IMG/VR virus record: IMGVR_UViG_3300012164_000002
Coordinates: 13,745-77,744 of that record
From: a virus
Reading direction: 5' to 3' (one strand)
DNA: 64,000 nucleotides
Shown here: positions 1 through 64,000 of the stretch, in pieces
Position numbering within the stretch: the stretch's first letter is position 1
How the letters are laid out: each line of letters opens with the position of its first letter
Translations under genes and position numbers: made by a program
Notes under the pieces: model-generated
Told to the model about the DNA's origin: nothing
Databases searched by the model: none
What the model saw: only the letters and a program-made list of their open reading frames with translations

Positions 1-1
1 T

Positions 2-376
2 CTCGCCAAAAAGAAGGGCCCGGTCTGCCTCGCCGCCAACATCGACTGCACCTCGACGGGCATCGATCTCACGTTCGCGAGCATCGGGGTTATCGCCGAG
101 CTCGTGTGGGAGCCTCGAGAGCTCGTGCAGTGGGAAGCGCGCCTGCACCGGTTCGGTCAGCAGGAGCCAGTGCTCATTCAGTACGTCATCGCGCGCGGTA
201 CCGGCGACGAGCTCATCCTCCAGGCGGTCATCAACAAGCTCGACAACTTCCTCGATCTCTTCGAGACCGACAAGGGCGACGGGCTCAAGGAAACGCTCGC
301 CGGCGACAAGGACGAGGGCCTCTCCCGGCTCGCCGCGGCGCTCAAGAAGATGGGCAAGAAAGCGAAGGCGGCATGA
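2..376 (+). CDS. SNF2-like helicase, C-terminal domain (5' truncated)
   Basis: TGIDLT..W.P....QWEARLHRFGQ..PVLIQYVIARGT matches helicase motifs V/VI; frame is open from the window start. Confidence 0.8.
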   Translation, partial: LAKKKGPVCLAANIDCTSTGIDLTFASIGVIAELVWEPRELVQWEARLHRFGQQEPVLIQYVIARGTGDELILQAVINKLDNFLDLFETDKGDGLKETLAGDKDEGLSRLAAALKKMGKKAKAA

Positions 377-642
377 ACGAGCAAGAACTTCGAGAATTCC
401 GAGAGCTGGCTATCGCCGCATGCGACGTCTTCCTTTGGCGTATCAGCATCGGCGGCGGGTACGGCGACTTCCGTTACATCGGAACTCCGGAGGAGGCCGA
501 AGAGCGTCGATACACCAAGGCGCTCTGGGAAGGCGCCGTAGGCCGAAAACAGAAGCTCAACTTGATCACCGCTGAGATCAACCCGGAGTACTACTGTCGG
601 TATATCGAAGAAGGGGCTTTCGACGGCGGTGCGTACACATGA
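373..642 (+). CDS. hypothetical protein
   Basis: ATGA coupling at both ends; MNEQELREF... Confidence 0.55.
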   Translation: MNEQELREFRELAIAACDVFLWRISIGGGYGDFRYIGTPEEAEERRYTKALWEGAVGRKQKLNLITAEINPEYYCRYIEEGAFDGGAYT

Positions 643-899
643 AACGATCGTTCGAAAAGTTTGCCGCCCGGCTCCGAGAGATCGGGCTCTACGACAAGAT
701 CGAGAAGATGGCGCTCGGCGCCCACGTGTCGATGAACGAGCTCTACGAGGGGCCGCGTACTATGTCGACGAGCGCCGCTCGGAGGGCCGTGTACTTGTGG
801 CTCAGGGACAAGGGTAAAGGGATCAAAGAGATCGCTCGTCTTTTCGATAGAACTCCGAGCGGGATCCATCGAATGACGCGGGAAAAGGACGAGGCATGA
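639..899 (+). CDS. HTH DNA-binding protein (DnaA C-terminal-like)
   Basis: SAARRAVYLWLRDKGKGIKEIARLFDRTPSGIHRM. Confidence 0.6.
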   Translation: MKRSFEKFAARLREIGLYDKIEKMALGAHVSMNELYEGPRTMSTSAARRAVYLWLRDKGKGIKEIARLFDRTPSGIHRMTREKDEA

Positions 900-1321
900 G
901 CCACACGTGTCACGCTCCAGACTGCAATCGCATCGTTCCGGCGAGAATGTTCGCTTGCAAGTTCCACTGGTACAAGCTCCCGAAGAAGATCCAGGACGCG
1001 ATCTGGGATGAGTACCGGAATGGGCAGGAGATCACGAAGCGCCCGACCTTCCGATACATGGCCGTGCAACGGCTCGCGTGCGCGTACTTGGTGTTCGAGC
1101 CGCACAGCGAGAAGGCGGTCCGCAAGGCGCTTCCGTACCTCGCCGAGGCGATACGCTACCAGAAAGCGGCGATTGAAGCGGGACTCGGCGATCCGCTCGA
1201 GAACCTCATTCCGAAGGAGTGGCCGACTAAGGAATCGCTCGAGAAAGCGGCGACGCGGCCGGCTGCTCGACTGGGCAAGCCCCCGGTGAAGAAGGCGAGA
1301 GGGAGGGCTAAGACGCTGTGA
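896..1321 (+). CDS. hypothetical protein with Cys/His N-terminus
   Basis: HTCHAPDC...ACKFHW, a phage-type Zn-binding start; coupled to neighbours. Confidence 0.6.
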   Translation: MSHTCHAPDCNRIVPARMFACKFHWYKLPKKIQDAIWDEYRNGQEITKRPTFRYMAVQRLACAYLVFEPHSEKAVRKALPYLAEAIRYQKAAIEAGLGDPLENLIPKEWPTKESLEKAATRPAARLGKPPVKKARGRAKTL

Positions 1322-1548
1322 AAGATCTATTCGTAATGGTTCGCGGGGACGCTCGGGTGTGGCGCTTGGCGTCTTACGCCGCGAACGAGTTGTATCTCGT
1401 GCTTTCGGGCCAGTTAGGCTTCAGGCGCGCGCCGAAGAGCGAGTGCCGCGTGGGAACTGCGCGCGATTGGCAGAACTCGAGGCGGTGCTCCAAAGCGTGG
1501 CGTGAAGGCGGCGGAGAGATGTTCGCTGAAAGGAGAGCTCGGGCATGA
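1318..1548 (+). CDS. hypothetical protein
   Basis: GTGA/ATGA coupling fills the operon gap. Confidence 0.4.
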   Translation: MKDLFVMVRGDARVWRLASYAANELYLVLSGQLGFRRAPKSECRVGTARDWQNSRRCSKAWREGGGEMFAERRARA

Positions 1549-2408
1549 TCGCGCGACCGTTTCTCAAGTGGGCCGGCGGCAAGACTGCGCTTCTGCCGGA
1601 GATCCTTCCGCGCCTGCCGAAGAAGATCAACACGTACTACGAGCCGTTCGTCGGCGGCGGGGCGGTGTTCTTCGCGCTCGCGGCGGAGAAGCGGTTCGAG
1701 GGAGCGAACATCTCGGACGTGAACTCGGAGCTCGTAGAGGCCTACTCGACCGTCGGCGCGGATCCGAAAGGCGTCATCAAAGTTTTGAAGCGGCACGCGA
1801 AGAAACATTGCGAGGATCACTACTACGCCATCCGCGCGCTCAACCACACGAAACTTAGCCGCATAGAGCGTGCTGCGCGCACGATCTATCTCAACCGCAC
1901 TGGTTTCAACGGGCTCTACCGCGTCAATCGGAAGGGGCTCTTCAACGTGCCGTTTGGCGACTATGCGAACCCGACGATCTGTAACGAGGAGAATCTGATC
2001 GCCGTTTCAAGCTTGCTCATAGCGAAGCTCGGCGCAGCGGCGTGGAACGACGACTTCACGGTGGGCGTCGCGATACGAGACTTTGAGATCGCCGTGTCGG
2101 ACGCGAAGCGCGGCGACGCCGTGTACTTCGATCCGCCTTACGTACCCGTGTCGAAGACGGCGAACTTCACAGCCTATTCGAAGGGCGGTTTCAACGACGA
2201 GGAACAGGCGCGACTTCGCGACTGCTTCGCGCGACTCTACAAGCGTGGCGTGCACGTGCTGCTCTCGAACAGCGACACGCCGTTCGTGCGAAAGCTCTAC
2301 AAGGGGTTCAAGCTCGAGAAGGTTCAAGCTCCACGTCGAATCAACTCGAAGGGCGGCAAGCGCGGCAATGTCGGCGAACTGCTCATTACCGGGAGGCATG
2401 CACCATGA
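1545..2408 (+). CDS. dam: DNA adenine methyltransferase (Dam/D12 class)
   Basis: FLKWAGGK, YYEPFVGGGAVFF, YLNRTGFNGLYRVN and YFDPPY motifs. Confidence 0.92.
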   Translation: MIARPFLKWAGGKTALLPEILPRLPKKINTYYEPFVGGGAVFFALAAEKRFEGANISDVNSELVEAYSTVGADPKGVIKVLKRHAKKHCEDHYYAIRALNHTKLSRIERAARTIYLNRTGFNGLYRVNRKGLFNVPFGDYANPTICNEENLIAVSSLLIAKLGAAAWNDDFTVGVAIRDFEIAVSDAKRGDAVYFDPPYVPVSKTANFTAYSKGGFNDEEQARLRDCFARLYKRGVHVLLSNSDTPFVRKLYKGFKLEKVQAPRRINSKGGKRGNVGELLITGRHAP

Positions 2409-2746
2409 AGCCGCTCGAAGAAGCGCTCGTTCGTTTGCGCCAAGAGTTCCCCGGCGAATCGCTCTACGAGGTCACTGTCCGTGTTCAAAAAGGCGAGCGC
2501 TCTGGGATCGAGCGGGAGAAGTGGGGCGGCGTTTCTTGGGAGATCCGGCTTAGCAGCGACACCGAGTACGGCGCGACGCTCGAGGTCGCTATAGCCAAAG
2601 TCTACAAGAGGCGCGCTGCCGAAGCGCAGATCCCGGCGAGGGCGGAACGGATTGCGGCCATCCTTCGCGAGGTGCCCAGCGAGGGTTTCGATCGGGAGCA
2701 CGTGGTGATGGCCGCACGGGCGATCTTGAACAGAGAGGGCACCTGA
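2405..2746 (+). CDS. hypothetical protein
   Basis: Coupled ORF, 113 aa. Confidence 0.5.
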   Translation: MKPLEEALVRLRQEFPGESLYEVTVRVQKGERSGIEREKWGGVSWEIRLSSDTEYGATLEVAIAKVYKRRAAEAQIPARAERIAAILREVPSEGFDREHVVMAARAILNREGT

Positions 2747-3006
2747 TGAAACAAGAAGTCGCTACCGCGATCGTGCTGGCCTCGATGTCGGATCGCGAAG
2801 TGCTCGAGGCCTATCAGGTCGCGGCGAAGACGAAGGATCCGCTCGTTAGGCAGCTCGGTCGAGAGCTGCTAGTTCGATTCCACCGAGCGAATCCGGCGTA
2901 CTTCACGCGCGAGATGATCGACAGGTACGACTCGGGCGAGCCGCTAATACCTAGGGAGGTTTCTCGTTCCGAGGACGTACAAGAAGAGAAGGACGGTTCC
3001 CGATGA
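2746..3006 (+). CDS. hypothetical protein
   Basis: TGATG coupling, 86 aa. Confidence 0.45.
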   Translation: MKQEVATAIVLASMSDREVLEAYQVAAKTKDPLVRQLGRELLVRFHRANPAYFTREMIDRYDSGEPLIPREVSRSEDVQEEKDGSR

Positions 3007-3635
3007 GGCGCTTCAATCTAGTTGTACTTTTGGCGTTCGCGTGTGGCTGTAGTGGCGAGGGCTTCACCACCGCTGGCCTGGCGGCCCTCGATGCGGCCGA
3101 TTCGGCGCCCGGCACCGGCGGCGTAGCAGCGACCGGCGGAGCCTCGGGAACGGGCGGCGCGTCGACTGGCGGCAAGGTTTCAACCGGGGGCGCTCCGGAG
3201 GCCGACGCCGGCGACAGCGCTCCACCGTCGTCTGGCGGACAGCCGGGTACCGGCGGCTCGCCTCAAACTGGAGGCGCACCTACTACCGGTGGAGCTCCAG
3301 CGACGGGTGGCGCTCCGAACACCGGCGGCGCGCAGAGCACTGGGGGCGCTGCCGTCGACGCTTGCGCGCTCGTCACGCACGACAACGGCCTCGGGGCGAT
3401 GTGGGAAGACTGCGTGCCGCTTGGCACCTACAGCCTCGAGCAAGCGATGAAGGCATGCAAGGCGTCCGGCGCCGCTTCGTGCACGAAGTCTATGGGATGC
3501 GGCGGCGACAACGAGACGGTGTACGGGCTCACGCTTGGCTCGCTCTTCGCGCACTGGGGCTACGGAAGCGTCAACGCTGGTTACGTCAACGACACGAGCG
3601 TTTGCCCGCACGACGGCGATCCGCGCTGGAACTAG
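3003..3635 (+). CDS. lipoprotein with TGGAP low-complexity linker and Cys-rich C-terminal domain
   Basis: Signal peptide/lipobox LLAFACGC; TGGA(P/S) repeats; 6-Cys C-terminal domain. Confidence 0.7.
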   Translation: MRRFNLVVLLAFACGCSGEGFTTAGLAALDAADSAPGTGGVAATGGASGTGGASTGGKVSTGGAPEADAGDSAPPSSGGQPGTGGSPQTGGAPTTGGAPATGGAPNTGGAQSTGGAAVDACALVTHDNGLGAMWEDCVPLGTYSLEQAMKACKASGAASCTKSMGCGGDNETVYGLTLGSLFAHWGYGSVNAGYVNDTSVCPHDGDPRWN

Positions 3636-4258
3636 CGCGGCGGCGCCGGATCTGTCGGAGCGTCGTGTGCCGCCGGCTCGAGTAGCAGCATCTCCTCAGC
3701 CGACTTGACGATCACGTCGTTGAGCTCGCCCTCGGTATCGAACGCCGGATCGATCTCATCTTCCTCGTCGTTCACGGGCGCACCGGAGTCGGGAGTACCG
3801 CGGTACAGATGTCCGACGGAGAGTGCGACTAGGCCGCCTTGCGGGAACATGTCGCAGATCGAAGCGACTAGTACGCGGGCTAGAGCGTCGATTCCTTCGC
3901 CTCCTTGAGCGACGTTGGCGAACAAGTAGTTCGAGATGAAGCCCGGCTCGACCAAGATCGCCGGGCACCGGTAGAACTTGATGTTGAACTCGCCGCGCGG
4001 CGGCCCGACGGAGATGCCGGCTTTCTTGTTGCCGAACGTTCCCGCTACGCGATCGATGTAGTCGCGGCCCCAAGCTTTGCTCTTGTCCGAGCCGTTCTTC
4101 GCGATGAGTGCCGTCGCGTAGTTGACGTGCTTGTCCGTCGTAGCGTTGAGGTGCTGCTCGACGGCGGCGACGCACCCAGCTTGATTCGCCTCGATCTGCC
4201 GCTGGTAGAGCGGCCCTCGGGCGCGCCAAACATGCCAGTGTTTGCCGTCGATTCTCAT
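3632..4258 (-). CDS. N-acetylmuramoyl-L-alanine amidase (Amidase_3), circularly permuted; endolysin
   Basis: RQIEAN..EQHLNA, PAILVEPGFISN, then LSVGH..DSGA..EGELN at the C-terminus; ATG coupled to upstream stop. Confidence 0.8.
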   Translation of the reverse strand: MRIDGKHWHVWRARGPLYQRQIEANQAGCVAAVEQHLNATTDKHVNYATALIAKNGSDKSKAWGRDYIDRVAGTFGNKKAGISVGPPRGEFNIKFYRCPAILVEPGFISNYLFANVAQGGEGIDALARVLVASICDMFPQGGLVALSVGHLYRGTPDSGAPVNDEEDEIDPAFDTEGELNDVIVKSAEEMLLLEPAAHDAPTDPAPPR

Positions 4259-4425
4259 GGGGGCAGTCCGTGCGGCACTGCTGCCGGGGGCTCCGCGCCG
4301 ATGGGCGGCATCTTGGGCGTCTGGCTGGCGCCGCACCGCGCCGCTGCGACCGTAACCGTAACGATTGTGAGGACTAGCAGGGCCGCCAGCGCGATGTCGC
4401 GACCCGTAGAGATGTGGGCGATCAC
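4255..4425 (-). CDS. small membrane protein (lysis accessory?)
   Basis: GTG after GGAAGG; TM segment IALAALLVLTIVTVTVAAARC; Pro-rich tail. Confidence 0.45.
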   Translation of the reverse strand: MIAHISTGRDIALAALLVLTIVTVTVAAARCGASQTPKMPPIGAEPPAAVPHGLPP

Positions 4426-4471
4426 GCGAGATCCTTCCACTGAGTTATACGGTCGGCTAGGATAACGGGCA

Positions 4472-4861
4472 ATGGAGTTTGGAACCAAGCTCGAGTTCGA
4501 ACCCGGCATCCCGCAGGACTTGCAAGCGGATATCCAAAACCTTCTGCCCGCCGAGGATCTCTTCGCGGCGTACCGTTTGGGGCAGATGACGTACCGCACG
4601 AACGACATCGTGCTCGTCGTCGCGCGTCACGACACTGAGGTGATCAACGCCTTCCCTCGCGGTCAGTACGTGAAGGCCGCGTTGAAGAACGACGAAGCCA
4701 GACGAAGATCGCGGATCGCACATAAGTCCGCACATCAAGTCGCGTTGCTCCCCGTCGAGTCGCCCGCCTTCTGGCTCGTCGTAGAAGATCGCGGATTGCC
4801 CGTTCCGGTCACGTTCGTGCTCTTCGGCACGCAGTACGCGACCGCTGCCGCAGCAAACTGA
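4472..4861 (+). CDS. hypothetical protein
   Basis: 129-aa ORF with TAGGAT 8 nt before ATG. Confidence 0.6.
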   Translation: MEFGTKLEFEPGIPQDLQADIQNLLPAEDLFAAYRLGQMTYRTNDIVLVVARHDTEVINAFPRGQYVKAALKNDEARRRSRIAHKSAHQVALLPVESPAFWLVVEDRGLPVPVTFVLFGTQYATAAAAN

Positions 4862-4874
4862 AAGGGAAGGCTCG

Positions 4875-5120
4875 ATGGCGAACGCGAAAACTGGAATCTG
4901 GGCCGCGGTCGGCGCGGTACTAGGCGGCGTTGCCGGCGCGTTCGCCGGTCGAGCCGCAGCGACGATACGCCCGCGCGTTCGATACTTCGCGAATCGAGCC
5001 GCCGCTGTCGAGGACGCGATGGTAGTCGGTGGGGCGGCGGGCTCGGTGGTCGGCGCATTCATTGGAGGCGCGGTAGGCGGCGAGGACACTCCGCCGACAC
5101 CGCCGCAGTTGCAACGATGA
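4875..5120 (+). CDS. glycine-zipper membrane protein
   Basis: Two GxxxG hydrophobic segments; RBS GGGAAGG. Confidence 0.6.
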   Translation: MANAKTGIWAAVGAVLGGVAGAFAGRAAATIRPRVRYFANRAAAVEDAMVVGGAAGSVVGAFIGGAVGGEDTPPTPPQLQR

Positions 5121-5299
5121 GCGCCAAGAAGAAAGATCTGCCGGGCTGGTTTCCATTCGCGATGGCTACGACCGTAGTAGTCGGGCTCCTCAGCGGTGCG
5201 CGATCACGCTGGAAGCTCCTCGAGCCGGAGTCGCCGCCCGCTCCACCCGAGCCGGGTGTGAAAGGCTCGGGCTCGTCCTACGAAGTCTACTGGCCCTGA
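5117..5299 (+). CDS. small membrane protein
   Basis: One hydrophobic segment; ATGA coupling. Confidence 0.5.
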   Translation: MSAKKKDLPGWFPFAMATTVVVGLLSGARSRWKLLEPESPPAPPEPGVKGSGSSYEVYWP

Positions 5300-5484
5300 T
5301 CGGGCTTCGGCGGCACCGGCGTCTTCAAGTCCGCCAGAAACTCTTGGAGCTGCTGATCGAGCTTGTGCGTCGCATCGGTAGCACTCTTGTCGATCTTCTC
5401 GACCGTCTTCTTGTAGACCTTCACTGTCGGGTGCTGCCCGCTCGAGGCCGACCGTTTCGGCTTGAGCGATGCGCGCTCCGTCAC
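5287..5484 (-). CDS. hypothetical protein
   Basis: GTG overlaps the stop of the putative holin. Confidence 0.45.
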   Translation of the reverse strand: MTERASLKPKRSASSGQHPTVKVYKKTVEKIDKSATDATHKLDQQLQEFLADLKTPVPPKPDQGQ

Positions 5485-5750
5485 CCTCTGCCTCCAAACG
5501 AGGCGCGCCCGTGCACGGGCCAATTCTTCTTCATCTCGTCCAAGATGTCGCCGAGCCTGTTCACGGCCTCGATGACTTGAGATTGAAGCTTGAGCGCGAG
5601 CTCGGTGTAGTTTTTGGCGTCGTCGATTCGCGCGAGGCGTTCCGCTTGAAGCTCACGATCTTTGCTCCATGCGACCCACCCGACGACGATCAGCAGGACG
5701 CCGAGCAGACCTTGTGACGCTATCGACGTGACAGCCGAGGCTGGTTCCAC
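5481..5750 (-). CDS. putative holin (single TM plus coiled coil)
   Basis: QGLLGVLLIVVGWVAW TM followed by amphipathic helix; upstream of the amidase on the same strand. Confidence 0.55.
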   Translation of the reverse strand: MEPASAVTSIASQGLLGVLLIVVGWVAWSKDRELQAERLARIDDAKNYTELALKLQSQVIEAVNRLGDILDEMKKNWPVHGRASFGGRG

Positions 5751-5768
5751 ATTCGAAAGCCTAGCACC

Positions 5769-6011
5769 TCAGCGCACTTGCCCCCACACCCCTTGATCGC
5801 TCAGGTGTTCGAGCTGGTCGAGCGCGTGACACGTGAAGTTACGAAAGTACCCCGTGAGGGAGCACGCGCGCATGAAAGAGTCCGTTCCGAGGTGTGCCTG
5901 GTACACCTGTTCGGCGCGTTCGCGTGTCTCACCGTAGAAGACGTGCGTGAGAACGGGCTCGGTGTCTTCGCCTTCGTAGATGTGCTGGACGATGCGCCAC
6001 CGCTTGCGCAT
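5769..6011 (-). CDS. hypothetical protein
   Basis: MRKRWRIVQHIYEG...; coupled to upstream stop. Confidence 0.5.
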   Translation of the reverse strand: MRKRWRIVQHIYEGEDTEPVLTHVFYGETRERAEQVYQAHLGTDSFMRACSLTGYFRNFTCHALDQLEHLSDQGVWGQVR

Positions 6012-6799
6012 CACGCCGCTTTCGGTTGCTTCCGCGGGACGTAGTAGACGATGAGCGCGCCCCCGACCAGCACGGCGGTCATGGCCGCGGCGATGCCGAC
6101 CCAGCGAGCCGTCTTCGGAAGATCGGCCGCCGTGTCCTTCAACCCTTGAGCCGTCGCCTGCGCTACGTCGGCCGCTGTGGCGAGCGATTCGCCGTAGCCG
6201 TAGCCAATGATCTGGAGAATCCCCTTCGTTGCGATGTAGGCGCCTTGGATTCGCGAGATGATCTCCTGCTGCGCGCCGAACGTCGGTAGCGGGGGAAGTT
6301 GAACCGGGATCTCCCACTGCTTCGCGATCGAGAGGAGCCGATCCTTGTCCGGTCCGCCGACGTTGAGCACGACGTCTTGGTGCCACTTGAGCATCGGCCC
6401 GGCGCCGGTGAGTATCTCGGCGCTCGACTTGTTCTGCCAAGCGTTCCACCGCGGCAGGATGCCGTCGGGATCGGTCGTGCTCACCATCTTGCGTGTGAGC
6501 GCGAGCGCAGCGCACCAGGACGCTTTCCAGTATTCGAGGTTTTTGATCTGCTCGTTCGTGAAGATCCCCGGAGGGCACCACTGAATCTCGGCCGCGTTTT
6601 CGAAGCGTTGATTCAAGTCGCGCCAGAGCTCGAGGTGCGCTTGGATGAACGGCTCCCACTCTTGTCGAAACGCGAGCAAGTCTCCGACGTCGCCGAGCCC
6701 GACGCCGCTCATTCCGAATCGGATGACGCGATGACCGTCGAGATAGATCCCCTCATTGTTGATGAGCGGGCAGCCGCCGAGAAAAACCATCTCGTTCAT
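6011..6799 (-). CDS. putative virion membrane protein (C-terminal TM)
   Basis: C-terminal TM followed by PRKQPK; N-terminal FGMSGVGLGD motif. Confidence 0.65.
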   Translation of the reverse strand: MNEMVFLGGCPLINNEGIYLDGHRVIRFGMSGVGLGDVGDLLAFRQEWEPFIQAHLELWRDLNQRFENAAEIQWCPPGIFTNEQIKNLEYWKASWCAALALTRKMVSTTDPDGILPRWNAWQNKSSAEILTGAGPMLKWHQDVVLNVGGPDKDRLLSIAKQWEIPVQLPPLPTFGAQQEIISRIQGAYIATKGILQIIGYGYGESLATAADVAQATAQGLKDTAADLPKTARWVGIAAAMTAVLVGGALIVYYVPRKQPKAA

Positions 6800-7002
6800 T
6801 GGCGCCTTTCTCGAACGGTACGCACGAATTCGTCAAGCGCCCACGTCGTTGTCGCGCCGAGCACGCTCGTGACGAGCGCAACTGTCCAGGGCGACGGGCC
6901 CGAGGCCGCGGCGGCCGGCGCTACGAGCGCTTCTTGACCGAAGCCTATGACGGGCGCGTCGCCTAGGAAGATCGGCTGCTCGACGATCACGACTTCCCCC
7001 AC
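6796..7002 (-). CDS. small virion membrane protein
   Basis: FLGDAPVIGFGQE motif followed by a hydrophobic segment. Confidence 0.55.
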   Translation of the reverse strand: MGEVVIVEQPIFLGDAPVIGFGQEALVAPAAAASGPSPWTVALVTSVLGATTTWALDEFVRTVRERRQ

Positions 7003-7406
7003 GTGACTAGAGTGGCGACCGTTCCGACGGCGAGGCTAGCCACTGTGAGGACCGTGGCGGCTCGCTCCCATCCGCTTCGGCTTTCGGGGGCTGTGACGCC
7101 GGCGCCTTCGGCCGCGCCCGCCGGGAGAAAGATGCCGCCAGTGCGGAAGCATCCCTGGACGAGGTTCCCTTGATCGTCGCGCCCCCACACGCGCGGCTCG
7201 ACGCGAATGAGCGTCGTTATCCCAGGCAGCGGATAGCTTTCGGTCGATCCGAGCGCCACCGTTTCATCGAGCGATAGCGCTTGCGCCCGCTTCATCAAAG
7301 CGTCGGGCACTGGTCCGTCGGCGTCGGTCCATGGACGCCACCCGTCTGGAGACGGCACGCGCGGACACTGCGCTGCGAGCGCCGATCCGGCGCCAAACTG
7401 GGCCAT
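6987..7406 (-). CDS. membrane-anchored protein, paralogue of 35416..35853
   Basis: PSPDGWR domain plus C-terminal TM. Confidence 0.65.
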   Translation of the reverse strand: MAQFGAGSALAAQCPRVPSPDGWRPWTDADGPVPDALMKRAQALSLDETVALGSTESYPLPGITTLIRVEPRVWGRDDQGNLVQGCFRTGGIFLPAGAAEGAGVTAPESRSGWERAATVLTVASLAVGTVATLVTWGKS

Positions 7407-7431
7407 CCCGAACGAGTTTACGTGCGACGTC

Positions 7432-7461
7432 TTGACACGTCCAGTCGGCCTGGAGCAGTAT
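7432..7461 (+). promoter_or_regulatory. sigma70-like promoter for the rightward operon
   Basis: TTGACA at 7432; weak -10 (CAGTAT); TCCAG/CTGGA inverted repeat in the spacer; divergent from 7406(-). Confidence 0.4.
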
Positions 7462-7492
7462 TCCAGAAGGGATACAAAGGTAGTACCGACGG

Positions 7493-7693
7493 ATGCCCCC
7501 CGCGAAACCCGGTAGGACTAGGAAAGCGCAGATCAAAGTCACGTCCGAGCAGTATCGAATCATCGAGCAGCGCGCCGAACGGTGCAAGATGAGCCTGAGC
7601 GCATGGGCCCGCGCGATTCTGCTCCAAGCTGCTACTCGACCCGCGCAGGACGGCCACCTGCGCATCAAAGAACCGGACGGAGCGCTCACGTGA
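7493..7693 (+). CDS. ribbon-helix-helix regulator (MobC/CopG-like)
   Basis: QIKVTSEQYRIIEQRAERCKMSLSAWARAILL. Confidence 0.7.
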   Translation: MPPAKPGRTRKAQIKVTSEQYRIIEQRAERCKMSLSAWARAILLQAATRPAQDGHLRIKEPDGALT

Positions 7694-8253
7694 CGATAAC
7701 CAAAAAGGGGCTGTTGGGGGTCGACAGTCCGGGCGATCAAAAGATCGGGGTTACGATCCGCAATTGGATCGGGCTTCAACTAGCTCTCTGGCGCAGCAAG
7801 GTCTCGTGGGATATCGCGCATCGAGCAGCGCAAGAGATCGTGGATCGCTGCGAGCACGTAGACGGGTGTCCTGGCTTGGAGGACGAATCGGCGCCTTGCA
7901 TCTCCGACAGGTACGAGCAGCCGCCGGAAGAAGGCGCGCCTGCCGTGCTCGTCGACAAGGGCTGCCCCGATCGCGAGCAGCGCATGAGCGCGCTCGTCAT
8001 TCTGAACGCCGCCCGTAGATTCGCGCCGATTGAGGCTAGACAACCGGCGCATCAACCTTACTTTGCCCCAAGCCGTGAATACTTCAGTGAGGTGCTCGCA
8101 GATCTCTTGGCCACGCAGGCCGAGCGCGATGCACTCCGCGCGGCGCTCGGGATCGAGACGCCAGCGCCCGAGCCTCCACCGAACGACGTGAAACCCGCGC
8201 TCTCGGCGCCCGTGGCGCGGCTTCCAGCACCGCAACAGAAGGAGTCACCGTGA
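7690..8253 (+). CDS. hypothetical protein
   Basis: GTGA coupling to the RHH gene; 187 aa. Confidence 0.6.
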   Translation: MTITKKGLLGVDSPGDQKIGVTIRNWIGLQLALWRSKVSWDIAHRAAQEIVDRCEHVDGCPGLEDESAPCISDRYEQPPEEGAPAVLVDKGCPDREQRMSALVILNAARRFAPIEARQPAHQPYFAPSREYFSEVLADLLATQAERDALRAALGIETPAPEPPPNDVKPALSAPVARLPAPQQKESP

Positions 8254-8657
8254 AACTAGTCGCTAGGCGTAACGAGATCATAGGCCGCCTCATTCAAGAG
8301 AAGCCCTCGTCGTCGATTGTTCGACCGGACGAAACCAAAGGAGTGACCAAGTACGTATTGGTCGACTCCGTCGGCCCCGATGCCGCCGCGGCAGGTATCA
8401 AGATCGGGCACGTGGTGCTCTCGCGAATGATCCACGACATCTGGATAGACGGCGGCTTCGGCTTCAGACCGCTAGTGATGGAGCCGAACGCCGCAGCCGT
8501 TTGGGAGGACGCTCGCCCCGAGGACATGTTGATTCAAGTCAACAGCGGTAAGCAGTACGTGCCGCTCGATCATCCGGAGGCAGCGAAACCGATCGCCGGC
8601 CCCGCTCAGGGTCCAAGCAACGGACATCACGACCACGTCTCGGGAGCACCGGCATGA
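8250..8657 (+). CDS. divergent GroES/Cpn10-like co-chaperonin
   Basis: MKLVARRNEIIGRL..SSIVRP..VDSVGP..IKIGHVVL follows the GroES pattern. Confidence 0.6.
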   Translation: MKLVARRNEIIGRLIQEKPSSSIVRPDETKGVTKYVLVDSVGPDAAAAGIKIGHVVLSRMIHDIWIDGGFGFRPLVMEPNAAAVWEDARPEDMLIQVNSGKQYVPLDHPEAAKPIAGPAQGPSNGHHDHVSGAPA

Positions 8658-9271
8658 TGGGTGAGAACCCGCTTCTGCGTAGGCGCGGGCGCGCTTGCGC
8701 GTGCCCGGCGGCGCCGAGAAGGCTGCAAGCGCGCGAGGATCGAACGGTCGCCAAGCATCGACCGCCTGGCGTCGAGCCGATCGAGCTCGAAGGTGACGGT
8801 CGGGCAAAGTGCCGCCCGTTTCTCACGGTCAAGAAGGACGACGCGTTGTTCGCGGCGTGCAACGCGCTCGCCGATCAAGTCGGCCGGCTCAACGAGCCGA
8901 AGAAGGTGTTCCGCCTGCTTCAAGACGCGATCGGAGACGAGCTCAACGAAGTCTTCGGCGTCATGACGGTGGACATCCACGGGCGCTTGAAGGGGATGAG
9001 CGAGACGGGTAGAGGGGAAGCCTCGAGCGTGATGGCCCCAATGATCCCGACGGTTCGAGCGGCGCTGCTCAGCGGCGGCGAGGGCGCGATCCTCTTCCAC
9101 GTTCATCCGTCGGGCGTCGACGCCAAGCCCAGCCAAGCGGACAAGGATACGACGAAAGCCTTCGCCGATGCGTTCGAAGCAATCGGCATGCCCCTCATCG
9201 ATCACATCATCGTTGCAGGGGACGCGAAGAGGCGCAGCTACTACTCGTTTGCCGAAGCTGGAGCGATCTAA
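8654..9271 (+). CDS. RadC-like JAB domain protein
   Basis: ILFHVHPSG..PSQAD..T..LIDHIIV (HxH-x-D JAB motif). Confidence 0.85.
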   Translation: MMGENPLLRRRGRACACPAAPRRLQAREDRTVAKHRPPGVEPIELEGDGRAKCRPFLTVKKDDALFAACNALADQVGRLNEPKKVFRLLQDAIGDELNEVFGVMTVDIHGRLKGMSETGRGEASSVMAPMIPTVRAALLSGGEGAILFHVHPSGVDAKPSQADKDTTKAFADAFEAIGMPLIDHIIVAGDAKRRSYYSFAEAGAI

Positions 9272-9309
9272 TCGCCACCTTCAAAGTCTACCGCGGAGGT
9301 AAAGCCCCC

Positions 9310-9789
9310 ATGACAATGCCCGCAGGCTCTCAGGTAAGAACCGTCCAACTGCCGGAGCCGGGATTCCCGATGCTCACGCGCATGGTCTCCGATCCGCTGT
9401 TCCCGGCGGAAGAGCATCAACAGGTTGCGTGCCCGCATTGCAGCCAAGCCATCTCCGTTCCGGCGGCTCCCAAGAAGGACGAACCGGTCACATGGGTCGT
9501 GAGCCAACGGCACCCGCTCGTACCCGAGATGACAGTGGTGCGCATGTTCGTCGTCGAGGACAGAGGCGGCGTCGAGGTCTATTCGACGTCGAACGACGGC
9601 ACGAAGGGGATACGAAACTTCATTCCAAACAGCAGAGTGCGTCTCTCCGAAGAAGTCATGCCGCTCGACGTCTTCGTCTCGGAACTTGCTGCGGCCGAGG
9701 ATGGCGACGGCGACGGCGACGATCCGGATGATCCCGACGAGCCGGAAGCGACGGCGCCGCCTCCGGTGGACGCCCAAGCAACCACTTGA
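9310..9789 (+). CDS. hypothetical protein with CPHC motif and acidic tail
   Basis: 159-aa ORF within the operon. Confidence 0.6.
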   Translation: MTMPAGSQVRTVQLPEPGFPMLTRMVSDPLFPAEEHQQVACPHCSQAISVPAAPKKDEPVTWVVSQRHPLVPEMTVVRMFVVEDRGGVEVYSTSNDGTKGIRNFIPNSRVRLSEEVMPLDVFVSELAAAEDGDGDGDDPDDPDEPEATAPPPVDAQATT

Positions 9790-9793
9790 ATCA

Positions 9794-11524
9794 ATGTCTA
9801 GGCGAAGATCGGGCGGCGGCCAGGACGCGAATCCGAGCACTCCTGTTCAACAGGACGAGTCGGAGATCATCGAAGAGGCGGGCGCCGTTCAAGATGAAGA
9901 ACTGGGCGCGCTAGTTACGGACGAAGATCGCATTCGTGCGCTCGGCGCGGTGGACGCCGACAGCGTGCGGGAGAACAGACGTCTCGACAATATCGTGCGG
10001 AAGAAGCGCGGCGGCGTGAAAGACGTCCCGTTCAACGTGAGCGACGTCATCACCAAGTACGACACGCTCATCAAGTTCTGGCCGGTGAACACGATCGACA
10101 TCACTGTCATCGATCTTACCGGCAACAACGCGACGCACACGATTCGAAGTCGCCCGAGATCTGGGATGGAACTCTACGACGCCATCATGCAGATCCACGG
10201 ACAGAGCGCCGAAGCGAAGTACGAGATCAAGTTCTTCGACAGCAACAGTAAAGAGTTTCGCGGCACAGGACAGATCACGCTGAGGGACGCCCGCCCGCCC
10301 ACGCCGCAGCAAGGACAGCCCATGCAATATCCGCCGCCGGGCTACCCGCCAGGGTATCCGCCTCCGCAAGGATACCCGCCGCAGGGATATCCGCCGCAGA
10401 TGTACCCGCAGCAACCGCCGCAAGCCGCCCCTCAAGGAGCGCAGCCGGCGCAACAGCAACCGGCAGCGCCGCCGCAGGTGTTCGTGCAGCCGCCCGCGGG
10501 CCCCGACCCGATGGCGATGATGAACAGCGTGTTCGAGATGTTTCAGAGGTGGCAGCAACAGATGTCGCCACAACAGCCGATGATGGCCGCGCAGCCTCCG
10601 TTCGTGCCGCCCCCGCCTCCTCCACCAGGCGCGGACATGAACGCGATGATGGCGTGGGCCTCGCAGCTCTTCGAGATGTGGCAGAAGATGAACCCAAACG
10701 CTCGCGGTGCCGTGCATCATCACGCGCAGCAACCGCAGATGCCGCCGATGATGAACGCGGCTCCGATGGGGATGCCCGCCATGCAACCTCCGCCGGGCAC
10801 GACGTGGATGTACGTTCCCGGTCCCGGCGGGAGCACTGGAGGATGGATCGCTCAACCGATGGGCGGAGGCGTCGGAGTTGGAGGCGGAGGCGCAGGACCG
10901 ACGGGGAGCCCTTACGGCCAACAACGTCCTCCTTACTTCCCAGGTCGAGGGGGCCCGCCGCCGCCGCACATGCCTCCGCAACGGGAGAAGACGGCCGCCG
11001 AGCAGTGGCGTGAAGCGATAACGACTGTGAAGTCGGCTTTCGACATGGTGCAGGAGATGAACGAGCTCATGCCCGGCGCCGCACAAGGGAACGCGGGAGC
11101 CGCGCAACAGGAAGCGCCTGACGACGACGACAGCCCGATGCGAATCGTCGAAACGGGTCCGGTGAAGCTCGCCATCAACAAGGAAGACGGCACGCTGCGC
11201 ACGTGGGAGTCGGGCCTCATCAACTTGCCTGACATCTTCAAGTGGGCCGGCGAGCAATACGACAAGGTGCGCAAGGCTCAGCAGGAAGAGCAGCGGCGAC
11301 AGCAACAGCCGCGGAGAGTGCTGCCGCCCGGATACGTGGAGGTTGATGCGGACTACAAGCCGCCTCCGGGCTACGTCGCCGTGCCGGTGGATCCGAACAC
11401 GATCCCGCAGTCTGCGCAGCAAGGATTCACGCCGCCGCCCACAAACATTCCGCCCCCGATACAGTCGGCGCCTGGGAAGACGACGTGGGAGGCGCCCGTC
11501 ATCCCAGGACAAGGAGGCAGTTGA
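9794..11524 (+). CDS. large Pro/Gln/Met-rich protein (scaffold or membrane-assembly candidate)
   Basis: Globular N-terminal domain, QGYPP repeats, PQQP low complexity. Confidence 0.7.
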   Translation: MSRRRSGGGQDANPSTPVQQDESEIIEEAGAVQDEELGALVTDEDRIRALGAVDADSVRENRRLDNIVRKKRGGVKDVPFNVSDVITKYDTLIKFWPVNTIDITVIDLTGNNATHTIRSRPRSGMELYDAIMQIHGQSAEAKYEIKFFDSNSKEFRGTGQITLRDARPPTPQQGQPMQYPPPGYPPGYPPPQGYPPQGYPPQMYPQQPPQAAPQGAQPAQQQPAAPPQVFVQPPAGPDPMAMMNSVFEMFQRWQQQMSPQQPMMAAQPPFVPPPPPPPGADMNAMMAWASQLFEMWQKMNPNARGAVHHHAQQPQMPPMMNAAPMGMPAMQPPPGTTWMYVPGPGGSTGGWIAQPMGGGVGVGGGGAGPTGSPYGQQRPPYFPGRGGPPPPHMPPQREKTAAEQWREAITTVKSAFDMVQEMNELMPGAAQGNAGAAQQEAPDDDDSPMRIVETGPVKLAINKEDGTLRTWESGLINLPDIFKWAGEQYDKVRKAQQEEQRRQQQPRRVLPPGYVEVDADYKPPPGYVAVPVDPNTIPQSAQQGFTPPPTNIPPPIQSAPGKTTWEAPVIPGQGGS

Positions 11525-11527
11525 TCC

Positions 11528-11719
11528 GTGCGCTACCGAATCTATATGAGCGTTGCAGTGGATGCTCGAAGCGACCTGCAAGCTCATGAGTACGCCAAAA
11601 AGCTAGACGAGCTTCTCAAGTCGCCGATGGTCCGAATGGCGGTAGAGGGCGCAGGAATTGAGCTTTCCGACGGTGACGGGCAGCCGGTAGTGCACATCCC
11701 TCAGCGCGAGGTTGCCTGA
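11528..11719 (+). CDS. hypothetical protein
   Basis: 63-aa ORF between operon genes. Confidence 0.5.
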   Translation: MRYRIYMSVAVDARSDLQAHEYAKKLDELLKSPMVRMAVEGAGIELSDGDGQPVVHIPQREVA

Positions 11720-11748
11720 GAGGGGGCGCCGCGCTTAGACTGTAGGGC

Positions 11749-12876
11749 GTGCGCCAGTACACCGTTCGTCCCGGCGACAGTCCGGCGCAGATCGCGATCG
11801 ACCACGTCGGGTGCCCCAAGTGTGGGATCGATCTCGTCGGCGCCAACACGCACAAGGAACACGTCGTCTATCCGAACGGCTTCAAGACGTTCAAAGCGCT
11901 CAGCGCCGGCGAGACGATCAACTTGCCGGATAAGTGGTTCAACGGCGATCTCGAGACTCGTCCGAACGCCTACTTCGTGGCGCTCCCGTACCACGACGGC
12001 GTCACGCTTTCGGGGCTAGGCGCTGCCGCCGCCGGCATCCTCGGCGACTACGCAACGCTAGACGCCGCAACGATCGGATCGACCGCGTTCGGTTCGATGA
12101 ACGATCGAGCGTTCAGTCAAGCCGTCGGAGAGGTCGCCGCGCTTCTCGACTCCTCTGTGAGAGAAGCAGACGGAAGCGTGAATCCTGGCATCGCGGCTTA
12201 CGCGCAAGCCGTGCACGCCGCTACTAACTGGGCCCGGCAGAAGAGCGCCGAGCTGGTCGTAGCGCTCGACGGCGGCGCAGGCCCCGCAGCGACCGAATCG
12301 CGGCTCGAGGCGCAGAACGCGATCTCGACTGCAATTGCAAGCGCGCGTCTCGCGCTGCAAGCGGTGTACGGAGGCGGATCGGAGCCGGCCCCACCTGCTC
12401 CGACGCCTCCGGCACCCGCGCCGGCTCCCTCCTCTATAGTGGCCGTGGCGCAAGCAGCCGCAGCCGCCATCGCCGCGGATCCGAACTACTGCGCGTCGGT
12501 CCAACGTCCCGGAACTGCCGTCAATTCGGCGGTGCACGCCTTCAAAGCGGCGTGGAACTCTTCAGGGCAAGCGCCCGTACCGATCAACACTGGAAACTAC
12601 GAGCAACCGACCGCCAACGCGCTCGCGAGCGTGCTCGGAACGGCGCCCGGCGCATGCGGCGCGCGCACTGCGGCTCCGCCTCCGGCGACCCCTCCCCCGC
12701 GCCCCATAGTGGTGGCGCCGGTACGTAAGGAGGGGCTCAGCACCGGCGCAGTTGCAGGGATCGCGCTCCTCGGAGCGGGCGCTGTCGGCGGCGCGGTCTA
12801 TCTTTCAACGCGCAAGCCGCGACGACGTAGAGGCGGGCGACGTCGAAGGCCGCGCGAAGAAGAAGACGATTCATGA
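11749..12876 (+). CDS. LysM-domain membrane-anchored virion protein
   Basis: MRQYTVRPGDS..GETINLP LysM; PGBD-like segment; GLSTGA TM plus poly-Arg tail. Confidence 0.75.
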   Translation: MRQYTVRPGDSPAQIAIDHVGCPKCGIDLVGANTHKEHVVYPNGFKTFKALSAGETINLPDKWFNGDLETRPNAYFVALPYHDGVTLSGLGAAAAGILGDYATLDAATIGSTAFGSMNDRAFSQAVGEVAALLDSSVREADGSVNPGIAAYAQAVHAATNWARQKSAELVVALDGGAGPAATESRLEAQNAISTAIASARLALQAVYGGGSEPAPPAPTPPAPAPAPSSIVAVAQAAAAAIAADPNYCASVQRPGTAVNSAVHAFKAAWNSSGQAPVPINTGNYEQPTANALASVLGTAPGACGARTAAPPPATPPPRPIVVAPVRKEGLSTGAVAGIALLGAGAVGGAVYLSTRKPRRRRGGRRRRPREEEDDS

Positions 12877-13547
12877 TTATCGATAAGCCGATCGCAGGTG
12901 TGAAGACGGATACGCGAACGCATCCGCCGGGGAAAAAGGGGGCGCATCTTTCCCTTCGAGAGGTAGCTGATCGAGCGTGGGTGGGGCGCAAGTCGCCGCG
13001 CGTTCGGGCGTGGGCGACTCAAGCGCTCGCTGCGGCCGGCGTTTCAACTGGAGGTCGCCGCCAAAAAGGGCAAGCGATCCTCGACGCCTTCCGCAATAAG
13101 GTCCCGTACATCCCCGATCCTGTGATGGGGGAGTTCATGGCGACGCCGGAGCAAACGCTCTGCCTCGATGAAGGTGGGCTGTGCATCATCGGTGGAGATT
13201 GCGACGACGCGGCGATCACGCTCTCGGCGGCGATGATGTCGATCGGGATCCCCGCGATGATCGTGGGCAGCAGTCACAAGCCGCCGATCGATGTACCGAC
13301 ACACGTGTACATGGCGTTCCAAGATGATCTCGGCGATTGGGTGAAGATGGACGGAACGACGAAGCTTCCGGCCGGACGAGTCGCGCCGCACTCGCGCGAG
13401 TGGTGGGTCGAGCCGGGCGAGACTGCGAAGGCGGCGGGCGAAGGCGACTTCGTAGGGATGAGCGGCGTAGACGACAGCGGCACGACCGACGGCGCTCTTG
13501 CGGGGCCGCTCTCGCCCGTTGAACTGCTCTACCCGTTCGTTCGCTGA
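12873..13547 (+). CDS. transglutaminase-like cysteine enzyme (probable maturation protease)
   Basis: GDCDD (Cys), THVY (His), MDGT (Asp) catalytic triad. Confidence 0.8.
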   Translation: MIIDKPIAGVKTDTRTHPPGKKGAHLSLREVADRAWVGRKSPRVRAWATQALAAAGVSTGGRRQKGQAILDAFRNKVPYIPDPVMGEFMATPEQTLCLDEGGLCIIGGDCDDAAITLSAAMMSIGIPAMIVGSSHKPPIDVPTHVYMAFQDDLGDWVKMDGTTKLPAGRVAPHSREWWVEPGETAKAAGEGDFVGMSGVDDSGTTDGALAGPLSPVELLYPFVR

Positions 13548-13552
13548 GTCCG

Positions 13553-13700
13553 CGCGTACTACGCGGGGAGTACAGCGGTAGTACGGGTGTACGCCTCGCG
13601 TGCGTGACGACTCATCGACGTCGTGCGCACGACGTCGAACGTTCGATCCCGCGTAACTCGCCGGTTTAGTTGTTGTTTAGCGGCGCGTTGATCAACGCGC
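13553..13700. repeat. cluster of perfect palindromes in an intergenic region
   Basis: 24-bp palindrome 13615-13638, 12-bp 13635-13646, 18-bp 13683-13700, hairpin 13553-13565. Confidence 0.85.
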
Positions 13701-13806
13701 AGGGATAGCCCCCTCCCCCGTAACCACGGGCGCGCAAGTGCGCAACTTGTGTCGCGTATTGACCGGTCGATTCCTCATTGAAAGTCTTTGGGGCTGCAAC
13801 CGTGAG

Positions 13807-15570
13807 ATGGGCCTCTACGACGACCGACTGGCAGACCTCAGCGAATCAAGACGCGGTGAGCGTTTCGTTCGCAGGGCGCCAGCAATTCCGATCCGGAGAC
13901 ACAATCCGTATCCACGGTCGATCCCAGCGCCGATCATTCAGCGCCCCGCTCCTCAAGTGTCGGCGAAGCGAAAGCGGCGCGGCAAGAAGCCCCCGACGAA
14001 AGTTCAATCTCTCCTCTTCAATCGGGGCGCAGGCTGGACGGCTTCAAAAGCCAAGGCGTGGGCGAAGTCTCACGGCTATCGGTACGGGAAGGTGGATGTC
14101 ACCGACCAGTACATCCGCATTCGTCAATTCGATCCAAAAGGATCCAAAACCAAACGAACGATTCCATTCGGCAAGGGCATACGCGCCGTAGTGGCTCGAG
14201 AGGTTCGAGAGGAAAGCATGGCAAAAGGCAGCACGAAGGTCAGCGCACGTCGTCGTAGTCGTAAGTCGAGCGGAGCGCCTAAGCGGCGTCGTCGGCGCAA
14301 GGCCGCACCGGCGGTTGCTCCGCGTCGTCGTCGGCGCCGTCGCGTGCAGGCGAAGGCGCAAGCGCCGCGCAGGCGTCGTCGTTCGAGCCATGTGATGGAA
14401 GCGCGTCGCCCGCGTCGGCGTCGTCGTCGTGCTGCACGTCGAGTGCGCGCATGGCGCGGCAACCCCGGCGGTCATGCGACGGCAGCCCGGAAGGGTTGGC
14501 GTAGGCGCAAGGCGTCACGCGGTCCCGTCCGTCGTCGTCGGCGAACGCGCGAGGCCGTGATGGAGGCTCCGCGTCGCAGGCGTCGTCGTCGCGCGCGTGC
14601 CTACGAAGGGCACACGTCGGAGGCGCGTCGCTCGCATCGTCGTCGCCGCCGTCACCACCGCAGCCGCGGCATGTTCGAGGCAAGCCGTGGAAGCTCAGGC
14701 GCGGCGGAACTCACGCTCGGGATCCTCTCTGGAGGTCTCATGTATGTGCTCGCCGACGGTCTCGACCGTTTCTTGAGCACGTACAACCCGGCGGAGGCAG
14801 AGCGGCCGAAGGGCAAGTTCACGAGCGACGGCGCAGGCACGCTCGCGAACACGCTCAACATCGCGTCGGCTCCGACGATCATTCGGATCGCAGCCGGTCT
14901 CGGTGTGACAGCGCTTCCGGTGATCGGCGCCGTCATGGTCAGAGACCCCTACGCTCGCAGCGCTTTCTCGGGCGCCGCGATCGGTGCGGGTATCTCGACC
15001 TTCAAGACGTTCTGGAACAACGTCGTCATGGGCATGTGGCTCAAGCCCAAGGACACCTCGCCGGCGTCGCTCCAGAAGTCGTTCATCGCCCGCTTGTACC
15101 CGGCTGAGGTCGCTGCCGCGATCAACATGGGCAACAAGCAGACGTCGGTCGCGAGCACCGGATCGGGAGCGCTGTCGGCGCCTCCGGCCGCGCAAGCGGC
15201 AGGCGTCGGCGCACCGGCGGACGTCGGTCCGTTCGCGCTCTCCGGCGACTCGCCGTATCCCGATGCGCAGCAAGCGCTTCGGGCCGGCTTGCACGGAGAC
15301 TCGCCGTATCCGTCCACCGAGCAGGCGTTCCTGCGCGGCGATTCGCCGTACCCGAGCGCCTCACAAGCACTCGGTGCGCCGGCGGGTCACGGCAATCCGG
15401 GCCAGCCGGGTCTCAGCGATTGGACTCCGGGCCCTCCTCCGGGAACGGGCCCTGGTCCGAAAGCGGAGCCTCGCACCGATCCGTCGTGCGGATGCATCGG
15501 TGAAGACAACCCGTACCTCGGGTTCGTCGGCGACGCGCAGGAAGACGACTCGTTCTTCATGCCGAACTGA
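13807..15570 (+). CDS. Arg-rich DNA-condensing core protein precursor
   Basis: Poly-Arg tracts, hydrophobic middle, LxGDSPYP x3; internal RBS plus ATG at 14218. Confidence 0.7.
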   Translation: MGLYDDRLADLSESRRGERFVRRAPAIPIRRHNPYPRSIPAPIIQRPAPQVSAKRKRRGKKPPTKVQSLLFNRGAGWTASKAKAWAKSHGYRYGKVDVTDQYIRIRQFDPKGSKTKRTIPFGKGIRAVVAREVREESMAKGSTKVSARRRSRKSSGAPKRRRRRKAAPAVAPRRRRRRRVQAKAQAPRRRRRSSHVMEARRPRRRRRRAARRVRAWRGNPGGHATAARKGWRRRKASRGPVRRRRRTREAVMEAPRRRRRRRARAYEGHTSEARRSHRRRRRHHRSRGMFEASRGSSGAAELTLGILSGGLMYVLADGLDRFLSTYNPAEAERPKGKFTSDGAGTLANTLNIASAPTIIRIAAGLGVTALPVIGAVMVRDPYARSAFSGAAIGAGISTFKTFWNNVVMGMWLKPKDTSPASLQKSFIARLYPAEVAAAINMGNKQTSVASTGSGALSAPPAAQAAGVGAPADVGPFALSGDSPYPDAQQALRAGLHGDSPYPSTEQAFLRGDSPYPSASQALGAPAGHGNPGQPGLSDWTPGPPPGTGPGPKAEPRTDPSCGCIGEDNPYLGFVGDAQEDDSFFMPN

Positions 15571-15675
15571 GCGCTCTCGCGCAACACCTCGCCCCGGTAG
15601 GCCTCGAGCCCCGGGGTTGAGGTGTCAGAAGCGTCTAGCGTCGGCCCAAGAAACGGCTGGACCAGGAGAAAGATC

Positions 15676-17022
15676 ATGAGACAGCAAACTGGATTGAGCA
15701 TCATCGGTCGAAGGACCCACAAGTACGGCGATGCGCAGGAAAAAGTTCGGCGCATTCCGTTCGGCTACAGCAAGGAACCGGGCACGCTCGGAGCTCCGGC
15801 GGACATGGCACAGAAGTGCATCCGTTGCAGCTTCGGCAACATCCCGGTGATCGAAGAGGTGGTCTGGACGATCCCTCTCCCGCTCACGCCGGACGAAGCG
15901 CTCGCGACCCTCGGCGACACGGTGAACCTGCTCTCGGGCAGCTCCAGCGTGCCGGGCGTGGCGTCGATCGACTCGACGTTTCTCATCAACGGCATCCTCC
16001 AGACGGACATTCTCGCGCAAGGCGTGGGCGTGCACGTGTTCTGCGAGCCGATGAGCTTCTCGACGATCGGCAACGCCTTCGAGGCGCCGTCGACCACGCA
16101 GGAGCCGCCTCCTTCGCCGGACGTGTTCACGACCAACGACGTGTTCAACGGAGCACTCGGACCGGAGTTCGCCGGTGCGGAGCCGACTCAAACGGCCCCC
16201 GTTCCCGCGGTTTTCGAGTTCGGTGCACCGGTGTGGCGCGCGGGCTGGAACTTCATCAACGCCTACCAATTCCAATGGAAAACCTCGCAGCGTGAACTCG
16301 TGTTGAACGAGCTCGCGGCGGACGTCAGCTACTTCGGCTCCTTCGCGGATGCCGAGGCGGCGGGCACGAGCGAGATCCCCATCATCGAGTTCGTGGCGCA
16401 GGTCAACGCGACTTACCGCTCGAAGGGCGGCGCGTCGATCTTCCTCCCGGTCTCGTTCCGTCGCGTGGGCAGCGTCAACGCCACGAGCGCCACGGCCAAC
16501 GCGGGCATCTTCCACCCGACGCGCGACTTCGATCTCGCGCCGGTTACGTGGGGTGGACTGCGGTGGCAGGGCTACGGCTGCCGCGGTCAGATGTACCGCC
16601 CGGTCGAGAGCCCGTGCTTCCTCGAGCGCGGCATCCCCATCGGCATGCTCTTCGTGGTGCAGGACGCGGTTCATCAGGCGCTCATGCTCGAGTCGGTCAC
16701 CATCAACAACGGTGCACTCGGCTCGAACGTGGAGCCCGACGAGAACCTCTCGTGCTTCACGAACGTGGGCGCGGGCGCCGCGACCGGCACGCCGACTGCG
16801 GCACCGATCACGGCCGGTTCGGGCAACAACGTCATGTTGGAGCAAACGCTCGACGCGACGCCGGTGCTCGTGCAGCAGCAAGTGAACGTCTGCCGTCAGA
16901 CGTTCAAGGGCGGCATCCTCAAGCTCGCGATCAAGATCAAGGGCTGGGAGATGCCAGGCGGCTGGAAGTCCTGGTGCTCGACCAACATGCCGTCGGTCGT
17001 TGCGACCACGTCGGCAGGCTAA
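15676..17022 (+). CDS. putative major capsid protein (jelly-roll, inferred)
   Basis: Strong RBS AGGAG; 448 aa, beta-rich; follows the core protein; followed by a strong terminator. Confidence 0.55.
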   Translation: MRQQTGLSIIGRRTHKYGDAQEKVRRIPFGYSKEPGTLGAPADMAQKCIRCSFGNIPVIEEVVWTIPLPLTPDEALATLGDTVNLLSGSSSVPGVASIDSTFLINGILQTDILAQGVGVHVFCEPMSFSTIGNAFEAPSTTQEPPPSPDVFTTNDVFNGALGPEFAGAEPTQTAPVPAVFEFGAPVWRAGWNFINAYQFQWKTSQRELVLNELAADVSYFGSFADAEAAGTSEIPIIEFVAQVNATYRSKGGASIFLPVSFRRVGSVNATSATANAGIFHPTRDFDLAPVTWGGLRWQGYGCRGQMYRPVESPCFLERGIPIGMLFVVQDAVHQALMLESVTINNGALGSNVEPDENLSCFTNVGAGAATGTPTAAPITAGSGNNVMLEQTLDATPVLVQQQVNVCRQTFKGGILKLAIKIKGWEMPGGWKSWCSTNMPSVVATTSAG

Positions 17023-17041
17023 CCCCGAGCGTGCACTAATC

Positions 17042-17085
17042 ACAGGCGGCGTGGCGGAAACAGCGCCGCGCCGCCTGTTTAGTTT
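17042..17085 (+). terminator. intrinsic terminator
   Basis: 15-bp stem ACAGGCGGCGTGGCG/CGCCGCGCCGCCTGT followed by TTAGTTT. Confidence 0.75.
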
Positions 17086-17112
17086 CAAGGGTTTTTCTAG
17101 GAGACGAGATCG

Positions 17113-17712
17113 ATGCAGCCGAAGGATCAAAACATCAAAAACCTGGCGCTGTACGCGCCGCGCGTCGCATTCGCCATGATCGCTGGCGTTCCGCGCGTAC
17201 CGTTCATCAACGACATCCCGATCCAGTTCTCCTCGTCGACGGTGAACGCACCGCCCGTCGTGCAGAGCTTTCTGAACAACGTCACGCAAGACACGATCAT
17301 CGAGCGCGTAGCGTTCAACCTGTTCCAGCAGAACAGCTTCCCCGGCTCGCCCTTCCAGTCGCTCTACTTCAACCAGTTGAAGCAGAGCGGACAGACCGGC
17401 GTCGGCGTGCAGATGGCCGTCTACGGCGGCCCGAAGTACAACGTCAACGACACGTTCACCGACCTCGGAAACCTCGTCGACGTGTTCGCGATGACGTGGC
17501 CCGAGGGATGGCCGCTCTACAAGCAGAGCAACATCAAGGTGTCCGCGATCTTGCTGCAAACACCGGTGAGCGTGCCGTTCAACGTGACGCTCACATTCCT
17601 AGGCTGGCAATTCCTCGACAAGGCAATCGACGACATGAGCGACAAGGAAGCGCGTGATCGCCTCCGTAAGCTCGGAATCGAAACTCCGGATCTCGAGACA
17701 CTCCTCAAGTAA
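17113..17712 (+). CDS. putative single jelly-roll capsid or penton protein
   Basis: 199 aa, beta-strand rich, RBS AGGAG, directly after the putative MCP. Confidence 0.5.
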   Translation: MQPKDQNIKNLALYAPRVAFAMIAGVPRVPFINDIPIQFSSSTVNAPPVVQSFLNNVTQDTIIERVAFNLFQQNSFPGSPFQSLYFNQLKQSGQTGVGVQMAVYGGPKYNVNDTFTDLGNLVDVFAMTWPEGWPLYKQSNIKVSAILLQTPVSVPFNVTLTFLGWQFLDKAIDDMSDKEARDRLRKLGIETPDLETLLK

Positions 17713-18623
17713 TGGGCAGGCGCACCGACAACGTAGTCCGTTTGCAGCGACATCCCGATGGGGTGGCTGCCGGACTCCGCACGGTGCTCGACAACGGCCG
17801 TTACGAGCTCGTGACGGCGGGGCCGAATCCCGAGTTCCCGTTCGTAGGCAGCGACCCCTACGAGACGAACGCTTACACGGGGCTCGTCGTGCCGTCGGTC
17901 CCCTCAAGAGACAACGACGACGCGCGCTACCTCTTCGTGCTCGCACGATCGAGCTTCGGCACGGGCGAGCAGAGCTCCGACTACCTCGGCGCGCGGCTCG
18001 TCGGCATCCGTCAATACGCGGAGCTCGTCGCGCGGATCCCCGCAGGCGATGCGCCGCTCTCGAATCCGGAGGGTGGCGGCCCGCCCGACGGCAGCACTGT
18101 CACGTTCCGCAAAGAGATCACGAGCCCGCTCTGGCACCCGCTCGACGGCAACATCTCTTGGCACGTGATGATCGTGAACAAGGTGTCGCGCGACATGCGC
18201 AATCCCGCCAACTCGGACGGGTTCATGTTTCAAGATTGCACGTCGCCGGCGTTGCTCTTCCAACTCGGTGCGCCTGACGGGACCGGGTACAGGCCTCCGA
18301 ACGACGGCCGTCCGTGGGGGCTTCCGATGGCGGCGAGCCTCGGCAACATCCACGAGCTCCGCTACCCGTGGCGGATGTTCAACAGCGAATACGCGCTCGA
18401 CATCCCAATCCAGGTGCCGTGCGACGTGATCCTTTTCGCGAGCGTCCGGCAGAACGATCCGGCGCTCAATCCTGCGCTTCTCGAGGCAACGGACGTGACG
18501 CAACAGTTCTCGGCGCTCTGTCCCGAAGATCAATTCGTAGTCGCGTACTCCCAGTTCGCGCAATACGGAACGATCGCCGGCGCGCTCGTGTTCGAGGACA
18601 ACCTCGGGAGGGAAGTGCCGTGA
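17712..18623 (+). CDS. putative minor capsid/vertex protein
   Basis: 303 aa, beta-rich; TAATG coupling. Confidence 0.45.
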   Translation: MGRRTDNVVRLQRHPDGVAAGLRTVLDNGRYELVTAGPNPEFPFVGSDPYETNAYTGLVVPSVPSRDNDDARYLFVLARSSFGTGEQSSDYLGARLVGIRQYAELVARIPAGDAPLSNPEGGGPPDGSTVTFRKEITSPLWHPLDGNISWHVMIVNKVSRDMRNPANSDGFMFQDCTSPALLFQLGAPDGTGYRPPNDGRPWGLPMAASLGNIHELRYPWRMFNSEYALDIPIQVPCDVILFASVRQNDPALNPALLEATDVTQQFSALCPEDQFVVAYSQFAQYGTIAGALVFEDNLGREVP

Positions 18624-18910
18624 ACAAGCTCGGCGCTCTCGTCCTAACTCCGATCGCATTCGCGGCCGGCGGCATGGCCGGTCAGGTCATCGGCATGGCT
18701 TTCGCGATGCCGCCTGGCGATTCTCCGGCCAAGTACCGTCGCGGACACATTCGACCGATCACTCAACGAGAGCTCGAGTGGGAGCGGAACGGCGGCATCA
18801 TCGGAGCGCTTGTCGGAACGACGCTCGTAGCGCTCGCAGCCGTTAGCGGCGAGAAGCGCCCGGAGCCGGGCACCGTCGGCGAACTACCGCCAGATCCGAG
18901 GTTCCCATGA
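18620..18910 (+). CDS. two-TM membrane protein
   Basis: Two Gly/Ala-rich hydrophobic segments; GTGA coupling. Confidence 0.6.
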   Translation: MNKLGALVLTPIAFAAGGMAGQVIGMAFAMPPGDSPAKYRRGHIRPITQRELEWERNGGIIGALVGTTLVALAAVSGEKRPEPGTVGELPPDPRFP

Positions 18911-19599
18911 GTGAAACGAACTTCGTTACGGATGTCCCTGTTCAAGGACCGACTGATGAAGGCATGCGTGCCGCCGATTGCTGGCACGTTCAAAACCGAT
19001 TGCCGGCGCGCCCCGCGTGCGTCGATTGCGAAGGACCAATACCAATGTGGGCAAAGCAGAACCTTTCTATTGGCGGCCGTGCGAATTACTCGGGCATCGG
19101 AGCGCCGATCGCGCTCGGCGGCGCTGGCGTCGTCGGGTTCGCGCTCGACGCGGCGGGTGATCCGGAGATCTGGACGAAGATCTCCGCCGACCAACAGAAG
19201 TGGATCACGGACACGTTGGTCAAACTGAACACGATCATCGTGCGCACGACGAACACGACTTGCGCCACGTGGGCTCCCTCGATCGACAGGGCAGCCGGGT
19301 GCTTTCAGGGATGGTTCAACGGGGCGAAGCTCGGTTTCACGAAGCCGAATGGCGCGCCGCTTGTGCTCCGTACCGACGGCGTGTTCGATCAAGAGACGCT
19401 CGACGCGCTTCGAACTGTCGCGGCGCTCAACCCGACGGACTTTCCGACGGCGTACCCGGGAACGACTCTTCCGGGACCCGAGAAGACGAAACTTTCCACC
19501 GGCGCGATGGTCGGCATCGCAGCCGCCGGCGCCACTGTTCTAGGCGGCGTCGTTTACGCCGTCACCCGCAAGGGTAAAGGTCGCAGAAGGAGACGCTGA
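18907..19599 (+). CDS. membrane-anchored protein with PGBD-like domain
   Basis: LRTDGVFDQETLDAL; KLSTGA TM plus KGRRRR. Confidence 0.65.
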   Translation: MSETNFVTDVPVQGPTDEGMRAADCWHVQNRLPARPACVDCEGPIPMWAKQNLSIGGRANYSGIGAPIALGGAGVVGFALDAAGDPEIWTKISADQQKWITDTLVKLNTIIVRTTNTTCATWAPSIDRAAGCFQGWFNGAKLGFTKPNGAPLVLRTDGVFDQETLDALRTVAALNPTDFPTAYPGTTLPGPEKTKLSTGAMVGIAAAGATVLGGVVYAVTRKGKGRRRRR

Positions 19600-19601
19600 G
19601 C

Positions 19602-21287
19602 ATGTTGTACAAGGTTCAACCGGGCGACAGCCCGACGACCATAGCCCGATCATTCGGCGTGCCCTTCTCGGCGCTCATCAACGCCAACCGGCACAAGCCC
19701 ACCACCGTCGTGAACGGTGTTCGGACTTGGAGCGACGTCAGGCACGGCGAGACGATCGAAGTGCCGGGCGTCGGAACTGTAGGGTTCGGTGTCGGTGACG
19801 CGGCGACAGACGCGATGAACAGGCTGATCGCCTCTGGCGGTCCTTGTCTCAAAGCGAACGTTGGACTCGTGTGCGAGCTGCAAAAAGTCATGGGCGTCAC
19901 AGCGGACGGCAAGTGGGGTTCCACTACCGCCGCGGCGGCGAGCACGCTCTTTCCCGGCATAAGAACGCCGGCGGGGTGCAGTCCGACGCCTTCGTGGTGG
20001 GTGAAGGGAGTGAGCGCATGCCCAGCGGGCGGCACTGCGCCCGCGCCTGCTCCGGCGCCCGCACCGTCGGTCACGCCGACGGCTGCTCCCGCTGCGGTGC
20101 AAGCGCTCGTGGGGATCAATCCTTGCGATGCTGCGAACGTGCAAGTGGTTTGCGCGGCGCAACGAGCGCTCGGAGTGAGCGCCGACGGGAAGTATGGATC
20201 GGGGACAGCGACCGCTGCGCGGAAGCTCGTTTCGAATGCGCCGCCAGGATGCGATCCGCGTCCGACGTGGTGGGCTCCCACCGGATCGTCGAATTGCGTC
20301 GCCGCTCCGAAGCCTACCGCTTCGCCGGCGCCAGCCGTGGCGCCTCCGGAAGTTCTCGCGCTCATCGGGATCGATCCGTGCAGCCAAGCGAACGTTGCGC
20401 TCGTATGTGCTGCGCAGCGCAAACTGGGCGTCACCGTCGACGGCAAGTACGGGACGGGTACCGCCTCGGCCGCGTACAGGCTCAGCCAGTCGACGCCGAA
20501 GGCGTGTCAGCCGAGCCCGGCATGGTGGGCGCCGTCCGGATCGAACAAGTGCGTCGCCGGCGCCGTCGTGGCACCGCCCCCTCCGCCACCGCCTCCTCCG
20601 CCTCCTCCGCCTGTTCCGAGCCCTATCACGCCCGCACCTGCTCCCGCACCGACGGTAATGGTGCCAGGAGAGGTTCGTGCGCTCGTCGGGATCAATCCGT
20701 GCTTGCAGCAGAACGTCGAGATCGTTCGCGCGGCTCAGCGCGTACTCGGTGTCACTGCGGACGGCAAGTATGGAACGGGCACCGCAGGCGCCGCGCGTCG
20801 ACTCGAGCCGAGAGCTCCGGCCGCGTGCAGCCCCGCTCCTATATGGTGGGGCGCGAAGGGCACCACGGCTCCGCCTGGCCCTCCGCCGCCTCCCCCGCCC
20901 CCGCCGGCGCCCTCTCCGGTTGCTCCGGCGCCGGGCCCCGCTCCGGTCACTCCGGGGCCTACTCCGGGGGTACCGGAGCCGATCGTGGTGGTGCCCCCAC
21001 CGCCCGGTCCGCCCCCGATGCCGCCGCCTGGTCCCGCACCCGGGCCGGCGCAACCGATCGTGGTTGCGCCTGAAGAGAAGAAGGGCCTCAGCACCGGCGC
21101 GATCGTCGCCGGTGCTGTCGGCGCCGTCGCTCTTCTCGGTGTCGTCGCCGTCGCAGCAAGCGGAGGCAAGAGCACGCGAGGCTCGCGTGGCCCGAGCGGT
21201 CGACGCGGCAAGTCCGGCAAGAGAGGAAAGCGCGGCGCACGCAAGTCGTCATCTCGCAAGAAGTCATCCCGCAAGCGCCGGAGGTAG
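19602..21287 (+). CDS. LysM plus four Cys-stabilised peptidoglycan-binding repeats, Pro stalk and TM anchor
   Basis: MLYKVQPGDS; 4x PC..N...AQ..LGV..DGK.G..T..A..C.P.P.WW; GLSTGA TM; basic tail. Confidence 0.8.
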   Translation: MLYKVQPGDSPTTIARSFGVPFSALINANRHKPTTVVNGVRTWSDVRHGETIEVPGVGTVGFGVGDAATDAMNRLIASGGPCLKANVGLVCELQKVMGVTADGKWGSTTAAAASTLFPGIRTPAGCSPTPSWWVKGVSACPAGGTAPAPAPAPAPSVTPTAAPAAVQALVGINPCDAANVQVVCAAQRALGVSADGKYGSGTATAARKLVSNAPPGCDPRPTWWAPTGSSNCVAAPKPTASPAPAVAPPEVLALIGIDPCSQANVALVCAAQRKLGVTVDGKYGTGTASAAYRLSQSTPKACQPSPAWWAPSGSNKCVAGAVVAPPPPPPPPPPPPPVPSPITPAPAPAPTVMVPGEVRALVGINPCLQQNVEIVRAAQRVLGVTADGKYGTGTAGAARRLEPRAPAACSPAPIWWGAKGTTAPPGPPPPPPPPPAPSPVAPAPGPAPVTPGPTPGVPEPIVVVPPPPGPPPMPPPGPAPGPAQPIVVAPEEKKGLSTGAIVAGAVGAVALLGVVAVAASGGKSTRGSRGPSGRRGKSGKRGKRGARKSSSRKKSSRKRRR

Positions 21288-21290
21288 TTC

Positions 21291-21527
21291 ATGCAGGTCG
21301 TGATCCCGATATCGGCTCTCAAGGAGCGCAAGGCTTGCCTTGTGTACCTCCAGTCTCCGGAATGGGACTCGGAGCGAGAGGCGCTCGTGTACACCGACTG
21401 GGCCAAGACGGTCACTCGATTGATGTCGACCCCCAACGGGAGGATCTGGCTCGGATGGTTGGCGGGAGCGAAGCTCGTGCCGATGTCGGTGGGTGAGTTC
21501 AACGCGCTGAGAAAGGCACGACAATGA
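21291..21527 (+). CDS. hypothetical protein
   Basis: 78-aa coupled ORF. Confidence 0.55.
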   Translation: MQVVIPISALKERKACLVYLQSPEWDSEREALVYTDWAKTVTRLMSTPNGRIWLGWLAGAKLVPMSVGEFNALRKARQ

Positions 21528-22189
21528 CCGAGTTCGTCGGGCGAACTGGCGGAATGCGCCTCTACTCCTACCCAGAGTCGTCGCGTAACACGACGGTCCC
21601 GTTCGCGCGGAACTTCGCTTTCGCTACGAGCGATCTCGCAGGAACACCGATCGAGACCGCCGGGACGTTCATAGTTTGGTCTGCGATGGCGGCCGGCGCC
21701 CCATCGTGGAACAACATCACGACCTACGCACTTGGCGACCGCGTGATCTTCACCGGCACCCTCAAGACGTACAAGTCGCTTCAGAACGGCAACCTCAACA
21801 ATCAACCCGACATCTCTCCCCTCTTCTGGGAAGAGAACACCGAGGTTCCGATCACGCCCAAGTCGACCGGCATCGTTCGAATCAGCGGCGTGGTTGTCGT
21901 CAAGAGCTCTTCGGTCGGACAAGAAGCGGTGACACTCCAAGTCTTCGTCAACGGAGTGATGCTCGAAGTCCCGTTCGCAGAGATCGCCTCTGTGGATCCT
22001 ACGGACACGCCACCGGGATTCGGCGCGGTGGCGATCCCCTTCCTCACGCAGTCGAGCTTCGGAGCGCTGGCGATCGGAACTACCGCGCTCGTTCAGATCA
22101 AACTGTTCGCAACGGACGACGACGTCTTGTTCATCTCGGCCGAATCCACCACCATCGAGCTGCAAGAGGTGGTGGAGGCGTCCGGCTAA
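21524..22189 (+). CDS. spike-like protein with CBM5/12-like module
   Basis: WNNITTYALGDRV...YKSLQ.GN...P...FW; degenerate N-terminal tag GRTGGMRLYSYPE. Confidence 0.65.
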   Translation: MTEFVGRTGGMRLYSYPESSRNTTVPFARNFAFATSDLAGTPIETAGTFIVWSAMAAGAPSWNNITTYALGDRVIFTGTLKTYKSLQNGNLNNQPDISPLFWEENTEVPITPKSTGIVRISGVVVVKSSSVGQEAVTLQVFVNGVMLEVPFAEIASVDPTDTPPGFGAVAIPFLTQSSFGALAIGTTALVQIKLFATDDDVLFISAESTTIELQEVVEASG

Positions 22190-22201
22190 GGAGGCCCCAA
22201 C

Positions 22202-22387
22202 ATGCCGAAGGTAGTTCACCAGGAGACCATGTGCTGCGGGCACAAGAAGTGCCCGACGGTCACGGTTTTCGAAGACGGGTCGATGGAGATCACCGACAAC
22301 GACGCCGAGAAGGGCTCCGTCGGTACGATCAAGCTCGCATCCGAGCAGGTCGCGAGGCTCACCGAGCTCGCGAAGAACGCGAAGTAA
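22202..22387 (+). CDS. small Cys-containing protein
   Basis: RBS AGGAGG; CCGHKKCP. Confidence 0.6.
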   Translation: MPKVVHQETMCCGHKKCPTVTVFEDGSMEITDNDAEKGSVGTIKLASEQVARLTELAKNAK

Positions 22388-22391
22388 AGAG

Positions 22392-23621
22392 ATGTCACAC
22401 GTCATTGGTCGAGGGCGATACGCGCGAGCAACGTACCCGCAGAGCCCAGGAGCGGGCGGAGGCGGCGCGGCGATCGTGCCGCTTGCGAGGCAGAAGTTCA
22501 TCGACGGCGACACGGCGCAAGCCGGGCTGAACGGCTCGATCGCTGACCCCTTCAAGACGATCGCTCAATTCATGGCTTCGCGTGGGAACGACTCCGTTCA
22601 AGACGCGGGCGCTCCCTACGTCGGCTGGCTCATGCCCGCGCTCAACGGCTACACCGAAGACGTGAGCTTCCCGCCCTACGCGACGACGGAGCTCAGGGGT
22701 GAGTGCTTCTCCGGCGAAAACGGAGCCGGCACCTTCATCACCGGCAACGTCACGTGGCCCAACATCGCTGGGGCGTTCGCTGGGGACGATCCGACGATCG
22801 TCATGCACAACATCTCGGTGACGGGCACCTTCACGGTGACCGACGACCCAGCCGCGCCCGGCGGATCGAGCGTGCTGTTCGGCGGCGACGAGCTCATGCG
22901 CGGCAACGTCCTCATCATCGGAGGATTCGTTTCGAGCGCGGCTACACGCTTGGGGTCCGTGTCGTTTTCCAATGCGATCGTGGCGTCAATCGATTGCGGC
23001 GCCACTGCGGACAGCGCCAGCGTGCTTCTCGTCGGAACTCAAGTGGGGCCCGTGACCGCAGGCCGATTGACCGCATTCGAGTCAATCTTTTCCGGCAACA
23101 TCACGGTTCTCACCACCGCGAGTTTCAACGACTGCACTTTCACGCCGGGCACGAGCCCCGAGGTGGCGGCGCCCGGCGGGGCATCATTCGATGGTCCGTC
23201 GTGGCAAAGCTTCACGGAAGCTGGCGGGGATCGCGACGTCGGGACGTTCGCGCTGGTCGTCGGCGGCTACAGCGGCGGCGCCGTTCCGGGCGCCGATCTC
23301 ACGGCAGCCAACAGCCCCATCGACGTGACGCTCAATGGCACCAACGCGAGCGCTCTGTACCAGGGTTCGAACTCCGGAAACTTCTTCTCAGCTCCGGGGC
23401 TCCTCGGCGATGTCGTCGTCGCGCTCAAAACCGGTGGCGGGGAGCTCGAAGGAGACACGATCCTCATCACCAAGCCGGACACCGTTGCGCAAGCAGTGAC
23501 CGTCAACGACGCCGCCGGAGCGGGCATCGGCACCATTCCTACTGGTGAGCGCGGCTTCGTGCTCGCGCGGTTCAACGGCACCGATTGGGTGATGATCGAG
23601 GGGGGATCGCTCGCAGCGTAA
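22392..23621 (+). CDS. spike/receptor-binding protein (beta-helix-like)
   Basis: N-terminal tag GRGRYARATYP; FIDG..GSIADPFKTIAQ beta-helix entry motif. Confidence 0.65.
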   Translation: MSHVIGRGRYARATYPQSPGAGGGGAAIVPLARQKFIDGDTAQAGLNGSIADPFKTIAQFMASRGNDSVQDAGAPYVGWLMPALNGYTEDVSFPPYATTELRGECFSGENGAGTFITGNVTWPNIAGAFAGDDPTIVMHNISVTGTFTVTDDPAAPGGSSVLFGGDELMRGNVLIIGGFVSSAATRLGSVSFSNAIVASIDCGATADSASVLLVGTQVGPVTAGRLTAFESIFSGNITVLTTASFNDCTFTPGTSPEVAAPGGASFDGPSWQSFTEAGGDRDVGTFALVVGGYSGGAVPGADLTAANSPIDVTLNGTNASALYQGSNSGNFFSAPGLLGDVVVALKTGGGELEGDTILITKPDTVAQAVTVNDAAGAGIGTIPTGERGFVLARFNGTDWVMIEGGSLAA

Positions 23622-23902
23622 TGGTGCTTTTCGTCCTCCTCTCAGCGCTCATTGGTACGACGCTCATCGTCGTCCGGAGCGCGCTATTCCGACCCATTCG
23701 AAAGCTCTGGCCGGCGCTGCTCTCGTGTAGCCGGTGCACCGGGTTTTGGGTTGGAGTTGCCGCGGGGGCGAGCGGTCTCGTCGAGACAGGACACGGCAGA
23801 CCGATCGATGCGTACATCGTGGGCGCTGCGACGAGCTTTTTGGCTCTCCTCGCCGACGCCGTGTTCATACAACTACTCGGACCCCCAGAGGAGTCACACT
23901 AA
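23621..23902 (+). CDS. DUF1360-like membrane protein
   Basis: LLSCSRCTGFW motif; hydrophobic segments. Confidence 0.6.
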   Translation: MVLFVLLSALIGTTLIVVRSALFRPIRKLWPALLSCSRCTGFWVGVAAGASGLVETGHGRPIDAYIVGAATSFLALLADAVFIQLLGPPEESH

Positions 23903-24504
23903 TGCATCTCATCGGACGAAGAGGCTACAAGTCGGAAGCCTACCCCAGCACGACTCCGCCGAACTTCGGCATCCCAGACGAGATCATGCGGTACTACTTC
24001 CTGATCGACGACTCGATCACGCCCGGCGAGACATACACGTCGAGGCCGTGGAACGCCGCAGACGCGGCGCTTATCCAAACCGTGCCGCCACCGGACTTTT
24101 TCTTTCCCGTGCCAGTGCCTCCGTGCGCGCTCGTTCGAGCTGCACTCAGCGTCGTCACTGTCATCGACGGCGGCGCTATAACGGGCGACGACATCCTCAT
24201 TCAGTGGCGAGGCATCCTCGGCAACAACCCGGTGATCGCAATCCCAGCTCCGGCGCTCGGGGCCCAGCAAACGTTCATAGAGACGAACGTGCTTGGCGCT
24301 CTTCCCAGCGGCACTATCTCGATCGTCAACTACAACTTCCAGGACGTCATCGTTCCACTCGGAGGCGCAACGATCTTTCCGGATCTTCTCATGCCGGCGA
24401 ACCTCGACATCCCGGCGTCGAGCTCGTTCATCTGCTTTCTCTCGGTCGGAATCGACTGGAACGCCGACCTCATCAACGAGCCGTTCGGCCCGCCTGCCCC
24501 GTAA
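23902..24504 (+). CDS. spike-like protein
   Basis: Degenerate tag HLIGRRGYKSEAYP; beta-rich. Confidence 0.6.
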   Translation: MHLIGRRGYKSEAYPSTTPPNFGIPDEIMRYYFLIDDSITPGETYTSRPWNAADAALIQTVPPPDFFFPVPVPPCALVRAALSVVTVIDGGAITGDDILIQWRGILGNNPVIAIPAPALGAQQTFIETNVLGALPSGTISIVNYNFQDVIVPLGGATIFPDLLMPANLDIPASSSFICFLSVGIDWNADLINEPFGPPAP

Positions 24505-24526
24505 CAGGGAGAGGGATCAAAAAGTC

Positions 24527-24772
24527 GTGCGACGAAAACTCAAGAATCTGAAACACAAGAGCGGGCATTCGGAAAACGGTGCGCCGCGGCAGCTCATCGA
24601 CGAGACCGTGTATCGCGAGCGTCAACGCGCGGCGCTAGGCACCGAACCGCCCAACGTCGACAGCGAGTACGGCGGCTGGAGCTGGGCGACGCGCCCGCGC
24701 GATCAAGCGATCAGCTTGCGGCAAAACCCAGTCACAGGACCGAGCGGGCCCGAACCAGAACCGCCCGGATAG
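24527..24772 (+). CDS. hypothetical protein
   Basis: GTG after GGGAGAGGG; 81 aa. Confidence 0.4.
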   Translation: MRRKLKNLKHKSGHSENGAPRQLIDETVYRERQRAALGTEPPNVDSEYGGWSWATRPRDQAISLRQNPVTGPSGPEPEPPG

Positions 24773-24778
24773 CTCACG

Positions 24779-25531
24779 ATGGCGTACATCGTCGGGAGAG
24801 GGCGCTACGCACGGGAGACTTATCCTGAGCGACCTGCTAGCGGCAGCGGCGACGTTGGCCCTACTGGGCCCGAAGGCCCAACTGGGCCCGAAGGGCCGCC
24901 CGGCGCCGACGGGGCGGACGGACCGACTGGACCGGCGGGCCCCGAGGGGCCTCCAGGAGCGGACGGACCAACTGGGCCCGAAGGACCCGAGGGACCGACC
25001 GGACCTGATGGAGCAGACGGCGACGACGGTCCAACCGGACCGACTGGGCCAGACGGCCCCACCCTCGTCGGCGGCACAGCTCAGATCACGGTCGACTTCA
25101 GCGACAACTTCGACACCAACGGCAACTCGGCGATATGGCGCGAGGTCGTTGGATCCGACTTCGCTTACGACGGCTCAACCGACTTCACGCTGACAGCCGC
25201 ATCTTGCGTGCTCACGTACAACGGCGCGAGCGGGCGCAGTTTCCTGGTCGCGCTCACTTGTAGCTTCGAGGGCTCGGGTGGCCTAAGCGGCACATGCGGG
25301 ATCGCAGTCGCATTGAACAGCGACCTCACTGGTGCCGCCATGTTCTCGAACGCTGCTTCCGCGGCCGGGGCCTCGTATTCAGATCTGGTCAGCGGGGGCG
25401 GCGTGTCGATAACCTGCCAACGGCGAGTCACTTTGAACAACGGAGACACACTCCGACCGGTGGGATCCAAGTTCGACGGGAACCAAGATCTCACCTTGCA
25501 CTCGGTCTCAATCTCCCCGATCCCGCAGTAG
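24779..25531 (+). CDS. collagen-like fibre with C1q/BclA-like C-terminal domain
   Basis: Tag [12 protein letters not shown]; about 24 G-X-Y triplets; beta-rich C-terminus. Confidence 0.8.
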
Positions 25532-25534
25532 GCC

Positions 25535-25972
25535 ATGGCGCACATCATCGGGAGCGGCCGCTACAGCCGAGAAACCTACCCGGAAACGAGAGGTTTCGGA
25601 TCGCTTGGTCCGACGGGCCCAGAGGGCCCTTCGGTATTCGCGACAGGCGCTCGACCGAACAAGCATATGTCGGCGGAGACGACCGTCGCGGACGGCAACC
25701 TTGCGTGCTTGGTGCCGATCGCCGTGTCGCCGGCTGCCTCGAGCACCAACGGCGGCTATATCGCAGTCGATGTGAACGGCGTTGACTACCACGTCGGTGA
25801 TGGGACGAAGGTCGGTGTGGTCTGCTACTTCTCGAACGACGGCGGGGCGACAGCACGCTTGCTTCAAGACGTCGTCGCTGGGGATCTGCTCTATTGGAAC
25901 GGTTCCGTCGCCGGCTTCGAGCTGTCGGCGCTAACCGACAAGCTAAACTTCAACTACGAGGTCGCCGCGTGA
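25535..25972 (+). CDS. spike-like protein
   Basis: Tag GSGRYSRETYPE followed by GPTGPEGP. Confidence 0.65.
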   Translation: MAHIIGSGRYSRETYPETRGFGSLGPTGPEGPSVFATGARPNKHMSAETTVADGNLACLVPIAVSPAASSTNGGYIAVDVNGVDYHVGDGTKVGVVCYFSNDGGATARLLQDVVAGDLLYWNGSVAGFELSALTDKLNFNYEVAA

Positions 25973-25976
25973 GCCG

Positions 25977-27089
25977 ATGGCCGATCTCATTCAAGGAAAG
26001 CAGATCGATCCGACTTTCGTACCGAATGTCGCGCGCTCGATGCTCTTCGGCAGTGGCCTAGACGGCGACCAAGCCATCGCCGCCGGCACGACCCTGCTTG
26101 CGCAGGACTTGTACGCCGAAAACCTCGCCATCTCGGGGACCGGCGCTCTTCAACCTGGTCTCTCTACGATCTACGTCCGAGACACGCTCGACCTCTCCGC
26201 CGCCCCCATAGCAGCCATCAATACGAACAACATCGCAGGTACCGGCGGCACCGGCGGCGCGACTGCCACCGGTGGCACGGCTGGCGCGGCGCTCGCAGAA
26301 GTGGACGGTTCAACGCTCGGCGGCACTAATCCGGGGACGATCGGCGGTACTGGCGGCGCAACGACAGGGGGCCTAGGAGGCATCGTCACGAACCTCATCG
26401 GAGGTCGCGGCGGAAGCGGAGGCGCCAGTGGTGCCGGCGGCGCAGGAACTGCGGGCGCTGGTGGAGGCGCGAGAGCCGGCGGCATCATCACCGGCATACC
26501 GAGGATCTTTCGCGTTCTCACATCTCCGTTCGTCGTCTACGCCATCGCGACGGCAGTTCGAGCTATTCCGGTACGCGGAGGCGCTAGCGGCGCCGGCGGT
26601 GGTGGTGGCGGCGGGAGCGGCGGAGTTGCCGGGGCTGGCGGTGGCGGCGGAGCTGGTGGCGCCGGCGACATCTGGATCTACGCGCGTAGAATCAAACGAG
26701 GCGCCGGTACTCCAGCGGGATGCGTCCAAGCGATAGGATTCAAAGGCGGGAAAGGTGGCACCGCCCCAGCGGGCACACGCGGTGGAGGCGGCGCAGGTGG
26801 CGGCGGTGGCGGAGGCGTCATCTACATTGTGTACGAAGAGCTTCTCGGTTCTCTTCCGCCTTCTGCGTGGCTCAATGTTTCCGGCGGCGACGGTGGCGAC
26901 GGCGGTGACGGCACCAACGCCGGCGGAAACGGTGCGACTGGTGGAGGCGGCGGCGTCATCGTGCTTTGCAACATCAAAACCGGCGTGTTCACGATCGTCA
27001 TAGGCGTGAACGGTAGCGGCGGCAGCGCGGCGTCTGGGCTCATCGGAGGTACTGGCGGACTTGGAGCCGTCACGACATCCAATCTATGA
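25977..27089 (+). CDS. glycine-rich (polyglycine II-type) fibre protein 1
   Basis: GG(A/T)GG tracts; DTLDLS, ARRIKRG, YEELLGS. Confidence 0.7.
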   Translation: MADLIQGKQIDPTFVPNVARSMLFGSGLDGDQAIAAGTTLLAQDLYAENLAISGTGALQPGLSTIYVRDTLDLSAAPIAAINTNNIAGTGGTGGATATGGTAGAALAEVDGSTLGGTNPGTIGGTGGATTGGLGGIVTNLIGGRGGSGGASGAGGAGTAGAGGGARAGGIITGIPRIFRVLTSPFVVYAIATAVRAIPVRGGASGAGGGGGGGSGGVAGAGGGGGAGGAGDIWIYARRIKRGAGTPAGCVQAIGFKGGKGGTAPAGTRGGGGAGGGGGGGVIYIVYEELLGSLPPSAWLNVSGGDGGDGGDGTNAGGNGATGGGGGVIVLCNIKTGVFTIVIGVNGSGGSAASGLIGGTGGLGAVTTSNL

Positions 27090-28204
27090 CCATCATCCGC
27101 GACGTTCAGATCGAAGGGAACCTGGTGCCAAACTGCTTTCGAAGCATGATCTTCGGGAGCGGCAATAGCGGTAACCTCATCGTCAGTACCGGCTCGAACC
27201 ACAACTTAGGGGGAGACGAGTTCTGGCGAAACGTGACGAAGGTACCCGGCGGCAGTCAGATCGTGATGGTCACCTACAACCTCTACGTGAACGACACGCT
27301 CGACCTATCGCAGGCCGGGGTGATAGCCGGCACCATTCAGAACACCCCCGCGGCCTCCCCCGCACCTGCCGGAGCTGCGGGCGGCGCTGGCGGCATCGCC
27401 CCGGCAGGTCGTCCTGATGTAGACGGCAACACGGCTGGCGGAGGCGGTGGCGGAAGCACGGGCGGTGCAGGCGGCATCGCCGCTGGTGTGCAAGCAGCGG
27501 CTCCGGCAAACCAGAATGTAGCATTAGGAGGAAACGGAGGTGCGAGCGGTAAGGGCGGAGACGGGAGCTCCGGCATAGGAGGCATCGCTCGCGCGGGAGG
27601 GCTATGCCTCGCGAGACCGAGACTCGATCACGTCGTCGCGAACCTCTTTCGAAACTACGTTACCAGTACTGCCGTGCGAGCAGTCGCCGGCCGTCCTGGT
27701 GCCGGTGGTGCCGGTGGTGGCGGCGGAGGCGGGGACGGTGCAAGCGGCGCCGGAGCGGGAGCTGGGGGCGCCGCTGGGTTTATGATCGCAGTCTTCGCGC
27801 GGAAGATCAAACGAGGCCCTCTGACTATCGCGGACACGATCTTTGCGGGAGGCCAGATAGGCGGGGCGGGAGGCAACTCGAACGCCGGATCCAAGGGCGG
27901 CGGTGGCGCAGGTGGAGGTGGAGGTGGGGGTGTCATACTCATCGTGTACGAAGAGCTTCTCGGATCAAACCCAGGGGTGAATTGGATCAACGCAAGCGGT
28001 GGAAGAGGTGGCGTAGGCGGGAACGGATCCCTCAACGGTGGCGACGGGGGCGATGGCGGCGAGGGCGGACTCATCGTGCTCTGGGATATCAACAACAACT
28101 TCTGCACTGTCATCGCAGGCGCCTCTGGGGGTCCAGGCGGCCCTGCTTCCGGAGCTACAGGAGGAACGGCAGGTACTGCGGGACCTTGCCAGACAAGCCT
28201 ATGA
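27086..28204 (+). CDS. glycine-rich fibre protein 2 (paralogue)
   Basis: Same DTLDLS, ARKIKRG and YEELLGS blocks as 25977..27089. Confidence 0.7.
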   Translation: MTIIRDVQIEGNLVPNCFRSMIFGSGNSGNLIVSTGSNHNLGGDEFWRNVTKVPGGSQIVMVTYNLYVNDTLDLSQAGVIAGTIQNTPAASPAPAGAAGGAGGIAPAGRPDVDGNTAGGGGGGSTGGAGGIAAGVQAAAPANQNVALGGNGGASGKGGDGSSGIGGIARAGGLCLARPRLDHVVANLFRNYVTSTAVRAVAGRPGAGGAGGGGGGGDGASGAGAGAGGAAGFMIAVFARKIKRGPLTIADTIFAGGQIGGAGGNSNAGSKGGGGAGGGGGGGVILIVYEELLGSNPGVNWINASGGRGGVGGNGSLNGGDGGDGGEGGLIVLWDINNNFCTVIAGASGGPGGPASGATGGTAGTAGPCQTSL

Positions 28205-28440
28205 AGAACTACTACTACTGGTGGATCGAACGCACCGGCGGCGGCCAGTGGTTTGGGTGGAAACTCCTCGGCGACGAGGAGCTCTGGCGCTTCGAGTACG
28301 ATGTCGAGCGCGGAACTCCGGACGTCCGCCGCATGTACCGATGGGTGTGGACTGGCGCGGAATGGCAATACGACACGCGGAGCGCGATGGCGCTCTACGT
28401 GCGCGCCGGCGAACAGCGGATGGCGGCCATGTTCCCTTGA
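28201..28440 (+). CDS. aromatic-rich hypothetical protein
   Basis: 79 aa, Trp/Tyr-rich; coupled. Confidence 0.55.
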   Translation: MKNYYYWWIERTGGGQWFGWKLLGDEELWRFEYDVERGTPDVRRMYRWVWTGAEWQYDTRSAMALYVRAGEQRMAAMFP

Positions 28441-28446
28441 ACCGGC

Positions 28447-28475
28447 TTGACGTATAGTTTTCGTTAGCACATTAT
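28447..28475 (+). promoter_or_regulatory. sigma70-type promoter (leaderless)
   Basis: TTGACG-17 nt-CATTAT, with ATG 7 nt downstream. Confidence 0.65.
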
Positions 28476-28482
28476 CCGATCT

Positions 28483-28659
28483 ATGGTTCGGCCGAGAAAG
28501 GCGCAGGACGCTCGAAAGGGGCACGTCGTCGCCCTCCGTGTGTCTAAGGCCGAAAAGTTGGCGTTCGCGCGAGCGGCCGAACGCGCCGGAGCGAGCGGCG
28601 TCTCTATGTGGATACGGATGCTAGCGCTCAAGGAAGTTCAACGGGACGCCAAGAGATGA
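28483..28659 (+). CDS. ribbon-helix-helix regulator (58 aa, not in the ORF track)
   Basis: VALRVSKAEKLAFARAAERAGASGVSMWIRMLAL; stop overlaps the next ATG. Confidence 0.65.
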   Translation: MVRPRKAQDARKGHVVALRVSKAEKLAFARAAERAGASGVSMWIRMLALKEVQRDAKR

Positions 28660-30650
28660 TCGCCAGCGTCACCATAACGGACAGCCGAGAACGCGAGATC
28701 GGAGATGCGATCCGCAGCGTCGTCGACCACGTCGATCGCGTGATCCTCATCGACACTGGCATCAAAGATGGGACTGTCGAGCACGCGAGGAGGATCGCCG
28801 GCGACAAGCTCGTGTTGTTCAGTCACGACTGGGTAGACTTTTCGACGGCTCGGAATGTCGGGCTCAAAGCCGCGAAGATGTCCGGCGCCGAATGGGCCGT
28901 CATTGTCGATTCCGATGAGCGGCTCGAGTTCGAGGACGACTTCGATCTCCGGGCTGCCCTCTCCGAAGTCAGAGCGGACATAATCCGCATGGAGTCGGCC
29001 GACGGGCACTACCCGAAGGACAAGATCGTGCGCCTCTCATCGAAGGCGCGCTTCATCGGGCCGACGCACGAAGTGCTTCGCGGCGGAGCAAGAGAGACGC
29101 TCGAGGGCGCGCTCTTTCACGAGCTGTCGAAGTCCAGGCCGCAGCTCAAGCGGAAGTTCGCGCGCGACATCGAGCTCTTGCTCCCGTACATCGAGAAGAA
29201 CCCAACCGACCCGCGCTGGTACTACTACCTCGGCGCTTCCTACGAGGGTACGGGCGACCACGCGCGTGCCGCCGAGGCGTTTGGCGAGTGCGCGACGCGC
29301 CGGAAGATCGGCGATGAGGCGGCCTGGTCGTCGTACAAGCAGGCCGAGATGCTTCTCATTCTCAAGCGCTACGATGAATCCGTAGCCGCCGCTGCGCGCG
29401 GGATGGCGGCGAACGCGACTTTCGCGGAGTGCGCGTGGGTCGCCGCTGTGGCGGCCTCCCGCCAGCGCCAAAACGACCAGGCAATCGCTTGGGCGCGGAT
29501 CGCCGAAGCGGTGGGGCTCTACAAGGGGTGCGGCACGAACAGGGAGTTCTTCCGGCACCTGCCGGCGTCCTACGAGCTCCCGTATGATGTGCTCCGGTAC
29601 GCTCTCGCCGGCGAGAAGCAGCGAAAGCAAGCGGAAGCCGACTTCCACGCCGCGAGGCTCGCCCGCCTAGACACCGGCGGCGACGCCGCGCTCGAACGGC
29701 TCAGCGTCCTGGAGCTCGATCTCGTGAGCGTCTCGAGGGATTCCATCGCCGAGGACCGCGTGAAAGCGCGATCGATGCTTCGGCCGCCGCTGCTCGGCAG
29801 TGTTTGCCCGAGCACCAAGTTGGCGAAGATCCAATTCGACCCTCCGAACGGCTGGCAGCCGATGAACCCAAGCATCTGCATGCACAACGGCGAGATGCTC
29901 TGCGTAGTGCGAACGGTCAACTACTCGATGAGCGGGCGCCGGTACACGATCTTCGACGTCAACGGCGTGGTCCGCACCGAGAACTACCTTGGAAAGCTCA
30001 CTCCGCAGGGCGAGCTCGTCGATTCGACACTGATGCGTGACCTCGACCCCACTCCGCGGAAGAAGTCGAAGATTGTCGGCTACGAAGACGTCCGGCTGGT
30101 CTCGGTCGACGGCGTTCTCATGGCGAGCGCGACGGTGTGCGACCGCGACCCGGCGAGGCGCCTCATCGCGCGTCTAGATCTCGACGAGGCCGGCAATGTG
30201 AAGCTCGCCACCGTGCAGCCGTCGAACCAACTGCACGAGAAGAATTGGATGCCGGTTTCGGTCGGCGGCAAGTTCACGTACATCTACTCGCTCGACCCGA
30301 CGTGCATTCTCCCCGGGCCGCTGAGAGAGAGCCCGCTCGCGCTCGAACACCTGCGCGGGGGCGCCGCTGTCCCGTTCGACGGCGGCTACTTGTGCGTCAC
30401 GCACGAGAACATCGAGACTGACAGAGGACGGATCTACCTCCACCGGTTCGTGTGGCTCGATGCGCAGTTTCGCGTGACCGCCGTCTCACGCTCTTGGGTG
30501 TTCGCGCACTACGGCATCGAGTTCTGCGCGGGGATCGTCGCGCTCAATGGGGATCGGCTCGTGTTGTCCTACGGCATCGGCGACAGGGAGGCGTGGATCG
30601 CAGAGACGGACGCGCAAGAAGTCCGGGAGCTGGAAAGGATCGAACCATGA
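28656..30650 (+). CDS. GT2 glycosyltransferase-TPR-beta-propeller glycosidase/phosphorylase fusion
   Basis: IDTG..DGT, FSTARN, IVDSDE; TPR helices; NPSI, YEDVRL, EKNW and IEF GH130/GH43-like motifs. Confidence 0.8.
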   Translation: MIASVTITDSREREIGDAIRSVVDHVDRVILIDTGIKDGTVEHARRIAGDKLVLFSHDWVDFSTARNVGLKAAKMSGAEWAVIVDSDERLEFEDDFDLRAALSEVRADIIRMESADGHYPKDKIVRLSSKARFIGPTHEVLRGGARETLEGALFHELSKSRPQLKRKFARDIELLLPYIEKNPTDPRWYYYLGASYEGTGDHARAAEAFGECATRRKIGDEAAWSSYKQAEMLLILKRYDESVAAAARGMAANATFAECAWVAAVAASRQRQNDQAIAWARIAEAVGLYKGCGTNREFFRHLPASYELPYDVLRYALAGEKQRKQAEADFHAARLARLDTGGDAALERLSVLELDLVSVSRDSIAEDRVKARSMLRPPLLGSVCPSTKLAKIQFDPPNGWQPMNPSICMHNGEMLCVVRTVNYSMSGRRYTIFDVNGVVRTENYLGKLTPQGELVDSTLMRDLDPTPRKKSKIVGYEDVRLVSVDGVLMASATVCDRDPARRLIARLDLDEAGNVKLATVQPSNQLHEKNWMPVSVGGKFTYIYSLDPTCILPGPLRESPLALEHLRGGAAVPFDGGYLCVTHENIETDRGRIYLHRFVWLDAQFRVTAVSRSWVFAHYGIEFCAGIVALNGDRLVLSYGIGDREAWIAETDAQEVRELERIEP

Positions 30651-31273
30651 ACGACGAGATGGCTCAATCGGAAGTCGACAAGGTTATTACGCACGAGCTT
30701 CCTAAGCTGCCCGGGTGGTGCACCGTCGACAAGGCCAAGCGCATGGCCGCGCTCGCTCGCGGCGCCTCTCTCTGTATCGAGCTCGGCGTGTTTGGCGGCC
30801 GGAGCCTAGTAGCGATAGCGCTCACGCTGCGCGCCCAGGAGTCGGGGCGAGTAGACGGAATCGATCCCTACACAGCTTCTGCTGCGCTCGAGGGCACGAA
30901 CGACCCCGCCAACGACGAGTGGTGGGCGCAGCTCGACTACAAGGCGATCGAGAATGTCGCCGAGGAGGCGTTGTACCGGCTCGGGCTCGTTCAGTACGCG
31001 CGCCTGGTGCGTATGCTTTCGCGCGCGGTGGTCGCGTTCTACGGGGACGAAACCGTCGACCTCCTGCACCAGGATTCGAACCACTCAGAGGAGATCACGT
31101 GCCAGGAAGTCACGCTGTGGGCGCCAAAGATCCGACGCGGCGGATACTGGGCGTTCGACGATACGAATTGGCCGACAACGCAGAAGGCGCAAGTACTGCT
31201 CATGGAATCGGGTTTCACGCGCATGGAAGATCACGAGACGTGGGCCGTGTTTCAGAAAAAGGTGCAGCCGTGA
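30647..31273 (+). CDS. class I SAM methyltransferase (Methyltransf_24-like)
   Basis: IELGVFGGRS, DLLHQDSNHSEE, GGYWAFDD. Confidence 0.8.
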   Translation: MNDEMAQSEVDKVITHELPKLPGWCTVDKAKRMAALARGASLCIELGVFGGRSLVAIALTLRAQESGRVDGIDPYTASAALEGTNDPANDEWWAQLDYKAIENVAEEALYRLGLVQYARLVRMLSRAVVAFYGDETVDLLHQDSNHSEEITCQEVTLWAPKIRRGGYWAFDDTNWPTTQKAQVLLMESGFTRMEDHETWAVFQKKVQP

Positions 31274-32367
31274 AACCTCTCACTGTCGCGATGACACCCT
31301 CGTTCTTCTACGAAGGCGACAACCTGCTTCGAGCTCAGCTCAAGTGTCTCTCGGAACAGCGGGCGAAAGACTTCACCGTCCTGCTCATCGACAGCCACTA
31401 CAGCAAGCGCAAAGTGTACTCGAGCGAACTCGCCGAGCGCTACGGGCTCGACATCATCCACGTGCCCTACCAGCCGAACCTTCGCGTGGCGAAAAAGCTC
31501 GACTGCGCCGTCTTCAACGCCGGCTACTGCTACTCGGAGTCACCGAAGATCGTGCGCTTGTCGTGCTGGCGCTTCGTGCGGCCCGACTTCACCGAGATCT
31601 GTTTGAACAGCACGACCAACATCGACTTCAGGTTCCACAACTGCGACTCCCCCTCGCCTGAATTCGCGCATCCAGAAACCGATCACAACACGAAGATCTG
31701 GAACACGGACAGCGACGAGGTACGATGGGACGCTATACCGCCGTCATCGGGCTCGGCGGGCGCGCGGTGGGGGCCCGACAGCGACGCGGACGAGCCTGAG
31801 AGCCTGCTGCCCTCGAACTGCTACGGCAACGTCATGATCTTCCGCGACCAGTGGCTGTCGCTCAACGGCTGCGATGAGACGTTCACTAACACTGTCCACT
31901 ACGAGGACATCGACTTTTGCATCCGCGCGCGTCGTGCACACCTGCGAGGAAAGCGGGTAGCCCACAAGATGTATCGACTACATCACAGGTACGGCGGGCA
32001 CGCGGGACGTGCGAACGTGCCGCCGGACTACGCTTTCCTGGAGCCTTGCGCTGCCTGCGCTGCCGCCCTCTACGTGCTGGAGCCGAAACGCTTCGACATC
32101 GCCTCAAGGAGAGTTCTCGGAGAGATCGACGTCCGCGAAGGTGATGGCGTGTGGGTGTGCCGCACGTGCCTGCTCTGCGGGCCTCTCTACTCCAACAATC
32201 CCGCTGAGCACTTGCACAACCACAGTCGCACGAGGTCGCTCGTGCTGTCCGAGTACAAGATCGGAAGGAACTTGAACACGCTCGCCTCCGACATGGACGG
32301 CAAGCGAATCGAAGAGAAAGTTGAAGTCTTCGCACGTTCGTGGGAGGACTCGAGGTATTACACATGA
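31270..32367 (+). CDS. glycosyltransferase family 2-like
   Basis: LNGCDETF..YEDIDFC.R GT-A C-terminal motif. Confidence 0.7.
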   Translation: MKPLTVAMTPSFFYEGDNLLRAQLKCLSEQRAKDFTVLLIDSHYSKRKVYSSELAERYGLDIIHVPYQPNLRVAKKLDCAVFNAGYCYSESPKIVRLSCWRFVRPDFTEICLNSTTNIDFRFHNCDSPSPEFAHPETDHNTKIWNTDSDEVRWDAIPPSSGSAGARWGPDSDADEPESLLPSNCYGNVMIFRDQWLSLNGCDETFTNTVHYEDIDFCIRARRAHLRGKRVAHKMYRLHHRYGGHAGRANVPPDYAFLEPCAACAAALYVLEPKRFDIASRRVLGEIDVREGDGVWVCRTCLLCGPLYSNNPAEHLHNHSRTRSLVLSEYKIGRNLNTLASDMDGKRIEEKVEVFARSWEDSRYYT

Positions 32368-32921
32368 TCTCGGATCGCATCTCAATTCTGGAGCTGGCAG
32401 CGCAAGAAAACCCGCAAGGAGTCGTCGTCGAGATCGGCGTCGCGGGCGGCCACTTCACTAAGCAGATCTTGGCGACCTGGCCGACGTGCTCGAGACTGTA
32501 CGCCGTCGACTGTTGGGGGCCCTTCGAAGGCAACCACCTATCGGACAGCGATCAGGAACAGCGCTTTCGCCAAGTCACGGCGGACTTCGCCAAGCACGCC
32601 AACGTGAAGATCGTTCGGCAATACTCGCACATCGCCGCCATAGCCATTCCGCACGAATCTGTCGACTTCATCTACATAGACGCGGACCACAGTCACGCTG
32701 CGGCGTTGCGTGATCTCCGCTCTTGGTACACGAAGCTCAAGAAAAAAGGAATCATGGCGGGGCATGACTACTACAACGGGTGCGGCGTCAAGTCGGCCGT
32801 CGATGAGTTCGGGGCGCAGAAGAGCCTCACCGTAAACGTGACTACTGCTGAGTATTCGAGGGAAAGCGCTGTGCACGGCCCAGGGTGGGAAGGGCCGTCC
32901 TTCTGGTTTCGGAGGCTATGA
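32364..32921 (+). CDS. class I SAM methyltransferase (Methyltransf_24-like)
   Basis: VEIGVAGG, DFIYIDADHS, GIMAGHDY. Confidence 0.85.
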   Translation: MISDRISILELAAQENPQGVVVEIGVAGGHFTKQILATWPTCSRLYAVDCWGPFEGNHLSDSDQEQRFRQVTADFAKHANVKIVRQYSHIAAIAIPHESVDFIYIDADHSHAAALRDLRSWYTKLKKKGIMAGHDYYNGCGVKSAVDEFGAQKSLTVNVTTAEYSRESAVHGPGWEGPSFWFRRL

Positions 32922-33466
32922 TGCACGGGTCGGTATACGGATTCTTGGAAGCGCACGCCTCGGCGGCCGACGTCGCTGGTAAGAGAGTGCTCGAGGTCGG
33001 CGCCCTCGACGTGAATGGATCTCCGCGTCGAGTGCTCGAACCGCTCGGGCCCGCTGAGTACATCGGCGTCGACATACGACCGGGCCCGAAAGTAGACCGG
33101 GTGTGCCAGGCCGCCGAGATCGTTGATCTCTACGGGCCAGAGCGCTTCGACGTCGTCGTGAGCACCGAGATGCTAGAGCACGCCTCAGATTGGTGGGGAG
33201 CGGTCTCGAACATGAAGAGAGCGCTCGTCCCTGGCGGCCTGCTGCTACTCACGACCAGATCGCCCGGGTTCCCTCAGCACGATCACCCCGGCGACTACTG
33301 GCGCTTCACGAGGCAAGATGCCTTGGAGATCTTCTCCGACATGGAAGAGCTCGTAGTCTTGGAAGATCCCGCGGCTCCCGGTGTTTTCGTGCGCGCCAAA
33401 AAGCCGGCGACGTTCACTGAGCGCGATCTGGGCGCGAAGAGCGTCTCCAAAGCCCCGTGCGCGTGA
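32918..33466 (+). CDS. class I SAM methyltransferase (Methyltransf_11-like)
   Basis: VLEVGALDVNG, FDVVVSTEMLEH, HDHPGDYWRFT. Confidence 0.85.
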   Translation: MMHGSVYGFLEAHASAADVAGKRVLEVGALDVNGSPRRVLEPLGPAEYIGVDIRPGPKVDRVCQAAEIVDLYGPERFDVVVSTEMLEHASDWWGAVSNMKRALVPGGLLLLTTRSPGFPQHDHPGDYWRFTRQDALEIFSDMEELVVLEDPAAPGVFVRAKKPATFTERDLGAKSVSKAPCA

Positions 33467-33533
33467 GCGTATACCGGCGACAATCAAGGGTTTTTTCACT
33501 CTCAGCTTGAATAATGATAGGCTCTATGGGCCT

Positions 33534-33995
33534 ATGAGCCGCGCCGGCGTCGTCTTCGGAGTTTTCGCCACCGGCGTGGTCGCTGGAACGGCTGGGTTCC
33601 TCGTCGGACGCGCCATGGCGGCAGAGAAGGCCAAGCCGCTGCCTCCGCCGGCACCGACGCCCGCACCGACGGCGACGTCGAACGCGCTCCTCCAACCGAT
33701 CACTGCTGCGAGTCAAGTGCAACCGTTCCAGATGATCATCGCTCAAGCGCTCGCCAAACGGCCGAGCGAGATGGGCGAGTGGGGCCTCACGCCATCAGAC
33801 TACAGCGTTAGCGACGTAGACGGAGATCCGAGCAACCCGAAGTGGAAAAAGCTGCTTTCGACTTTGCAGAAGACGCTCAACGCTTTTCTCGTGGAAGAGG
33901 GGATTCCGTCCGACGCCCCCGCCGGGTTCCCACCCCAACTACGCACCGATGGCGTGCTCGACTACGCAACCTCGGTCGCGATCTACCACCTCTGA
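33534..33995 (+). CDS. N-terminally anchored protein with PGBD-like domain
   Basis: N-terminal TM; LQKTLN..LRTDGVLDYAT. Confidence 0.6.
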   Translation: MSRAGVVFGVFATGVVAGTAGFLVGRAMAAEKAKPLPPPAPTPAPTATSNALLQPITAASQVQPFQMIIAQALAKRPSEMGEWGLTPSDYSVSDVDGDPSNPKWKKLLSTLQKTLNAFLVEEGIPSDAPAGFPPQLRTDGVLDYATSVAIYHL

Positions 33996-34001
33996 GGCGC
34001 C

Positions 34002-34595
34002 GTGGCGAAGAGCCGCATACCTTGGAAAGCCCTCGCCGCCGGCGGCGTCGTCCTCGGTGTGTTCGGAATCGGTAAAGCGATCTCTGTCTCGAAGCGCCGG
34101 CAGGCCGAAGCGCAGGTCAACCAGCGCATAGCGATCATCGGCGACTCGTATGCGGCAGGCCTCGACAACTTTCTCAAAGAGCGTTTTCCGAACTTCAAGT
34201 TCGAAGGGCACGTCGGCACGAACACGTCGCAGTGGGCGGCGCACTCGAGCGCGTGCGGTTCGTGCGGCGACTGGCTTCCGGCGTTCAAGCCCGACGTCGT
34301 TCTAGTGAGCCTCGGCGTGAACGACGGGAAGACACCGAACAGCACGAACTACCAGACGATCGTCAGAGCACTTCACGGTCTCGGCGCGCGCGTCGTGTGG
34401 ATCGAGCCGCCGGCGGCCGTATCTGCTCCTGCCGTGCGAGACGCTATCGCGTCGCTCGGCGTGCAAACGGTTCCGGCCACGACGGTGCCGCTCAGCAAAG
34501 ACGGCCTTCACCCGGATCGGTTGGGGTACATGCTGTGGGCGGACGAGATCGCAGACGCGGTCGCGCCGATGTGGAGGAGAGTGCCCCGTGCCTGA
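34002..34595 (+). CDS. membrane-anchored SGNH/GDSL hydrolase
   Basis: IIGDS, LGVND, DGLHP blocks; N-terminal TM. Confidence 0.85.
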   Translation: MAKSRIPWKALAAGGVVLGVFGIGKAISVSKRRQAEAQVNQRIAIIGDSYAAGLDNFLKERFPNFKFEGHVGTNTSQWAAHSSACGSCGDWLPAFKPDVVLVSLGVNDGKTPNSTNYQTIVRALHGLGARVVWIEPPAAVSAPAVRDAIASLGVQTVPATTVPLSKDGLHPDRLGYMLWADEIADAVAPMWRRVPRA

Positions 34596-34872
34596 GACGA
34601 TTCGCCGAAACGGCCGCGTGGTGCCCGGGTTCGCGCTTGGCGACGAAGAGGCCGCGCGTTTCCGCGTCTTGCTGGACGGAGTGCTCAGAGCGGTCGAGCG
34701 CTTCTCGAAAAGTCTCACGCCTCGAGAGCTTGTAATACTACGGCTCGGGCTCACCGCGAGCCACTTGGAAGAGAGCATCGCGCACGGCGACTGGAAACGG
34801 GCGGATGCGCACGCGGATAGTGCCGCGCAACTGGTGCGACAGCTCGAGGAAAGCGAGGTGGCCCGTGCCTGA
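34588..34872 (+). CDS. hypothetical protein
   Basis: 94-aa coupled ORF. Confidence 0.5.
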   Translation: MPETIRRNGRVVPGFALGDEEAARFRVLLDGVLRAVERFSKSLTPRELVILRLGLTASHLEESIAHGDWKRADAHADSAAQLVRQLEESEVARA

Positions 34873-35419
34873 TCTCGGTTGCTCTCCGAACGCGGCCGTC
34901 GCTTTCGACTTTTTCGTGAATCGAGGCCTTCGCGACTATCAGGCGGCGGCCATCATCGGCAACCTCGAGCTCGAGTCGAGACTCGACTCTCGAATTGTCG
35001 CTATGGACACCGACAACTTGCCTCATCGCGGCATTGCGATGTGGAGCCCAGCCCGCTGGGATCGACTGCTCGCGCTCGCATCTTCAACCGGGCGGGACCC
35101 GTGGGAGATCGATACGCAACTAGAGTTCCTTTGGTACGAGCTCCAAACGGATGCGAGCCTGGGGCTCGGGCCGCTCGTCGCGTCACCGACGCTCGAAAGT
35201 GCGACCGTCGTCTTTCAGAATCAGTTCGAGCGACCGCGGCCCGATCTCGCGCACACCGATCGGCGCATCAACTACGCTCAAGTCGCGCTCTTCGCGTGTC
35301 CCGCCGTCCGTCCACCTAAACAGTCGCTCTTTCGCACTCTCGGCGCTGCCGCCGGCGTCGTGGCGCTCGTCGCTGCGGCGGGCTACAGCGCCTACCGAGC
35401 TCGGGAGGCGTGGGCATGA
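34865..35419 (+). CDS. phage tail-type lysozyme (Phage_lysozyme2) with C-terminal TM
   Basis: QAAAIIGNLELES..GIAMW...RW..TQLEFLWYEL. Confidence 0.85.
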   Translation: MPDLGCSPNAAVAFDFFVNRGLRDYQAAAIIGNLELESRLDSRIVAMDTDNLPHRGIAMWSPARWDRLLALASSTGRDPWEIDTQLEFLWYELQTDASLGLGPLVASPTLESATVVFQNQFERPRPDLAHTDRRINYAQVALFACPAVRPPKQSLFRTLGAAAGVVALVAAAGYSAYRAREAWA

Positions 35420-35853
35420 TGAACCCCTGGATCATAGCGGGGGGCGCAGCGGCGGCGGCGGTGGGCGGCATCCTCTTGGCTACTCGAAAGTCGACGCCGG
35501 CGACGCCTCCGCCGCCCGAGCCGCTGCAAACCTACGGCGAGCAGACGAGAGTCATCCTTCCGGTGCCGGGTGGGTGGCGACGCGTTACCGGGGTCGAAGT
35601 CAGCGCGCTTCCGGAGCTTCGTGCGAAAGCGGCCGAACTCCAAAACACATCGGGCTTCAAGACGATGCAGTACGGCACGCTCGCTCCGTTCACAGCCTCC
35701 GACGGCAAAACCTACGCGACGTGGATCGAGCAACACTTCCACGAGCCCGAGGGACCGGTGAAGCCGTGGGGCTATCACCATGGAGTCACGCTGCTCGCGA
35801 AGCTCGACGCCGGCGTCGCCGGACTCGATGAAGGCTACGGGTGGTTTCCATGA
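35416..35853 (+). CDS. membrane-anchored protein, paralogue of 6987..7406
   Basis: N-terminal TM followed by PVPGGWR domain. Confidence 0.65.
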   Translation: MMNPWIIAGGAAAAAVGGILLATRKSTPATPPPPEPLQTYGEQTRVILPVPGGWRRVTGVEVSALPELRAKAAELQNTSGFKTMQYGTLAPFTASDGKTYATWIEQHFHEPEGPVKPWGYHHGVTLLAKLDAGVAGLDEGYGWFP

Positions 35854-36080
35854 TGCGCAACGGCAAGCCGGTGATCGGTTTCGGCGAAGAGCTCGAACGG
35901 ATCCCGCCTCTAGAGCTCCGCACGGCGTACACCGTGAAGGGCCTCGGCATCGGCGCCGGCGGCCTCGTCGGCTACATGCTCGGCGGCCCGCTCGGCATGG
36001 TCGGTCTCGGCTTCGCCGGTTGGGCGCTCGGCAACCACATGGCCGTGAAGGCAGAGCGCGAGTACGGGAGGCGCGCGTGA
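35850..36080 (+). CDS. glycine-zipper membrane protein
   Basis: PVIGFGEE motif; GLGIGAGG..GGPLG. Confidence 0.6.
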   Translation: MMRNGKPVIGFGEELERIPPLELRTAYTVKGLGIGAGGLVGYMLGGPLGMVGLGFAGWALGNHMAVKAEREYGRRA

Positions 36081-36520
36081 GCGCTCCGATCGGCTACACG
36101 TACCTGCTCACGAACGGCCGGCTTGCGCAGGGGAGCGCTCCGCCGTCGAACGCGCAGCTTCCGTTCGACGTCATCGTGCTCGCAGCGAAGGAGTATCAAG
36201 ATCAAGGTCCGAAGGCGCGCGTGACGCTCCCAGGATACGAGATCATCCGCGCGCCGCTCGATGACAGCGGGCCTCCGCCGACACTCGTAGAGAAAGCGAT
36301 CATTCGACGAAGCGCTCGAGAGGTCGCTCAAAGAGTGCGCGCGGGAAAGCGCGTGCTCGTGACGTGCATCCAAGGCCGGAATCGATCCGGCGTCATTGCC
36401 GGGCTCGCCCTGGTCGAGCTGGGGCTATCGCCGGCCAACGTGGTCGAGCGCATACGCGCGCTGCGTGACGGGCTTGCAAACCCATACTTCCGCGCAATCG
36501 TCAAGGATGGTACGGTCTGA
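36077..36520 (+). CDS. dual-specificity/PTP-like phosphatase
   Basis: PLDD loop and VLVTCIQGRNRSG (CX5R). Confidence 0.85.
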   Translation: MSAPIGYTYLLTNGRLAQGSAPPSNAQLPFDVIVLAAKEYQDQGPKARVTLPGYEIIRAPLDDSGPPPTLVEKAIIRRSAREVAQRVRAGKRVLVTCIQGRNRSGVIAGLALVELGLSPANVVERIRALRDGLANPYFRAIVKDGTV

Positions 36521-36523
36521 GCT

Positions 36524-36934
36524 ATGGCAAGAGTCGCCGGCAAAGGCCGTTACGCAACGGAAACATATCCGGAGGCGCCTCGCTTGGAGGGGCCAACCGG
36601 GCCGACGGGTCCCGGAGGAGGCGGTGACAGCCTGCTGCGGCTCATCGACTCCGGATCAGTCGAGATCGCCGACGTCTCTTCGGTCATCTTAGGCCCGTTC
36701 ACGCGCGCCGCCAACGAGCGCATTGGAGTTTTCATCTACGCGCCGGACATGCACGAGGGCGAGCACTGGGGCGGCGAGGCCGTCGCCTCTCAAGGCAACA
36801 TGGAGATCGCGTGGCGCTTTCTGCGTAACGAGATCGCCGATCCAGCCACGCAGTTCAACGTGCAGATCACGCACGACTCCGGATCCGAGTCGCCGCGCAC
36901 GGTCGAGTGGGCCGTCTACGGATTCTCCGTTTGA
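36524..36934 (+). CDS. spike-like protein
   Basis: Tag GKGRYATETYPE followed by GPTGPTGP. Confidence 0.65.
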   Translation: MARVAGKGRYATETYPEAPRLEGPTGPTGPGGGGDSLLRLIDSGSVEIADVSSVILGPFTRAANERIGVFIYAPDMHEGEHWGGEAVASQGNMEIAWRFLRNEIADPATQFNVQITHDSGSESPRTVEWAVYGFSV

Positions 36935-36945
36935 AGAGGTAACCC

Positions 36946-37629
36946 ATGGCTCACATTGCAGGCAGAGGGCGTTACGCGCGAGAGACGTACCCCGAAGGAA
37001 GCGCAGGCGAAGGCCCCACTGGGCCTACTGGCCCCGCCGGCGGCGGCAGCGAAGGCGCGTCGTGCCTCTTGCAGGTCGGCTACGATCAGCCGCCGTCGAC
37101 GATCATAGCGCCGACACAAGTCGGAAGCGCGCCAATGCCGCGCACCGATCCGGCGACCACGCCGCTTGCCGTAGAGTTCGCCGAAGTCACGCGCGGCAAC
37201 GTCGTGGAAGTCGAGTGGGCCGCCACTGTCGGCAATCCGGGCGGCGACGGCAACGTGAGCGAGCTCCAGTTTACGGGCAGCGTCGCCGTGTCGTTCGTGC
37301 CGGCGCCCACGTTCCCCACCGACTTTTTCCTCGTCGCCAATTCGCAAGCGGGCACGCGCATTCCGGCTCCCGTCGGTCCGAACCAATCGGACTCGACGTA
37401 CTATTCGATGAGCGCGCTGGCCGCGTTCACCGTCCCCGCAGGCGTCGGCGACACGGTGCCTCTCACGGTGTGGATGCTCTACACCGCATCGCAGGGTGCG
37501 GTCATCGGCGGCACGAACCTGGCTGGCTTCGTTCCGGGCGTGGGGATCACGCTCAAAGCGACAGAGTACAACGCGGATTGCGTGCCCCAGCCGGGGCCGT
37601 TTCAACTCTTGCCGTTCGGCGAGGGCTGA
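36946..37629 (+). CDS. spike-like protein
   Basis: Tag [12 protein letters not shown] followed by GPTGPTGP; beta-rich domain. Confidence 0.65.
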   Translation: MAHIAGRGRYARETYPEGSAGEGPTGPTGPAGGGSEGASCLLQVGYDQPPSTIIAPTQVGSAPMPRTDPATTPLAVEFAEVTRGNVVEVEWAATVGNPGGDGNVSELQFTGSVAVSFVPAPTFPTDFFLVANSQAGTRIPAPVGPNQSDSTYYSMSALAAFTVPAGVGDTVPLTVWMLYTASQGAVIGGTNLAGFVPGVGITLKATEYNADCVPQPGPFQLLPFGEG

Positions 37630-37753
37630 TAGCCGTTCACTTCGCGCGATCACTCTGGTCGGACCACCGGCGATCGTCAGCCGTCGGACCGCTCGTAACT
37701 GCTTGACAATTAGTGCTTCCTCGGATCTGGGCCGCAGGAGTACACTGTGAGGC

Positions 37754-39634
37754 ATGTACGCCCCCTATGGCGGCTCGCCCGCTCGAACCCAATCGCGCAC
37801 GTCACTCGTCCACATAAACGGGAGACCTGCAACGTTCGGGATGGGTGAACGGCTCGAGGGGTCTCACGGAACAGTCGACGGCTTCTTCGACGTCCTGGTC
37901 GACATAGTCACGGCGCCCATCACGCTCCCCGTCAAGGCGGCTGGTCAAGTCGCGACGGCGGCCGTCCAAACGGCAGCCAACGCTGCGGGGATCAACGTTA
38001 AGATCAACCCGATCGAGATTCCGATCGTGAGCGACGTTTCCAACATCATAGCGAGCGCCGCCGCGCAGCCGTTCAAGCTCGCGGACGCAATCGCTTCCGG
38101 TGAGCGGCTCGACAGGGCACTCATCGACAACTTCAAGCGCGACTTGAAGATCATCAAAGACGTCGCGCCTTACGTGCAGACCGTCGTCTCGTTCGTGCCG
38201 GGGATCGGCACCGGCGTGGCAGCGGCAATCGCTGCCGGCACTGCGCTCGCAGAGGGCAAGAGCATCGACGAGGTTGCGAAAGCCGCGCTACGCGGCGCGG
38301 TCCCGGGCGGACCGGCAGGCGCCGCAGCGTTCGACGTCGCAATGGGCGTTGTCGGCGGCAAGAGCGTCGACAAGGCGGTCATCGAAGCCGCACGCGCTCA
38401 GCTACCGGAAGGCGCCAAGCAAGCGTTCGACATCGGCGTCGCTATCGCGACGGGCGAGAATCTTCAGAACTCGATCGCTCAAGGTCTCTCGGATCTCGCG
38501 CCCGCTCAGCTCAAGTCGATCATCGACACCGGCGCGCAGGCGGTTGCGAAGATTGCGCCGCTCGCTACGGCCATCAAAGGGATCGCCGCCGGCGAGCCGC
38601 AAGAGGGGTTCAAGCTCGCCGCCGGCCTCCTCAGCCAAAAGGGGATCAGCGAGAAGGCGGTCTCCGCCGTGCGCGGCAAGCTCACTCCCGCGAAGCTCTC
38701 GGGCTTCGACGCTGCGCTCAAGGTGCAGGCGCCGAAGATCGGCTGGCTCGACAACGTCGTGAAAGCGCCTCCCGTGATCTTCATTGCGCCGATGGCGCCG
38801 CGTCCTCCGACACCGGAGGACATGGACAAGAAGATGCTCGCGGCGCTCATGGTGCTCGGCGCGAACCCTGCCGACAAGGCCGCTCGTCAACAGCTCGTCG
38901 GTACGTCGTGGCAGTGGGCCGCAGCGTGGCAGGGCCGAATGAAGCCTGCGGACACCACGCTCGCGAACGCGCTCGGGGCGTGGGCGAAAGCTCCCGACGA
39001 CAAGGCCGTGTACGCGGCGCTCATCGACGCGGCCCAGAAGTGGGGTGTGACGAAGGGGATCCCGGTGCCGAAGAAGGCCCCTCCAGTGCTGAAAGCCCCA
39101 CCGGCGAAGAAGCCCCCGATTCTCAAAGCAGCGCCGACGCCGGCACCCGTGAAGAAGACGCCGGCGGGCGCGCAGATCGTGGCGTCGACGGCGCCGGGGA
39201 AGCCGGCCCCAGTCGTCCCGCCGGCTACAGCCATCGCAGCGGGTCGATACGCGCCGTATCCGAAGGAGATGACGGCCTTGAGCGGTCCGCCGCACGGAGG
39301 CCATGGAGGCCACGGCCACGGCGGGCACGGGCATCGACACGGCGGAGGAGGCGCCCGCACGTTCGCGCGCGGTGGCTCCCGGCAGATCTGGGCGGCGCCT
39401 TGGTGGGGCGAGCCCTACAACCCCGAGGTCGTGACGCGCACCGAGACCTGCCGCACGTGGGGCGATCCGATCTCGCCGCTGCTCCCAGCAATGGACAAGG
39501 CGGCCAGGATGGCCCTCGGCATGTCGAGCGGCAAGCCCACGATGGTGCGGGGCCCCGACAACGTGCTCTACCTCTTCGCGTTCGAAAACGGCGTCATGAC
39601 GGCACGCGCGTGCGCGGCCGTCGCCGTCGCCTAA
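37754..39634 (+). CDS. large Ala-rich helical virion protein (DNA delivery candidate)
   Basis: 626 aa; FGMGE..DGFFD, amphipathic helices, Pro/Lys linker, His/Gly tract. Confidence 0.6.
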   Translation: MYAPYGGSPARTQSRTSLVHINGRPATFGMGERLEGSHGTVDGFFDVLVDIVTAPITLPVKAAGQVATAAVQTAANAAGINVKINPIEIPIVSDVSNIIASAAAQPFKLADAIASGERLDRALIDNFKRDLKIIKDVAPYVQTVVSFVPGIGTGVAAAIAAGTALAEGKSIDEVAKAALRGAVPGGPAGAAAFDVAMGVVGGKSVDKAVIEAARAQLPEGAKQAFDIGVAIATGENLQNSIAQGLSDLAPAQLKSIIDTGAQAVAKIAPLATAIKGIAAGEPQEGFKLAAGLLSQKGISEKAVSAVRGKLTPAKLSGFDAALKVQAPKIGWLDNVVKAPPVIFIAPMAPRPPTPEDMDKKMLAALMVLGANPADKAARQQLVGTSWQWAAAWQGRMKPADTTLANALGAWAKAPDDKAVYAALIDAAQKWGVTKGIPVPKKAPPVLKAPPAKKPPILKAAPTPAPVKKTPAGAQIVASTAPGKPAPVVPPATAIAAGRYAPYPKEMTALSGPPHGGHGGHGHGGHGHRHGGGGARTFARGGSRQIWAAPWWGEPYNPEVVTRTETCRTWGDPISPLLPAMDKAARMALGMSSGKPTMVRGPDNVLYLFAFENGVMTARACAAVAVA

Positions 39635-39817
39635 GACGGCGCCCGTGCTCTTTTACCCCTACGCGCTCGTTCCCGGTCAGGGATGGGTCCCGCTCGGCGG
39701 CAGATGGGTCTCGGCAGACGGCGCGCAGGCGTCGACGGCCGACGCGCATAGGTTGAGCGCTACCGCGTGGGGCGCCTACATCTGGGATGGCTGGAACATG
39801 ACGTGGTCAGTCGGGGT

Positions 39818-40129
39818 CTAGGAGAGAAGCTTCTCCGAGAGCTTCTTCTCGAGCGCATCTAGCGCTTCGATGTAGTTCTTCCCAGACGCACTAGGCCCGT
39901 CGTCGTTCTTATCGTCACTCGAAGCGCGCACGTACATGAGGCCGTCGTCTCCGAGCTCGGAGATGATGAATCGCACCGTCGGCGGCTTGCCGGTGAGCCA
40001 GGCGTCCACCATCCACCCGCGTGTCGTCGGATGGATCACGCCCTCGGCCAGGACTTCTTCCTGATAGCGGCCGGGGATCAACTGCTCGCCTTCGTCGGTC
40101 TCGCCCTCGTCGTCATCGTCTATTCCCAC
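39818..40129 (-). CDS. hypothetical acidic protein
   Basis: 103 aa; last gene of the minus-strand operon. Confidence 0.55.
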   Translation of the reverse strand: MGIDDDDEGETDEGEQLIPGRYQEEVLAEGVIHPTTRGWMVDAWLTGKPPTVRFIISELGDDGLMYVRASSDDKNDDGPSASGKNYIEALDALEKKLSEKLLS

Positions 40130-40464
40130 GGGAGCTTCACTTTCTTCGCGCGCTCGCGCATCTCCGCCTGACGCGCCGGGCTCAACGCCGAGAAGAGGTT
40201 CTGCGCTTGCTCGTCGGGCGCCGCGCGCTTCTTCAAGTCGACGGCGTACCAGATGTCGCGGATCTTATCCCGCTGCTTCTGCGTGAACTCGAGCGTGTCG
40301 TCGTGCTGCCGGCGCACGTCGCAGATGAACTTCCTCTCCCAGTCCGAGAAGGGATAGCCGCCGCGGCTCGTGGGCACGTCGACGATCTCTTCGAGATCCG
40401 CGAGCTCTTTGAGCGCGATGGTGTCCTTGCGGAGCTCGGTGACGGTGTCGTGCTTCACCATCAT
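40120..40464 (-). CDS. hypothetical protein
   Basis: Coupled ORF MMVKHD... Confidence 0.55.
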   Translation of the reverse strand: MMVKHDTVTELRKDTIALKELADLEEIVDVPTSRGGYPFSDWERKFICDVRRQHDDTLEFTQKQRDKIRDIWYAVDLKKRAAPDEQAQNLFSALSPARQAEMRERAKKVKLPWE

Positions 40465-40664
40465 CTCGGCGACTCCACGCAGAGGCACTCGTTGTCTACC
40501 ACCTTGCCGTGGCCGTGCGCGCAGACTCGCTTCGAGCACTCGTTCGAGTTTTGACAGGAGACGGCCCACATGATGCCGACCACGAAGATACCGAGAACTA
40601 GCGAGACCGGCCCCACTACCGGCCACGCTAGAATCGTGAAGGATACGTCGTCGTCGTCGATCAT
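40461..40664 (-). CDS. small membrane protein with Cys-rich tail
   Basis: TM followed by C..C..C..C.C. Confidence 0.55.
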   Translation of the reverse strand: MIDDDDVSFTILAWPVVGPVSLVLGIFVVGIMWAVSCQNSNECSKRVCAHGHGKVVDNECLCVESPR

Positions 40665-40921
40665 GATGGGTCCTTGTACTCGATGGGCGCGGCGTTCTCG
40701 TGCCAAACGAGATCGCACCCGATCGGTGCTTTCATCGGACTGTCGACGTGATCGCGGAAACACGCTGCGCAGAGCGCGATCCACTTCGCTTCGCCAAGAG
40801 TTCCGTCGGGGCGCTTGAAGTTGATGCCTTCGTGTAGTTGGAAGATGTGCGCGGCGTAGGGGTTAGGGCGGTGAACGCAGCCGAGCAGCACATCTCCAGG
40901 CTTCGGTGTCACGATTAACAT
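40661..40921 (-). CDS. hypothetical Zn-binding protein
   Basis: GCVH..CAAC. Confidence 0.5.
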   Translation of the reverse strand: MLIVTPKPGDVLLGCVHRPNPYAAHIFQLHEGINFKRPDGTLGEAKWIALCAACFRDHVDSPMKAPIGCDLVWHENAAPIEYKDPS

Positions 40922-40923
40922 CG

Positions 40924-41187
40924 TTACTTCCAGTTCGACGCCCAAGGCGCCGGCGATTCGACGGTGACTTTCCGGACGTGGTGCAGGCACGGCGCGCAGA
41001 GGATCGACGCGGCGAGCTGCTCTCGCGTTTCGAGATCGACCACTTGAGTGAGAACAGCCGAAGGGCGACCGCACGCCGAGCACGGCTCCTCTCTGAGTCG
41101 CCTGAAACGTCCGAGCACCCACGCGAACGAGAACACGAACTCGACGACGAGTCCGAGGAAGATCCCAAGTACGAGCGGCCCGATCAT
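40924..41187 (-). CDS. membrane protein with Zn finger
   Basis: N-terminal TM, CSAC..CAPC. Confidence 0.5.
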   Translation of the reverse strand: MIGPLVLGIFLGLVVEFVFSFAWVLGRFRRLREEPCSACGRPSAVLTQVVDLETREQLAASILCAPCLHHVRKVTVESPAPWASNWK

Positions 41188-43001
41188 CCGACTAGATCCT
41201 GTGCGAGGCGCATCTCGCTCCGGCCTTCGCCGTCGATTAGGTCGAGCCCTCGAAGACGACTGAGGTACGTGATGAACGTGCCCGTCTTGGCGCTCAGGTT
41301 CGACCGCTCGGCGAGCTCGACGCGGGACAACGCGTTGGGGAACGCTTCTTTCAACGCAACCATCATACGCCCGGCCCCGCTGTCCCGGCCAACCTCGTGG
41401 AGCCAGTAGTTGAAAAGGGCGTCGCCGGCGGGCAGCGGCTCGTAGTGCCCGAGCGCCGTGACACCGGCGTCGGTGATCCGGATCATCGCCGTCGCCCCAC
41501 GCTCTCCGCCCTCGATCCATCCCGCTGTGCGCCCGCGACTCAAGTACGTGATGAACGTACCGGTTCTCGGCGAGAGACCGGCGCGGATCGCGAGGGTGCG
41601 ACGCGAGAGCCCCTCGGAGCTTTGCGCGAGCGCGATCATCATGCGGCAGAGACCGCTCTCGCCGATGCTGGGGTCTCTCGACGCCCCGTTCGACGCGCCG
41701 TTCGGCTTGAACGCCCTCTTCGGGGGCGCCGGAGAGGGCGCCGGCGGGGGTGTCTTCTCGGCTTGCGCCGCTCGCAGATCTTGCCCGTGGAGCACTTCTT
41801 CGTCGACGAGCACGTTGCTCGCTAGCCTCTCTATCTCATCGAATCCGCGTTTCAGCTCCGAGGCCATTCGCCGTTGCATGCGCTTCCAGTTTACCGGCAC
41901 CACCGCTTTCTTGGGTACGACGGCCGCCGCCACCGCTCGCCCTTTGCGATCCGCGTCCAACATGGCGATGCCGAGCTTCTTCTCGAGCTCGACGATGCGC
42001 TTGTCGCGATCCGAGAGGAGCTTCTTGATCTCCTTCGGGTCCTCGGCTTTGGCGCGCTCGATGGTCTCGGCCATCCGAGCTCGGATCTTCTCCAAGTTCG
42101 GCTTTGCGCCTGGGCCTCGAGCCGTCCGCATCTTCTTGCCTGGCTTCGGCGTGTCCGACGAGTCGAACGTGCGGCGCATCCGAATGGGCACGACGCCTTC
42201 GAACTCGAGCCAGCCCGGCGACACGATGAGCGCGCTTCCCTTTGGTAGCTTTCGCACCTGGTCGGAGAGATCCTTGAGCCGCTCTTTCTCGACGTGATCG
42301 CCGAGCCAGTCCATGACGGCCGCGCGCGACTTAGGCCCCACGGTGCGGAATGCGACCATGGCGTCCGCGAGCTCGGCGACGTCCTTGTTGATGCGCGCGC
42401 TCCGCTGGGTGAGAACGCACACACCAACGCCGACGTTTCTGCCCTCCTCGACGAGCTGTTGCCACGCCGACACGCAGAGCGCGAGATCGGGACTCCCCGC
42501 GGGGACGATCTGCGGGATGTACCGCGCGCCCTCGTCGAGGAACTGCATGAGCGGCTCTCGCCGACGCCCGCGAATGATCTCGCCTTGGCGCTCGAAGAGC
42601 CGGCGCGCGTAGGCCGTCGCGAATCGAATGCGCTCGCCGACAGACCACATCTTACCGGTCGACGTGCGACTGAAGTCGACGAGCACGTTGCACGACTCCT
42701 CGACGACTGTATCGGCGACGGCGAGCCCGCTGTCGGGATAGATCGGAATGTCGCCGTGGATTCCGCCGAGGATGAGGCACTTCACGCCGGGGCCTTTGCC
42801 GTCCGCCGAGTGCGTGATCCCCCACGAGACGCCGAGTGGATCGAGCCACGACCAGCGGTAGCTCACCTTGTCGAGCTCTTCGGCGACGACGGCGCCGAAC
42901 ACCGTCTTGCCCATCCCCTTGCCCCCGTACACGATCAGAGTCGATGTCACCGTGTCAGGCGGCAGCGCCAGCACGTTGGAGATCACGAGCCGCTTCTTCA
43001 C
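41184..43001 (-). CDS. HerA/FtsK-like (DUF87-type) ATPase with tandem C-terminal winged helices
   Basis: Walker A YGGKGMGKT, Walker B FLDEG, EEGR..G..TQRSA, two GTFITYLSR wHTH repeats. Confidence 0.85.
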   Translation of the reverse strand: MKKRLVISNVLALPPDTVTSTLIVYGGKGMGKTVFGAVVAEELDKVSYRWSWLDPLGVSWGITHSADGKGPGVKCLILGGIHGDIPIYPDSGLAVADTVVEESCNVLVDFSRTSTGKMWSVGERIRFATAYARRLFERQGEIIRGRRREPLMQFLDEGARYIPQIVPAGSPDLALCVSAWQQLVEEGRNVGVGVCVLTQRSARINKDVAELADAMVAFRTVGPKSRAAVMDWLGDHVEKERLKDLSDQVRKLPKGSALIVSPGWLEFEGVVPIRMRRTFDSSDTPKPGKKMRTARGPGAKPNLEKIRARMAETIERAKAEDPKEIKKLLSDRDKRIVELEKKLGIAMLDADRKGRAVAAAVVPKKAVVPVNWKRMQRRMASELKRGFDEIERLASNVLVDEEVLHGQDLRAAQAEKTPPPAPSPAPPKRAFKPNGASNGASRDPSIGESGLCRMMIALAQSSEGLSRRTLAIRAGLSPRTGTFITYLSRGRTAGWIEGGERGATAMIRITDAGVTALGHYEPLPAGDALFNYWLHEVGRDSGAGRMMVALKEAFPNALSRVELAERSNLSAKTGTFITYLSRLRGLDLIDGEGRSEMRLAQDLVG

Positions 43002-43210
43002 GACGCCCCCTTGCGTGCGTTGTCGGCCGTCACGCAGTCGCGGAAGTATTGGATGACGGCGTCGGCCGTGTTCGTTTGATCGAACCGTTCGCAGTACGGC
43101 ATCGTGTGGAAGAACGTCGGTCGGTCGTTCTCCCTCGGCGCCTTGAACGTCACCATGCCTTTGCAGGCGCAGCAACGGATCGTCACGTTCTCGGGCAGCG
43201 GCTTTTTCAT
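42998..43210 (-). CDS. small Cys/His protein
   Basis: CCAC..HTMPYC; coupled. Confidence 0.5.
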   Translation of the reverse strand: MKKPLPENVTIRCCACKGMVTFKAPRENDRPTFFHTMPYCERFDQTNTADAVIQYFRDCVTADNARKGAS

Positions 43211-43392
43211 GGGACCTTCTTCCAGGTGACGTACACATTGCGGTCATCGAAGGTGACGTCGCACACCGGGAGCTCTTTTTTCAGTACACGCCAGAGACGC
43301 TTCGGGCTTGGCTTGGCGTTCTCGATGGTGACCTTCGGATGCGTCGCGAGCGCGATGCGGATTACAGCCGTGAGATCGGAGAGCGTTCTCAC
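43207..43392 (-). CDS. hypothetical protein
   Basis: GTG overlaps the recombinase stop. Confidence 0.45.
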   Translation of the reverse strand: MRTLSDLTAVIRIALATHPKVTIENAKPSPKRLWRVLKKELPVCDVTFDDRNVYVTWKKVP

Positions 43393-44543
43393 GCGATCAC
43401 CCTCGTCGTTCGACGCTTCGCGAAGAGCTCCTCGGTCGCCCGCTTGTCGTAGTTCGCGGTCGTCTCCACCGACTCGTGCGCCATGAGCACTTGCACCTGC
43501 CGGATGTCGAACCCTTGATCGAGTAGGCGCGTCGCGAACGTGCGCCGGAAGTCGTGGGGCCCCGTGACGACGTCGATGCACTTGCATCCGCTTTTGCACT
43601 TGCCGTCGCCCCCGAAGGCGTCGTGCGCGGCCTCTCGCACGAGAGACCAAAAGCTCCACGACGACAGCACGCAGTCGGGCCGATTCGGCGAGCAGAAGAG
43701 CCCCCCGTGCGTCGCGCCGATCCGAGCTCGCTCCTCGAGCCAGGAGTCGATGGCGGCTTGCATCTGCGCATCGATCGGCATCTGCTTTTCCTTGTTGCCC
43801 TTGCCGACGACGGTGAGGGTCCCGGGGGAGAGGCCCTCGACGGCGAGCCGGGCGATCTCCTCGCGCCGGAGCCCCGCGCCGATGGCGAGCACGATCGCCG
43901 TGTCGAGCATCGCCCCCCGGTAGCCGTCGAACCCCCTGGCCGCCTCTCTGAGCGTTCGCTCCTCGGGGGCCGTCAAGGCGCGTCCGCGGGGCTGCCGGGC
44001 GCCAGGGACGCTCTTCAGAGCGCCGGAATGAACGAGCTCGTGCTGGTCGGCCGTGACGAGCTTCAGGGCGTACATCGTGCGGATCAAACCCCGTAGGTGA
44101 GACAGCGTAAGGTTTGCAGTGCCGGGCGTAATCTCTCCGCGGCGCGTGGCCTCGTAGAGCGCCGTCCGGATCGTCGTCACCTGCTCGTAGCCGAAGGCCG
44201 GCCAGGGGATCTGCGTGGGGTTCGCGTCGTCATCCCTCAAAACGATGCGGGAAAGCCGCCTGAGAGCGTCCAAGGCGTTCTGCCGGCTCCTCGGCGAGAG
44301 CTGCGACCGGAGGTACGCCGCGACGGCCCTGGCGCCTTCTGCGAAGGGGTCCCGCACTGTGGGGGCGGCGGATTGGACGTGTGTGGTCCCCGGAGGCACC
44401 ACGACGACCACGGCGGCCGTGGGAGCCGTGGGAGCCGGCGGCTCGGTTCCACTGGAACTGGTAGGCGTTGATGCGGAATTGCCGTTTTGCGCGTCCGACG
44501 GCGTCGCATCGGAGTTGCTAACCTTATCTTCATTATCCGCCAC
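43389..44543 (-). CDS. tyrosine recombinase/integrase (XerC-like)
   Basis: GAGLRREE (R), GKGNK (K), PHDFRRTF (HxxR), MAHES..TT..Y; start position uncertain. Confidence 0.92.
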   Translation of the reverse strand: MADNEDKVSNSDATPSDAQNGNSASTPTSSSGTEPPAPTAPTAAVVVVVPPGTTHVQSAAPTVRDPFAEGARAVAAYLRSQLSPRSRQNALDALRRLSRIVLRDDDANPTQIPWPAFGYEQVTTIRTALYEATRRGEITPGTANLTLSHLRGLIRTMYALKLVTADQHELVHSGALKSVPGARQPRGRALTAPEERTLREAARGFDGYRGAMLDTAIVLAIGAGLRREEIARLAVEGLSPGTLTVVGKGNKEKQMPIDAQMQAAIDSWLEERARIGATHGGLFCSPNRPDCVLSSWSFWSLVREAAHDAFGGDGKCKSGCKCIDVVTGPHDFRRTFATRLLDQGFDIRQVQVLMAHESVETTANYDKRATEELFAKRRTTRVIA

Positions 44544-44572
44544 TTCCTAATCTTACATGGATAAGGTTGGCA
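44516..44572. promoter_or_regulatory. paired 11-6-11 dif-like recombinase sites (attP/res candidate)
   Basis: Minus-strand GTGGCGGATAA-TGAAGA-TAAGGTTAGCA and plus-strand TCCTAATCTTA-CATGGA-TAAGGTTGGCA. Confidence 0.6.
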
Positions 44573-44758
44573 GATTCAAGCCGCTCCGACGGCCGTTTTG
44601 CGCCCACGAACGCGCGAGCGGCCCGCACGCTCCATTGCACGCACCCCCGGGGTTTCGGAAGGGGTTTCCGTCGGCGTGCAGGAGGCGTGCAGGCGGCCTT
44701 TTGACGGGCACGTGGTGAGCACTGGGGCCGGAGGGGGTCGAGGGTGTACCCTTCCACC

Positions 44759-46234
44759 ATGCCCAACCAGGTCGTTCTCGAGTGGGAAGTCGACGTTTCC
44801 AAGAGCACTTTCGGTCCGACAGAGGCGCAAGCCGCGCTCGCCGCGGTCGATCTCTATTCAGACCCCGTCACCGACCCTGTGCTCGGGCAGTTCTTCGGAC
44901 TCGTCGTCGCCGACGACGATACCGTCACGACTCCGACGGGCGCGGCTCGCACGCTCACGCTCAACATGACGCCCGCCGCTGGTCAAGCGCCGCCGCCGTT
45001 TCCGTGTCACCCACGAACGGCAACGCCGCCGGGCCTTCCGTACCCGCTTCTCAAAACGGTATCACTCGCCGGATCGTTCTTCGTCACGAACGGGCTTCTC
45101 ACGGTGCCGACTACGGCGACGCAAGTGCCCGCGCTCAATATCGGCGATCAGATCCAGTTCCTCTCGCAGCAAGGTGTCTTCTACCAAGTCGCGGGAGTGA
45201 CCGCGACCCAGGTGAATCTCACGGCGGCGTACACGGGCACGAGCACGAACACGCGAGCGTTCAAGGAAGTCTCCGATCCCGCCACGAAGGTCGCGGTGTA
45301 CTCGACGTCGGAGGATGACACCAACGGCGTCGCTACGGAGCCGGCAATCGCCGCCGGCTCCGGCGCGCGCACGGTGACGCTCTTCTACTTCGACTCCACC
45401 GGCGCGGGCCCGTTCAACGTGACGGTGTCGCTCACCGGGAAGCGCCCAGCAGAGTTCACGCTCGATCCCGCGAGCGTCGACGTCGACATCGTCGCGAATC
45501 TCATCGTCGCGACGGTTGGCGGGTTCGGTAACAGTGTAGGGCAGCTCACGCTCGTCGGTCTCTCGAGCGACGTCCCCGCAGTTCCCGCCGGCACGCCTCT
45601 CGGATCCGGCGCGGGCGCCATCGAAGGATCGGCGCCAGCGATCAACCTCGACAACACGTACCGCGATCTCACCGATCAGGCGCAAGCGCTCATCAATCGC
45701 TCGCTCGTCTACCTGCCGCCGTCGTACTTCGCGCTCGCCGCTCAGGGGGCCACGCTGCCCCAGCTCGAGGGCGACTTCCTCGTAACGACGGGCTCGACGA
45801 ACGTGCCGACAGTCGAGGATCAGACGGGCGTGCTCGCTGCCGGTAACACCCTCCGCTTCGCGTCGCAGTTCGGCACGCTCTACACCGTCGCCGCCGTCAC
45901 TGCGAAGGTCGTGACGCTCACGGAGGTCTATTCCGGATTGGATCGCCGCCGGTACAACGACGAGCTCCGGAAGATCGAAGGCGCCGCCGTCATCAATCAA
46001 CTGACGGGCGCCTACCGGATCTCGCCGTCGATGGCCGCGCAGCCGTCGAACGCTGCGCTCAGCGCGCCGCTCGGACAGTTCTCCGAACCGCAAGTTGCCG
46101 GGCCGCCGCCGAACCCGCCGCTCTCGCCGGCGACGGTTCCGACGCCCACGTTCCTCTCCGATCTCTTCACGCAAACGATTCAACTCAAGTTGAAGGGCGT
46201 GAAAGTCACTCCGGCGACCATCGGGTTCCTCTAA
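44759..46234 (+). CDS. beta-rich virion/spike-like protein with internal duplication
   Basis: Two copies of G.F.VT.G...VPT...Q...L..G....F.SQ.G..Y.V..VT....L...Y.G. Confidence 0.6.
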   Translation: MPNQVVLEWEVDVSKSTFGPTEAQAALAAVDLYSDPVTDPVLGQFFGLVVADDDTVTTPTGAARTLTLNMTPAAGQAPPPFPCHPRTATPPGLPYPLLKTVSLAGSFFVTNGLLTVPTTATQVPALNIGDQIQFLSQQGVFYQVAGVTATQVNLTAAYTGTSTNTRAFKEVSDPATKVAVYSTSEDDTNGVATEPAIAAGSGARTVTLFYFDSTGAGPFNVTVSLTGKRPAEFTLDPASVDVDIVANLIVATVGGFGNSVGQLTLVGLSSDVPAVPAGTPLGSGAGAIEGSAPAINLDNTYRDLTDQAQALINRSLVYLPPSYFALAAQGATLPQLEGDFLVTTGSTNVPTVEDQTGVLAAGNTLRFASQFGTLYTVAAVTAKVVTLTEVYSGLDRRRYNDELRKIEGAAVINQLTGAYRISPSMAAQPSNAALSAPLGQFSEPQVAGPPPNPPLSPATVPTPTFLSDLFTQTIQLKLKGVKVTPATIGFL

Positions 46235-46271
46235 ACCCCTTCCTATCTTGAAAGGCGCGAAAGTACACATC

Positions 46272-48098
46272 ATGAAGGCATGGCTCAAACTGATCTCACT
46301 GTCCGCTCTACTTTTCTGGTCCTGCTCTGAGTCTTCGCCGAGCAAGCAAGGCGTAGTGAGATCAGCGCTCACTTCTTACCAGCGAATAGTCGTCGACTCC
46401 GCGGGCCTCAACAACCCGTGGATGAAGAGCATCGCCGACTTCAACAACGACGGTCTGCCGGATCTCCTCGTCGCGAACGACGTGGGCGCCATCGTCTGGT
46501 ACGAGAACCCGACCTGGGTTCGCCGCGTCCTCGGTAACGGTGGCCCGAGCGACAGCGCCAGCGCCGTCGGCGACCTCGACAGGGACGGCGACATCGACGC
46601 CGTAGTCGGTCAGTTCTGGTACGAGAACGTTGGGCTCGGCTCCTCGTTCACACTTCACTGGATGAACCCGGTTGGGCTAGGCACGCACGACTCGATCATC
46701 ATCGACATCAACTACGACGGAAAGCCGGACATCGTCTCGCGCGGCGAGAGCCTGCCGGCGGTGCAGGTGTACTTGCAGACGACGTCGCCGAGCGACTACC
46801 AAGTCTTCACGCTCGAACCGGGCGTTGGACGAAACGGGCTCGCCGTCGCCGACGTGAACCGCGACGGGCGCCTGGATATCGTCGTCGGCGGCGTGTGGAT
46901 GGAATGCCCTGCGGGGGACATGGCGACGACGGCCTGGACGTCGCACACGTTCGCATCCTGGAACGACTACGCGAGCGTGCACGTAAGCGACGTGAACCGC
47001 GACGGCTTGCCGGACATCGTGCTCGGTGTCTCAGAAGCGGTCGGAGGCCTCTCCTGGTTTCAAGCCCCGTCGTGGACGGAGCACGTGATCGACACCGGCC
47101 TCACGAAAGTACACAACTTCGTGGTCGCCGACATCGACCACAACGGATCTCCGGACGTAGCGGCGAGCGAATTCGAAGGTCAGGGCAGGCTCATCCTGTA
47201 CCTGAACCAAGGAGCATCGTGGCTCGCCACCGTGCTTGGAACGGACGCGCTTCACAACCTCCGCGGCGCCGATCTCAACCACGACGGCGCTATCGACTTC
47301 TTCGGTGCGAACGCTTGGGGCCAAGCACCGGTGATCGCGTACATGAGCGATTCGTCTTCGTGCTCCGGCACTGGCGGCGCCGGCGGATCCACTGGAGGCG
47401 CGCCGTCAACGGGCGGCGCTGCAACAGGAGGCGCACCCACAGGCGGCGCGCCCACAGGTGGAGCTCCAACTGGCGGCACTTCGAGCGGGGGCGTACCGAG
47501 CGATGCATCGGCCGATGGATCGCCCGACAGCTCTTCTGGCGGAAGCGCTACAGGCGGCGCTCCGGAAACAGGGGGAGCTCCCGAGACCGGCGGCGCATCC
47601 ACTGGAGGCGCCAGCGAGACGGGCGGCGCCTCGACGGGCGGTACGACGACGATCATCATCGGCGAGCAGTCGGTCCTGTCGACGGACGATTACGGCAACG
47701 GTGGGCTCGTCGTTTCGCAGCCGGCGGATCTAAGTCAGGGCGCGACGGTGCAGAGCATCTCGTTTCATGTGAACACGGCGGCGGGCCAGCTCCGAATGGG
47801 GATCTACGACTCGAACGCCACCGGCAACCCGCAGACGCTCATGGCCGCTACGGCAGAGTTCACGCCGGTAGTCGGCTGGAACACGCAGCCCGTCGTCGCG
47901 CCGCTCTCGCTCGCTCCAGGCAAGTACTGGCTCGCCTATGCGCCGAGTTCGGACGGCTTGCACTTCGCGTCTCAACCGGGCGGGGTCAACGCCGCGTACT
48001 TCTCGCGTCCGTATCAACCGCTCCCCGCGACCTTCTCAACCTCGCCGAACTTCGTGGCGTGGCACTGGTCGTTCTACGCGACCTTGACTGCCCCCTAA
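46272..48098 (+). CDS. FG-GAP/VCBS-repeat lipoprotein with TGGAP linker and beta C-terminal domain
   Basis: Lipobox LFWSC; repeated D.N.DG..D motifs; TGGA(P/S) repeats. Confidence 0.85.
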   Translation: MKAWLKLISLSALLFWSCSESSPSKQGVVRSALTSYQRIVVDSAGLNNPWMKSIADFNNDGLPDLLVANDVGAIVWYENPTWVRRVLGNGGPSDSASAVGDLDRDGDIDAVVGQFWYENVGLGSSFTLHWMNPVGLGTHDSIIIDINYDGKPDIVSRGESLPAVQVYLQTTSPSDYQVFTLEPGVGRNGLAVADVNRDGRLDIVVGGVWMECPAGDMATTAWTSHTFASWNDYASVHVSDVNRDGLPDIVLGVSEAVGGLSWFQAPSWTEHVIDTGLTKVHNFVVADIDHNGSPDVAASEFEGQGRLILYLNQGASWLATVLGTDALHNLRGADLNHDGAIDFFGANAWGQAPVIAYMSDSSSCSGTGGAGGSTGGAPSTGGAATGGAPTGGAPTGGAPTGGTSSGGVPSDASADGSPDSSSGGSATGGAPETGGAPETGGASTGGASETGGASTGGTTTIIIGEQSVLSTDDYGNGGLVVSQPADLSQGATVQSISFHVNTAAGQLRMGIYDSNATGNPQTLMAATAEFTPVVGWNTQPVVAPLSLAPGKYWLAYAPSSDGLHFASQPGGVNAAYFSRPYQPLPATFSTSPNFVAWHWSFYATLTAP

Positions 48099-48874
48099 GC
48101 GAATCCGACGGCGCGCCGCACGGCTTGCTCGGCAGATACCGCGCCGAGCGTCCAGGCGGCGCGCCCCGGGCCGCTGCCGTTCAAGATAACGTGCAGCGTG
48201 CCGCCCTTTCCGTTCGTGACGACGAACTCGAGCACGTTCCAATCCTTTTGGACCAGATCCCCGGAGTTCATTCGAACGAGACTCGAGCTCAGGAAGATGG
48301 TGTAGACGTCGTGTTGTTCGACGAACTGCCGCTGGATCCTTTCGACGATCTTTCTGAGCTCTTCGGAGTCCGGGACCAGGTAGGCATACCGACTCGGAGG
48401 CTTTTGACCTACTTCTGCGCATGCGGCTGAGAAGTAGCCCTCCTTGCGATAGCGCTCGTTCTCTCGCCGTCGTTCCCCGTGCCGCTGCTCCTCGCGACGG
48501 CGATCCTCAGCCGCCTTTCGCATGCGCTCCTCGACCGCTTCGCGCGCTCTCTTGGCGTCCTTCGCCGCGAGAAGCTTCTTACACGTAGCGTTGCAAGCGC
48601 AGAGTCCCCACGACGGCCGCCATGCGGTGCGCTGGCCGCAGCCTTTGCAGCAGTGTATCTCGAGCCGGTCGTGCGCGACGTAGTTCGGAAGCGTCTCGGT
48701 CGGATAGCTTTGAACGATCGCTTGATCGTACTCGTCATCGCGCCACCCGACCAGGTACTGCAACGGCTCCTCCGGCTCTCGCTCTACCGCCCGACCGAAC
48801 TCAGCTTCGAGCGCGCTCAAGACATCGGCCTCGAGCGCGCTCGTCTGCTCTTCAGTCCATAGCGTTCGGACCAA
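48095..48874 (-). CDS. hypothetical protein with Zn finger and coiled coil
   Basis: CKGC..CAC..C; 259 aa. Confidence 0.6.
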   Translation of the reverse strand: MVRTLWTEEQTSALEADVLSALEAEFGRAVEREPEEPLQYLVGWRDDEYDQAIVQSYPTETLPNYVAHDRLEIHCCKGCGQRTAWRPSWGLCACNATCKKLLAAKDAKRAREAVEERMRKAAEDRRREEQRHGERRRENERYRKEGYFSAACAEVGQKPPSRYAYLVPDSEELRKIVERIQRQFVEQHDVYTIFLSSSLVRMNSGDLVQKDWNVLEFVVTNGKGGTLHVILNGSGPGRAAWTLGAVSAEQAVRRAVGFA

Positions 48875-48922
48875 TTCGTATTGGCACCGAATCGCGCGGC
48901 GGGTGAGTCGATCGACCGTGGA

Positions 48923-49774
48923 CTACTCCTTCCAGCTTTCCGGGAACAAGTTCGGCGCGTGATCTAGACACACGCGCTTCCACTTCTTAGCGAGCCGTTG
49001 GTACTCGAGGTCGGCGAACTCGTTGGCGCGCTCCTTGAACATCTTCTGGAGCGCGATGGGGTTCGACGTCCAGATAAACGACGTCTCACACGAGTGGGAG
49101 AGATACGGCGAGGCGCTCTCGAAGATGCGCTTCCGATCCATCCCCTTCGGCGGCGCGCTGTAAGCTTCCTCGAAGTGCGCCGTCCGCCGGCGGATGTAAT
49201 CGAGATATTCCCGGTAGTTTCGCCCCATCGCGGACTTGAAGTAGCTGAGCTCGTCGGCGTTATCGATGATCGCCGGGTGCGCGATGTAGCACCCCGCGTG
49301 CTCGACGTACCTGGTCGACTCTTGCGACGGCGATCCTTCCTCGGTGCGATCGGCGCCGACGTAGTGCCGAATGATCTCGTGCGACACGCGCCGCGACACG
49401 CCGCCGATGAAGAACGTCATCTTCGCGTGGTACATGATGCTCGCGTGCGGGATATCGCCGACTTGCGTTTGCGCGATGTACTCGCGGTTCGTCTTCCGCC
49501 CCGCTTTGAGCCCGAAGCTGTTGTAACACTTGCGTCCGGCGAGCTCGACCAGGAGCTCGTTCGGGCTGAGGACTCTGTCAGCCTCGCGCATGCTGTGCGG
49601 GAAGAGCGTCTTCCAACGGCCGCTGTCCTCGATGTTGAACTCGTCCGGTAGGCAGTCCGGCGCGCGATCACGCACCCACTCCGCCATCTGGTTGAGCCCA
49701 TCGGGGATGAGCATCATCTGTGCAATGCACGTTACGGTCGGTTCACTGGTTAGAATTCGCGCTTGTCGTTCCAC
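48923..49774 (-). CDS. thyX: flavin-dependent thymidylate synthase
   Basis: ELAGRKCY, HASIMYH, GVSRRVSHEIIRH..SQESTRYV. Confidence 0.85.
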   Translation of the reverse strand: MERQARILTSEPTVTCIAQMMLIPDGLNQMAEWVRDRAPDCLPDEFNIEDSGRWKTLFPHSMREADRVLSPNELLVELAGRKCYNSFGLKAGRKTNREYIAQTQVGDIPHASIMYHAKMTFFIGGVSRRVSHEIIRHYVGADRTEEGSPSQESTRYVEHAGCYIAHPAIIDNADELSYFKSAMGRNYREYLDYIRRRTAHFEEAYSAPPKGMDRKRIFESASPYLSHSCETSFIWTSNPIALQKMFKERANEFADLEYQRLAKKWKRVCLDHAPNLFPESWKE

Positions 49775-49796
49775 TTTCCTGTTTCCTTTCTTGTTG

Positions 49797-50030
49797 TCAT
49801 CGCCGCCTCTCAGCTTTCTTGTCGGCCATCGTGGCCCCTTTCTCAGTGAGCACGACCTTAGTTGGCGGGCCGCCTTCGTACAGCGGAATAATATTCACGA
49901 TGCCGTTCTCGACGAGCTGGTCAAGATACTCGCGTGTGACGCCTAGCATCTCGACGGTTGGGAGGTATCCGTTCTTCCGGTAGTAGTGCCGCACGAACGC
50001 GCACACTTCGTAAGCATCGGGCTCGTTCAT
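49797..50030 (-). CDS. LexA-like winged-helix protein
   Basis: FVRHYYRKNGYLPTVEML..L...G. Confidence 0.55.
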   Translation of the reverse strand: MNEPDAYEVCAFVRHYYRKNGYLPTVEMLGVTREYLDQLVENGIVNIIPLYEGGPPTKVVLTEKGATMADKKAERRR

Positions 50031-50531
50031 CGCTTGCCTCCCTGAAGTAGGCGCCACACGGCGCGGAAGCACGCATCGCAGAAGTACGAGCCGATCGCAG
50101 CCTTGTGTTCCTTGCAGCGTTGGCACGTCATCGTGGCGTCCACGGCGCTGTGAAACAGGTAAGTTCCGTGCTGCGCCAAAAGTCGCCGGAGAGCACCGAT
50201 CGCATCGCATCGAAGAAGTAGCCGAGATCCATCTCGACCATCGCTCGAGTGCGTAGACTTCGGTGCGCAAGAGGCCGCCCCATATGCGGCGAGCTACGAA
50301 GACTGCCTCTTTCGGAGGGTTCTTTCTCATGCTGCGTTTCATGTCAGCCATCGTTTCAACCTGCTTTCGCTTTCTGCTCCTCGTTGAAGTCGTCGACGGC
50401 GCGGATGAGGTAGTACGCGAGCTCGTCGATCGCCTTGTCGAGCGTTCCGTCGGCTTCTTCCGCCGGCGTGAAGCTCGTGAGTATGCCCTCGGCGATCGAG
50501 CTCGCATCCGCGTCGCTCAAGCTTGCTTTGA

Positions 50532-50912
50532 TCACTTCTTCTTCGCTCCTTTCAACTGTCGGATCTGCGCGATGTGCTGTGCGATGATTGTCTTCTGCGC
50601 GCGGTTCGTCGCCTCGAGCGCGCGGTACGCGCGGAGTACGAGCATGACCATCTCGGGAATGACCGCGCCGCCTTTCTTCTCGATGTCGGTGAGGATCTCG
50701 TCGACCGTTTGCGTCGCTGGTTTTCTCGGTCGCATGTATCCCTTGGGGCGCCCCGGCTTCTTGGGCGCGCCAACGCCGGCCGCTTTCAAGCCGCTCTCGG
50801 GCATCGTCGCCGGCGGCTCCTCTTCGGCCGCCGCAACGCCCGCGTCGAACGCTGGTTTCGCAGCCTCCGGGAGAAACGAGCGCACCCCGTCTGTCTTCTT
50901 CTTAGCCTTCAC
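50532..50912 (-). CDS. hypothetical protein
   Basis: 126 aa with coiled-coil C-terminus. Confidence 0.55.
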   Translation of the reverse strand: MKAKKKTDGVRSFLPEAAKPAFDAGVAAAEEEPPATMPESGLKAAGVGAPKKPGRPKGYMRPRKPATQTVDEILTDIEKKGGAVIPEMVMLVLRAYRALEATNRAQKTIIAQHIAQIRQLKGAKKK

Positions 50913-51168
50913 CGGGAGGCTGCTCCTCTCCGCCGGACGGCCATCCCCACGGGAGGCGATAGCCGGTACCGGCGGTCAATTCTTGGTCGGACATCTCGTG
51001 TATGCCGTTGACGAGGCACGCACGCGAGCAAAGGTGATACATCACGACCCCGATCGTCACCGAGATGGGCCGCACGTTTCGCGCGTCGTATCTCACGCCG
51101 CTGTTGCTCGCGCGGTACATGAGCCGCCCGCACTGATCGCACTTCATGTCGTGGACAGCTTCGGCCAC
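50902..51168 (-). CDS. small Zn-finger protein
   Basis: CDQC..HLCS..C. Confidence 0.5.
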   Translation of the reverse strand: MAEAVHDMKCDQCGRLMYRASNSGVRYDARNVRPISVTIGVVMYHLCSRACLVNGIHEMSDQELTAGTGYRLPWGWPSGGEEQPPGEG

Positions 51169-51354
51169 CGCTTACTCCTTGATCGAGACGAGGTTCCAGC
51201 GAGTCCAGTCCTTGTCGTCCTTCGCAAGCCGCTCGACGCCGGATTCGATTGCGTTCATGAGGCGCTGCCCTTTGAGGTTCCGTTTGACGGGAACATCGAG
51301 CTTTCGGTTCTTGGCCGTGTCTTCGTAAACGAGCTCTACTACCGCAACCATTGG

Positions 51355-52089
51355 TTACTCTCCTTGTGCGGCCCACACGCAGACCGCTGTTGTGAGGCCA
51401 CATTCTAGATCTTTGAGCGTGCCGTCGTTCTCGATCACGAGGTCGAAGCGATCGTTCGGTATCTCGCCCTGTTCCGTCTCGCTCCGATGAGCGCCGGCGG
51501 CGCCGCTGAGCCCGGCGTCGGGACGGATGACGCGAATCGTGCGCGCGCCGACGACGTCGAGCCCTAGGAGCTCGTTCTCGAAGCGCACGTCGGGAATGAC
51601 GACGTCCGTTTTCCAGTTCAAGTCGCCGGGGCGCCAGTCGTGGCTGAGGCCGCCCATCGCTGAATAGTGATAGCCGCCCTCCTGGCTGAGCTTCGTCGCG
51701 ATAGTTAACGCGTACTCGACCCACGTGTCCTCGCGGCACACGCGGCCCCACTCGCTCCCTAGCTGTTGGAGCGCGAACCGGGGCGTGAGGTAACACTGAT
51801 CCCGATCTGCACTCTCGCCGCGCTTGCACTTGGCCCCGCAGCATTGGCACGTGTGCCAGCCATCGTTGTAGTCCGGCTGCCACATGTGCTTGCGCGGAAG
51901 CCGCGTGTCGGGCGCGTTCCGTGCCGCGCTCGGGCCCCATAGCTGGTCGAACGAGAAGCCGTAGACGTCCATGCAGATGCGCTTCATCGGATCGGCGAAG
52001 CTCACCTTCACGAAGTTGTGATCGCGCACGAGAAAGTCCGCGCACGTGTCTTTGCCTGAACCCGCTAGCCCCGAGATCCCGATTATCAT
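51355..52089 (-). CDS. deoxynucleoside monophosphate kinase (phage type)
   Basis: IIGISGLAGSGKDT, SFADPMK, LQQLGSEWGR, IPDVRFENE, NDGTL. Confidence 0.88.
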   Translation of the reverse strand: MIIGISGLAGSGKDTCADFLVRDHNFVKVSFADPMKRICMDVYGFSFDQLWGPSAARNAPDTRLPRKHMWQPDYNDGWHTCQCCGAKCKRGESADRDQCYLTPRFALQQLGSEWGRVCREDTWVEYALTIATKLSQEGGYHYSAMGGLSHDWRPGDLNWKTDVVIPDVRFENELLGLDVVGARTIRVIRPDAGLSGAAGAHRSETEQGEIPNDRFDLVIENDGTLKDLECGLTTAVCVWAAQGE

Positions 52090-52098
52090 GACGTTCTC

Positions 52099-53148
52099 CT
52101 ATCCAAAGTCCGACCACCTTTGCCCGACCTTCCGATCGATCGGCATTCGAAAGCTCCGCGCGCCGTCTTCAATCTTCAACGACGATCCCCATCCGTTCGC
52201 CGGAATGATGACGGGCTCTTCCCACGTCTTGTCGACGAGCTCGCAAACCTGGTCGACGTGCCGGTCAGGCACTTCCATGATGGCCGCGTCGTGCACTTGC
52301 TTGACGACGGCGGCGCCGCGCGGGAGGGCGTGCCAGATCTTCGGCAAGCGCACGTTCATCAAGCTCGCGATCCCGCCTTGGATCGGCCGGTTCGCAACGT
52401 CCGGAAAACCGGCGTGCCACCCCAACCACGAGATGCGACCTGAAAGGGCGCATCTCAAGTAGCCGTGCTTGTCGACCCAGCGCTTGTTGCCCTCGACGTA
52501 CTTGAAGTAGCCGCTGCACGTGTCGCGCACCATCTCCTGGAGCTGCACGACGTCGCGCATCTCGACGGGGAGGCCTTTCGAGCGCACGAAAGCGAACAGC
52601 GTCCCGGCCTCGGCGTAGTAGATGCATCCGAAGATGCAATTCTTCTCGACGTCGCGGAAGGGTTTGCCGGCGCCCTTCGGATCGCGGCCGATGAGCTCGG
52701 CGTCGGCGGGGAAGAGCAGCTTCGCCATCGCCGTGTGCACGTCGCCGGATTCGCACGCCTTGATGAACGTCTCGTCGCCGGAAAGGTACGCGGCGAATCG
52801 GAGCTCTGCTTGGGAGAGGTCGAAGTAGACGAGCTTGTAGCCCGGCGGCGCCACGTAGAGCTCACGCATGCGCGTCTCGAGGACGATGAACTTCTCTTTC
52901 GTCTGCGGATCGAGCAGGTACTCCGCCCGCGGGCAGCTTTGGATGCGCGACGAGTACCGACCGCTCGCCGTACCGTAAGATCGCCAGTTGAAGTGCGTGC
53001 GCGCGACGCGAACGACCGGGCCTAGAGGTGCGATTGCCTCGGCCGCCGCCGTGGCCCCGATCGCTTTCTCACGCTTCGCTCTGGGCTTCCGCACGGGCGT
53101 CCGCCGCCGGGCGCGCTTGACCGCCCGCCGGGCCGCCGCGCTAGACAT
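52099..53148 (-). CDS. family A DNA polymerase, catalytic (fingers/palm) subunit
   Basis: GTASGRYSS, DLSQAELR (motif A), KNCIFGCIY (motif B), QVHDA (motif C). Confidence 0.9.
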   Translation of the reverse strand: MSSAAARRAVKRARRRTPVRKPRAKREKAIGATAAAEAIAPLGPVVRVARTHFNWRSYGTASGRYSSRIQSCPRAEYLLDPQTKEKFIVLETRMRELYVAPPGYKLVYFDLSQAELRFAAYLSGDETFIKACESGDVHTAMAKLLFPADAELIGRDPKGAGKPFRDVEKNCIFGCIYYAEAGTLFAFVRSKGLPVEMRDVVQLQEMVRDTCSGYFKYVEGNKRWVDKHGYLRCALSGRISWLGWHAGFPDVANRPIQGGIASLMNVRLPKIWHALPRGAAVVKQVHDAAIMEVPDRHVDQVCELVDKTWEEPVIIPANGWGSSLKIEDGARSFRMPIDRKVGQRWSDFG

Positions 53149-54796
53149 CGAGCACCTGCGAGTCGATGTAGGTGCCCTTGATCTTCACGACGCCGCGCCA
53201 CTGGAGGAGCATGTCGGCGAACCGGCCTGCTCTCGTCGGGCTCTCCTTGAGGCGCTCGAGAGTCTTCTGGCTAGTCGAGGGCAATCCCGTATCGGTGGGG
53301 TCCGCCGCCGCCAAGGGGGCGCGAAGCGTCGTGAAGAGCGCGCGGCGCACTTCGGCCAATTGCATTGGATGGAAGTTCGGCCGCCGGAGGAGAACGCGCA
53401 TCTTCTCGAGCAGCCTCGCTTCCTTCTCCACCATCGCCGCACGGAGCACATCGCGCCGGTCGAGATCCACGCCGGAGCCTCGAATGATCATGTCGCGACA
53501 GAGGCGTGCGTTTTCCTTGTCGACCTCGTAGATCATCCGCTCGCTCTCGAGATCGGCTTGCATCCTGAGCCACACCAGCGCTTGGATGCGTGCGTCGGCC
53601 GCGTTGTAGAGGCAGAGCTCGGCGCCGCTGAGCTTTTCAGGCGGGAGGCCCTTTTCTGAAGCCCCGTCTTTGCCGCGCTTGAACGTGACCTTCCACGGGC
53701 CCGCGTCGACGAAGCAGCTTGCGACGTGCGAAAGCCTTTGCGGCATGTGGCTCGCGAACGTGTGGTGCGCGATGAGCGTGTCCTCGAGCTTGTCTTCCAT
53801 CTCGTCGAACGGGATCCCCGCGCGATCCATGCTGATCTGGTCGAAGTTGTAGCCGTTGTGCATTCCAACGATGCGCACGCGCTCGTGGAAGCGTCGGATG
53901 ATCGGGACGTGCACTTTCGGCCGCCAGGGCCAGATAACGACCGTGTGCTTGGCGTCGGAGATGCCGATGCACAGGATTCTGTTCCGGAGCGGGTTCGCAC
54001 CGTCCTGGCCGCCGGGAGTGCTCGGGCCCGTCTCGATGTCCTCGCTCACGACAGGCTTCAACTTGGCGAGCTCGTGGATGACGTCGTTCTTCTTCGTGAC
54101 GACGACGTAGGGCCCGTTGTCGACGAGCTTCTTGTGCGTGAGCTCTCCGCGTAGCCACCGAGCGATGCGGTCGAGGTCGATCTTCAACACCGGGAGCCAC
54201 GTGTCGGATCGCAAGATGAACGCCGGGTGGAGCGTCGGAAGCACCGTGCGCCCCGCAAGCCGACTTCGCCCGTCGACGATCTGCGCCTTCAACCAAAGCT
54301 CTTTCCACTTCGGCGCGGCCCGCTCTTTCGCCTTCTTCGCCGCTTTCCACGCCGGTATCGCGTCGATCTCGCGCGCCGTCCAAACGAAGCCGCGCGCGTG
54401 CATGATCGAGCGCACTCCGAGTACGGAGAGCGTAGACGTCTTGCCTAGCGTGACGATCGGGATCGACGGATCGAACTTCGCGAGATCTTTCAGGAGTCGA
54501 GGCGCGCAGCAGACTGCGGCCTCTTCGTTTTCCCGGTCGATGTTGCTCCTACAAAGCGCTGCATTCTGGAGGGCGGCCTCGCGGATATCTATGTCGACCT
54601 CTCGGCAAAGCCCGCGGAGGAAGGAACCGGTTTGGCCGACGAAGGGGATGCCTTGGATCTCCTCTTTGCGGCCGGGCGCTTCGCCGACGAACACTAGCTT
54701 CGTTGGGAGGCTCGAGGCTTTCGGCGGAACGACGGTGTTACCGCGCAACGGGCAGAGATCGCAGCGCGCGCCGAACTTCCGCGGATCGTAGCCCAT
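53141..54796 (-). CDS. UDG family-4-like domain plus 3'-5' exonuclease and thumb (N-terminal half of PolA)
   Basis: VGEAPG..E...PFVG, LHPAFILR; EDIET, HNGYNFD, YNAADA. Confidence 0.88.
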   Translation of the reverse strand: MGYDPRKFGARCDLCPLRGNTVVPPKASSLPTKLVFVGEAPGRKEEIQGIPFVGQTGSFLRGLCREVDIDIREAALQNAALCRSNIDRENEEAAVCCAPRLLKDLAKFDPSIPIVTLGKTSTLSVLGVRSIMHARGFVWTAREIDAIPAWKAAKKAKERAAPKWKELWLKAQIVDGRSRLAGRTVLPTLHPAFILRSDTWLPVLKIDLDRIARWLRGELTHKKLVDNGPYVVVTKKNDVIHELAKLKPVVSEDIETGPSTPGGQDGANPLRNRILCIGISDAKHTVVIWPWRPKVHVPIIRRFHERVRIVGMHNGYNFDQISMDRAGIPFDEMEDKLEDTLIAHHTFASHMPQRLSHVASCFVDAGPWKVTFKRGKDGASEKGLPPEKLSGAELCLYNAADARIQALVWLRMQADLESERMIYEVDKENARLCRDMIIRGSGVDLDRRDVLRAAMVEKEARLLEKMRVLLRRPNFHPMQLAEVRRALFTTLRAPLAAADPTDTGLPSTSQKTLERLKESPTRAGRFADMLLQWRGVVKIKGTYIDSQVLDV

Positions 54797-54802
54797 CCGA
54801 TC

Positions 54803-55030
54803 TCAAGCCTCGGGTAGCCCCGGGATGCGACCGCCCGCGAAGATCTTGAACGCCGTCACGATGAGCGGCGCCTGCACGTGCTCCGGGATCTCCAGTTCGA
54901 GCTCACGTGCGGCGCGTTGCAGCGCCGCTTCGAAGGTCATGTTGTCCTTCGAGAGGATGTCGACCATGCGCTCGAGAACCGGCGCGTACTTCCGCGCGTC
55001 CTCGAGAAGGTGAGCCCCCTCGGCGCTCAT
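54803..55030 (-). CDS. hypothetical protein
   Basis: 75-aa coupled ORF. Confidence 0.5.
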   Translation of the reverse strand: MSAEGAHLLEDARKYAPVLERMVDILSKDNMTFEAALQRAARELELEIPEHVQAPLIVTAFKIFAGGRIPGLPEA

Positions 55031-55416
55031 GCGCTTTTCCCTCGAGCGCTGGCGCCAAAGTCGGCGTCAGGCCCCGTCCCCGCCGGCGGGACGAACGCCT
55101 CGCAGTGGCATCCCGCTTCGCCGGCTTGGACGCCGCTGCGATCCAGGCAGGCCGCGTTGTGCATGTGCTTCGGGTGCCCGCAGTTGCAGCAAAGCCAAAC
55201 GGGGAGCGCTGCGTTCACCTTCTCGGTGCATGCCGCGCAGTAGTCCCGCGAGTTCTCTCTGTCGGCTTGGAAACCTTCACTGGTCTCGCGGTTCACTTGA
55301 ACCGTCGATGTGCTCCCTTCGCTATAGAGAATCGACCCGCCACAGCCGTCGCATCGACGCCGATGTTCTTGCGCGTTGATCGCGCCGCACGCCTTGCAGT
55401 GTCCTTCGTAGCTCAT
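55027..55416 (-). CDS. Cys-rich Zn-finger protein
   Basis: Multiple CxxC pairs. Confidence 0.55.
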   Translation of the reverse strand: MSYEGHCKACGAINAQEHRRRCDGCGGSILYSEGSTSTVQVNRETSEGFQADRENSRDYCAACTEKVNAALPVWLCCNCGHPKHMHNAACLDRSGVQAGEAGCHCEAFVPPAGTGPDADFGASARGKSA

Positions 55417-55579
55417 TCGACGAACTCCTCACACTTCTTGCAGCCCTTGCAGCCGTCTTCGCCGTGCTTCCCCCGTGTGCAGCCGCATCGCTCGCAGACG
55501 TCGCCGCTCGAGGATTCATCGCGCCCTCCGATCTCGGAGAGCTCATCGTCCTCGAGCAGCGAACGTCTACGAGGAACGC

Positions 55580-56215
55580 TCACCTGCGCTTGCTCCTGCC
55601 GTTCGCCTTGCTCGATGCCTTGCTGCGACCGCGGGGCTGCGCCTCCGACTCCGGCGCGCGGCTGGACGGCGGCGCGTCGTCATCGTCGTCGTCGCCCTTT
55701 GCCGCGAGAGGCCGCTTCGGATCCGTGAAGCGAACCTCCGACACGATCTCGCCGGTGTCCTTGCGCTCGTTCAAGATAGTCCAACCAGCGAACTTCTTGC
55801 CCTCGGCAGCCTTCACGAAGGGTTCGAGATCGTCGGACGACTCGATGACCTTCGGGATGATGTCGAGATCGATGTCGAGCGCTTCGCAGAACTGGCGAAT
55901 GCGGAGCTTGTTCAAGCGCTCGCCGCGGGGGTTCTTCCCGCCGAATACGAGGAACACGGAGAGATCCGTGCCGAGCGCCCGCTGGAACTCGTCGCCGTCC
56001 TCGTCAGTCTTGTCGAGCCGGATCGGCACGATGACCATCGGGAACTTGTCCTCCTTCGTCGGTTGGATCTTGCACTTGCCCCGTGGCACCGACATCTGCC
56101 ACTCGCCTTCGGGGGCGTCGGGGGCGATGTCGTTCGCGTCGAATTCGACGCGCTTGAACTCCATCTTCTTGTCCTGAGTACGTGCTGCGTTTGATGCCAT
56201 CTTTACTGTCTCCAT
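55580..56215 (-). CDS. putative ssDNA-binding/annealing protein
   Basis: OB-like beta pattern with acidic/disordered tail; located between the AAA and polymerase genes. Confidence 0.55.
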   Translation of the reverse strand: METVKMASNAARTQDKKMEFKRVEFDANDIAPDAPEGEWQMSVPRGKCKIQPTKEDKFPMVIVPIRLDKTDEDGDEFQRALGTDLSVFLVFGGKNPRGERLNKLRIRQFCEALDIDLDIIPKVIESSDDLEPFVKAAEGKKFAGWTILNERKDTGEIVSEVRFTDPKRPLAAKGDDDDDDAPPSSRAPESEAQPRGRSKASSKANGRSKRR

Positions 56216-56227
56216 TCTTTCTCTGCT

Positions 56228-56449
56228 TTAGGGTTTCGAACGTTCGACCAGGCTTTTGACCTGAGCGTCTAATTCGCGCACCGCCTCGACGAGGTTACGG
56301 AGCGCGCTTTTGCAAGCCGTGATGTGCCGCGCGGGCGCTTGCGTTAGCGCCGTTTGATCCAACAAGCGCTCTGCGCGGTCGCAGAGCTCTGCTATCGGCG
56401 TCTTCACTTCGACCGCGAGCGCCGGCTCTACTTCGAACACTTTGGCCAC
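56228..56449 (-). CDS. hypothetical protein
   Basis: 73 aa, RBS AGGAGG. Confidence 0.5.
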   Translation of the reverse strand: MAKVFEVEPALAVEVKTPIAELCDRAERLLDQTALTQAPARHITACKSALRNLVEAVRELDAQVKSLVERSKP

Positions 56450-56461
56450 TGACTTCCTCCT

Positions 56462-56683
56462 TTATCGGTCGAGCGCTTCTTCACGGTAGAACGCGAGGAG
56501 CTCTCCCATCGCCGCGTGCAGCGCCGCGAACTCCGCGCGATTGAGCTTCGCCTCGACGAGAGGGCCGCCATGCTGACACACGTCCAGCGTGAAGATGCCC
56601 TCGGCGGGGCGGGCACCGGCGAGCACGCTTCCGCCGCGTTGGAGTGTGAGATTCAACGCGCCCGGTGGCTGCGGCCTGCTCAT
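56462..56683 (-). CDS. hypothetical protein
   Basis: ATG overlaps the AAA gene stop. Confidence 0.45.
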   Translation of the reverse strand: MSRPQPPGALNLTLQRGGSVLAGARPAEGIFTLDVCQHGGPLVEAKLNRAEFAALHAAMGELLAFYREEALDR

Positions 56684-57441
56684 CTGCGATCCCCCCGGTC
56701 CTTCTTGTCGGGCTTCGTCTTCCACCCTCTCTTGAACTCTTCGTGGAGGGCGCCGACGTCGGCCTCGATCTCGAACGTGCCGTCGACGTCGAGACAGCTC
56801 GGGCCGTAGACGCCTACCGGGTTGATGTAGAAGCTCCGCTTCGCCGGATCCTTCGAGTGCGGCGCCATGAACACGGTGTTGGAGAACATGGCGGGGATCG
56901 TCTTTCGTGCCGCTCCTCCGAGCAGGGGCGCGATGCCGTGTCCCGCCTTCTCAGTTTGGCCTTCGATCAAACCGCCAGTCTCGATGTAATGCATGACGCA
57001 ATAGAAGTGCGCTTTTAGGTCGAAGCAACGCGCGCAGATGTTCTGGAGGCGCTTTCGGTACTCGCGCCAGAAACGCCGCCCGTCCGCTTCGCCCTTCGCG
57101 TTACGTGTTTGATCCTCGAGCGCTTCCTCCAACCAATCAGCGTAGAGGTTCATGTCGTCGACGACGACCCACTTGTACTTGCCCTCTTTGCACCCCACCC
57201 GCGCAACTTTCAGCGCGTCCTCCATCTGACGCTCGTCACGAATGAGATCCCACTCGAAGCGCTTGTTCTTACGAGAGGCGGCGAGGAGACCTGTCTTCTT
57301 GCCGCAGTTGATGACGTAGCCGGGACCGAATGCCGCCGCGGCGCTCGCCACGATGCTCGTCGACTTACCTATGTGCGGATCACCTAGAATCAAGACGCGG
57401 TCATACGACTCGCGCTCTAGCGCGGACGCTTCCTGCGGCAT
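56680..57441 (-). CDS. phage AAA_24-type NTP-binding protein (Sak4-like)
   Basis: GDPHIGKST Walker A, VVVDD Walker B; RBS AAGGAG. Confidence 0.75.
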   Translation of the reverse strand: MPQEASALERESYDRVLILGDPHIGKSTSIVASAAAAFGPGYVINCGKKTGLLAASRKNKRFEWDLIRDERQMEDALKVARVGCKEGKYKWVVVDDMNLYADWLEEALEDQTRNAKGEADGRRFWREYRKRLQNICARCFDLKAHFYCVMHYIETGGLIEGQTEKAGHGIAPLLGGAARKTIPAMFSNTVFMAPHSKDPAKRSFYINPVGVYGPSCLDVDGTFEIEADVGALHEEFKRGWKTKPDKKDRGDRR

Positions 57442-57519
57442 GTTGTCGGACTCCTTGTTTCCCCTGCCCGCCGTCGCCTTCGAGCGGCGACTCTTCGACG
57501 TTGGGCTTGAGGGATCACC

Positions 57520-57548
57520 GTTCTATCGAATCTCGGCGCCGTGTGCAA
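57520..57548 (-). promoter_or_regulatory. sigma70-like promoter of the replication operon
   Basis: Minus-strand TTGCAC-17 nt-TAGAAC, upstream of the AAA gene. Confidence 0.5.
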
Positions 57549-57570
57549 ACAAAAACGATACACGCGAGAT

Positions 57571-57610
57571 AAAAAAGAGCCCGCTACCCCCGTCGAAAAG
57601 GGTAGCGGGC
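57571..57610 (-). terminator. intrinsic terminator
   Basis: Perfect 11-bp stem GCCCGCTACCC/GGGTAGCGGGC followed by TCTTTTTT on the minus strand. Confidence 0.8.
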
Positions 57611-57880
57611 GTGAGAGCAGAGAAAGGAGATCCGCTCGGAGCATCAACATAGTGATCTCCAGTCTGATTGTCAAAACGCACGTGCAGCCTCGCCGCCTCT
57701 CCCGCGAGCCGCCAACGAACCGAGCGCCGGTTTTTGCTAGCGGGAGAGAGGAGCGAGCCGTCGACTGCACTCGACTTTTCCGCTCCTTGATCGGCGAATA
57801 CTCGGATATCCGGCATCCGCGGCGCCCGGTCCGCGTGGGAGTCCTACCCACACTTGGGCGCAACCGACCTGCGGCAGAAT
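57571..57880 (-). ncRNA. candidate structured non-coding RNA
   Basis: About 300 nt without a convincing ORF; several long stems; ends in the terminator. Confidence 0.35.
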
Positions 57881-57882
57881 CC

Positions 57883-58200
57883 TTATTCTCTGACTTCTTC
57901 GGCTTCGATCTCCCAGTGCGGTTGGCGGACGTCGACGAGACGCACGCGCTCCTCGGGTTGATCGGCGTAGCCGTCGATCTGCTCGAGGCGCAGGTTGTTA
58001 ATTACGGTGTTGTACGCGATGTGCTCGACGAACTCTTCGTCGCGCTTGAAGGGCATCATCTGCTCGCGCCACTCGTCGGTGTTGCAGCTCTTCAAGAGCT
58101 CGTCGGCGACTTCAAGCTCGATCTCGCCTTCGAAGCGGACTCGAAACTTCCGCATCGTCGGCGCAGGCGATGACTTCTTCGCAGCGCGCGTGCGGCTCAT
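57883..58200 (-). CDS. hypothetical protein
   Basis: 105 aa; coupled. Confidence 0.55.
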   Translation of the reverse strand: MSRTRAAKKSSPAPTMRKFRVRFEGEIELEVADELLKSCNTDEWREQMMPFKRDEEFVEHIAYNTVINNLRLEQIDGYADQPEERVRLVDVRQPHWEIEAEEVRE

Positions 58201-59012
58201 CGTGGCCGTCCGCTTCCCGCGAACTTCTCTTGCGCCTCGATCGCGAGATCAAGGCATTCGAGCACGTCGAGGCCGAGATCATCAACCCAACGGATCGTCG
58301 AGAAGATGACATTGCCGAGCTCTTTCTTGAGCTCTCGTCTCCAACGCTCATGGTCGACACTGCTAGGGCCGCCACTGTAGACGTCTCTGGTTAGCCGTGC
58401 GAGGTCGCCGACACCTACCATGAGCCTGACGACGACGTCGGGAAGGTTGAACTTGTCGTTGCCCCAGATCTGCCGCGCCTGCATGAGCAGCACGGCCGTT
58501 CCGTCGCGCACTTGGGTTCGTAGGCCCTCATGCTTCCGGATGTCGGCTTCCATTGAGTAGTTGGGGTCCATTGTTCTTCTTCCTTGTTCCGGGTTGTGGA
58601 TGGCGAATCGAGCGCGCAAGTGCTTTCGAGAGAAGTTGCGGAACGCGCGATCGTTCTCGCGGCACGCATCGTCTAGCGTGTCGATGTTGTCGAGAAGGGC
58701 CCACAGTGAATCTCGCTGCTCCTCTACCGTTATTGGCCTATCCCTTTCGTCGGTCACGCCGCAGTGCATACAGCACCGAACTCCGGTCTCGTCTGCTTCC
58801 CAGCAGTGGTTGAGGCAAGCTTGTCCGACGAGTACGTGGCGAGCGGTTCCTTGCGCTAGCTCGTCGGTTCGAATGAACGATTCCAGCTCGGCGCGTCGCT
58901 TACCGGACTCGTACAGCCGCTCGCAGAAAGCCTCTTCGGGCGAAAGACGTGTAAGCGCCCCTTCGTGTTTTCGGATGTCGGCCTCGTCGGGGGGCCCGTT
59001 GCGCCCGCTCAT
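58197..59012 (-). CDS. fusion ORF with degenerate MazG-like C-terminal domain
   Basis: RLMVGVGDLA..KKELGNVI..LGLD MazG-like pattern; internal RBS plus ATG at 58571. Confidence 0.55.
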   Translation of the reverse strand: MSGRNGPPDEADIRKHEGALTRLSPEEAFCERLYESGKRRAELESFIRTDELAQGTARHVLVGQACLNHCWEADETGVRCCMHCGVTDERDRPITVEEQRDSLWALLDNIDTLDDACRENDRAFRNFSRKHLRARFAIHNPEQGRRTMDPNYSMEADIRKHEGLRTQVRDGTAVLLMQARQIWGNDKFNLPDVVVRLMVGVGDLARLTRDVYSGGPSSVDHERWRRELKKELGNVIFSTIRWVDDLGLDVLECLDLAIEAQEKFAGSGRPR

Positions 59013-59251
59013 TCCCAGTAGGTTCCGAGGAGCGCGTTGGTCGCCGGGAAACGCTCGACGAGTCTCGCCGGGACTTGTCCGTCGTCGCCGCCGCAAACGA
59101 GCTGGCAGCACTCGGCCTCGTTCGGCATGTCACCCTCGCGGGCCTCCAAGTCTTCATGGAGGGCGTCGACGAGCTTGTCGATGTCGATCTCGATCATCGA
59201 GTCGCAGTACGCCCAAGCTGCGATCGACTTCGCTACTTCCTTCGAATTCAT
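59009..59251 (-). CDS. hypothetical protein
   Basis: Coupled at both ends. Confidence 0.5.
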   Translation of the reverse strand: MNSKEVAKSIAAWAYCDSMIEIDIDKLVDALHEDLEAREGDMPNEAECCQLVCGGDDGQVPARLVERFPATNALLGTYWE

Positions 59252-59742
59252 GATCTCGCGCCCCTTTCGTACTCGATAGCTTCTTGGACCGATCGCACGT
59301 CGAGACCGACGTCTCTCAAGAGATTGATGCCGCTCGGGTCGCGGTACGCCTCGCTGTACACGATCTTGGAGATGCCGGCGTTGATGACGAGCTTCGCGCA
59401 CATTCGGCACGGCGAGTGCGTGATGTACATATGCTTCTTGCCGGCGTAGTTGTAGTCGAGCTTGATGAGCGCGTTCACCTCGGCGTGGATGAACCCGCTC
59501 TGTCCCGGCTCGGTCGACTCGTGCTCGTGCGGGCCGCCGGCGTAGTTACCGTTGTAACCGCCGGCTAGCATCTGCGTGTTGCCGCTCGAGACGACGATCG
59601 CGCCGACTTTGAGCCGCGGGTCGACGGAGCGTTGTGCGATCACGTAGGCGATCGACATCCACGTCTCGGCCCACGTCGGCCGAATGTGCTCGATGCCTGG
59701 CTTGGTCACGAGCACGCCGCCGTGGAATATCTCCGGCCTCAC
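59248..59742 (-). CDS. dCMP deaminase
   Basis: KVGAIVV, GYNG, HAEVNAL, SPCRMC. Confidence 0.9.
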   Translation of the reverse strand: MRPEIFHGGVLVTKPGIEHIRPTWAETWMSIAYVIAQRSVDPRLKVGAIVVSSGNTQMLAGGYNGNYAGGPHEHESTEPGQSGFIHAEVNALIKLDYNYAGKKHMYITHSPCRMCAKLVINAGISKIVYSEAYRDPSGINLLRDVGLDVRSVQEAIEYERGARS

Positions 59743-60209
59743 GGGTTCGCCTCAAAGCCCGGAGGCGGCGGCGATGGTGTCGTCTTGTCGGATGCGCGCT
59801 TGTTGGCCTCTTCTGCCGCGTTCAACAGGTCGAGCTCTTCGAGGATCTTGAGCGTCACCGGGCGGCCGTTGAACCACTCGAGATCGTCCGTCGGGAGCTC
59901 GAGGCCGAGGTACGTGAAGTCGATGATAACCTTCGCCGCCCCTGCCTCACGAAGCATACCCCTCGATACGCGCGGCCCGCAAAGGACCATCACGTCGCAG
60001 CGACGAACGAGCTCGCAATCCGCTCTGAGCCCGAGCTCGCGGTTCTCGGGCGTCTCCTCGAGCATGCTCGTGCAGACGATCCATGAACACTCGACGGAAA
60101 AGCCGCGCTTCCAAAGCCACGCGGCCCAGTGGGCGGCTTTCTCCCGGTTCTCGTCCATGCCCTCGCGCGTGGGCGCGGAAAGTTGGTGTGCAAGATAGAC
60201 GGCGATCAT
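59739..60209 (-). CDS. nucleoside 2-deoxyribosyltransferase-like (DUF4406/Rcl-like) protein
   Basis: VYLAH.L..., D.ELVRRCD.MV...SRG...E. Confidence 0.6.
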   Translation of the reverse strand: MIAVYLAHQLSAPTREGMDENREKAAHWAAWLWKRGFSVECSWIVCTSMLEETPENRELGLRADCELVRRCDVMVLCGPRVSRGMLREAGAAKVIIDFTYLGLELPTDDLEWFNGRPVTLKILEELDLLNAAEEANKRASDKTTPSPPPPGFEANP

Positions 60210-60646
60210 TGGGTTGTTTCTCCTTCTTCACGGTCGGTTGCGGTCGGGTTGAGGATCTCGCGCTCGAGTAGAGCGCCGGCTTCGGTGAGCTCGCCGCGGA
60301 GTAGGCACTCCAAGAATTCGGCGAGCACAGTGTTGAATCCCTCTGCGACGATGACTTGCCGTGCGAGCGACCGCCACACCACGTCGGTCTTTGGCCGCGG
60401 ATCGTCGTCGAGCTCGAAGAACTCTCGTCGCCGCGCCTCGGCCTCGACGTGCTCTTGCGCTTCCCGCAGCACGGCGTAGGCGAGCTTCTGTTGAACGGTG
60501 CCGTGGGGGAAGTCGGCCGAGTCCGGTTCGACGTAGCGCCCCCAGATGATCTCCACGGCGTTCGCCAAGTGGTAGGGCAGATGCTCGATGAGGTGTAGGA
60601 GCTCGACGCCGCTCTCCGCGTGCGTCTGAACTCTAACGAGCGGCAT
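60206..60646 (-). CDS. hypothetical protein
   Basis: HLPYHLANAVEIIWG...; coupled. Confidence 0.5.
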   Translation of the reverse strand: MPLVRVQTHAESGVELLHLIEHLPYHLANAVEIIWGRYVEPDSADFPHGTVQQKLAYAVLREAQEHVEAEARRREFFELDDDPRPKTDVVWRSLARQVIVAEGFNTVLAEFLECLLRGELTEAGALLEREILNPTATDREEGETTQ

Positions 60647-60854
60647 CCGACTTCCCATTCTTGCCGTAAGGCGGCCTGTACCCCTTGACCGTCCCGAGAA
60701 ACTTCTTCATCTCCTCCACGGAGATCTCGCCGCCGTCCAGCGCGTCCGGGTCATAGGGCTCGCTCGTCTCGACGACGCGAAGCGTTCCGTAGTTGTCGCC
60801 GGCGATGATGACGGTCTCCTCTTGCTCTTCGACTTCCAGTTCGGGTTCGTTCAC
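60633..60854 (-). CDS. acidic hypothetical protein
   Basis: GTG after AAAGGA. Confidence 0.45.
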   Translation of the reverse strand: MNEPELEVEEQEETVIIAGDNYGTLRVVETSEPYDPDALDGGEISVEEMKKFLGTVKGYRPPYGKNGKSDAAR

Positions 60855-61321
60855 TTGGGTTTCCTTTCGACGGGTGTGAGATCTCTTTCGAGCTCTTCGA
60901 GCTTGGCGCACACCCGGTGCACCTCGGCGATGGCGTCCTCTACGCTGCCTTGACCACCGTCTCGATTCACGATCGCTTGCAGGTTCCGGAGCTCTTGGAA
61001 TGCTCGTTCATTGAGTCGAATCGACGCGAGGTGCATCGAGCGGAAGTTGTCGTAGGCCTCGGCGCGGCCCTCGACCGCGTTGTCGATCCGCAGCGCGATG
61101 CGATTCAACATGTCGTCCCAACCGCGGCGCTCGGCGGCCAGGTGCCCTAGAGCGATGAGCACCACCTGGCGCTCCTCTTCGCTGAGCGGGAGCGCGTGAG
61201 CCGACGTCGCCGCTACCAAGCCGAGGGCGGAGCTAAGCAGGTGGCCGCAGTGGAGGCAGTTCTCTTGATCGGTCTGCACAGCGCGCGTGCAAGCCGGGCA
61301 CGAGTAGACGGTCATCGCCAC
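60851..61321 (-). CDS. Zn-ribbon protein
   Basis: CPAC..CLHC. Confidence 0.55.
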   Translation of the reverse strand: MAMTVYSCPACTRAVQTDQENCLHCGHLLSSALGLVAATSAHALPLSEEERQVVLIALGHLAAERRGWDDMLNRIALRIDNAVEGRAEAYDNFRSMHLASIRLNERAFQELRNLQAIVNRDGGQGSVEDAIAEVHRVCAKLEELERDLTPVERKPK

Positions 61322-61620
61322 GCCCTTTGAACCCGCGCGTCCAGCGGCTCGTAGAGGTCGTGGAACAAGTCGGGTTTGACGACGCTCTGAACGCCGTATT
61401 CAGAGTCGACGATCCAGTCGCCGGCGACTACGATGCGGATACCGTCGAAGGTATCCAAGATGCCGTAGTCCGCCGGATCGACGCCCGGGACGAGCGCATC
61501 CATGAGCGCGTCCCGGACGCGAGAGTCGGGGTCGTCGAAGGCCTGCACGCCTTTCACTGACTTCCCAGGAAACCACTGCTCGGCTTCAACCACGATCGGT
61601 TTTTTCCGGTACTTCGCCAT
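61312..61620 (-). CDS. conserved phage protein (YRKKP family)
   Basis: MAKYRKKPIVVEAEQW..GDWI..VKPDLF..Y. Confidence 0.7.
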   Translation of the reverse strand: MAKYRKKPIVVEAEQWFPGKSVKGVQAFDDPDSRVRDALMDALVPGVDPADYGILDTFDGIRIVVAGDWIVDSEYGVQSVVKPDLFHDLYEPLDARVQRAWR

Positions 61621-61623
61621 CGA

Positions 61624-62403
61624 CTATTGAAGCAAGCCGTCGCGGTCCGGAATCGATCGGACGTGGCGCTCGAGGCCGGGGAGCGACACGTGCGTGTAGA
61701 GCGCGAGGAGCTCTTCCGCCGCCGGTACCTCCCAGTCGTGAACGCAGAGGGCCATGCGCTCGTCCATGTCGTAGAGTGACCGGTAGCTTGCGCTCTCGAG
61801 AGCATGCCTCGAGTTCCGGGAGCTCAAGAGGTATCGATGGCCAGTGTCGGCGCCGACCGCGACGAACTGCTGCCGGCGTTCGAAGTCCTCGATCTGCTCG
61901 GGCGTGAGGAACGCCTTCAAGACGCGCGTCGCTCTGACTTCGACATCGTCGAAGTTCGGAGCCGGGCAGCCGAGAACGGGCTGGGCCACTGTAACGGCCG
62001 CTACCGGCGCGGGCGCCTTCGACTCCTTCGGCGCCGAGGCGTCGATTGTCTTCAGAGTCGCTTCCGTGATCTGCTCAATCTTGCCGCTCGTGAAACGGAC
62101 CGCCGAGATCTGCTTGCGGTGCGGCTTGAGCTTCTTCTGCAAGAAGTCCTGGACCTTCGTAATCGGCGCGTCGAGGTCGACCGTCTGCTCCTTCGAGGCG
62201 CTCAGGTCGATCCCCTCGAGCTTGCTCGGCAGGGCCCACAACGCCTGGAGCGCCGTCGGGCGCGACGCCCGCGTGAAGAGGGCCCGGACCGCCTCCTGCT
62301 CCGTCGGCGAAAGGCCCACGAGCGTCACCCGCGTCGATTCGTTCGAGATCTTGTCCAACTTGATGTCGCCGTACATTGACGGCAGGAACCATTGAAAAGC
62401 CAT
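61624..62403 (-). CDS. hypothetical phage protein
   Basis: RBS AAGGAG; LTPEQ..F..G..TG.RY..LCVH C-terminal domain. Confidence 0.65.
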   Translation of the reverse strand: MAFQWFLPSMYGDIKLDKISNESTRVTLVGLSPTEQEAVRALFTRASRPTALQALWALPSKLEGIDLSASKEQTVDLDAPITKVQDFLQKKLKPHRKQISAVRFTSGKIEQITEATLKTIDASAPKESKAPAPVAAVTVAQPVLGCPAPNFDDVEVRATRVLKAFLTPEQIEDFERRQQFVAVGADTGHRYLLSSRNSRHALESASYRSLYDMDERMALCVHDWEVPAAEELLALYTHVSLPGLERHVRSIPDRDGLLQ

Positions 62404-62899
62404 CTTCATCTCCTTTGGGTACGAGGATCTCATCGATCCGTTTTTGAATCAGTCCTTTTACTGCTGAGTCGCGTGTTTTGCCTTGCGCGTCGAACAGGTT
62501 CGCGAGTTCGGCCGCTACCGCCGATCGCCGCTGGGCGTCTAGTTGCCGCCGCTGATCTTCGATGAACGGCGTGAACATGGCCAAGATCTCTCGGACTATC
62601 TGCTGGCGATCGTCGCCGAAGCCCATCGGGGCTCGACGGGCGCGCCGTAGCCGTGGTGGCCCCATCATATCGCCTGCGACTTCGAAGTCGCCGAACGGCC
62701 CCTCCCCGTCTTCGTCCATGTCCGCGTCTTCTGGTTTCGGGCGATGCTCGATCTGGAGCATCTGTCCGAGACGGGCGAGACGTTGCACGGTTGCGAAGCG
62801 GGCGCGGTCCTGGCCGGTGAGCTCGCTTTGAATCAATTCGCCCAGGGCGGCCATCGCCGCGTTGTGTTTCTCAGCGTTCATCGTCATCTCCTTAACCAT
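62075..62899 (-). CDS. hypothetical protein (3' end overlaps the next gene)
   Basis: Plausible coding sequence 62899-62410; reads on 329 nt into the next ORF. Confidence 0.5.
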   Translation of the reverse strand: MVKEMTMNAEKHNAAMAALGELIQSELTGQDRARFATVQRLARLGQMLQIEHRPKPEDADMDEDGEGPFGDFEVAGDMMGPPRLRRARRAPMGFGDDRQQIVREILAMFTPFIEDQRRQLDAQRRSAVAAELANLFDAQGKTRDSAVKGLIQKRIDEILVPKGDEDGFSMVPAVNVRRHQVGQDLERIDAGDARGPFADGAGGGPGPLHAGVAPDGAPGVVGPAEQARGDRPERLEGADGRPRRADYEGPGLLAEEAQAAPQADLGGPFHERQD

Positions 62900-63114
62900 G
62901 CCGTGATGTAGCCTACGGCGACGGCGCCTAGGTAGAGCGGCCAGAGCAGCCCTGATTGTATCCCAGCGACGAGCAATCCGAGCATGAAGGCGGCGCGCAT
63001 CTGGTCGGGTCCTGTCAGCGTGCTTTGCCTAGCGGCTCTGATGAGATTGAACATGTAGTGCGCCAGCGCTGGAACTATCATCGCGAGGTACCAGGTGGGG
63101 ATGTGAAGCGTCAT
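62884..63114 (-). CDS. two-TM membrane protein
   Basis: Two hydrophobic segments. Confidence 0.55.
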   Translation of the reverse strand: MTLHIPTWYLAMIVPALAHYMFNLIRAARQSTLTGPDQMRAAFMLGLLVAGIQSGLLWPLYLGAVAVGYITAWLRR

Positions 63115-63287
63115 CGAAGCGGGCCCCGCACTTTCCCTTCGCCGACCTGCGGTCCGTACAGCCAGCGGAGCACGCTGAAGAACCCGTCGACGTTGTCGAG
63201 GTAGTCTCCGAGCTCGAGGCACTTCTGGCGGTAGTCGTCGCCGCGCAAGTTGTCGGCGAATTCTTGGAGACTCGATAGATCGCCCAT
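63111..63287 (-). CDS. hypothetical protein (58 aa)
   Basis: MGDLSSLQEF...; coupled to both neighbours. Confidence 0.45.
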   Translation of the reverse strand: MGDLSSLQEFADNLRGDDYRQKCLELGDYLDNVDGFFSVLRWLYGPQVGEGKVRGPLR

Positions 63288-63998
63288 CTACTTCTCCCCG
63301 ATGAGCGTTTCGCGCGTGGTCTCGCGCATCGCGCCCTTCTTCCGTAGCCGTGCGATCTCTTTCTCGCCGGCGACCTTCCCGAGCGCGTCGATGATGCTCT
63401 TCTTGGAGAGCGTCTCGTATGAGTCTTTGCGCAACGTGAGGGTTTTGCCCTCGCGGGTCTCGATCGCCGCGCCGCCTCGGACGAGCCGCTTGATCTCCTC
63501 GGTGCCGGCTTTGTCAAGCGCGCGGAGCTTCTTCAAGAGATCGTAGAGCGCGCCGGCGCGATCCTCAACCGTCATCCCGTTCTCGGGCGCTGCGAGGATG
63601 CCGAACTTGGCCGGGTCGATGGGTTCGGCCGCGAGCGCCACGCTGGCCGCGACGACGGCCGCCGTGCCCTCGGAGATGATCTCGGCCTTCTTGGCCGGGC
63701 AGGTCGACCGCACGGGGCAGTAGGTGCATTCGGGGCCGGTGCGCATGAAGCCCGAGCCGACCAGCGTGAGGGCGTGCCGGAGCGCGTGAACATGCGCGCG
63801 TTGGTCCTCGCGCTCGTAGGGCTCGGCGTAGATCGCCGGGAGCCCTTGCCGGTCGGCGTGGAAGATGCCGAGCTCTGTGCCGAGGGGTACTTCGGCCGCC
63901 GCTACGAGGCCGAGGGTCCGCATCTGTGGAATGGTCGATGGCCGAGCGAAGCCCTCGTCCTCCCAGCCCGTCTTGTGGTCGATGACGACCAGGCGCCG
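63288..63998 (-). CDS. PD-(D/E)XK nuclease (Cas4/RecB-like), 5' truncated
   Basis: LVVIDHKTG..Q motif; CTYCP..STC. Confidence 0.75.
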   Translation of the reverse strand, partial: RRLVVIDHKTGWEDEGFARPSTIPQMRTLGLVAAAEVPLGTELGIFHADRQGLPAIYAEPYEREDQRAHVHALRHALTLVGSGFMRTGPECTYCPVRSTCPAKKAEIISEGTAAVVAASVALAAEPIDPAKFGILAAPENGMTVEDRAGALYDLLKKLRALDKAGTEEIKRLVRGGAAIETREGKTLTLRKDSYETLSKKSIIDALGKVAGEKEIARLRKKGAMRETTRETLIGEK

Positions 63999-64000
63999 CC

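What the first reader, a model, noticed from the sequence alone, without database searches (positions are those of the whole stretch)
3632..4258. Circularly permuted Amidase_3 endolysin
Established: Amidase_3 order is strand-His (xxDxGH..D.GA), Glu (E..xN), then LxxR..AN, SxHxNA and PAxLxExGFxSN. Seen: the protein begins at LYQRQIEAN..EQHLNA, continues through PAILVEPGFISN..ALARVLVASI, and only then gives LVALSVGH..DSGA..TEGELNDVIVKSAEEML at the C-terminus. All three Zn ligands and the catalytic Glu are present, but the normal N-terminal segment is at the end. No cell-wall binding domain is present.
Basis: partly seen in the sequence, partly recalled or inferred. Interest (0 to 1): 0.72.

Follow-up and report, generated by a model that had tools for sequence, protein, structure and literature searches.

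The report
Circularly permuted Amidase_3 phage lysin
An uncultured 86-kb bacterial virus encodes a small zinc cell-wall amidase whose usual first strand-helix unit, carrying two of the three metal ligands, sits at the end of the chain; hundreds of viral and bacterial relatives share this gene-order swap, which no paper found here describes.

Summary
The minus-strand ORF 3635-4258 gives a 208-aa protein. Pfam Amidase_3 matches only residues 17-127, which correspond to profile positions 56-165 of 174.

The missing N-terminal unit is at the C-terminus.
- A 211-member family profile aligns residues 143-195 to positions 5-47 of 35 canonical amidase domains (P 4.8e-6). None of 200 column shuffles reached that score.
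- Putting the C-terminal segment first gives one colinear alignment of 177 columns (E 6.6e-21).
- His36, Glu104, His150 and Glu176 are 98-100% conserved in a family that goes down to 29% identity.

The family has at least 169 clusters at 50% identity, all with the same order. It splits into a virus/metagenome clade, which holds this gene, and a chromosomal bacterial clade.

The gene is the only peptidoglycan hydrolase found among seven families searched in the complete viral genome. It has no signal peptide. It is probably the endolysin (about 0.6).

I could not measure the zinc-site geometry because no model coordinates were available.

Verdict: a real new variant of a known enzyme family, of moderate interest.

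The parts
3632..4258 (-). Complete CDS of the permuted Amidase_3 enzyme (208 aa plus the stop at 3632-3634).
   Evidence: The start matches homologues. GC3 is 0.78.
3836..4258 (-). Residues 1-141. This is the body of the domain, equal to the canonical segment from strand 2 to the last helix (Pfam positions 56-174).
4151..4153 (-). His36 codon, in EQHLNA. It is equivalent to the second zinc-ligand His of the canonical SxHxNA motif.
   Evidence: 100% conserved in 211 sequences. Aligned to SIHaDA.
3947..3949 (-). Glu104 codon, in ILVEPGF. It is equivalent to the catalytic Glu at the end of strand 6.
   Evidence: 99% conserved. Aligned to LVETaF. AmiP Glu145 is the catalytic residue in strand 6 (PMC9929850).
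3833..3847 (-). Residues 138-142 (FPQGG). This short link joins the old C-terminus to the old N-terminus.
   Evidence: Phe138 is conserved in 183 of 211 and Gly142 in 193 of 211 sequences. pLDDT is 94-97 here. Structural alignments to canonical chains end at residue 139-142.
3674..3835 (-). Residues 142-195. This is the transplanted canonical N-terminal unit: a strand (142-147), the GH..D.GA loop with an inserted acidic loop (161-175), and a helix (176-193).
   Evidence: hhalign puts 143-195 on canonical 5-47 (P 4.8e-6). 0 of 200 shuffles reached that score. The segment's HMM has its best hit at residues about 6-44 in 35 of 35 canonical domains.
3809..3811 (-). His150 codon, in SVGH. It is equivalent to the first zinc-ligand His of the canonical GHGG motif.
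   Evidence: 99% conserved. Aligned to GH.
3731..3733 (-). Glu176 codon. It is equivalent to the zinc-ligand Glu at the start of canonical helix 1.
   Evidence: 98% conserved. Aligned to the canonical E(K).
3635..3673 (-). Residues 196-208, a proline-rich tail that is probably disordered.
   Evidence: The last pLDDT block is 67. The tail is not conserved in the family.
4472..5120 (+). Divergently transcribed pair of genes, 129 aa and 81 aa. The 81-aa product has two glycine-zipper hydrophobic segments. It is a candidate membrane partner or holin, by inference only.
   Evidence: Related viruses keep the same arrangement, with genes of about 136 and 80 aa diverging from the amidase. Glycine-zipper Pfam hits are below threshold. 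There is no PHROG hit.

Best explanation
The gene encodes a single-domain, zinc-dependent N-acetylmuramoyl-L-alanine amidase of the Amidase_3 fold in which the polypeptide is circularly permuted. The chain starts at what is normally strand 2. It runs through the second ligand His (His36) and the catalytic Glu (Glu104) to the normal C-terminal helix. A 4-5-residue link (FPQGG) then leads into what is normally strand 1, carrying the first ligand His (His150), and helix 1, carrying the ligand Glu (Glu176).

Inferred mechanism: His36, His150 and Glu176 hold the Zn2+. Glu104 activates water to cut the MurNAc-L-Ala amide bond, as in CwlV, AmiP and PlyPSA. The roughly 45-residue autoinhibitory insertion of AmiA/B/C is absent, so the enzyme should be constitutively open.

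The protein has no signal peptide or membrane segment. It is the only peptidoglycan hydrolase detected in the complete 85.6-kb viral genome. Most likely (about 0.6) it is the virus's endolysin and reaches the wall through a membrane lesion made by another viral protein.

Shown: the permuted order, conservation of the four residues, the shared fold of residues 3-141, and a compact confident model. Inferred: the zinc-site geometry, the activity, and the lysis role. The confidence of 0.85 is for the permuted, catalytically competent amidase; the endolysin sub-claim stands at about 0.6.
For: - Pfam covers only profile positions 56-165. A PDB profile search gives single stretches that start at chain residue about 58-63.
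- hhalign of 211 family sequences against 35 canonical domains gave these scores. Native order: 102 (residues 16-138 to canonical 62-222). C-terminal segment alone: 35.5, P 4.8e-6 (143-195 to 5-47). Permuted order: 135, E 6.6e-21, 177 colinear columns. Tandem copy: aligned across the junction, 143..338.
- The shuffle control gave 0 of 200 at or above the real score. The C-terminal segment's HMM hit the N-terminus of 35 of 35 canonical domains.
- Conservation is His36 100%, Glu104 99%, His150 99% and Glu176 98% in a family down to 29% identity.
- The AF2 model has pLDDT 93.1 and pTM 0.89. Its order of secondary-structure elements equals the canonical order rotated by one strand-helix unit.
- In AFDB only two clusters match full length (TM 0.85 and 0.76). 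All other hits cover residues 17-138.
- The canonical ligand set His-Glu-His plus a catalytic Glu in strand 6 is documented for AmiP (PMC9929850).
- Fusions of the permuted domain to Glucosaminidase and S41/PDZ domains in bacteria point to a cell-wall substrate.
- For the lysis role: the record is a complete virus with terminal repeats. No SLT, Phage_lysozyme, Amidase_2, M23, NlpC/P60 or M15_4 match was found in it. There is no hydrophobic segment. The position is syntenic in related viruses.
Against: - The three-dimensional proximity of His150 and Glu176 to His36 and Glu104 was not measured, because the tools return no coordinates.
- The C-terminal segment's match to canonical N-termini is modest on its own: hhalign probability 86%, and single-sequence HMM E-values of 5e-4 to 0.4.
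- The Pfam score is barely above the cut-off (28.1 against 27).
- No enzymatic data exist for any family member.
- For the endolysin role: no recognisable holin or spanin is adjacent. The gene sits among early-type genes (a DNA methyltransferase and a RadC-like repair gene) rather than in a defined lysis cassette. Only seven hydrolase families were searched.
Confidence: 0.85

Rival explanations
1. The protein is a genuine permuted amidase but not the lysis enzyme. It could act at entry as a virion-associated wall-opening enzyme, or have another role such as wall remodelling during infection.
For: The gene lies outside the structural block and has no adjacent recognisable holin or spanin. The bacterial branch of the family is chromosomal and clearly not a phage lysis gene.
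Against: It has no membrane anchor and none of the shared virion tags noted by other readers. It is the only peptidoglycan hydrolase found in a complete genome among the seven families searched, and a lytic virus of a walled host needs one for release. Single-domain leaderless amidases are typical endolysins of phages of Gram-negative hosts (PMC9929850).
Confidence: 0.3
2. The protein is an N-terminally truncated, catalytically dead Amidase_3 remnant, for example a wall-binding module. On this view the C-terminal GH..D.GA..E string is a chance look-alike.
For: Pfam and all sequence and structure searches align only residues 17-141 colinearly. The C-terminal 81 residues have no Pfam hit on their own.
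Against: His150, Asp157, Gly159 and Glu176 are 96-99% conserved across 211 sequences down to 29% identity. The profile-profile match lands on exactly the missing canonical segment, with 0 of 200 shuffles reaching its score. The model places the segment in the domain with pLDDT 89-98.
Confidence: 0.04
3. The odd order is an assembly or rearrangement artefact, or a decaying gene in this one contig.
For: None beyond the unusual order itself.
Against: The same order is seen in 209 of 215 relatives, and the other six lack the C-terminal segment. Hits come from independent metagenomes, 81 stretches (80 loci kept) in bacterial genomes and 13 viral contigs. The identical protein is on three contigs. 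The frame is intact with coding-type GC3.
Confidence: 0.01

Closest known systems
Canonical Amidase_3 (PF01520) catalytic domains with solved structures: CwlV (1JWQ), C. difficile amidase (4RN7), AmiC2 (5EMI), Cwp6 (5J72), AmiP (7B3N), and the phage endolysins PlyPSA (1XOV) and CD27L (3QAY)
   Different: The chain order is rotated. The canonical order His-Glu-His-Glu is here His36(3rd)-Glu104(4th)-His150(1st)-Glu176(2nd). New termini lie between canonical helix 1 and strand 2, and the old termini are fused by FPQGG. Identity is only 15-22%. There are family-specific invariant residues (Arg20, Gln21, Glu34, Asn38, Ser147). The viral clade has an acidic loop between His150 and Glu176.
[quoted passage not shown]
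   Same: The full-length fold matches (TM 0.85, rmsd 1.4 A over 199 columns, 36% identity). The motif order is the same.
   Different: The bacterial members form a separate clade. Most have a conserved C-terminal extension of about 35 aa and a chromosomal context with a GerMN lipoprotein gene. The databases label them only as Amidase_3/MurNAc-LAA, and the permutation is not annotated.
Circularly permuted NlpC/P60-papain peptidoglycan hydrolases (YaeF/YiiX and LRAT-like families)
   Same: They are a precedent for a cell-wall hydrolase superfamily that holds a large clade with swapped order of catalytic residues (review PMC6403190).
   Different: They have an unrelated fold and chemistry (a Cys-His thiol peptidase rather than a zinc amidase). 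They are an analogy only.

Membership tests
Amidase_3 (PF01520, MurNAc-LAA zinc amidases) | Match to the family HMM above the curated cut-off | tested here: met
   28.1 bits against a cut-off of 27, E 2.5e-6, but only profile positions 56-165 of 174. The family profile against PDB amidases reaches E 5e-12.
Amidase_3 (PF01520, MurNAc-LAA zinc amidases) | Three-layer alpha/beta fold with a six-stranded sheet shared with solved members | tested here: met
Amidase_3 (PF01520, MurNAc-LAA zinc amidases) | Zinc ligands His, Glu and His, plus a catalytic Glu | tested here: met
   All four are present and 98-100% conserved in 211 relatives. They align to the canonical residues. The canonical set is documented for AmiP.
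Amidase_3 (PF01520, MurNAc-LAA zinc amidases) | The four residues converge on one metal site in three dimensions | not testable with these tools
   No model coordinates are returned. This rests on inference from the compact, confident model and the conservation.
Amidase_3 (PF01520, MurNAc-LAA zinc amidases) | Canonical colinear order: strand 1 with GH, helix 1 with Glu, then SxHxNA, then LxExgF | tested here: not met
   The order here is His36, Glu104, His150, Glu176. Colinear alignment is obtained only after moving residues 139-200 to the front, or in a tandem copy.
Amidase_3 (PF01520, MurNAc-LAA zinc amidases) | Hydrolysis of the MurNAc-L-Ala amide bond | not testable with these tools
   This needs a biochemical assay.
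Phage endolysin (functional class) | Virus-encoded peptidoglycan hydrolase without its own export signal | tested here: met
   The record is a complete virus with terminal repeats. There is no N-terminal extension and no hydrophobic segment: the highest 19-residue Kyte-Doolittle window is 1.49 and lies in the core helix and strand.
Phage endolysin (functional class) | Placed in a lysis cassette with a holin or spanin | tested here: inconclusive
   The neighbours have no PHROG or Pfam lysis annotation. An 81-aa two-segment glycine-zipper protein is conserved 0.6 kb away on the other strand.
Phage endolysin (functional class) | Sole or main wall-degrading enzyme of the virus | tested here: inconclusive
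   No match to SLT, Phage_lysozyme, Amidase_2, M23, NlpC/P60 or M15_4 in the 85.6-kb genome. Other or novel hydrolase families were not excluded.

The most novel reading that the evidence does not exclude
The permuted enzymes may form an old, separate branch of zinc cell-wall amidases that was never recognised because databases label it by a partial Amidase_3 hit. In most of the bacterial genome copies the domain starts at the first residues of a leaderless protein. The bacterial members, often encoded beside a GerMN lipoprotein and in Malikia also an S8 protease, could be a new partner-controlled wall-remodelling or recycling system. That would parallel CwlD-GerS, LytH-ActH and AmiA/B-EnvC. 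On this reading the viral clade borrowed the same scaffold for lysis.
Probability: 0.25. Interest if true: 0.7.

Novelty: new variant of a known kind. Interest (0 to 1): 0.55.

Why it matters
Amidase_3 is one of the main catalytic modules of bacterial autolysins and phage endolysins. It is a favoured building block for engineered lysins.

A natural, widespread circular permutant shows three things:
- The fold tolerates new termini between helix 1 and strand 2.
- The old termini can be fused by a link of only four to five residues.
- This gives protein engineers a second way to attach binding or targeting domains.

It also exposes an annotation gap. Domain models report only a two-thirds match, so such proteins can be misread as truncated or inactive. 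Hundreds of clusters, including a chromosomal family in many Gram-negative lineages, have so far gone uncharacterised.

For this virus, it names the most likely lysis enzyme.

Tried and rejected
- phmmer of the single protein against PDB sequences found nothing. The family profile was needed.
- The C-terminal 81 residues alone gave no Pfam hit. NCBIfam gave nothing for the window protein.
- tblastn against 50,697 cultured phage records found no relative.
- I looked for a duplication intermediate, meaning a protein with both an N-terminal and a C-terminal copy of the strand-helix unit. The one candidate, a Pfam alignment starting at profile position 6 in L060, turned out to be an over-extended arginine-rich ORF. 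The 'NNC' architectures are insertions, not duplications.
- A regular-expression count of the His-to-Glu spacing was spoiled by acidic residues in the inserted loop and is not used.
- The promoter and terminator scan around the gene found nothing useful.
- Six literature searches for a permuted Amidase_3 returned only genome-terminus permutations, NlpC/P60 or unrelated families.
- Complex prediction was not used, because no protein-protein binding claim is made.
- Locus L136 comes from an unpublished genome (G044).

Full report
**What is there.**
The finding's coordinates hold a minus-strand ORF. Its ATG is at 4258 and its stop at 3632-3634, giving 208 aa. A longer reading from the GTG at 4336 is possible, but the ATG start matches the starts of close homologues. 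Third-position GC is 0.78, typical of coding sequence in this 64% GC genome. The window is bases 13745-77744 of an 85.6-kb IMG/VR virus record with direct terminal repeats, rated complete. Other readers of this scan describe it as a probably tailless virus (not tested here).

**The observation.**
- Pfam Amidase_3 matches residues 17-127 to profile positions 56-165 of 174 (E 2.5e-6, 28.1 bits, cut-off 27).
- PHROGs gives an endolysin family over the same residues.
- The first 55 profile positions, which carry the GHGG..DpGA loop and the ligand Glu, have no counterpart at the N-terminus.
- The last 81 residues have no Pfam hit on their own.

**Is the C-terminal unit the missing N-terminal unit?**
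*Family and conservation.*
- 70 homologues of similar length were found by word search.
- An exhaustive profile search found 169 clusters at 50% identity with E up to 1e-30, and 356 with E up to 1e-10. All of the best 150 match in one colinear stretch.
- In 211 aligned members (29-80% identical to the window protein, median 38%), conservation is His36 100%, Asn38 100%, Glu104 99%, Ser147 99%, Gly149 98%, His150 99%, Asp157 96%, Gly159 99% and Glu176 98%.
- The order 'body then C-terminal unit' holds in 209 of 215 sequences. The other six lack the C-terminal segment.

*Profile-profile test against canonical domains.*
I cut 35 canonical Amidase_3 domains out of bacterial genomes and ran hhalign.
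- Native order aligns only residues 16-138 to canonical 62-222 (score 102).
- Residues 139-200 alone align 143-195 to canonical 5-47 (score 35.5, P 4.8e-6). This matches SVGH to GHGG, D.GA to DpGA, and Glu176 to the canonical ligand Glu.
- The profile with the C-terminal segment placed first aligns colinearly over 177 columns (score 135, E 6.6e-21).
- A tandem-duplicated profile aligns across the junction (positions 143 to 338).

*Controls.*
- 200 column shuffles of the C-terminal segment scored mean 10.8, sd 2.7, maximum 23.8.
- The reversed segment scored 14.1.
- An HMM of the segment places its best hit at residues about 6-44 in 35 of 35 canonical domains.

**Structure.**
AlphaFold2 on a 30-sequence alignment, without templates, gives pLDDT 93.1 and pTM 0.89.
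- The order of elements is strand 8-12, helix 17-27, strand 31-35, strand 47-52, helix 58-75, strand 78-84, strand 100-104, helices 111-137, then strand 142-147 and helix 176-193.
- This is the canonical Amidase_3 order rotated by one strand-helix unit.
- Foldseek's best PDB matches are all Amidase_3 enzymes, with about 120-133 aligned columns and TM about 0.5 by query.
- In AFDB cluster representatives only two entries match the whole chain (TM 0.85 and 0.76). One is unnamed and the other is 'MurNAc-LAA domain-containing'. Every other hit covers residues 17-138.
- No coordinates are returned by the tools, so I could not measure the distances between the four catalytic residues. That step remains inferred.

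**Mechanism.**
In solved members the zinc is held by His, Glu and His, and a Glu in strand 6 is the catalytic residue. In AmiP these are His17, Glu32, His85 and Glu145 (PMC9929850). By alignment the equivalents here are His150, Glu176, His36 and Glu104. The roughly 45-residue insertion that autoinhibits AmiA/B/C-type enzymes appears as a gap in the window protein, so the active site should be open as in phage and Gram-positive enzymes. The old termini are joined by FPQGG. Phe138 is conserved in 183 of 211 and Gly142 in 193 of 211 sequences, which argues for a single origin of the permutation.

**Role in the virus.**
- The protein has no signal peptide or membrane segment and no wall-binding domain.
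- Searches of the whole viral genome with SLT, Phage_lysozyme, Amidase_2, Peptidase_M23, NlpC/P60 and Peptidase_M15_4 found nothing. The Amidase_3 search found only this gene.
- Related viral contigs (80% and 67% identical proteins) keep the arrangement. The amidase is a lone gene, diverging from genes of about 136 and 80 aa and converging on a gene of about 190-223 aa, near a DNA methyltransferase.
- In the window the 81-aa neighbour (4875-5120) has two glycine-zipper hydrophobic segments, with only sub-threshold Pfam hits. It is a candidate membrane-lesion protein, nothing more.
- I put the endolysin role at about 0.6.

**Distribution.**
- No relative exists among 50,697 cultured phage records.
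- Thirteen IMG/VR contigs and 81 stretches in GTDB species genomes encode relatives at 28-44% identity. They are mostly Gram-negative lineages: Beggiatoa and Thiomargarita relatives, Burkholderiales, Desulfobacterota, Acidobacteriota, Vulcanimicrobiota and Polyangia.
- A midpoint-rooted FastTree of 293 sequences separates a clade of 89 (support 0.97) from the rest. That clade holds the window protein, 86 metagenome proteins and 3 viral loci, but none of the 72 bacterial-genome sequences.
- The bacterial copies sit among housekeeping genes.

**Known or new.**
Six full-text searches found no description of a permuted Amidase_3. The hits concerned genome termini, NlpC/P60 or unrelated folds. Public resources label these proteins only as Amidase_3/MurNAc-LAA. 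This scan has noted permuted CHAP and NlpC/P60 lysins before, but not this one. The library misses many subscription papers, so 'undescribed' means 'not found in what could be searched'.

I class the finding as a new variant of a known kind. It is real, well supported at sequence-profile level, and family-wide. Its chemistry is most probably that of ordinary Amidase_3 enzymes.

Noticed in passing
L142:4580-8301 (Malikia spinosa); also 19 of the loci L002-L081: The bacterial branch of the permuted family is chromosomal. In 19 loci the next gene downstream encodes a GerMN-domain (PF10646) lipoprotein. In Malikia the order is S8 protease, then amidase, then GerMN, set among prfC, ribF, ileS and lspA. 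This recalls partner-activated amidases such as CwlD-GerS.
   Followed up: partly
L002-L081 (amidase ORFs): In 53 of 72 full-length bacterial homologues the longest possible ORF leaves at most 15 residues before the domain, so they have no room for a signal peptide. Most have a conserved C-terminal extension of about 35 aa. Only five have a hydrophobic N-terminal leader.
   Followed up: partly
L040:5899-7722, L063:511-1692, L070:5482-6540, L071:6004-7347: The permuted domain occurs fused to other envelope enzymes. These are a signal peptide plus C-terminal PDZ and S41 peptidase; an N-terminal Glucosaminidase (PF01832); and possibly a C-terminal pesticin/lysozyme-like domain (weak hit).
   Followed up: partly
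window 3003-3635 (+): A 210-aa ORF converges on the amidase, with the two stop codons overlapping. It has a lipoprotein-type leader (..LLAFACGCSG), a long Gly/Thr/Pro-rich linker and a Cys-rich C-terminal domain. It has no Pfam or PHROG hit. Genes of similar size at the same position are kept in related viruses.
   Followed up: partly
window 4875-5120 (+) and 5481-5750 (-): These are small membrane-type proteins near the amidase. One is an 81-aa double glycine-zipper protein. The other is an 89-aa protein with an N-terminal hydrophobic segment followed by a probable coiled coil. They are possible lysis accessory proteins, and neither has a database match.
   Followed up: partly
window 19602-21287 (+): A 561-aa protein with LysM and PG_binding_1/PG_binding_3 matches lies in the particle gene block. 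It binds the wall but has no recognised hydrolase domain.
   Followed up: no
window 1545-2408 (+) and 8654-9271 (+): A DNA methyltransferase (phrog_56, E 2e-66) and a DNA-repair protein family hit (phrog_10276, E 2.7e-20; RadC in the related contigs) flank the region. This suggests the amidase sits among early or DNA-metabolism genes.
   Followed up: no

Follow-up and report, generated by a model that had tools for sequence, protein, structure and literature searches.

A conserved 28-bp inverted repeat in front of a viral Xer-like recombinase gene probably serves both as a target of the enzyme and as a promoter element

The core sites of tyrosine recombinases consist of two inverted arms of 9-13 bp on either side of an asymmetric spacer of 6-8 bp, and non-palindromic spacers of the 6-bp type recall those of the lox, FRT and dif sites. 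In the Cre/loxP system of phage P1 a two-domain phage recombinase is combined with a site near its gene which has inverted arms of 13 bp and an asymmetric spacer of 8 bp, while the bacterial dif site, the substrate of the host-encoded XerCD pair, is 28 bp long, is laid out as 11-6-11 and has the centre ATAA-N6-TTAT. In the XerS/difSL system of streptococci and lactococci and the XerH/difH system of Helicobacter and Campylobacter, one recombinase gene, encoding a single Xer-like enzyme of ~350 aa, forms a module with its own imperfect inverted-repeat site beside it (PMC5357621). The TnpI/IRS systems of the transposons Tn4430 and Tn5401 have an inverted core pair and extra motif copies beside the recombinase gene (PMC2847244), and promoters of KplE1-type integrase genes are overlapped by recombination sites, with autorepression (PMC2951348). 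In the phage Mx8, the attP is located in the 3' part of int and alters the C-terminus of the protein (PMC6070905).

The locus compared here to these systems belongs to an uncultured soil virus and was studied in a window of 64,000 nucleotides, corresponding to positions 13745-77744 of an 85,617-bp IMG/VR virus record (coordinates are those of the window unless another sequence is named). The record carries a 124-bp direct terminal repeat, has a CheckV completeness of 100% and a GC content of ~64%, and encodes no tRNA. Its gene content includes a split family-A DNA polymerase, a VapE-type primase and several helicases, as well as ThyX, a dCMP deaminase, a dNMP kinase, methyltransferases and a tail-lysozyme-like protein; searches of the virus genome for ParA (CbiA family), ParB, an HTH_3 repressor and sigma-70 region 4 found none of these. 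The structural half of a relative (G001, 96,019 bp; L274-L278) is collinear with the window genome. This relative is classed as 'linear', yet it has a 226-bp direct end repeat, the map position of which differs from that of the ends of the window genome. As the end repeats lie at different map positions in the two relatives, the assemblies behave as circles or permuted molecules. The cumulative GC skew shows a broad plateau at 45-55 kb of the genome and mostly tracks gene direction; the element described below is located at 58.3 kb.

The gene of interest encodes an Xer-like tyrosine recombinase of 384 aa (43389-44543, minus strand), with a GTG start codon at 44543; the database gene call begins 62 residues after this GTG. 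The protein matches PF00589 (3.9e-21) and possesses the catalytic R-K-H-R-H/W-Y set and the two-domain fold of tyrosine recombinases, as R226, H330, R333, H356 and Y365 are invariant and K248 nearly so in its family (35 homologues). Residues 1-62 are disordered and are followed by a core-binding domain (66-171) and a catalytic domain (192-384). Among solved structures, the best sequence matches are XerA, XerD and XerH, while a fold search matched Xer, Cre, integron and lambda Int core structures equally well and did not separate them. The structure model and its fold matches predict a two-domain enzyme of the Xer/Cre type without an arm-binding domain, and the identity in structural alignments with Cre chains is only ~15-17%. 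Homologues are found in more than 120 metagenomic clusters, many of them on contigs of 80-100 kb. The catalytic domain also carries a family-specific insertion (residues 307-322, ~43578-43625 in the window), in which H307, C316, C320 and C322 are nearly invariant; a zinc site at these residues is possible and would be unusual among tyrosine recombinases.

Two abutting sites, here called site 1 and site 2, had been proposed at the start of this gene in a first-pass annotation of the window. Site 2 (44545-44572, no strand assigned) is a conserved element with an 11-6-11 layout, and the quasi-symmetry previously ascribed to its arms is confirmed, since the element is an inverted repeat. On the recombinase-sense strand its left arm extends from 44572 to 44562, its 6-bp spacer from 44561 to 44556 and its right arm from 44555 to 44545, where it stops one base short of the GTG. 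A 28-bp element with the same layout is found directly 5' of the recombinase gene in all of the 28 distinct loci compared, the recombinases of which are 37-76% identical; the row for locus L050 in the site tables, like the statement below that the corresponding MAG has no second site, is based on the unpublished genome G005. Read on the gene strand, the left arm of the family element ends with CCAACCTTA and is followed by the 6-bp spacer and by a right arm which starts with TAAGATT. Across the 28 loci the pairwise identity is 0.80 at the 18 inner arm positions as against 0.31 at the four central spacer positions, and 25 distinct spacers are present, always of 6 bp and in no case palindromic.

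The two arms also vary together. Watson-Crick complementarity between the arms is seen in 210 of 308 cells compared to 190 +/- 4 after reshuffling of the right arms between loci, and none of 10,000 shuffles reached 210, although the kinship of the loci inflates this test. In locus L027 compensating changes have occurred in both arms at three positions, and in L261 the pairing at arm position 5 has been restored. The outer right arm is weakly conserved across relatives; the symmetry and covariation extend to arm positions 9-11, which gives a footprint of 28 bp. The element is present as a single copy in each of three near-complete genomes, and the full site is kept despite a different neighbourhood in locus L018, where a ribbon-helix-helix gene replaces the usual left neighbour. 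Site 2 hence has the layout of a core site of the lox/dif/FRT type, with inverted arms, an asymmetric spacer and conservation together with the enzyme. A scan of a viral collection for related loci, using the recombinase only as query, found no relative, and two pattern scans of that collection returned one known relative and otherwise chance matches on AT-rich contigs without a recombinase.

The position of the element relative to the gene suggests a possible second function. The inner half of the right arm contains a putative -10 hexamer, TAAGAT (44550-44555, minus strand), and a putative -35 box, TTGAAT (44574-44579, minus strand), is located upstream of it, so that the region in front of the gene reads TTGAAT (44579-44574), 18 nt, TAAGAT (44555-44550), 6 nt and GTG. 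This layout would fit the promoter of a leaderless mRNA. The TAAGAT hexamer is nearly invariant in the family, with a start codon 5-8 nt beyond it in 24 of the 28 loci, and in most relatives a T(T/G)GAC-like box is found 17-18 nt upstream of the hexamer. A consensus scanner made no promoter call for the recombinase gene because only 8 of the 12 positions match the sigma-70-type consensus, and the promoter is therefore deduced from conservation. The left arm is invariant within the -35/-10 spacer, and a plain promoter would thus leave it unexplained.

A second gene, of 491 aa, is transcribed divergently (44747-46234, plus strand, ATG at 44759) and has its own promoter of the leaderless type, with a hexamer at 44747-44752 which is located 6 nt before the ATG and is conserved in relatives. 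In 22 loci (~19 distinct after removal of duplicates) a homologue of this gene is located on the upstream side of the recombinase gene. A TA-N3-T hexamer, often preceded by GGTG, occurs 5-8 nt before start codons lacking a Shine-Dalgarno sequence at 44747-44761 in the window and at positions 3081, 19494, 50268 and 51498 of the genome. At least four other virus genes share such a leaderless-like start, which suggests a wide use of leaderless mRNAs by the host. Between the two divergent promoters there is an array of phased 11-bp repeats (44651-44697, no strand assigned), composed of 4-6 units that end with AGCC or a related word, the position of which is conserved across the family. TRF detects a period of 11 at 44673-44697, and the aligned array has conserved C columns 11 nt apart and a lag-11 autocorrelation of z = 10.6 in 27 loci. 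The array could serve for accessory or regulatory binding. Locus L027 has a different repeat word, AACACC, and also deviates in its arms.

Judged from these comparisons, site 2 is probably the DNA target of the recombinase as well as a part of its promoter. It is a real and conserved element, which is most likely the core site of the enzyme fused to the promoter of its gene. The more specific reading preferred here, to which we assign a probability of roughly 45%, is that site 2 is the recombinase's own lox/dif-like core, that two copies of it are recombined in order to resolve or circularise genomes, and that binding to it also represses the enzyme's own promoter. From the observed conservation, symmetry, covariation, single copy number, gene linkage and fixed distance to the start codon, together with the absence of integrated copies, we infer each of the component steps, i.e. 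that the recombinase binds site 2, that recombination takes place there, that the site contains a promoter with a leaderless start and that it reacts with another copy of itself. One recombinase monomer would bind each 11-bp arm, and strands would be exchanged across the asymmetric 6-bp spacer. Where a genome dimer or concatemer contains two such sites as direct repeats, an exchange between them would yield monomer circles, while circularisation of the genome would be an alternative use of the same self-reaction. The right arm would carry the -10 hexamer, the left arm would fill the spacer between the -35 and -10 boxes and the transcript would start at or near the start codon. As the arms cover both the -10 hexamer and the -35/-10 spacer, a bound recombinase should shut off its own gene. 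In this virus, a third arm (described below) spans about +15 to +27, counted from the first start-codon base, and could act as an extra roadblock.

Compared to the described systems, the window module comes close to XerS/difSL and XerH/difH in that the site adjoins the gene of a single recombinase, at a distance of 1 nt from the start codon, with one site per genome examined. These two systems are, however, chromosomal, whereas the window module is viral, has unrelated arms and has a site which overlaps the putative promoter of the gene; the difSL spacer of 11 bp also differs from the 6 bp of site 2. The likeness to Cre/loxP includes the type of enzyme, the fold of which matches Cre, the inverted arms and the asymmetric spacer near the gene, and the roles proposed here, circularisation and dimer resolution, are the same. 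Site 2 differs from loxP in its arms of 11 bp and spacer of 6 bp, and partition genes and plasmid-prophage features were not found in the window virus. An extra arm copy beside the recombinase gene is shared with TnpI/IRS, but the third copy here is not conserved in the family, and the window element is a virus while TnpI/IRS reside in transposons. In KplE1 the overlap with the promoter involves the arm-type and directionality-factor sites of an integrated prophage, whereas here the core itself would overlap the promoter. The overlap of site and promoter, being shared, predicts negative autoregulation. No integrated state has been seen for the window virus.

The choice of recombination partner depends on the contrast between arms and spacer. 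A second copy of the viral site itself is the most probable partner, as the spacer varies without restraint whereas the arms are conserved. The main competing explanation is that site 2 is an attP, through which the virus integrates at a host site that resembles it in the arms and is identical in the spacer, in which case the -35 and -10 boxes would be split and the expression of the prophage recombinase altered. The first-pass annotation had left the choice between an attP and a resolution site open, and such a function agrees with the conserved, palindromic, co-varying, single-copy and gene-linked site 2 but not with the unconserved site 1. A position beside the integrase gene is usual for an attP, and the phased 11-bp repeats beside the core resemble arrays bound by directionality factors. 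Simple Xer-like integrases that do integrate exist. An overlap between attL and the integrase promoter, with autorepression, is moreover widespread (PMC2951348).

However, an attP spacer would need to match that of a host attB, and it is the spacer that is the least conserved part of the element (25 variants in 28 loci), which favours a self-reaction of the lox/dif kind. No integrated copy was found in ~70 contigs or in 185,579 genomes representing prokaryote species, and 43 contigs with two identical recombinases all show a viral context. The only close relative among the species genomes is located on a 5.4-kb contig of the unpublished MAG G005, again in a viral context, and the next-best recombinase match is 34% identical. 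A second site was not found in this MAG, and in 401 sampled Actinomycetota genomes the arm pattern was no commoner than a reversed control; four of these genomes match it, in all cases in lower-GC contigs without a recombinase, as expected of chance matches. Neither an integrated context nor an attB-like site above chance was thus found in these genomes or in the MAG of the relative. The predicted lack of an arm-binding domain also speaks against an attP with arm-type sites, as residues 1-62 are disordered and the two small downstream ORFs match no family, and no repressor family was found in the virus genome. Integrated copies in unsampled hosts could have been missed. Altogether we regard an attP as a serious but unlikely alternative; if correct, it would help to identify hosts. 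The Mx8 precedent invoked earlier is a weak parallel, the attP of that phage being in the 3' part of int and the site described here in a promoter.

Three further types of site were considered and rejected. An inversion switch is contradicted by the single site per genome and by the 31-bp inter-arm segment, which is too short; a telomere site of the protelomerase type by spacers that are never palindromic; and a tRNA-derived core by the lack of a tRNA and of any Rfam match.

It is doubtful, on present comparisons, that site 2 is no more than a promoter plus the operator of a different dimeric regulator, in which case the recombinase would act elsewhere or on host DNA. Such a function would account for the -35 and -10 boxes and for their constant spacing from the start codon, and hexamers placed 5-8 nt ahead of the start codon are also found at other genes of the virus. 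A palindrome within a promoter is a classic form of operator, and a dedicated repressor could equally well bind to site 2. A footprint of 28 bp is, however, longer than usual for a helix-turn-helix dimer, while it is typical of the sites of tyrosine recombinases. The motif occurs only once per genome and stays linked to the recombinase gene in all cases, including that with different neighbours, and another candidate target for the enzyme was not seen.

Site 1 (44543-44516, minus strand), situated within the first nine codons of the recombinase gene, is of a different nature. It consists of a third arm copy (44516-44528, no strand assigned) and the adjoining segment 44529-44543. The third arm covers codons 6-10 and repeats, in inverted orientation, the left arm together with two bases of the spacer, 44516-44528 and 44560-44572 forming an inverted repeat with 12 of 13 positions matched. 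The letters, coordinates and match counts reported previously for site 1 proved correct on recheck: it matches E. coli dif in 8/11, 4/6 and 6/11 positions (18/28), and is the only 28-mer in the 85.6-kb genome with at least 17 matches. Shuffles of the local AT-rich 71-mer reached 18 matches in 12 of 5000 trials. Site 1 and the third arm are nevertheless specific to this virus, the relatives carrying the codons of M-S-D-D-V-G-K at this place. Of the overlap with the start of the gene claimed for both sites, that of site 1 stands, while site 2 is confined to the upstream side. Conservation upstream of homologous recombinases, the lack of which would have refuted the sites according to the first-pass annotation, was found for site 2 but not for site 1.

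A bacterial dif, i.e. a substrate of XerCD, is not supported for either site. Site 2 shares the 11-6-11 layout and the length of 28 bp with dif but has the conserved centre CTTA-N6-TAAG, and the likeness to E. coli dif is restricted to site 1, the XerD-side arm of which is poor (6/11) and unconserved. The description of the region as two abutting dif-like sites is accordingly unsupported. A mimic of dif at site 1, exploited through the host XerCD as in elements of the IMEX type, would explain why no other sequence of the genome matches E. coli dif as well and why shuffles rarely do, but is very improbable considering the poor XerD-side arm, the location within the first codons of a gene, its absence from all relatives and the fact that the virus has a recombinase of its own.

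Four occurrences of the arm pattern are present in the window as against 0.02 expected, and no further full copy exists in the whole genome. The count of four given before is thus upheld, but the meaning of two of the copies is not, as the third arm is missing in relatives and the fourth copy (44108-44118, plus strand) coincides with the codons of the invariant peptide T-A-N-L-T. Its Ala and Leu codons are unconstrained at synonymous positions among 30 homologues, and an intragenic site at 44108-44118 was rejected on these grounds.

The 13-bp arms around 31 bp at 44516-44572, a combination confined to this virus, could fold into a DNA hairpin or cruciform (-8 kcal/mol, z = -2.6, plus strand). 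A hairpin in RNA or DNA, instead of a protein-binding site, is hardly credible for site 2 itself: G-T pairs on the plus strand of the window are found in 39 of 98 mismatched arm cells, mainly at positions 5 and 8, but the site is only as stable as shuffled sequence (z = 0.15 and 0.26), Rfam matches and T-runs are absent, no transcript is expected over it, and at two positions an A residue makes the hexamer more -10-like.

In the relatives, the segment corresponding to site 1 is of interest in its own right. Codons 2-7 of their recombinase genes (e.g. 4001-4025 in L003, the counterpart of 44516-44543 in the window) belong to a conserved N-terminal M-S-D-D-V-G-K, which is followed by a disordered and variable linker. 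The codons GAT and GTA in this stretch are kept at synonymous positions, though rare in a GC-rich setting, which suggests a constraint at the DNA or RNA level, perhaps on leaderless translation. They do not represent a phased accessory site, because their distance to the core site varies.

If the recombinase does act on site 2, the family would contain natural lox-like pairs of enzyme and site with many spacer variants and at least two variants of arm specificity, and such pairs would be raw material for orthogonal genome-engineering tools. A virus lineage which looks lytic and has its own replication machinery would then carry a self-repressing system for dimer resolution or circularisation, and would offer a testable case of a recombination core within a leaderless promoter. 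A much bolder extension, which we consider improbable, is that this large family of uncultured soil viruses keeps its circular genomes monomeric by an Xer/dif-like system of its own, made up of a self-repressing recombinase and a 28-bp site and maybe driven by a viral ATPase of the FtsK/HerA type. Two genes downstream of the recombinase, a P-loop protein of 687 aa is encoded (41184-43247, minus strand), which has weak HerA-type matches (E = 0.002-0.2) and two winged-helix-like repeats at its C-terminus. This protein may be a packaging or translocating ATPase; it is 34% identical to a protein encoded near the recombinase gene in L261 and is adjacent in only some relatives.

Relatives of the recombinase also exist outside viruses. 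Some 2,200 large plasmids, mostly conjugative and enterobacterial, encode tyrosine recombinases which are 31-35% identical to the window protein over nearly the full length (e.g. NZ_KY623659.1, 107679-108509). At the two plasmid-borne homologues of this group examined, a comparable upstream inverted repeat was absent. In protein sequence, these plasmid recombinases are closer to the window recombinase than those of any deposited phage, the identity of the latter being 31% or less.

Follow-up and report, generated by a model that had tools for sequence, protein, structure and literature searches.

A family A DNA polymerase divided between thumb and palm into two overlapping genes in an uncultured virus

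By homology, two overlapping genes of an uncultured virus encode a family A DNA polymerase (PolA) in two pieces, the cut falling between the thumb and the palm inside the polymerase domain. Textbooks present family A polymerases as single-chain enzymes, and many laboratory polymerases are based on them. The two genes were found on the minus strand of a 64,000-nucleotide stretch of DNA (the window), part of an 86-kb genome that is complete (direct terminal repeats, CheckV 100%). Judged from sequence, they most likely specify a functional enzyme of two chains, as opposed to being a broken gene or an assembly artifact, since the cut has been kept under selection in several related viruses. The arrangement probably arose by gene fission, in which a 3n+1 insertion would have produced a translationally coupled two-subunit family A polymerase. 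The N-terminal chain, gene 1, and its junction with gene 2 are laid out as follows.

53141 to 54796, minus strand: gene 1, 551 amino acids, with a UDG domain, a 3'-5' exonuclease and the N-terminal polymerase part including the thumb; C terminus VLDV, then TAG
54200 to 54766, minus strand: family-4 UDG-like domain (gene 1 residues 11 to 199), with GEAPG (38 to 42) and HPAF (190 to 193)
53594 to 54040, minus strand: 3'-5' exonuclease region, with Exo I DIE (253 to 255), Exo II NGYNFD (314 to 319) and Exo III YNAAD (397 to 401)
53144 to 53596, minus strand: polymerase domain, first part with the thumb (gene 1 residues 401 to 551), the last helix stopping at the gene 1 stop
53141 to 53148, minus strand: stop/start overlap ATGTCTAG, with the gene 2 ATG at 53148-53146 and the gene 1 TAG at 53143-53141

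Gene 1 matched the Pfam UDG family (PF03167) at 5.8e-17, NCBIfam Pol I over positions 326 to 604, and PDB family-4 UDGs at 8e-15; matches of its UDG domain to TIGR00758 and NF040953 were both under the cut-offs of those models. The catalytic motifs of the UDG are kept: GEAPG and HPAF are in place, and four Cys match the Fe-S cysteines of Thermotoga UDG in the alignment. The exonuclease motif columns are invariant across 69 relatives (D266, E268, D331, Y409, and D413 in the numbering of L001, an unsplit relative), and gene 1 residues 401 to 546 align to Klentaq chain positions 117 to 256. With a family-4 UDG, Exo I to III and PolA together, the enzyme is, by its motifs, a UDG-PolA. The original prediction had given gene 1 the same UDG-like, exonuclease and thumb content, which the Pfam and NCBIfam matches, the Klentaq alignment and the Exo motifs bear out.

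The C-terminal chain holds the rest of the polymerase domain, preceded by a leader.

52099 to 53148, minus strand: gene 2, 349 amino acids, palm and fingers, bearing motifs A, B and C; ATG at 53148
53002 to 53148, minus strand: gene 2 leader (residues 1 to 49), Arg/Lys-rich and predicted to be disordered, replacing the 10-residue linker of unsplit relatives
52798 to 52827, minus strand: motif A (gene 2 residues 108 to 117), with the catalytic D110 aligned to Taq D610 and invariant in the relatives compared
52612 to 52656, minus strand: motif B/O-helix (residues 165 to 179), with R165, K169, F173 and Y177; it ends in IYY, not YG
52282 to 52299, minus strand: motif C (residues 284 to 289), with H286 and D287

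The gene 2 product belongs to family A: its motifs A, B and C align to those of Taq, and it has a palm-fingers fold. It matched Pfam PF00476 (DNA_pol_A) over positions 105 to 358 (2.2e-22; 80 bits versus a cut-off of 34.3), and its residues 47 to 310 align to Klentaq chain positions 264 to 516 (E 2.6e-15). Modeled alone with AlphaFold2, it gave a confident fold (mean pLDDT 86.8) except for residues 1 to 51, where pLDDT was <50. K169, F173 and Y177 correspond to Taq K663, F667 and Y671 and to E. coli K758, F762 and Y766, and the next residue is Tyr, not Gly. The IYY ending and the Phe equivalent to E. coli F762 had been singled out beforehand; the Taq alignment agrees on both, but the ending is a family-wide trait and not peculiar to the window. 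Across the seven split chain-2 proteins, no catalytic column varies.

That the two genes are adjoining pieces of one enzyme follows from the consecutive profile positions that they cover. On Pfam DNA_pol_A the thumb lies on gene 1 (positions 28 to 95) and the remainder on gene 2, so that the domain is not contiguous in one chain; on PHROG 17, gene 1 covers positions 481 to 950 and gene 2 positions 960 to 1239. These adjacent halves, encoded by minus-strand ORFs that overlap by 8 nt (ATGTCTAG), confirm the predicted division of PolA into two overlapping genes. Relative to gene 1, the reading frame of gene 2 is +1.

The break comes where the last thumb helix ends, at about Taq residues 553 to 556 (Pfam DNA_pol_A positions 95/105). 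A structural model of L001 places a helix at residues 534 to 557, a coil at 558 to 570 and a strand at 571 to 574, and the cut site corresponds to the coil. Against Bst and Klenow polymerases the model reaches a target TM-score of ~0.8, and it has a normal Klenow-like fold. Its linker is well ordered (pLDDT ~92), which indicates that the cut does not fall in a flexible loop. The palm would need to come from two chains.

Most relatives are unsplit and a minority are split, which bears out only half of the outcome named beforehand as refuting the split, namely that every relative be undivided. In about 45 close relatives (at least 70% identity), the polymerase is a single gene of ~865 amino acids with a 10-residue linker at the cut point; the two break points are 10 to 12 residues apart in unsplit relatives, within the distance of about 10 to 15 residues expected from intact PolA. 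At least five further lineages, from independent assemblies, keep the split at this point. Two split relatives, L068 and L078, are ~90-kb contigs from other samples with 72 to 76% protein identity and the same ATGTCTAA junction, with TAA instead of TAG and a shorter leader than in the window. Four more split pairs were identified (P0180/P0003, P0197/P0002, P0211/P0005, and P0264/P0007), in which partners were matched by their equal-sized longest contig, taken as the same contig, and junctions are known from the called proteins. The best relatives among cultured phages showed only ~25% identity, and a search of genome contigs for relatives found none and gave no clue to the host.

The 3n+1 insertion and the ATGTCTAR overlap are present in the window, L068 and L078 and absent from the unsplit relatives. 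Compared with the 117-nt unsplit segment, the split one is 115 nt longer in the window and 43 nt longer in L068/L078, each increment being 3n+1. The window's leader, which corresponds to the 115-nt insertion, has 14 Arg/Lys among residues 1 to 49 and a pI of ~12. The basic leader noted in the original prediction is thus real in the window, but it is not a conserved module, since length and content vary among split forms: the other leaders are 15 to 34 residues long, with a small or absent basic bias. No second copy of the insert was found in its own genome, and no match in cultured phages. An alternative start for gene 2 in the window is possible at an in-frame GTG (codon 19).

An error of assembly or sequencing, i.e., an indel in a single record, might be suspected from the GC-rich, repetitive and error-prone sequence at 53060-53140. 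However, the same two proteins, identical, occur on two to three contigs, and the junction recurs in independent assemblies. Furthermore, one indel cannot restore a single ORF, as the segment is 115 nt longer than, and unrelated to, the unsplit linker. Such an error is therefore extremely improbable.

The original prediction left the choice between a two-subunit polymerase and a programmed frameshift. In the latter case, a +1 (or -2) shift near the gene 1 stop would fuse both frames into a full-length polymerase, and the frame relation would allow it: the gene 2 frame is +1 and open for 14 codons before the ATG, with the same relation in L068/L078. However, the last 15 codons (...CTC GAT GTC TAG) contain no slippery heptamer or known +1 site, and the predicted RNA fold equals that of shuffled sequences (z = -0.01). 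Gene 1 ends in VLDV, VLDD or one of two longer, unrelated tails among the split forms, a variation incompatible with a conserved shift site. By comparison, the junction ATG is always kept in split relatives, although the ends of gene 1 and the starts of gene 2 vary in both sequence and length, and the stop alternates between TAG and TAA. We consider frameshifting very unlikely, and of the two predicted options it is the two-subunit polymerase that the kept split, the selection on both halves and the lack of another detected polymerase favor. A recoded stop was also rejected: readthrough of the TAG would add 24 residues before a TGA, and L068 has a TAA followed by more stops.

We also considered whether a group I intron or a split intein might rejoin the halves. 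Large insertions resembling inteins or endonuclease genes occur elsewhere in the polymerase gene of relatives, and polymerase genes of HMU phages contain introns according to references cited in PMC10580990. In the window, however, the insert is just 115 nt, and a search at E up to 1 gave no Rfam match. Gene 1 runs only one residue past the homologous sequence, leaving no N-intein; a His-Asn followed by Cys, Ser or Thr is absent from the end of the leader, and Pfam found no intein or endonuclease domain. In line with the original reading that no intein, intron or endonuclease is visible, there is hardly any likelihood that splicing restores the chain.

A different concern is that the gene is a recently broken pseudogene, with replication carried out by a host polymerase or by one chain alone. 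Most relatives being unsplit would fit this, as would the clearly damaged polymerase genes of some of them: frame changes are numerous in L088 and L090, and the first palm strand is missing from the P0212/P0008 pair. In the window and L068, by contrast, both halves have stayed intact over ~25% protein divergence at dN/dS of 0.15 to 0.20 (gene 1, 0.20; gene 2, 0.145; dS 1.0 to 1.45), values that are rough because dS is near saturation. Purifying selection acts on both halves. The catalytic residues are invariant, the split occurs in at least five lineages, and the complete genome, searched for a second polymerase, gave no other PolA and no PolB match. Taken together, a pseudogene is unlikely.

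We propose instead that an ancestral single gene of ~865 amino acids (UDG, exonuclease and PolA) was interrupted by a 3n+1 insertion at about Taq 553 to 556, in the short linker that leads from the last helix of the thumb to the first strand of the palm. The insertion would have put a stop into the old frame, one codon past the conserved VLD, and also created a +1-frame ATG overlapping the new stop. Chain 1 would then comprise the UDG, exonuclease and thumb, and chain 2 the palm and fingers with all catalytic residues. Ribosomes that terminate on gene 1 most likely reinitiate at the ATG, which lies 5 nt upstream, and such translational coupling would yield roughly equal amounts of both chains. 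We found no promoter or terminator between the two genes, and an AGGTG lies 4 nt upstream of the gene 2 ATG; the gene after gene 2 has a normal AGGAG, indicating that Shine-Dalgarno initiation is in use here. Immediately ahead of the start of gene 2, the AGGTG forms part of a hairpin, which is weaker in L068; this hairpin was discounted as evidence, its sequence encoding conserved residues that are also present in unsplit relatives. The two chains would join noncovalently into the same fold as the one-chain relatives, presumably with polymerase activity, and the basic leader would be a loose, fast-evolving N-terminal tail of chain 2.

The fission was probably recurrent, or else the junction was moved by recombination. 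In a tree of chain 2, split forms fell in three places and a single clade was rejected (AU p = 0.0036), whereas in a concatenated tree the three split loci formed one clade, mainly from gene 1 residues 211 to 337. A single origin is not claimed, as the two trees conflict. The fused P0263 shares a 90% cluster with the split P0006, and a lineage ~43% identical (P0268 with P0259, the latter on ~20 contigs) is seemingly cut at the same linker, as known from the called proteins. More distant relatives frequently have a second cut site, inside the exonuclease domain. It is conceivable, if rather doubtful, that the thumb-palm linker is a fission hot spot at which the gene switches repeatedly between one- and two-chain forms, both of them working. 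The alternative to a hot spot is a single ancestral junction spread by recombination.

Two-subunit polymerases cut inside the catalytic domain are known from family B, in which gp43 of some T4-related phages is divided by a mobile element; the present case differs in polymerase family, and in gp43 the inserted mobile gene is present. For family A, exonuclease/polymerase splits and one other split inside the polymerase domain have already been published, and the thumb/palm cut is a new variant. A 2023 survey reported exonuclease/polymerase fission as the first for family A. In S-SBP1-like, T7-like cyanophages, exonuclease and polymerase are two adjacent overlapping genes (Czernecki et al. 2023, NAR, PMC10201439). 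Close relatives are unsplit, the arrangement was read as fission and not as programmed frameshifting, and AlphaFold2 predicts that the chains reassemble (PMC10201439). The present case resembles it in having a frameshift-made stop and a start just upstream, only in the interrupted forms (PMC10201439). However, the S-SBP1-like cut is at the exonuclease/polymerase boundary, in a T7-like subfamily and by a 1-nt change (PMC10201439), whereas the window's cut lies away from that boundary, between thumb and palm inside the polymerase domain, in a UDG-PolA lineage of uncultured viruses and with an insertion of 43 to 115 nt.

Closer in position are the MEP401-type OM43 phages, whose PolA is, as here, cut within Pfam DNA_pol_A and kept so across many related genomes (PMC10580990). 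Their cut is between Pfam positions 132 and 154, just before motif A, a 77-aa ORF separates the halves, and an intron was suspected (PMC10580990); in the window, it is at 95/105, with an 8-nt overlap and no ORF in between. LUZ24-like phages also have a two-gene PolA ("DNA polymerase part I" and "part II"), but part I (171 aa) is confined to the exonuclease, part II (546 aa) holds the entire polymerase domain, and the two lie ~2 kb and several genes apart (PMC3890496). Xp10 was rejected as a precedent for an HNH-split polymerase, as it has one 794-aa polymerase gene and encodes its exonuclease subunit separately.

Fusions of UDG to PolA have been described in the N4-like cluster 17 and in SPO1, SP-10 and SP-15 (PMC10201439), in agreement with the earlier mention of SPO1-like phages. 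All of these are single chains (PMC10201439), whereas the window encodes two. The UDG catalytic motifs are retained here, as in the non-N4 UDG-PolAs, and lost in the N4-like members (PMC10201439); judged by these motifs, membership in cluster 17 is disfavored.

A hot spot, if true, would provide a natural family A catalytic domain built from two polypeptides and a permissive split site for engineering. A naturally selected cut of this kind, with one- and two-chain forms in close relatives, would allow palm assembly from two chains to be compared, would let one ask whether separate chains alter processivity or the balance of proofreading and synthesis, and would offer a natural site at which engineered polymerases could be split. 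For annotation, split genes will be missed or mis-sized in PolA counts and phylogenies drawn from viral metagenomes.

The record that holds the window is 85,617 bp long, carries direct terminal repeats and is rated complete. The family A DNA polymerase is distributed over two overlapping genes, with further nucleotide-metabolism genes beyond them:

53141..54796, minus strand, gene 1 (551 aa), with the C-terminus VLDV followed by TAG
52099..53148, minus strand, gene 2 (349 aa), whose ATG start overlaps the gene 1 stop in ATGTCTAG
51355-52089, minus strand, dNMP kinase gene (PHROG 139, 3e-39), directly following gene 2
48950-49561, minus strand, ThyX-type thymidylate synthase, 2.5 kb farther along

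Gene 2 is shifted to the +1 frame with respect to gene 1, has AGGTG 4 nt upstream of its ATG, and encodes a leader of 49 residues ahead of THFNW.

Profile matches and alignments show the two predicted products to be neighbouring pieces of one enzyme. In Pfam, gene 1 matched the UDG family and positions 28-95 of DNA_pol_A, and gene 2 matched positions 105-358. Gene 1 covered positions 481-950 of PHROG 17 (DNA polymerase) and gene 2 covered positions 960-1239, and Klentaq chain positions 117-256 and 264-516 aligned to gene 1 residues 401-546 and gene 2 residues 47-310, respectively. Since these ranges adjoin, the cut was placed at about Taq residues 553-556, directly past the thumb. In the predicted structure of the unsplit relative L001 (867 aa, pLDDT 91.9), which matches the Bst and Klenow polymerases, a long helix (534-557) ends at VL and is followed by the linker as a coil (558-570) and by a strand (571-574). 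In this predicted layout, the cut coincides precisely with the C-terminus of the last thumb helix.

Gene 1 contains the Exo I-III motifs and the features of a family-4 UDG (GEAPG, HPAF, and four Cys). A solved structure, PDB 9qhs_A (1142 aa, "putative DNA-directed DNA polymerase I"), matched the UDG part (E 0.0014); possibly the first UDG-PolA structure to be solved, it could also be useful as a template. Gene 2 carries motif A (D110), motif C (H286, D287), and a motif B with R165, K169, F173, and Y177, followed by Tyr where Gly is expected. The catalytic columns were all invariant among seven split chain-2 (palm and fingers) proteins, and the comparison of the window with the split relative L068 gave gene 1 a dN/dS of 0.20 and gene 2 one of 0.145 (dS 1.0-1.45). 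AlphaFold2 modeling of chain 2 alone gave a mean pLDDT of 86.8, with values of <50 only at residues 1-51. Apart from this polymerase, the genome of the virus gave neither a PolA nor a PolB match. Given a UDG with its catalytic motifs kept, the dNMP kinase, and ThyX, one may ask if the virus deals with uracil or with a modified base.

Among viral and metagenome contigs, scans returned about 60 related loci. Nearly all of the close ones (72-83% identity) had both parts in one frame without a stop, with a 10-residue Lys-rich linker bridging VLD and THFNW, and protein searches likewise gave about 45 clusters at ≥70% identity that were single proteins of ~862-875 aa. A minority of relatives were split at the same place. 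Two of these come from other samples, on contigs of 91.9 kb (L068) and 89.9 kb (L078); from their junction, ...CTCGATGTCTAA..., gene 1 ends in VLDV and gene 2 starts at an overlapping ATG as in the window, with a leader of 25 residues compared to 49. The DNA between the QWRG codons and NWRSYG, which spans 117 nt in unsplit genes, is 160 nt long in L068 and L078 and 232 nt long in the window, so the inserts amount to 43 and 115 nt, each 3n+1, and both begin directly after CTCGA. Four further split pairs (P0180/P0003, P0197/P0002, P0211/P0005, and P0264/P0007, from Logan, JGI, and ENA assemblies) were matched up by the equal size of the longest contig carrying each short gene 1-like or gene 2-like protein. 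Their gene 1 ends in VLDV, VLDD, or VLD plus 6-9 unrelated residues, and their chain-2 leaders have 15-34 residues.

For some relatives, damage or poor assembly is the probable explanation: the pair P0212/P0008 (JGI contig, 12.6 kb), in which gene 1 ends in ILDKR and the second ORF is without the first palm strand; L015, whose gene 1 changes frame once (4452-4465); and L088 and L090 (two ERZ1370068 contigs), where the reading frame changes about eight times along the gene.

In a concatenated tree, the window, L068, and L078 were joined (SH-aLRT 98) and nested in a clade of unsplit genes. Sliding identity traced this signal to gene 1 residues 211-337 (window 53730-54165), where the window was 70-78% identical to L068 compared to 55-65% for all other relatives; outside this segment it was nearest to the unsplit L001, L002, and L005. 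These divided affinities indicate a mosaic polymerase that arose by recombination within the gene. In a tree of chain 2 only, the eight split forms occupied three separate positions, and the test rejected their union in one clade (AU p = 0.0036). All split forms and no unsplit form have a short Pro/Gly-rich stretch just ahead of THFNW; this common feature argues for a single junction that may have been passed around through recombination. Repeated change between the split and fused states is hinted at by two other observations. The fused P0263 (891 aa, on a contig of 124 kb) shares a 90% cluster with the split P0006; after VLDV, which it keeps, the reading frame stays open through a linker that no other relative resembles, and the protein may represent either a re-fusion or a state before fission. 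In a lineage only ~43% identical, P0268 ends shortly past the conserved TYL, and P0259, found on about 20 contigs, begins ~10 residues before the conserved HPNW.

As for expression of the pair, no slippery motif was found at the junction, the RNA fold around it was no better than that of shuffled sequence, no Rfam family was matched, and no promoter-like or terminator-like site lay between the genes on the coding strand. The split forms differ in junction sequence and geometry, with the start codon always retained, and AGGAG precedes the ATG of the downstream dNMP kinase gene, as AGGTG does that of gene 2. From these observations, we favor termination-reinitiation coupling that would yield two separate chains that assemble.

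UDG-PolA fusions are known from N4-like phages, SPO1, SP-10, and SP-15 (Czernecki et al. 2023, PMC10201439). In S-SBP1-like cyanophages, exonuclease and polymerase are separated via a frameshift that leaves stop and start overlapping, which the authors read as gene fission and as the first split seen in PolAs (PMC10201439). The window's split has this genetic mechanism in common. It belongs to a different subfamily, has no gene between the halves, and is cut within the catalytic domain. LUZ24-like phages have the exonuclease domain as part I and the polymerase domain as part II, with 2 kb between them (PMC3890496), and in MEP401-type OM43 phages the polymerase is cut within the Pfam domain (PMC10580990); by our placement, the MEP401 cut falls between profile positions 132 and 154, and a 77-aa ORF separates the two halves. 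Of the published PolA splits compared, none has its cut at the position seen in the window.

Distant relatives (35-50% identity) showed a second, different fission site (L028:4230-4450 and L029, identical in sequence); it lies within the exonuclease domain, with Exo II on one side and the conserved DTLxAHH helix on the other, and again has a frame change and an overlap of stop and start. Proteins tied to this site were P0029, P0067, P0241, P0267, P0272, P0275, P0276, P0288, and P0293-P0298. This two-gene form seems common, because at least 15 protein clusters of ~500-527 aa begin there. At the same site, L021 (4090-4350) has a ~60-aa ORF of no recognised family between the polymerase pieces, resembling the MEP401 arrangement. 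Large insertions of 0.4-1.05 kb, which look like inteins or endonuclease genes, were present in relatives at three other sites: in motif A, at residues 398-408 of gene 1, and at residues 251-253 of gene 2. Such insertions were also noted in proteins P0033, P0035, P0037, and P0038 (1100-1220 aa). The loci with large insertions were:

L026:4061-5001
L063:2488-3542
L064:2440-3494
L087:4633-5066
L089:4005-5020
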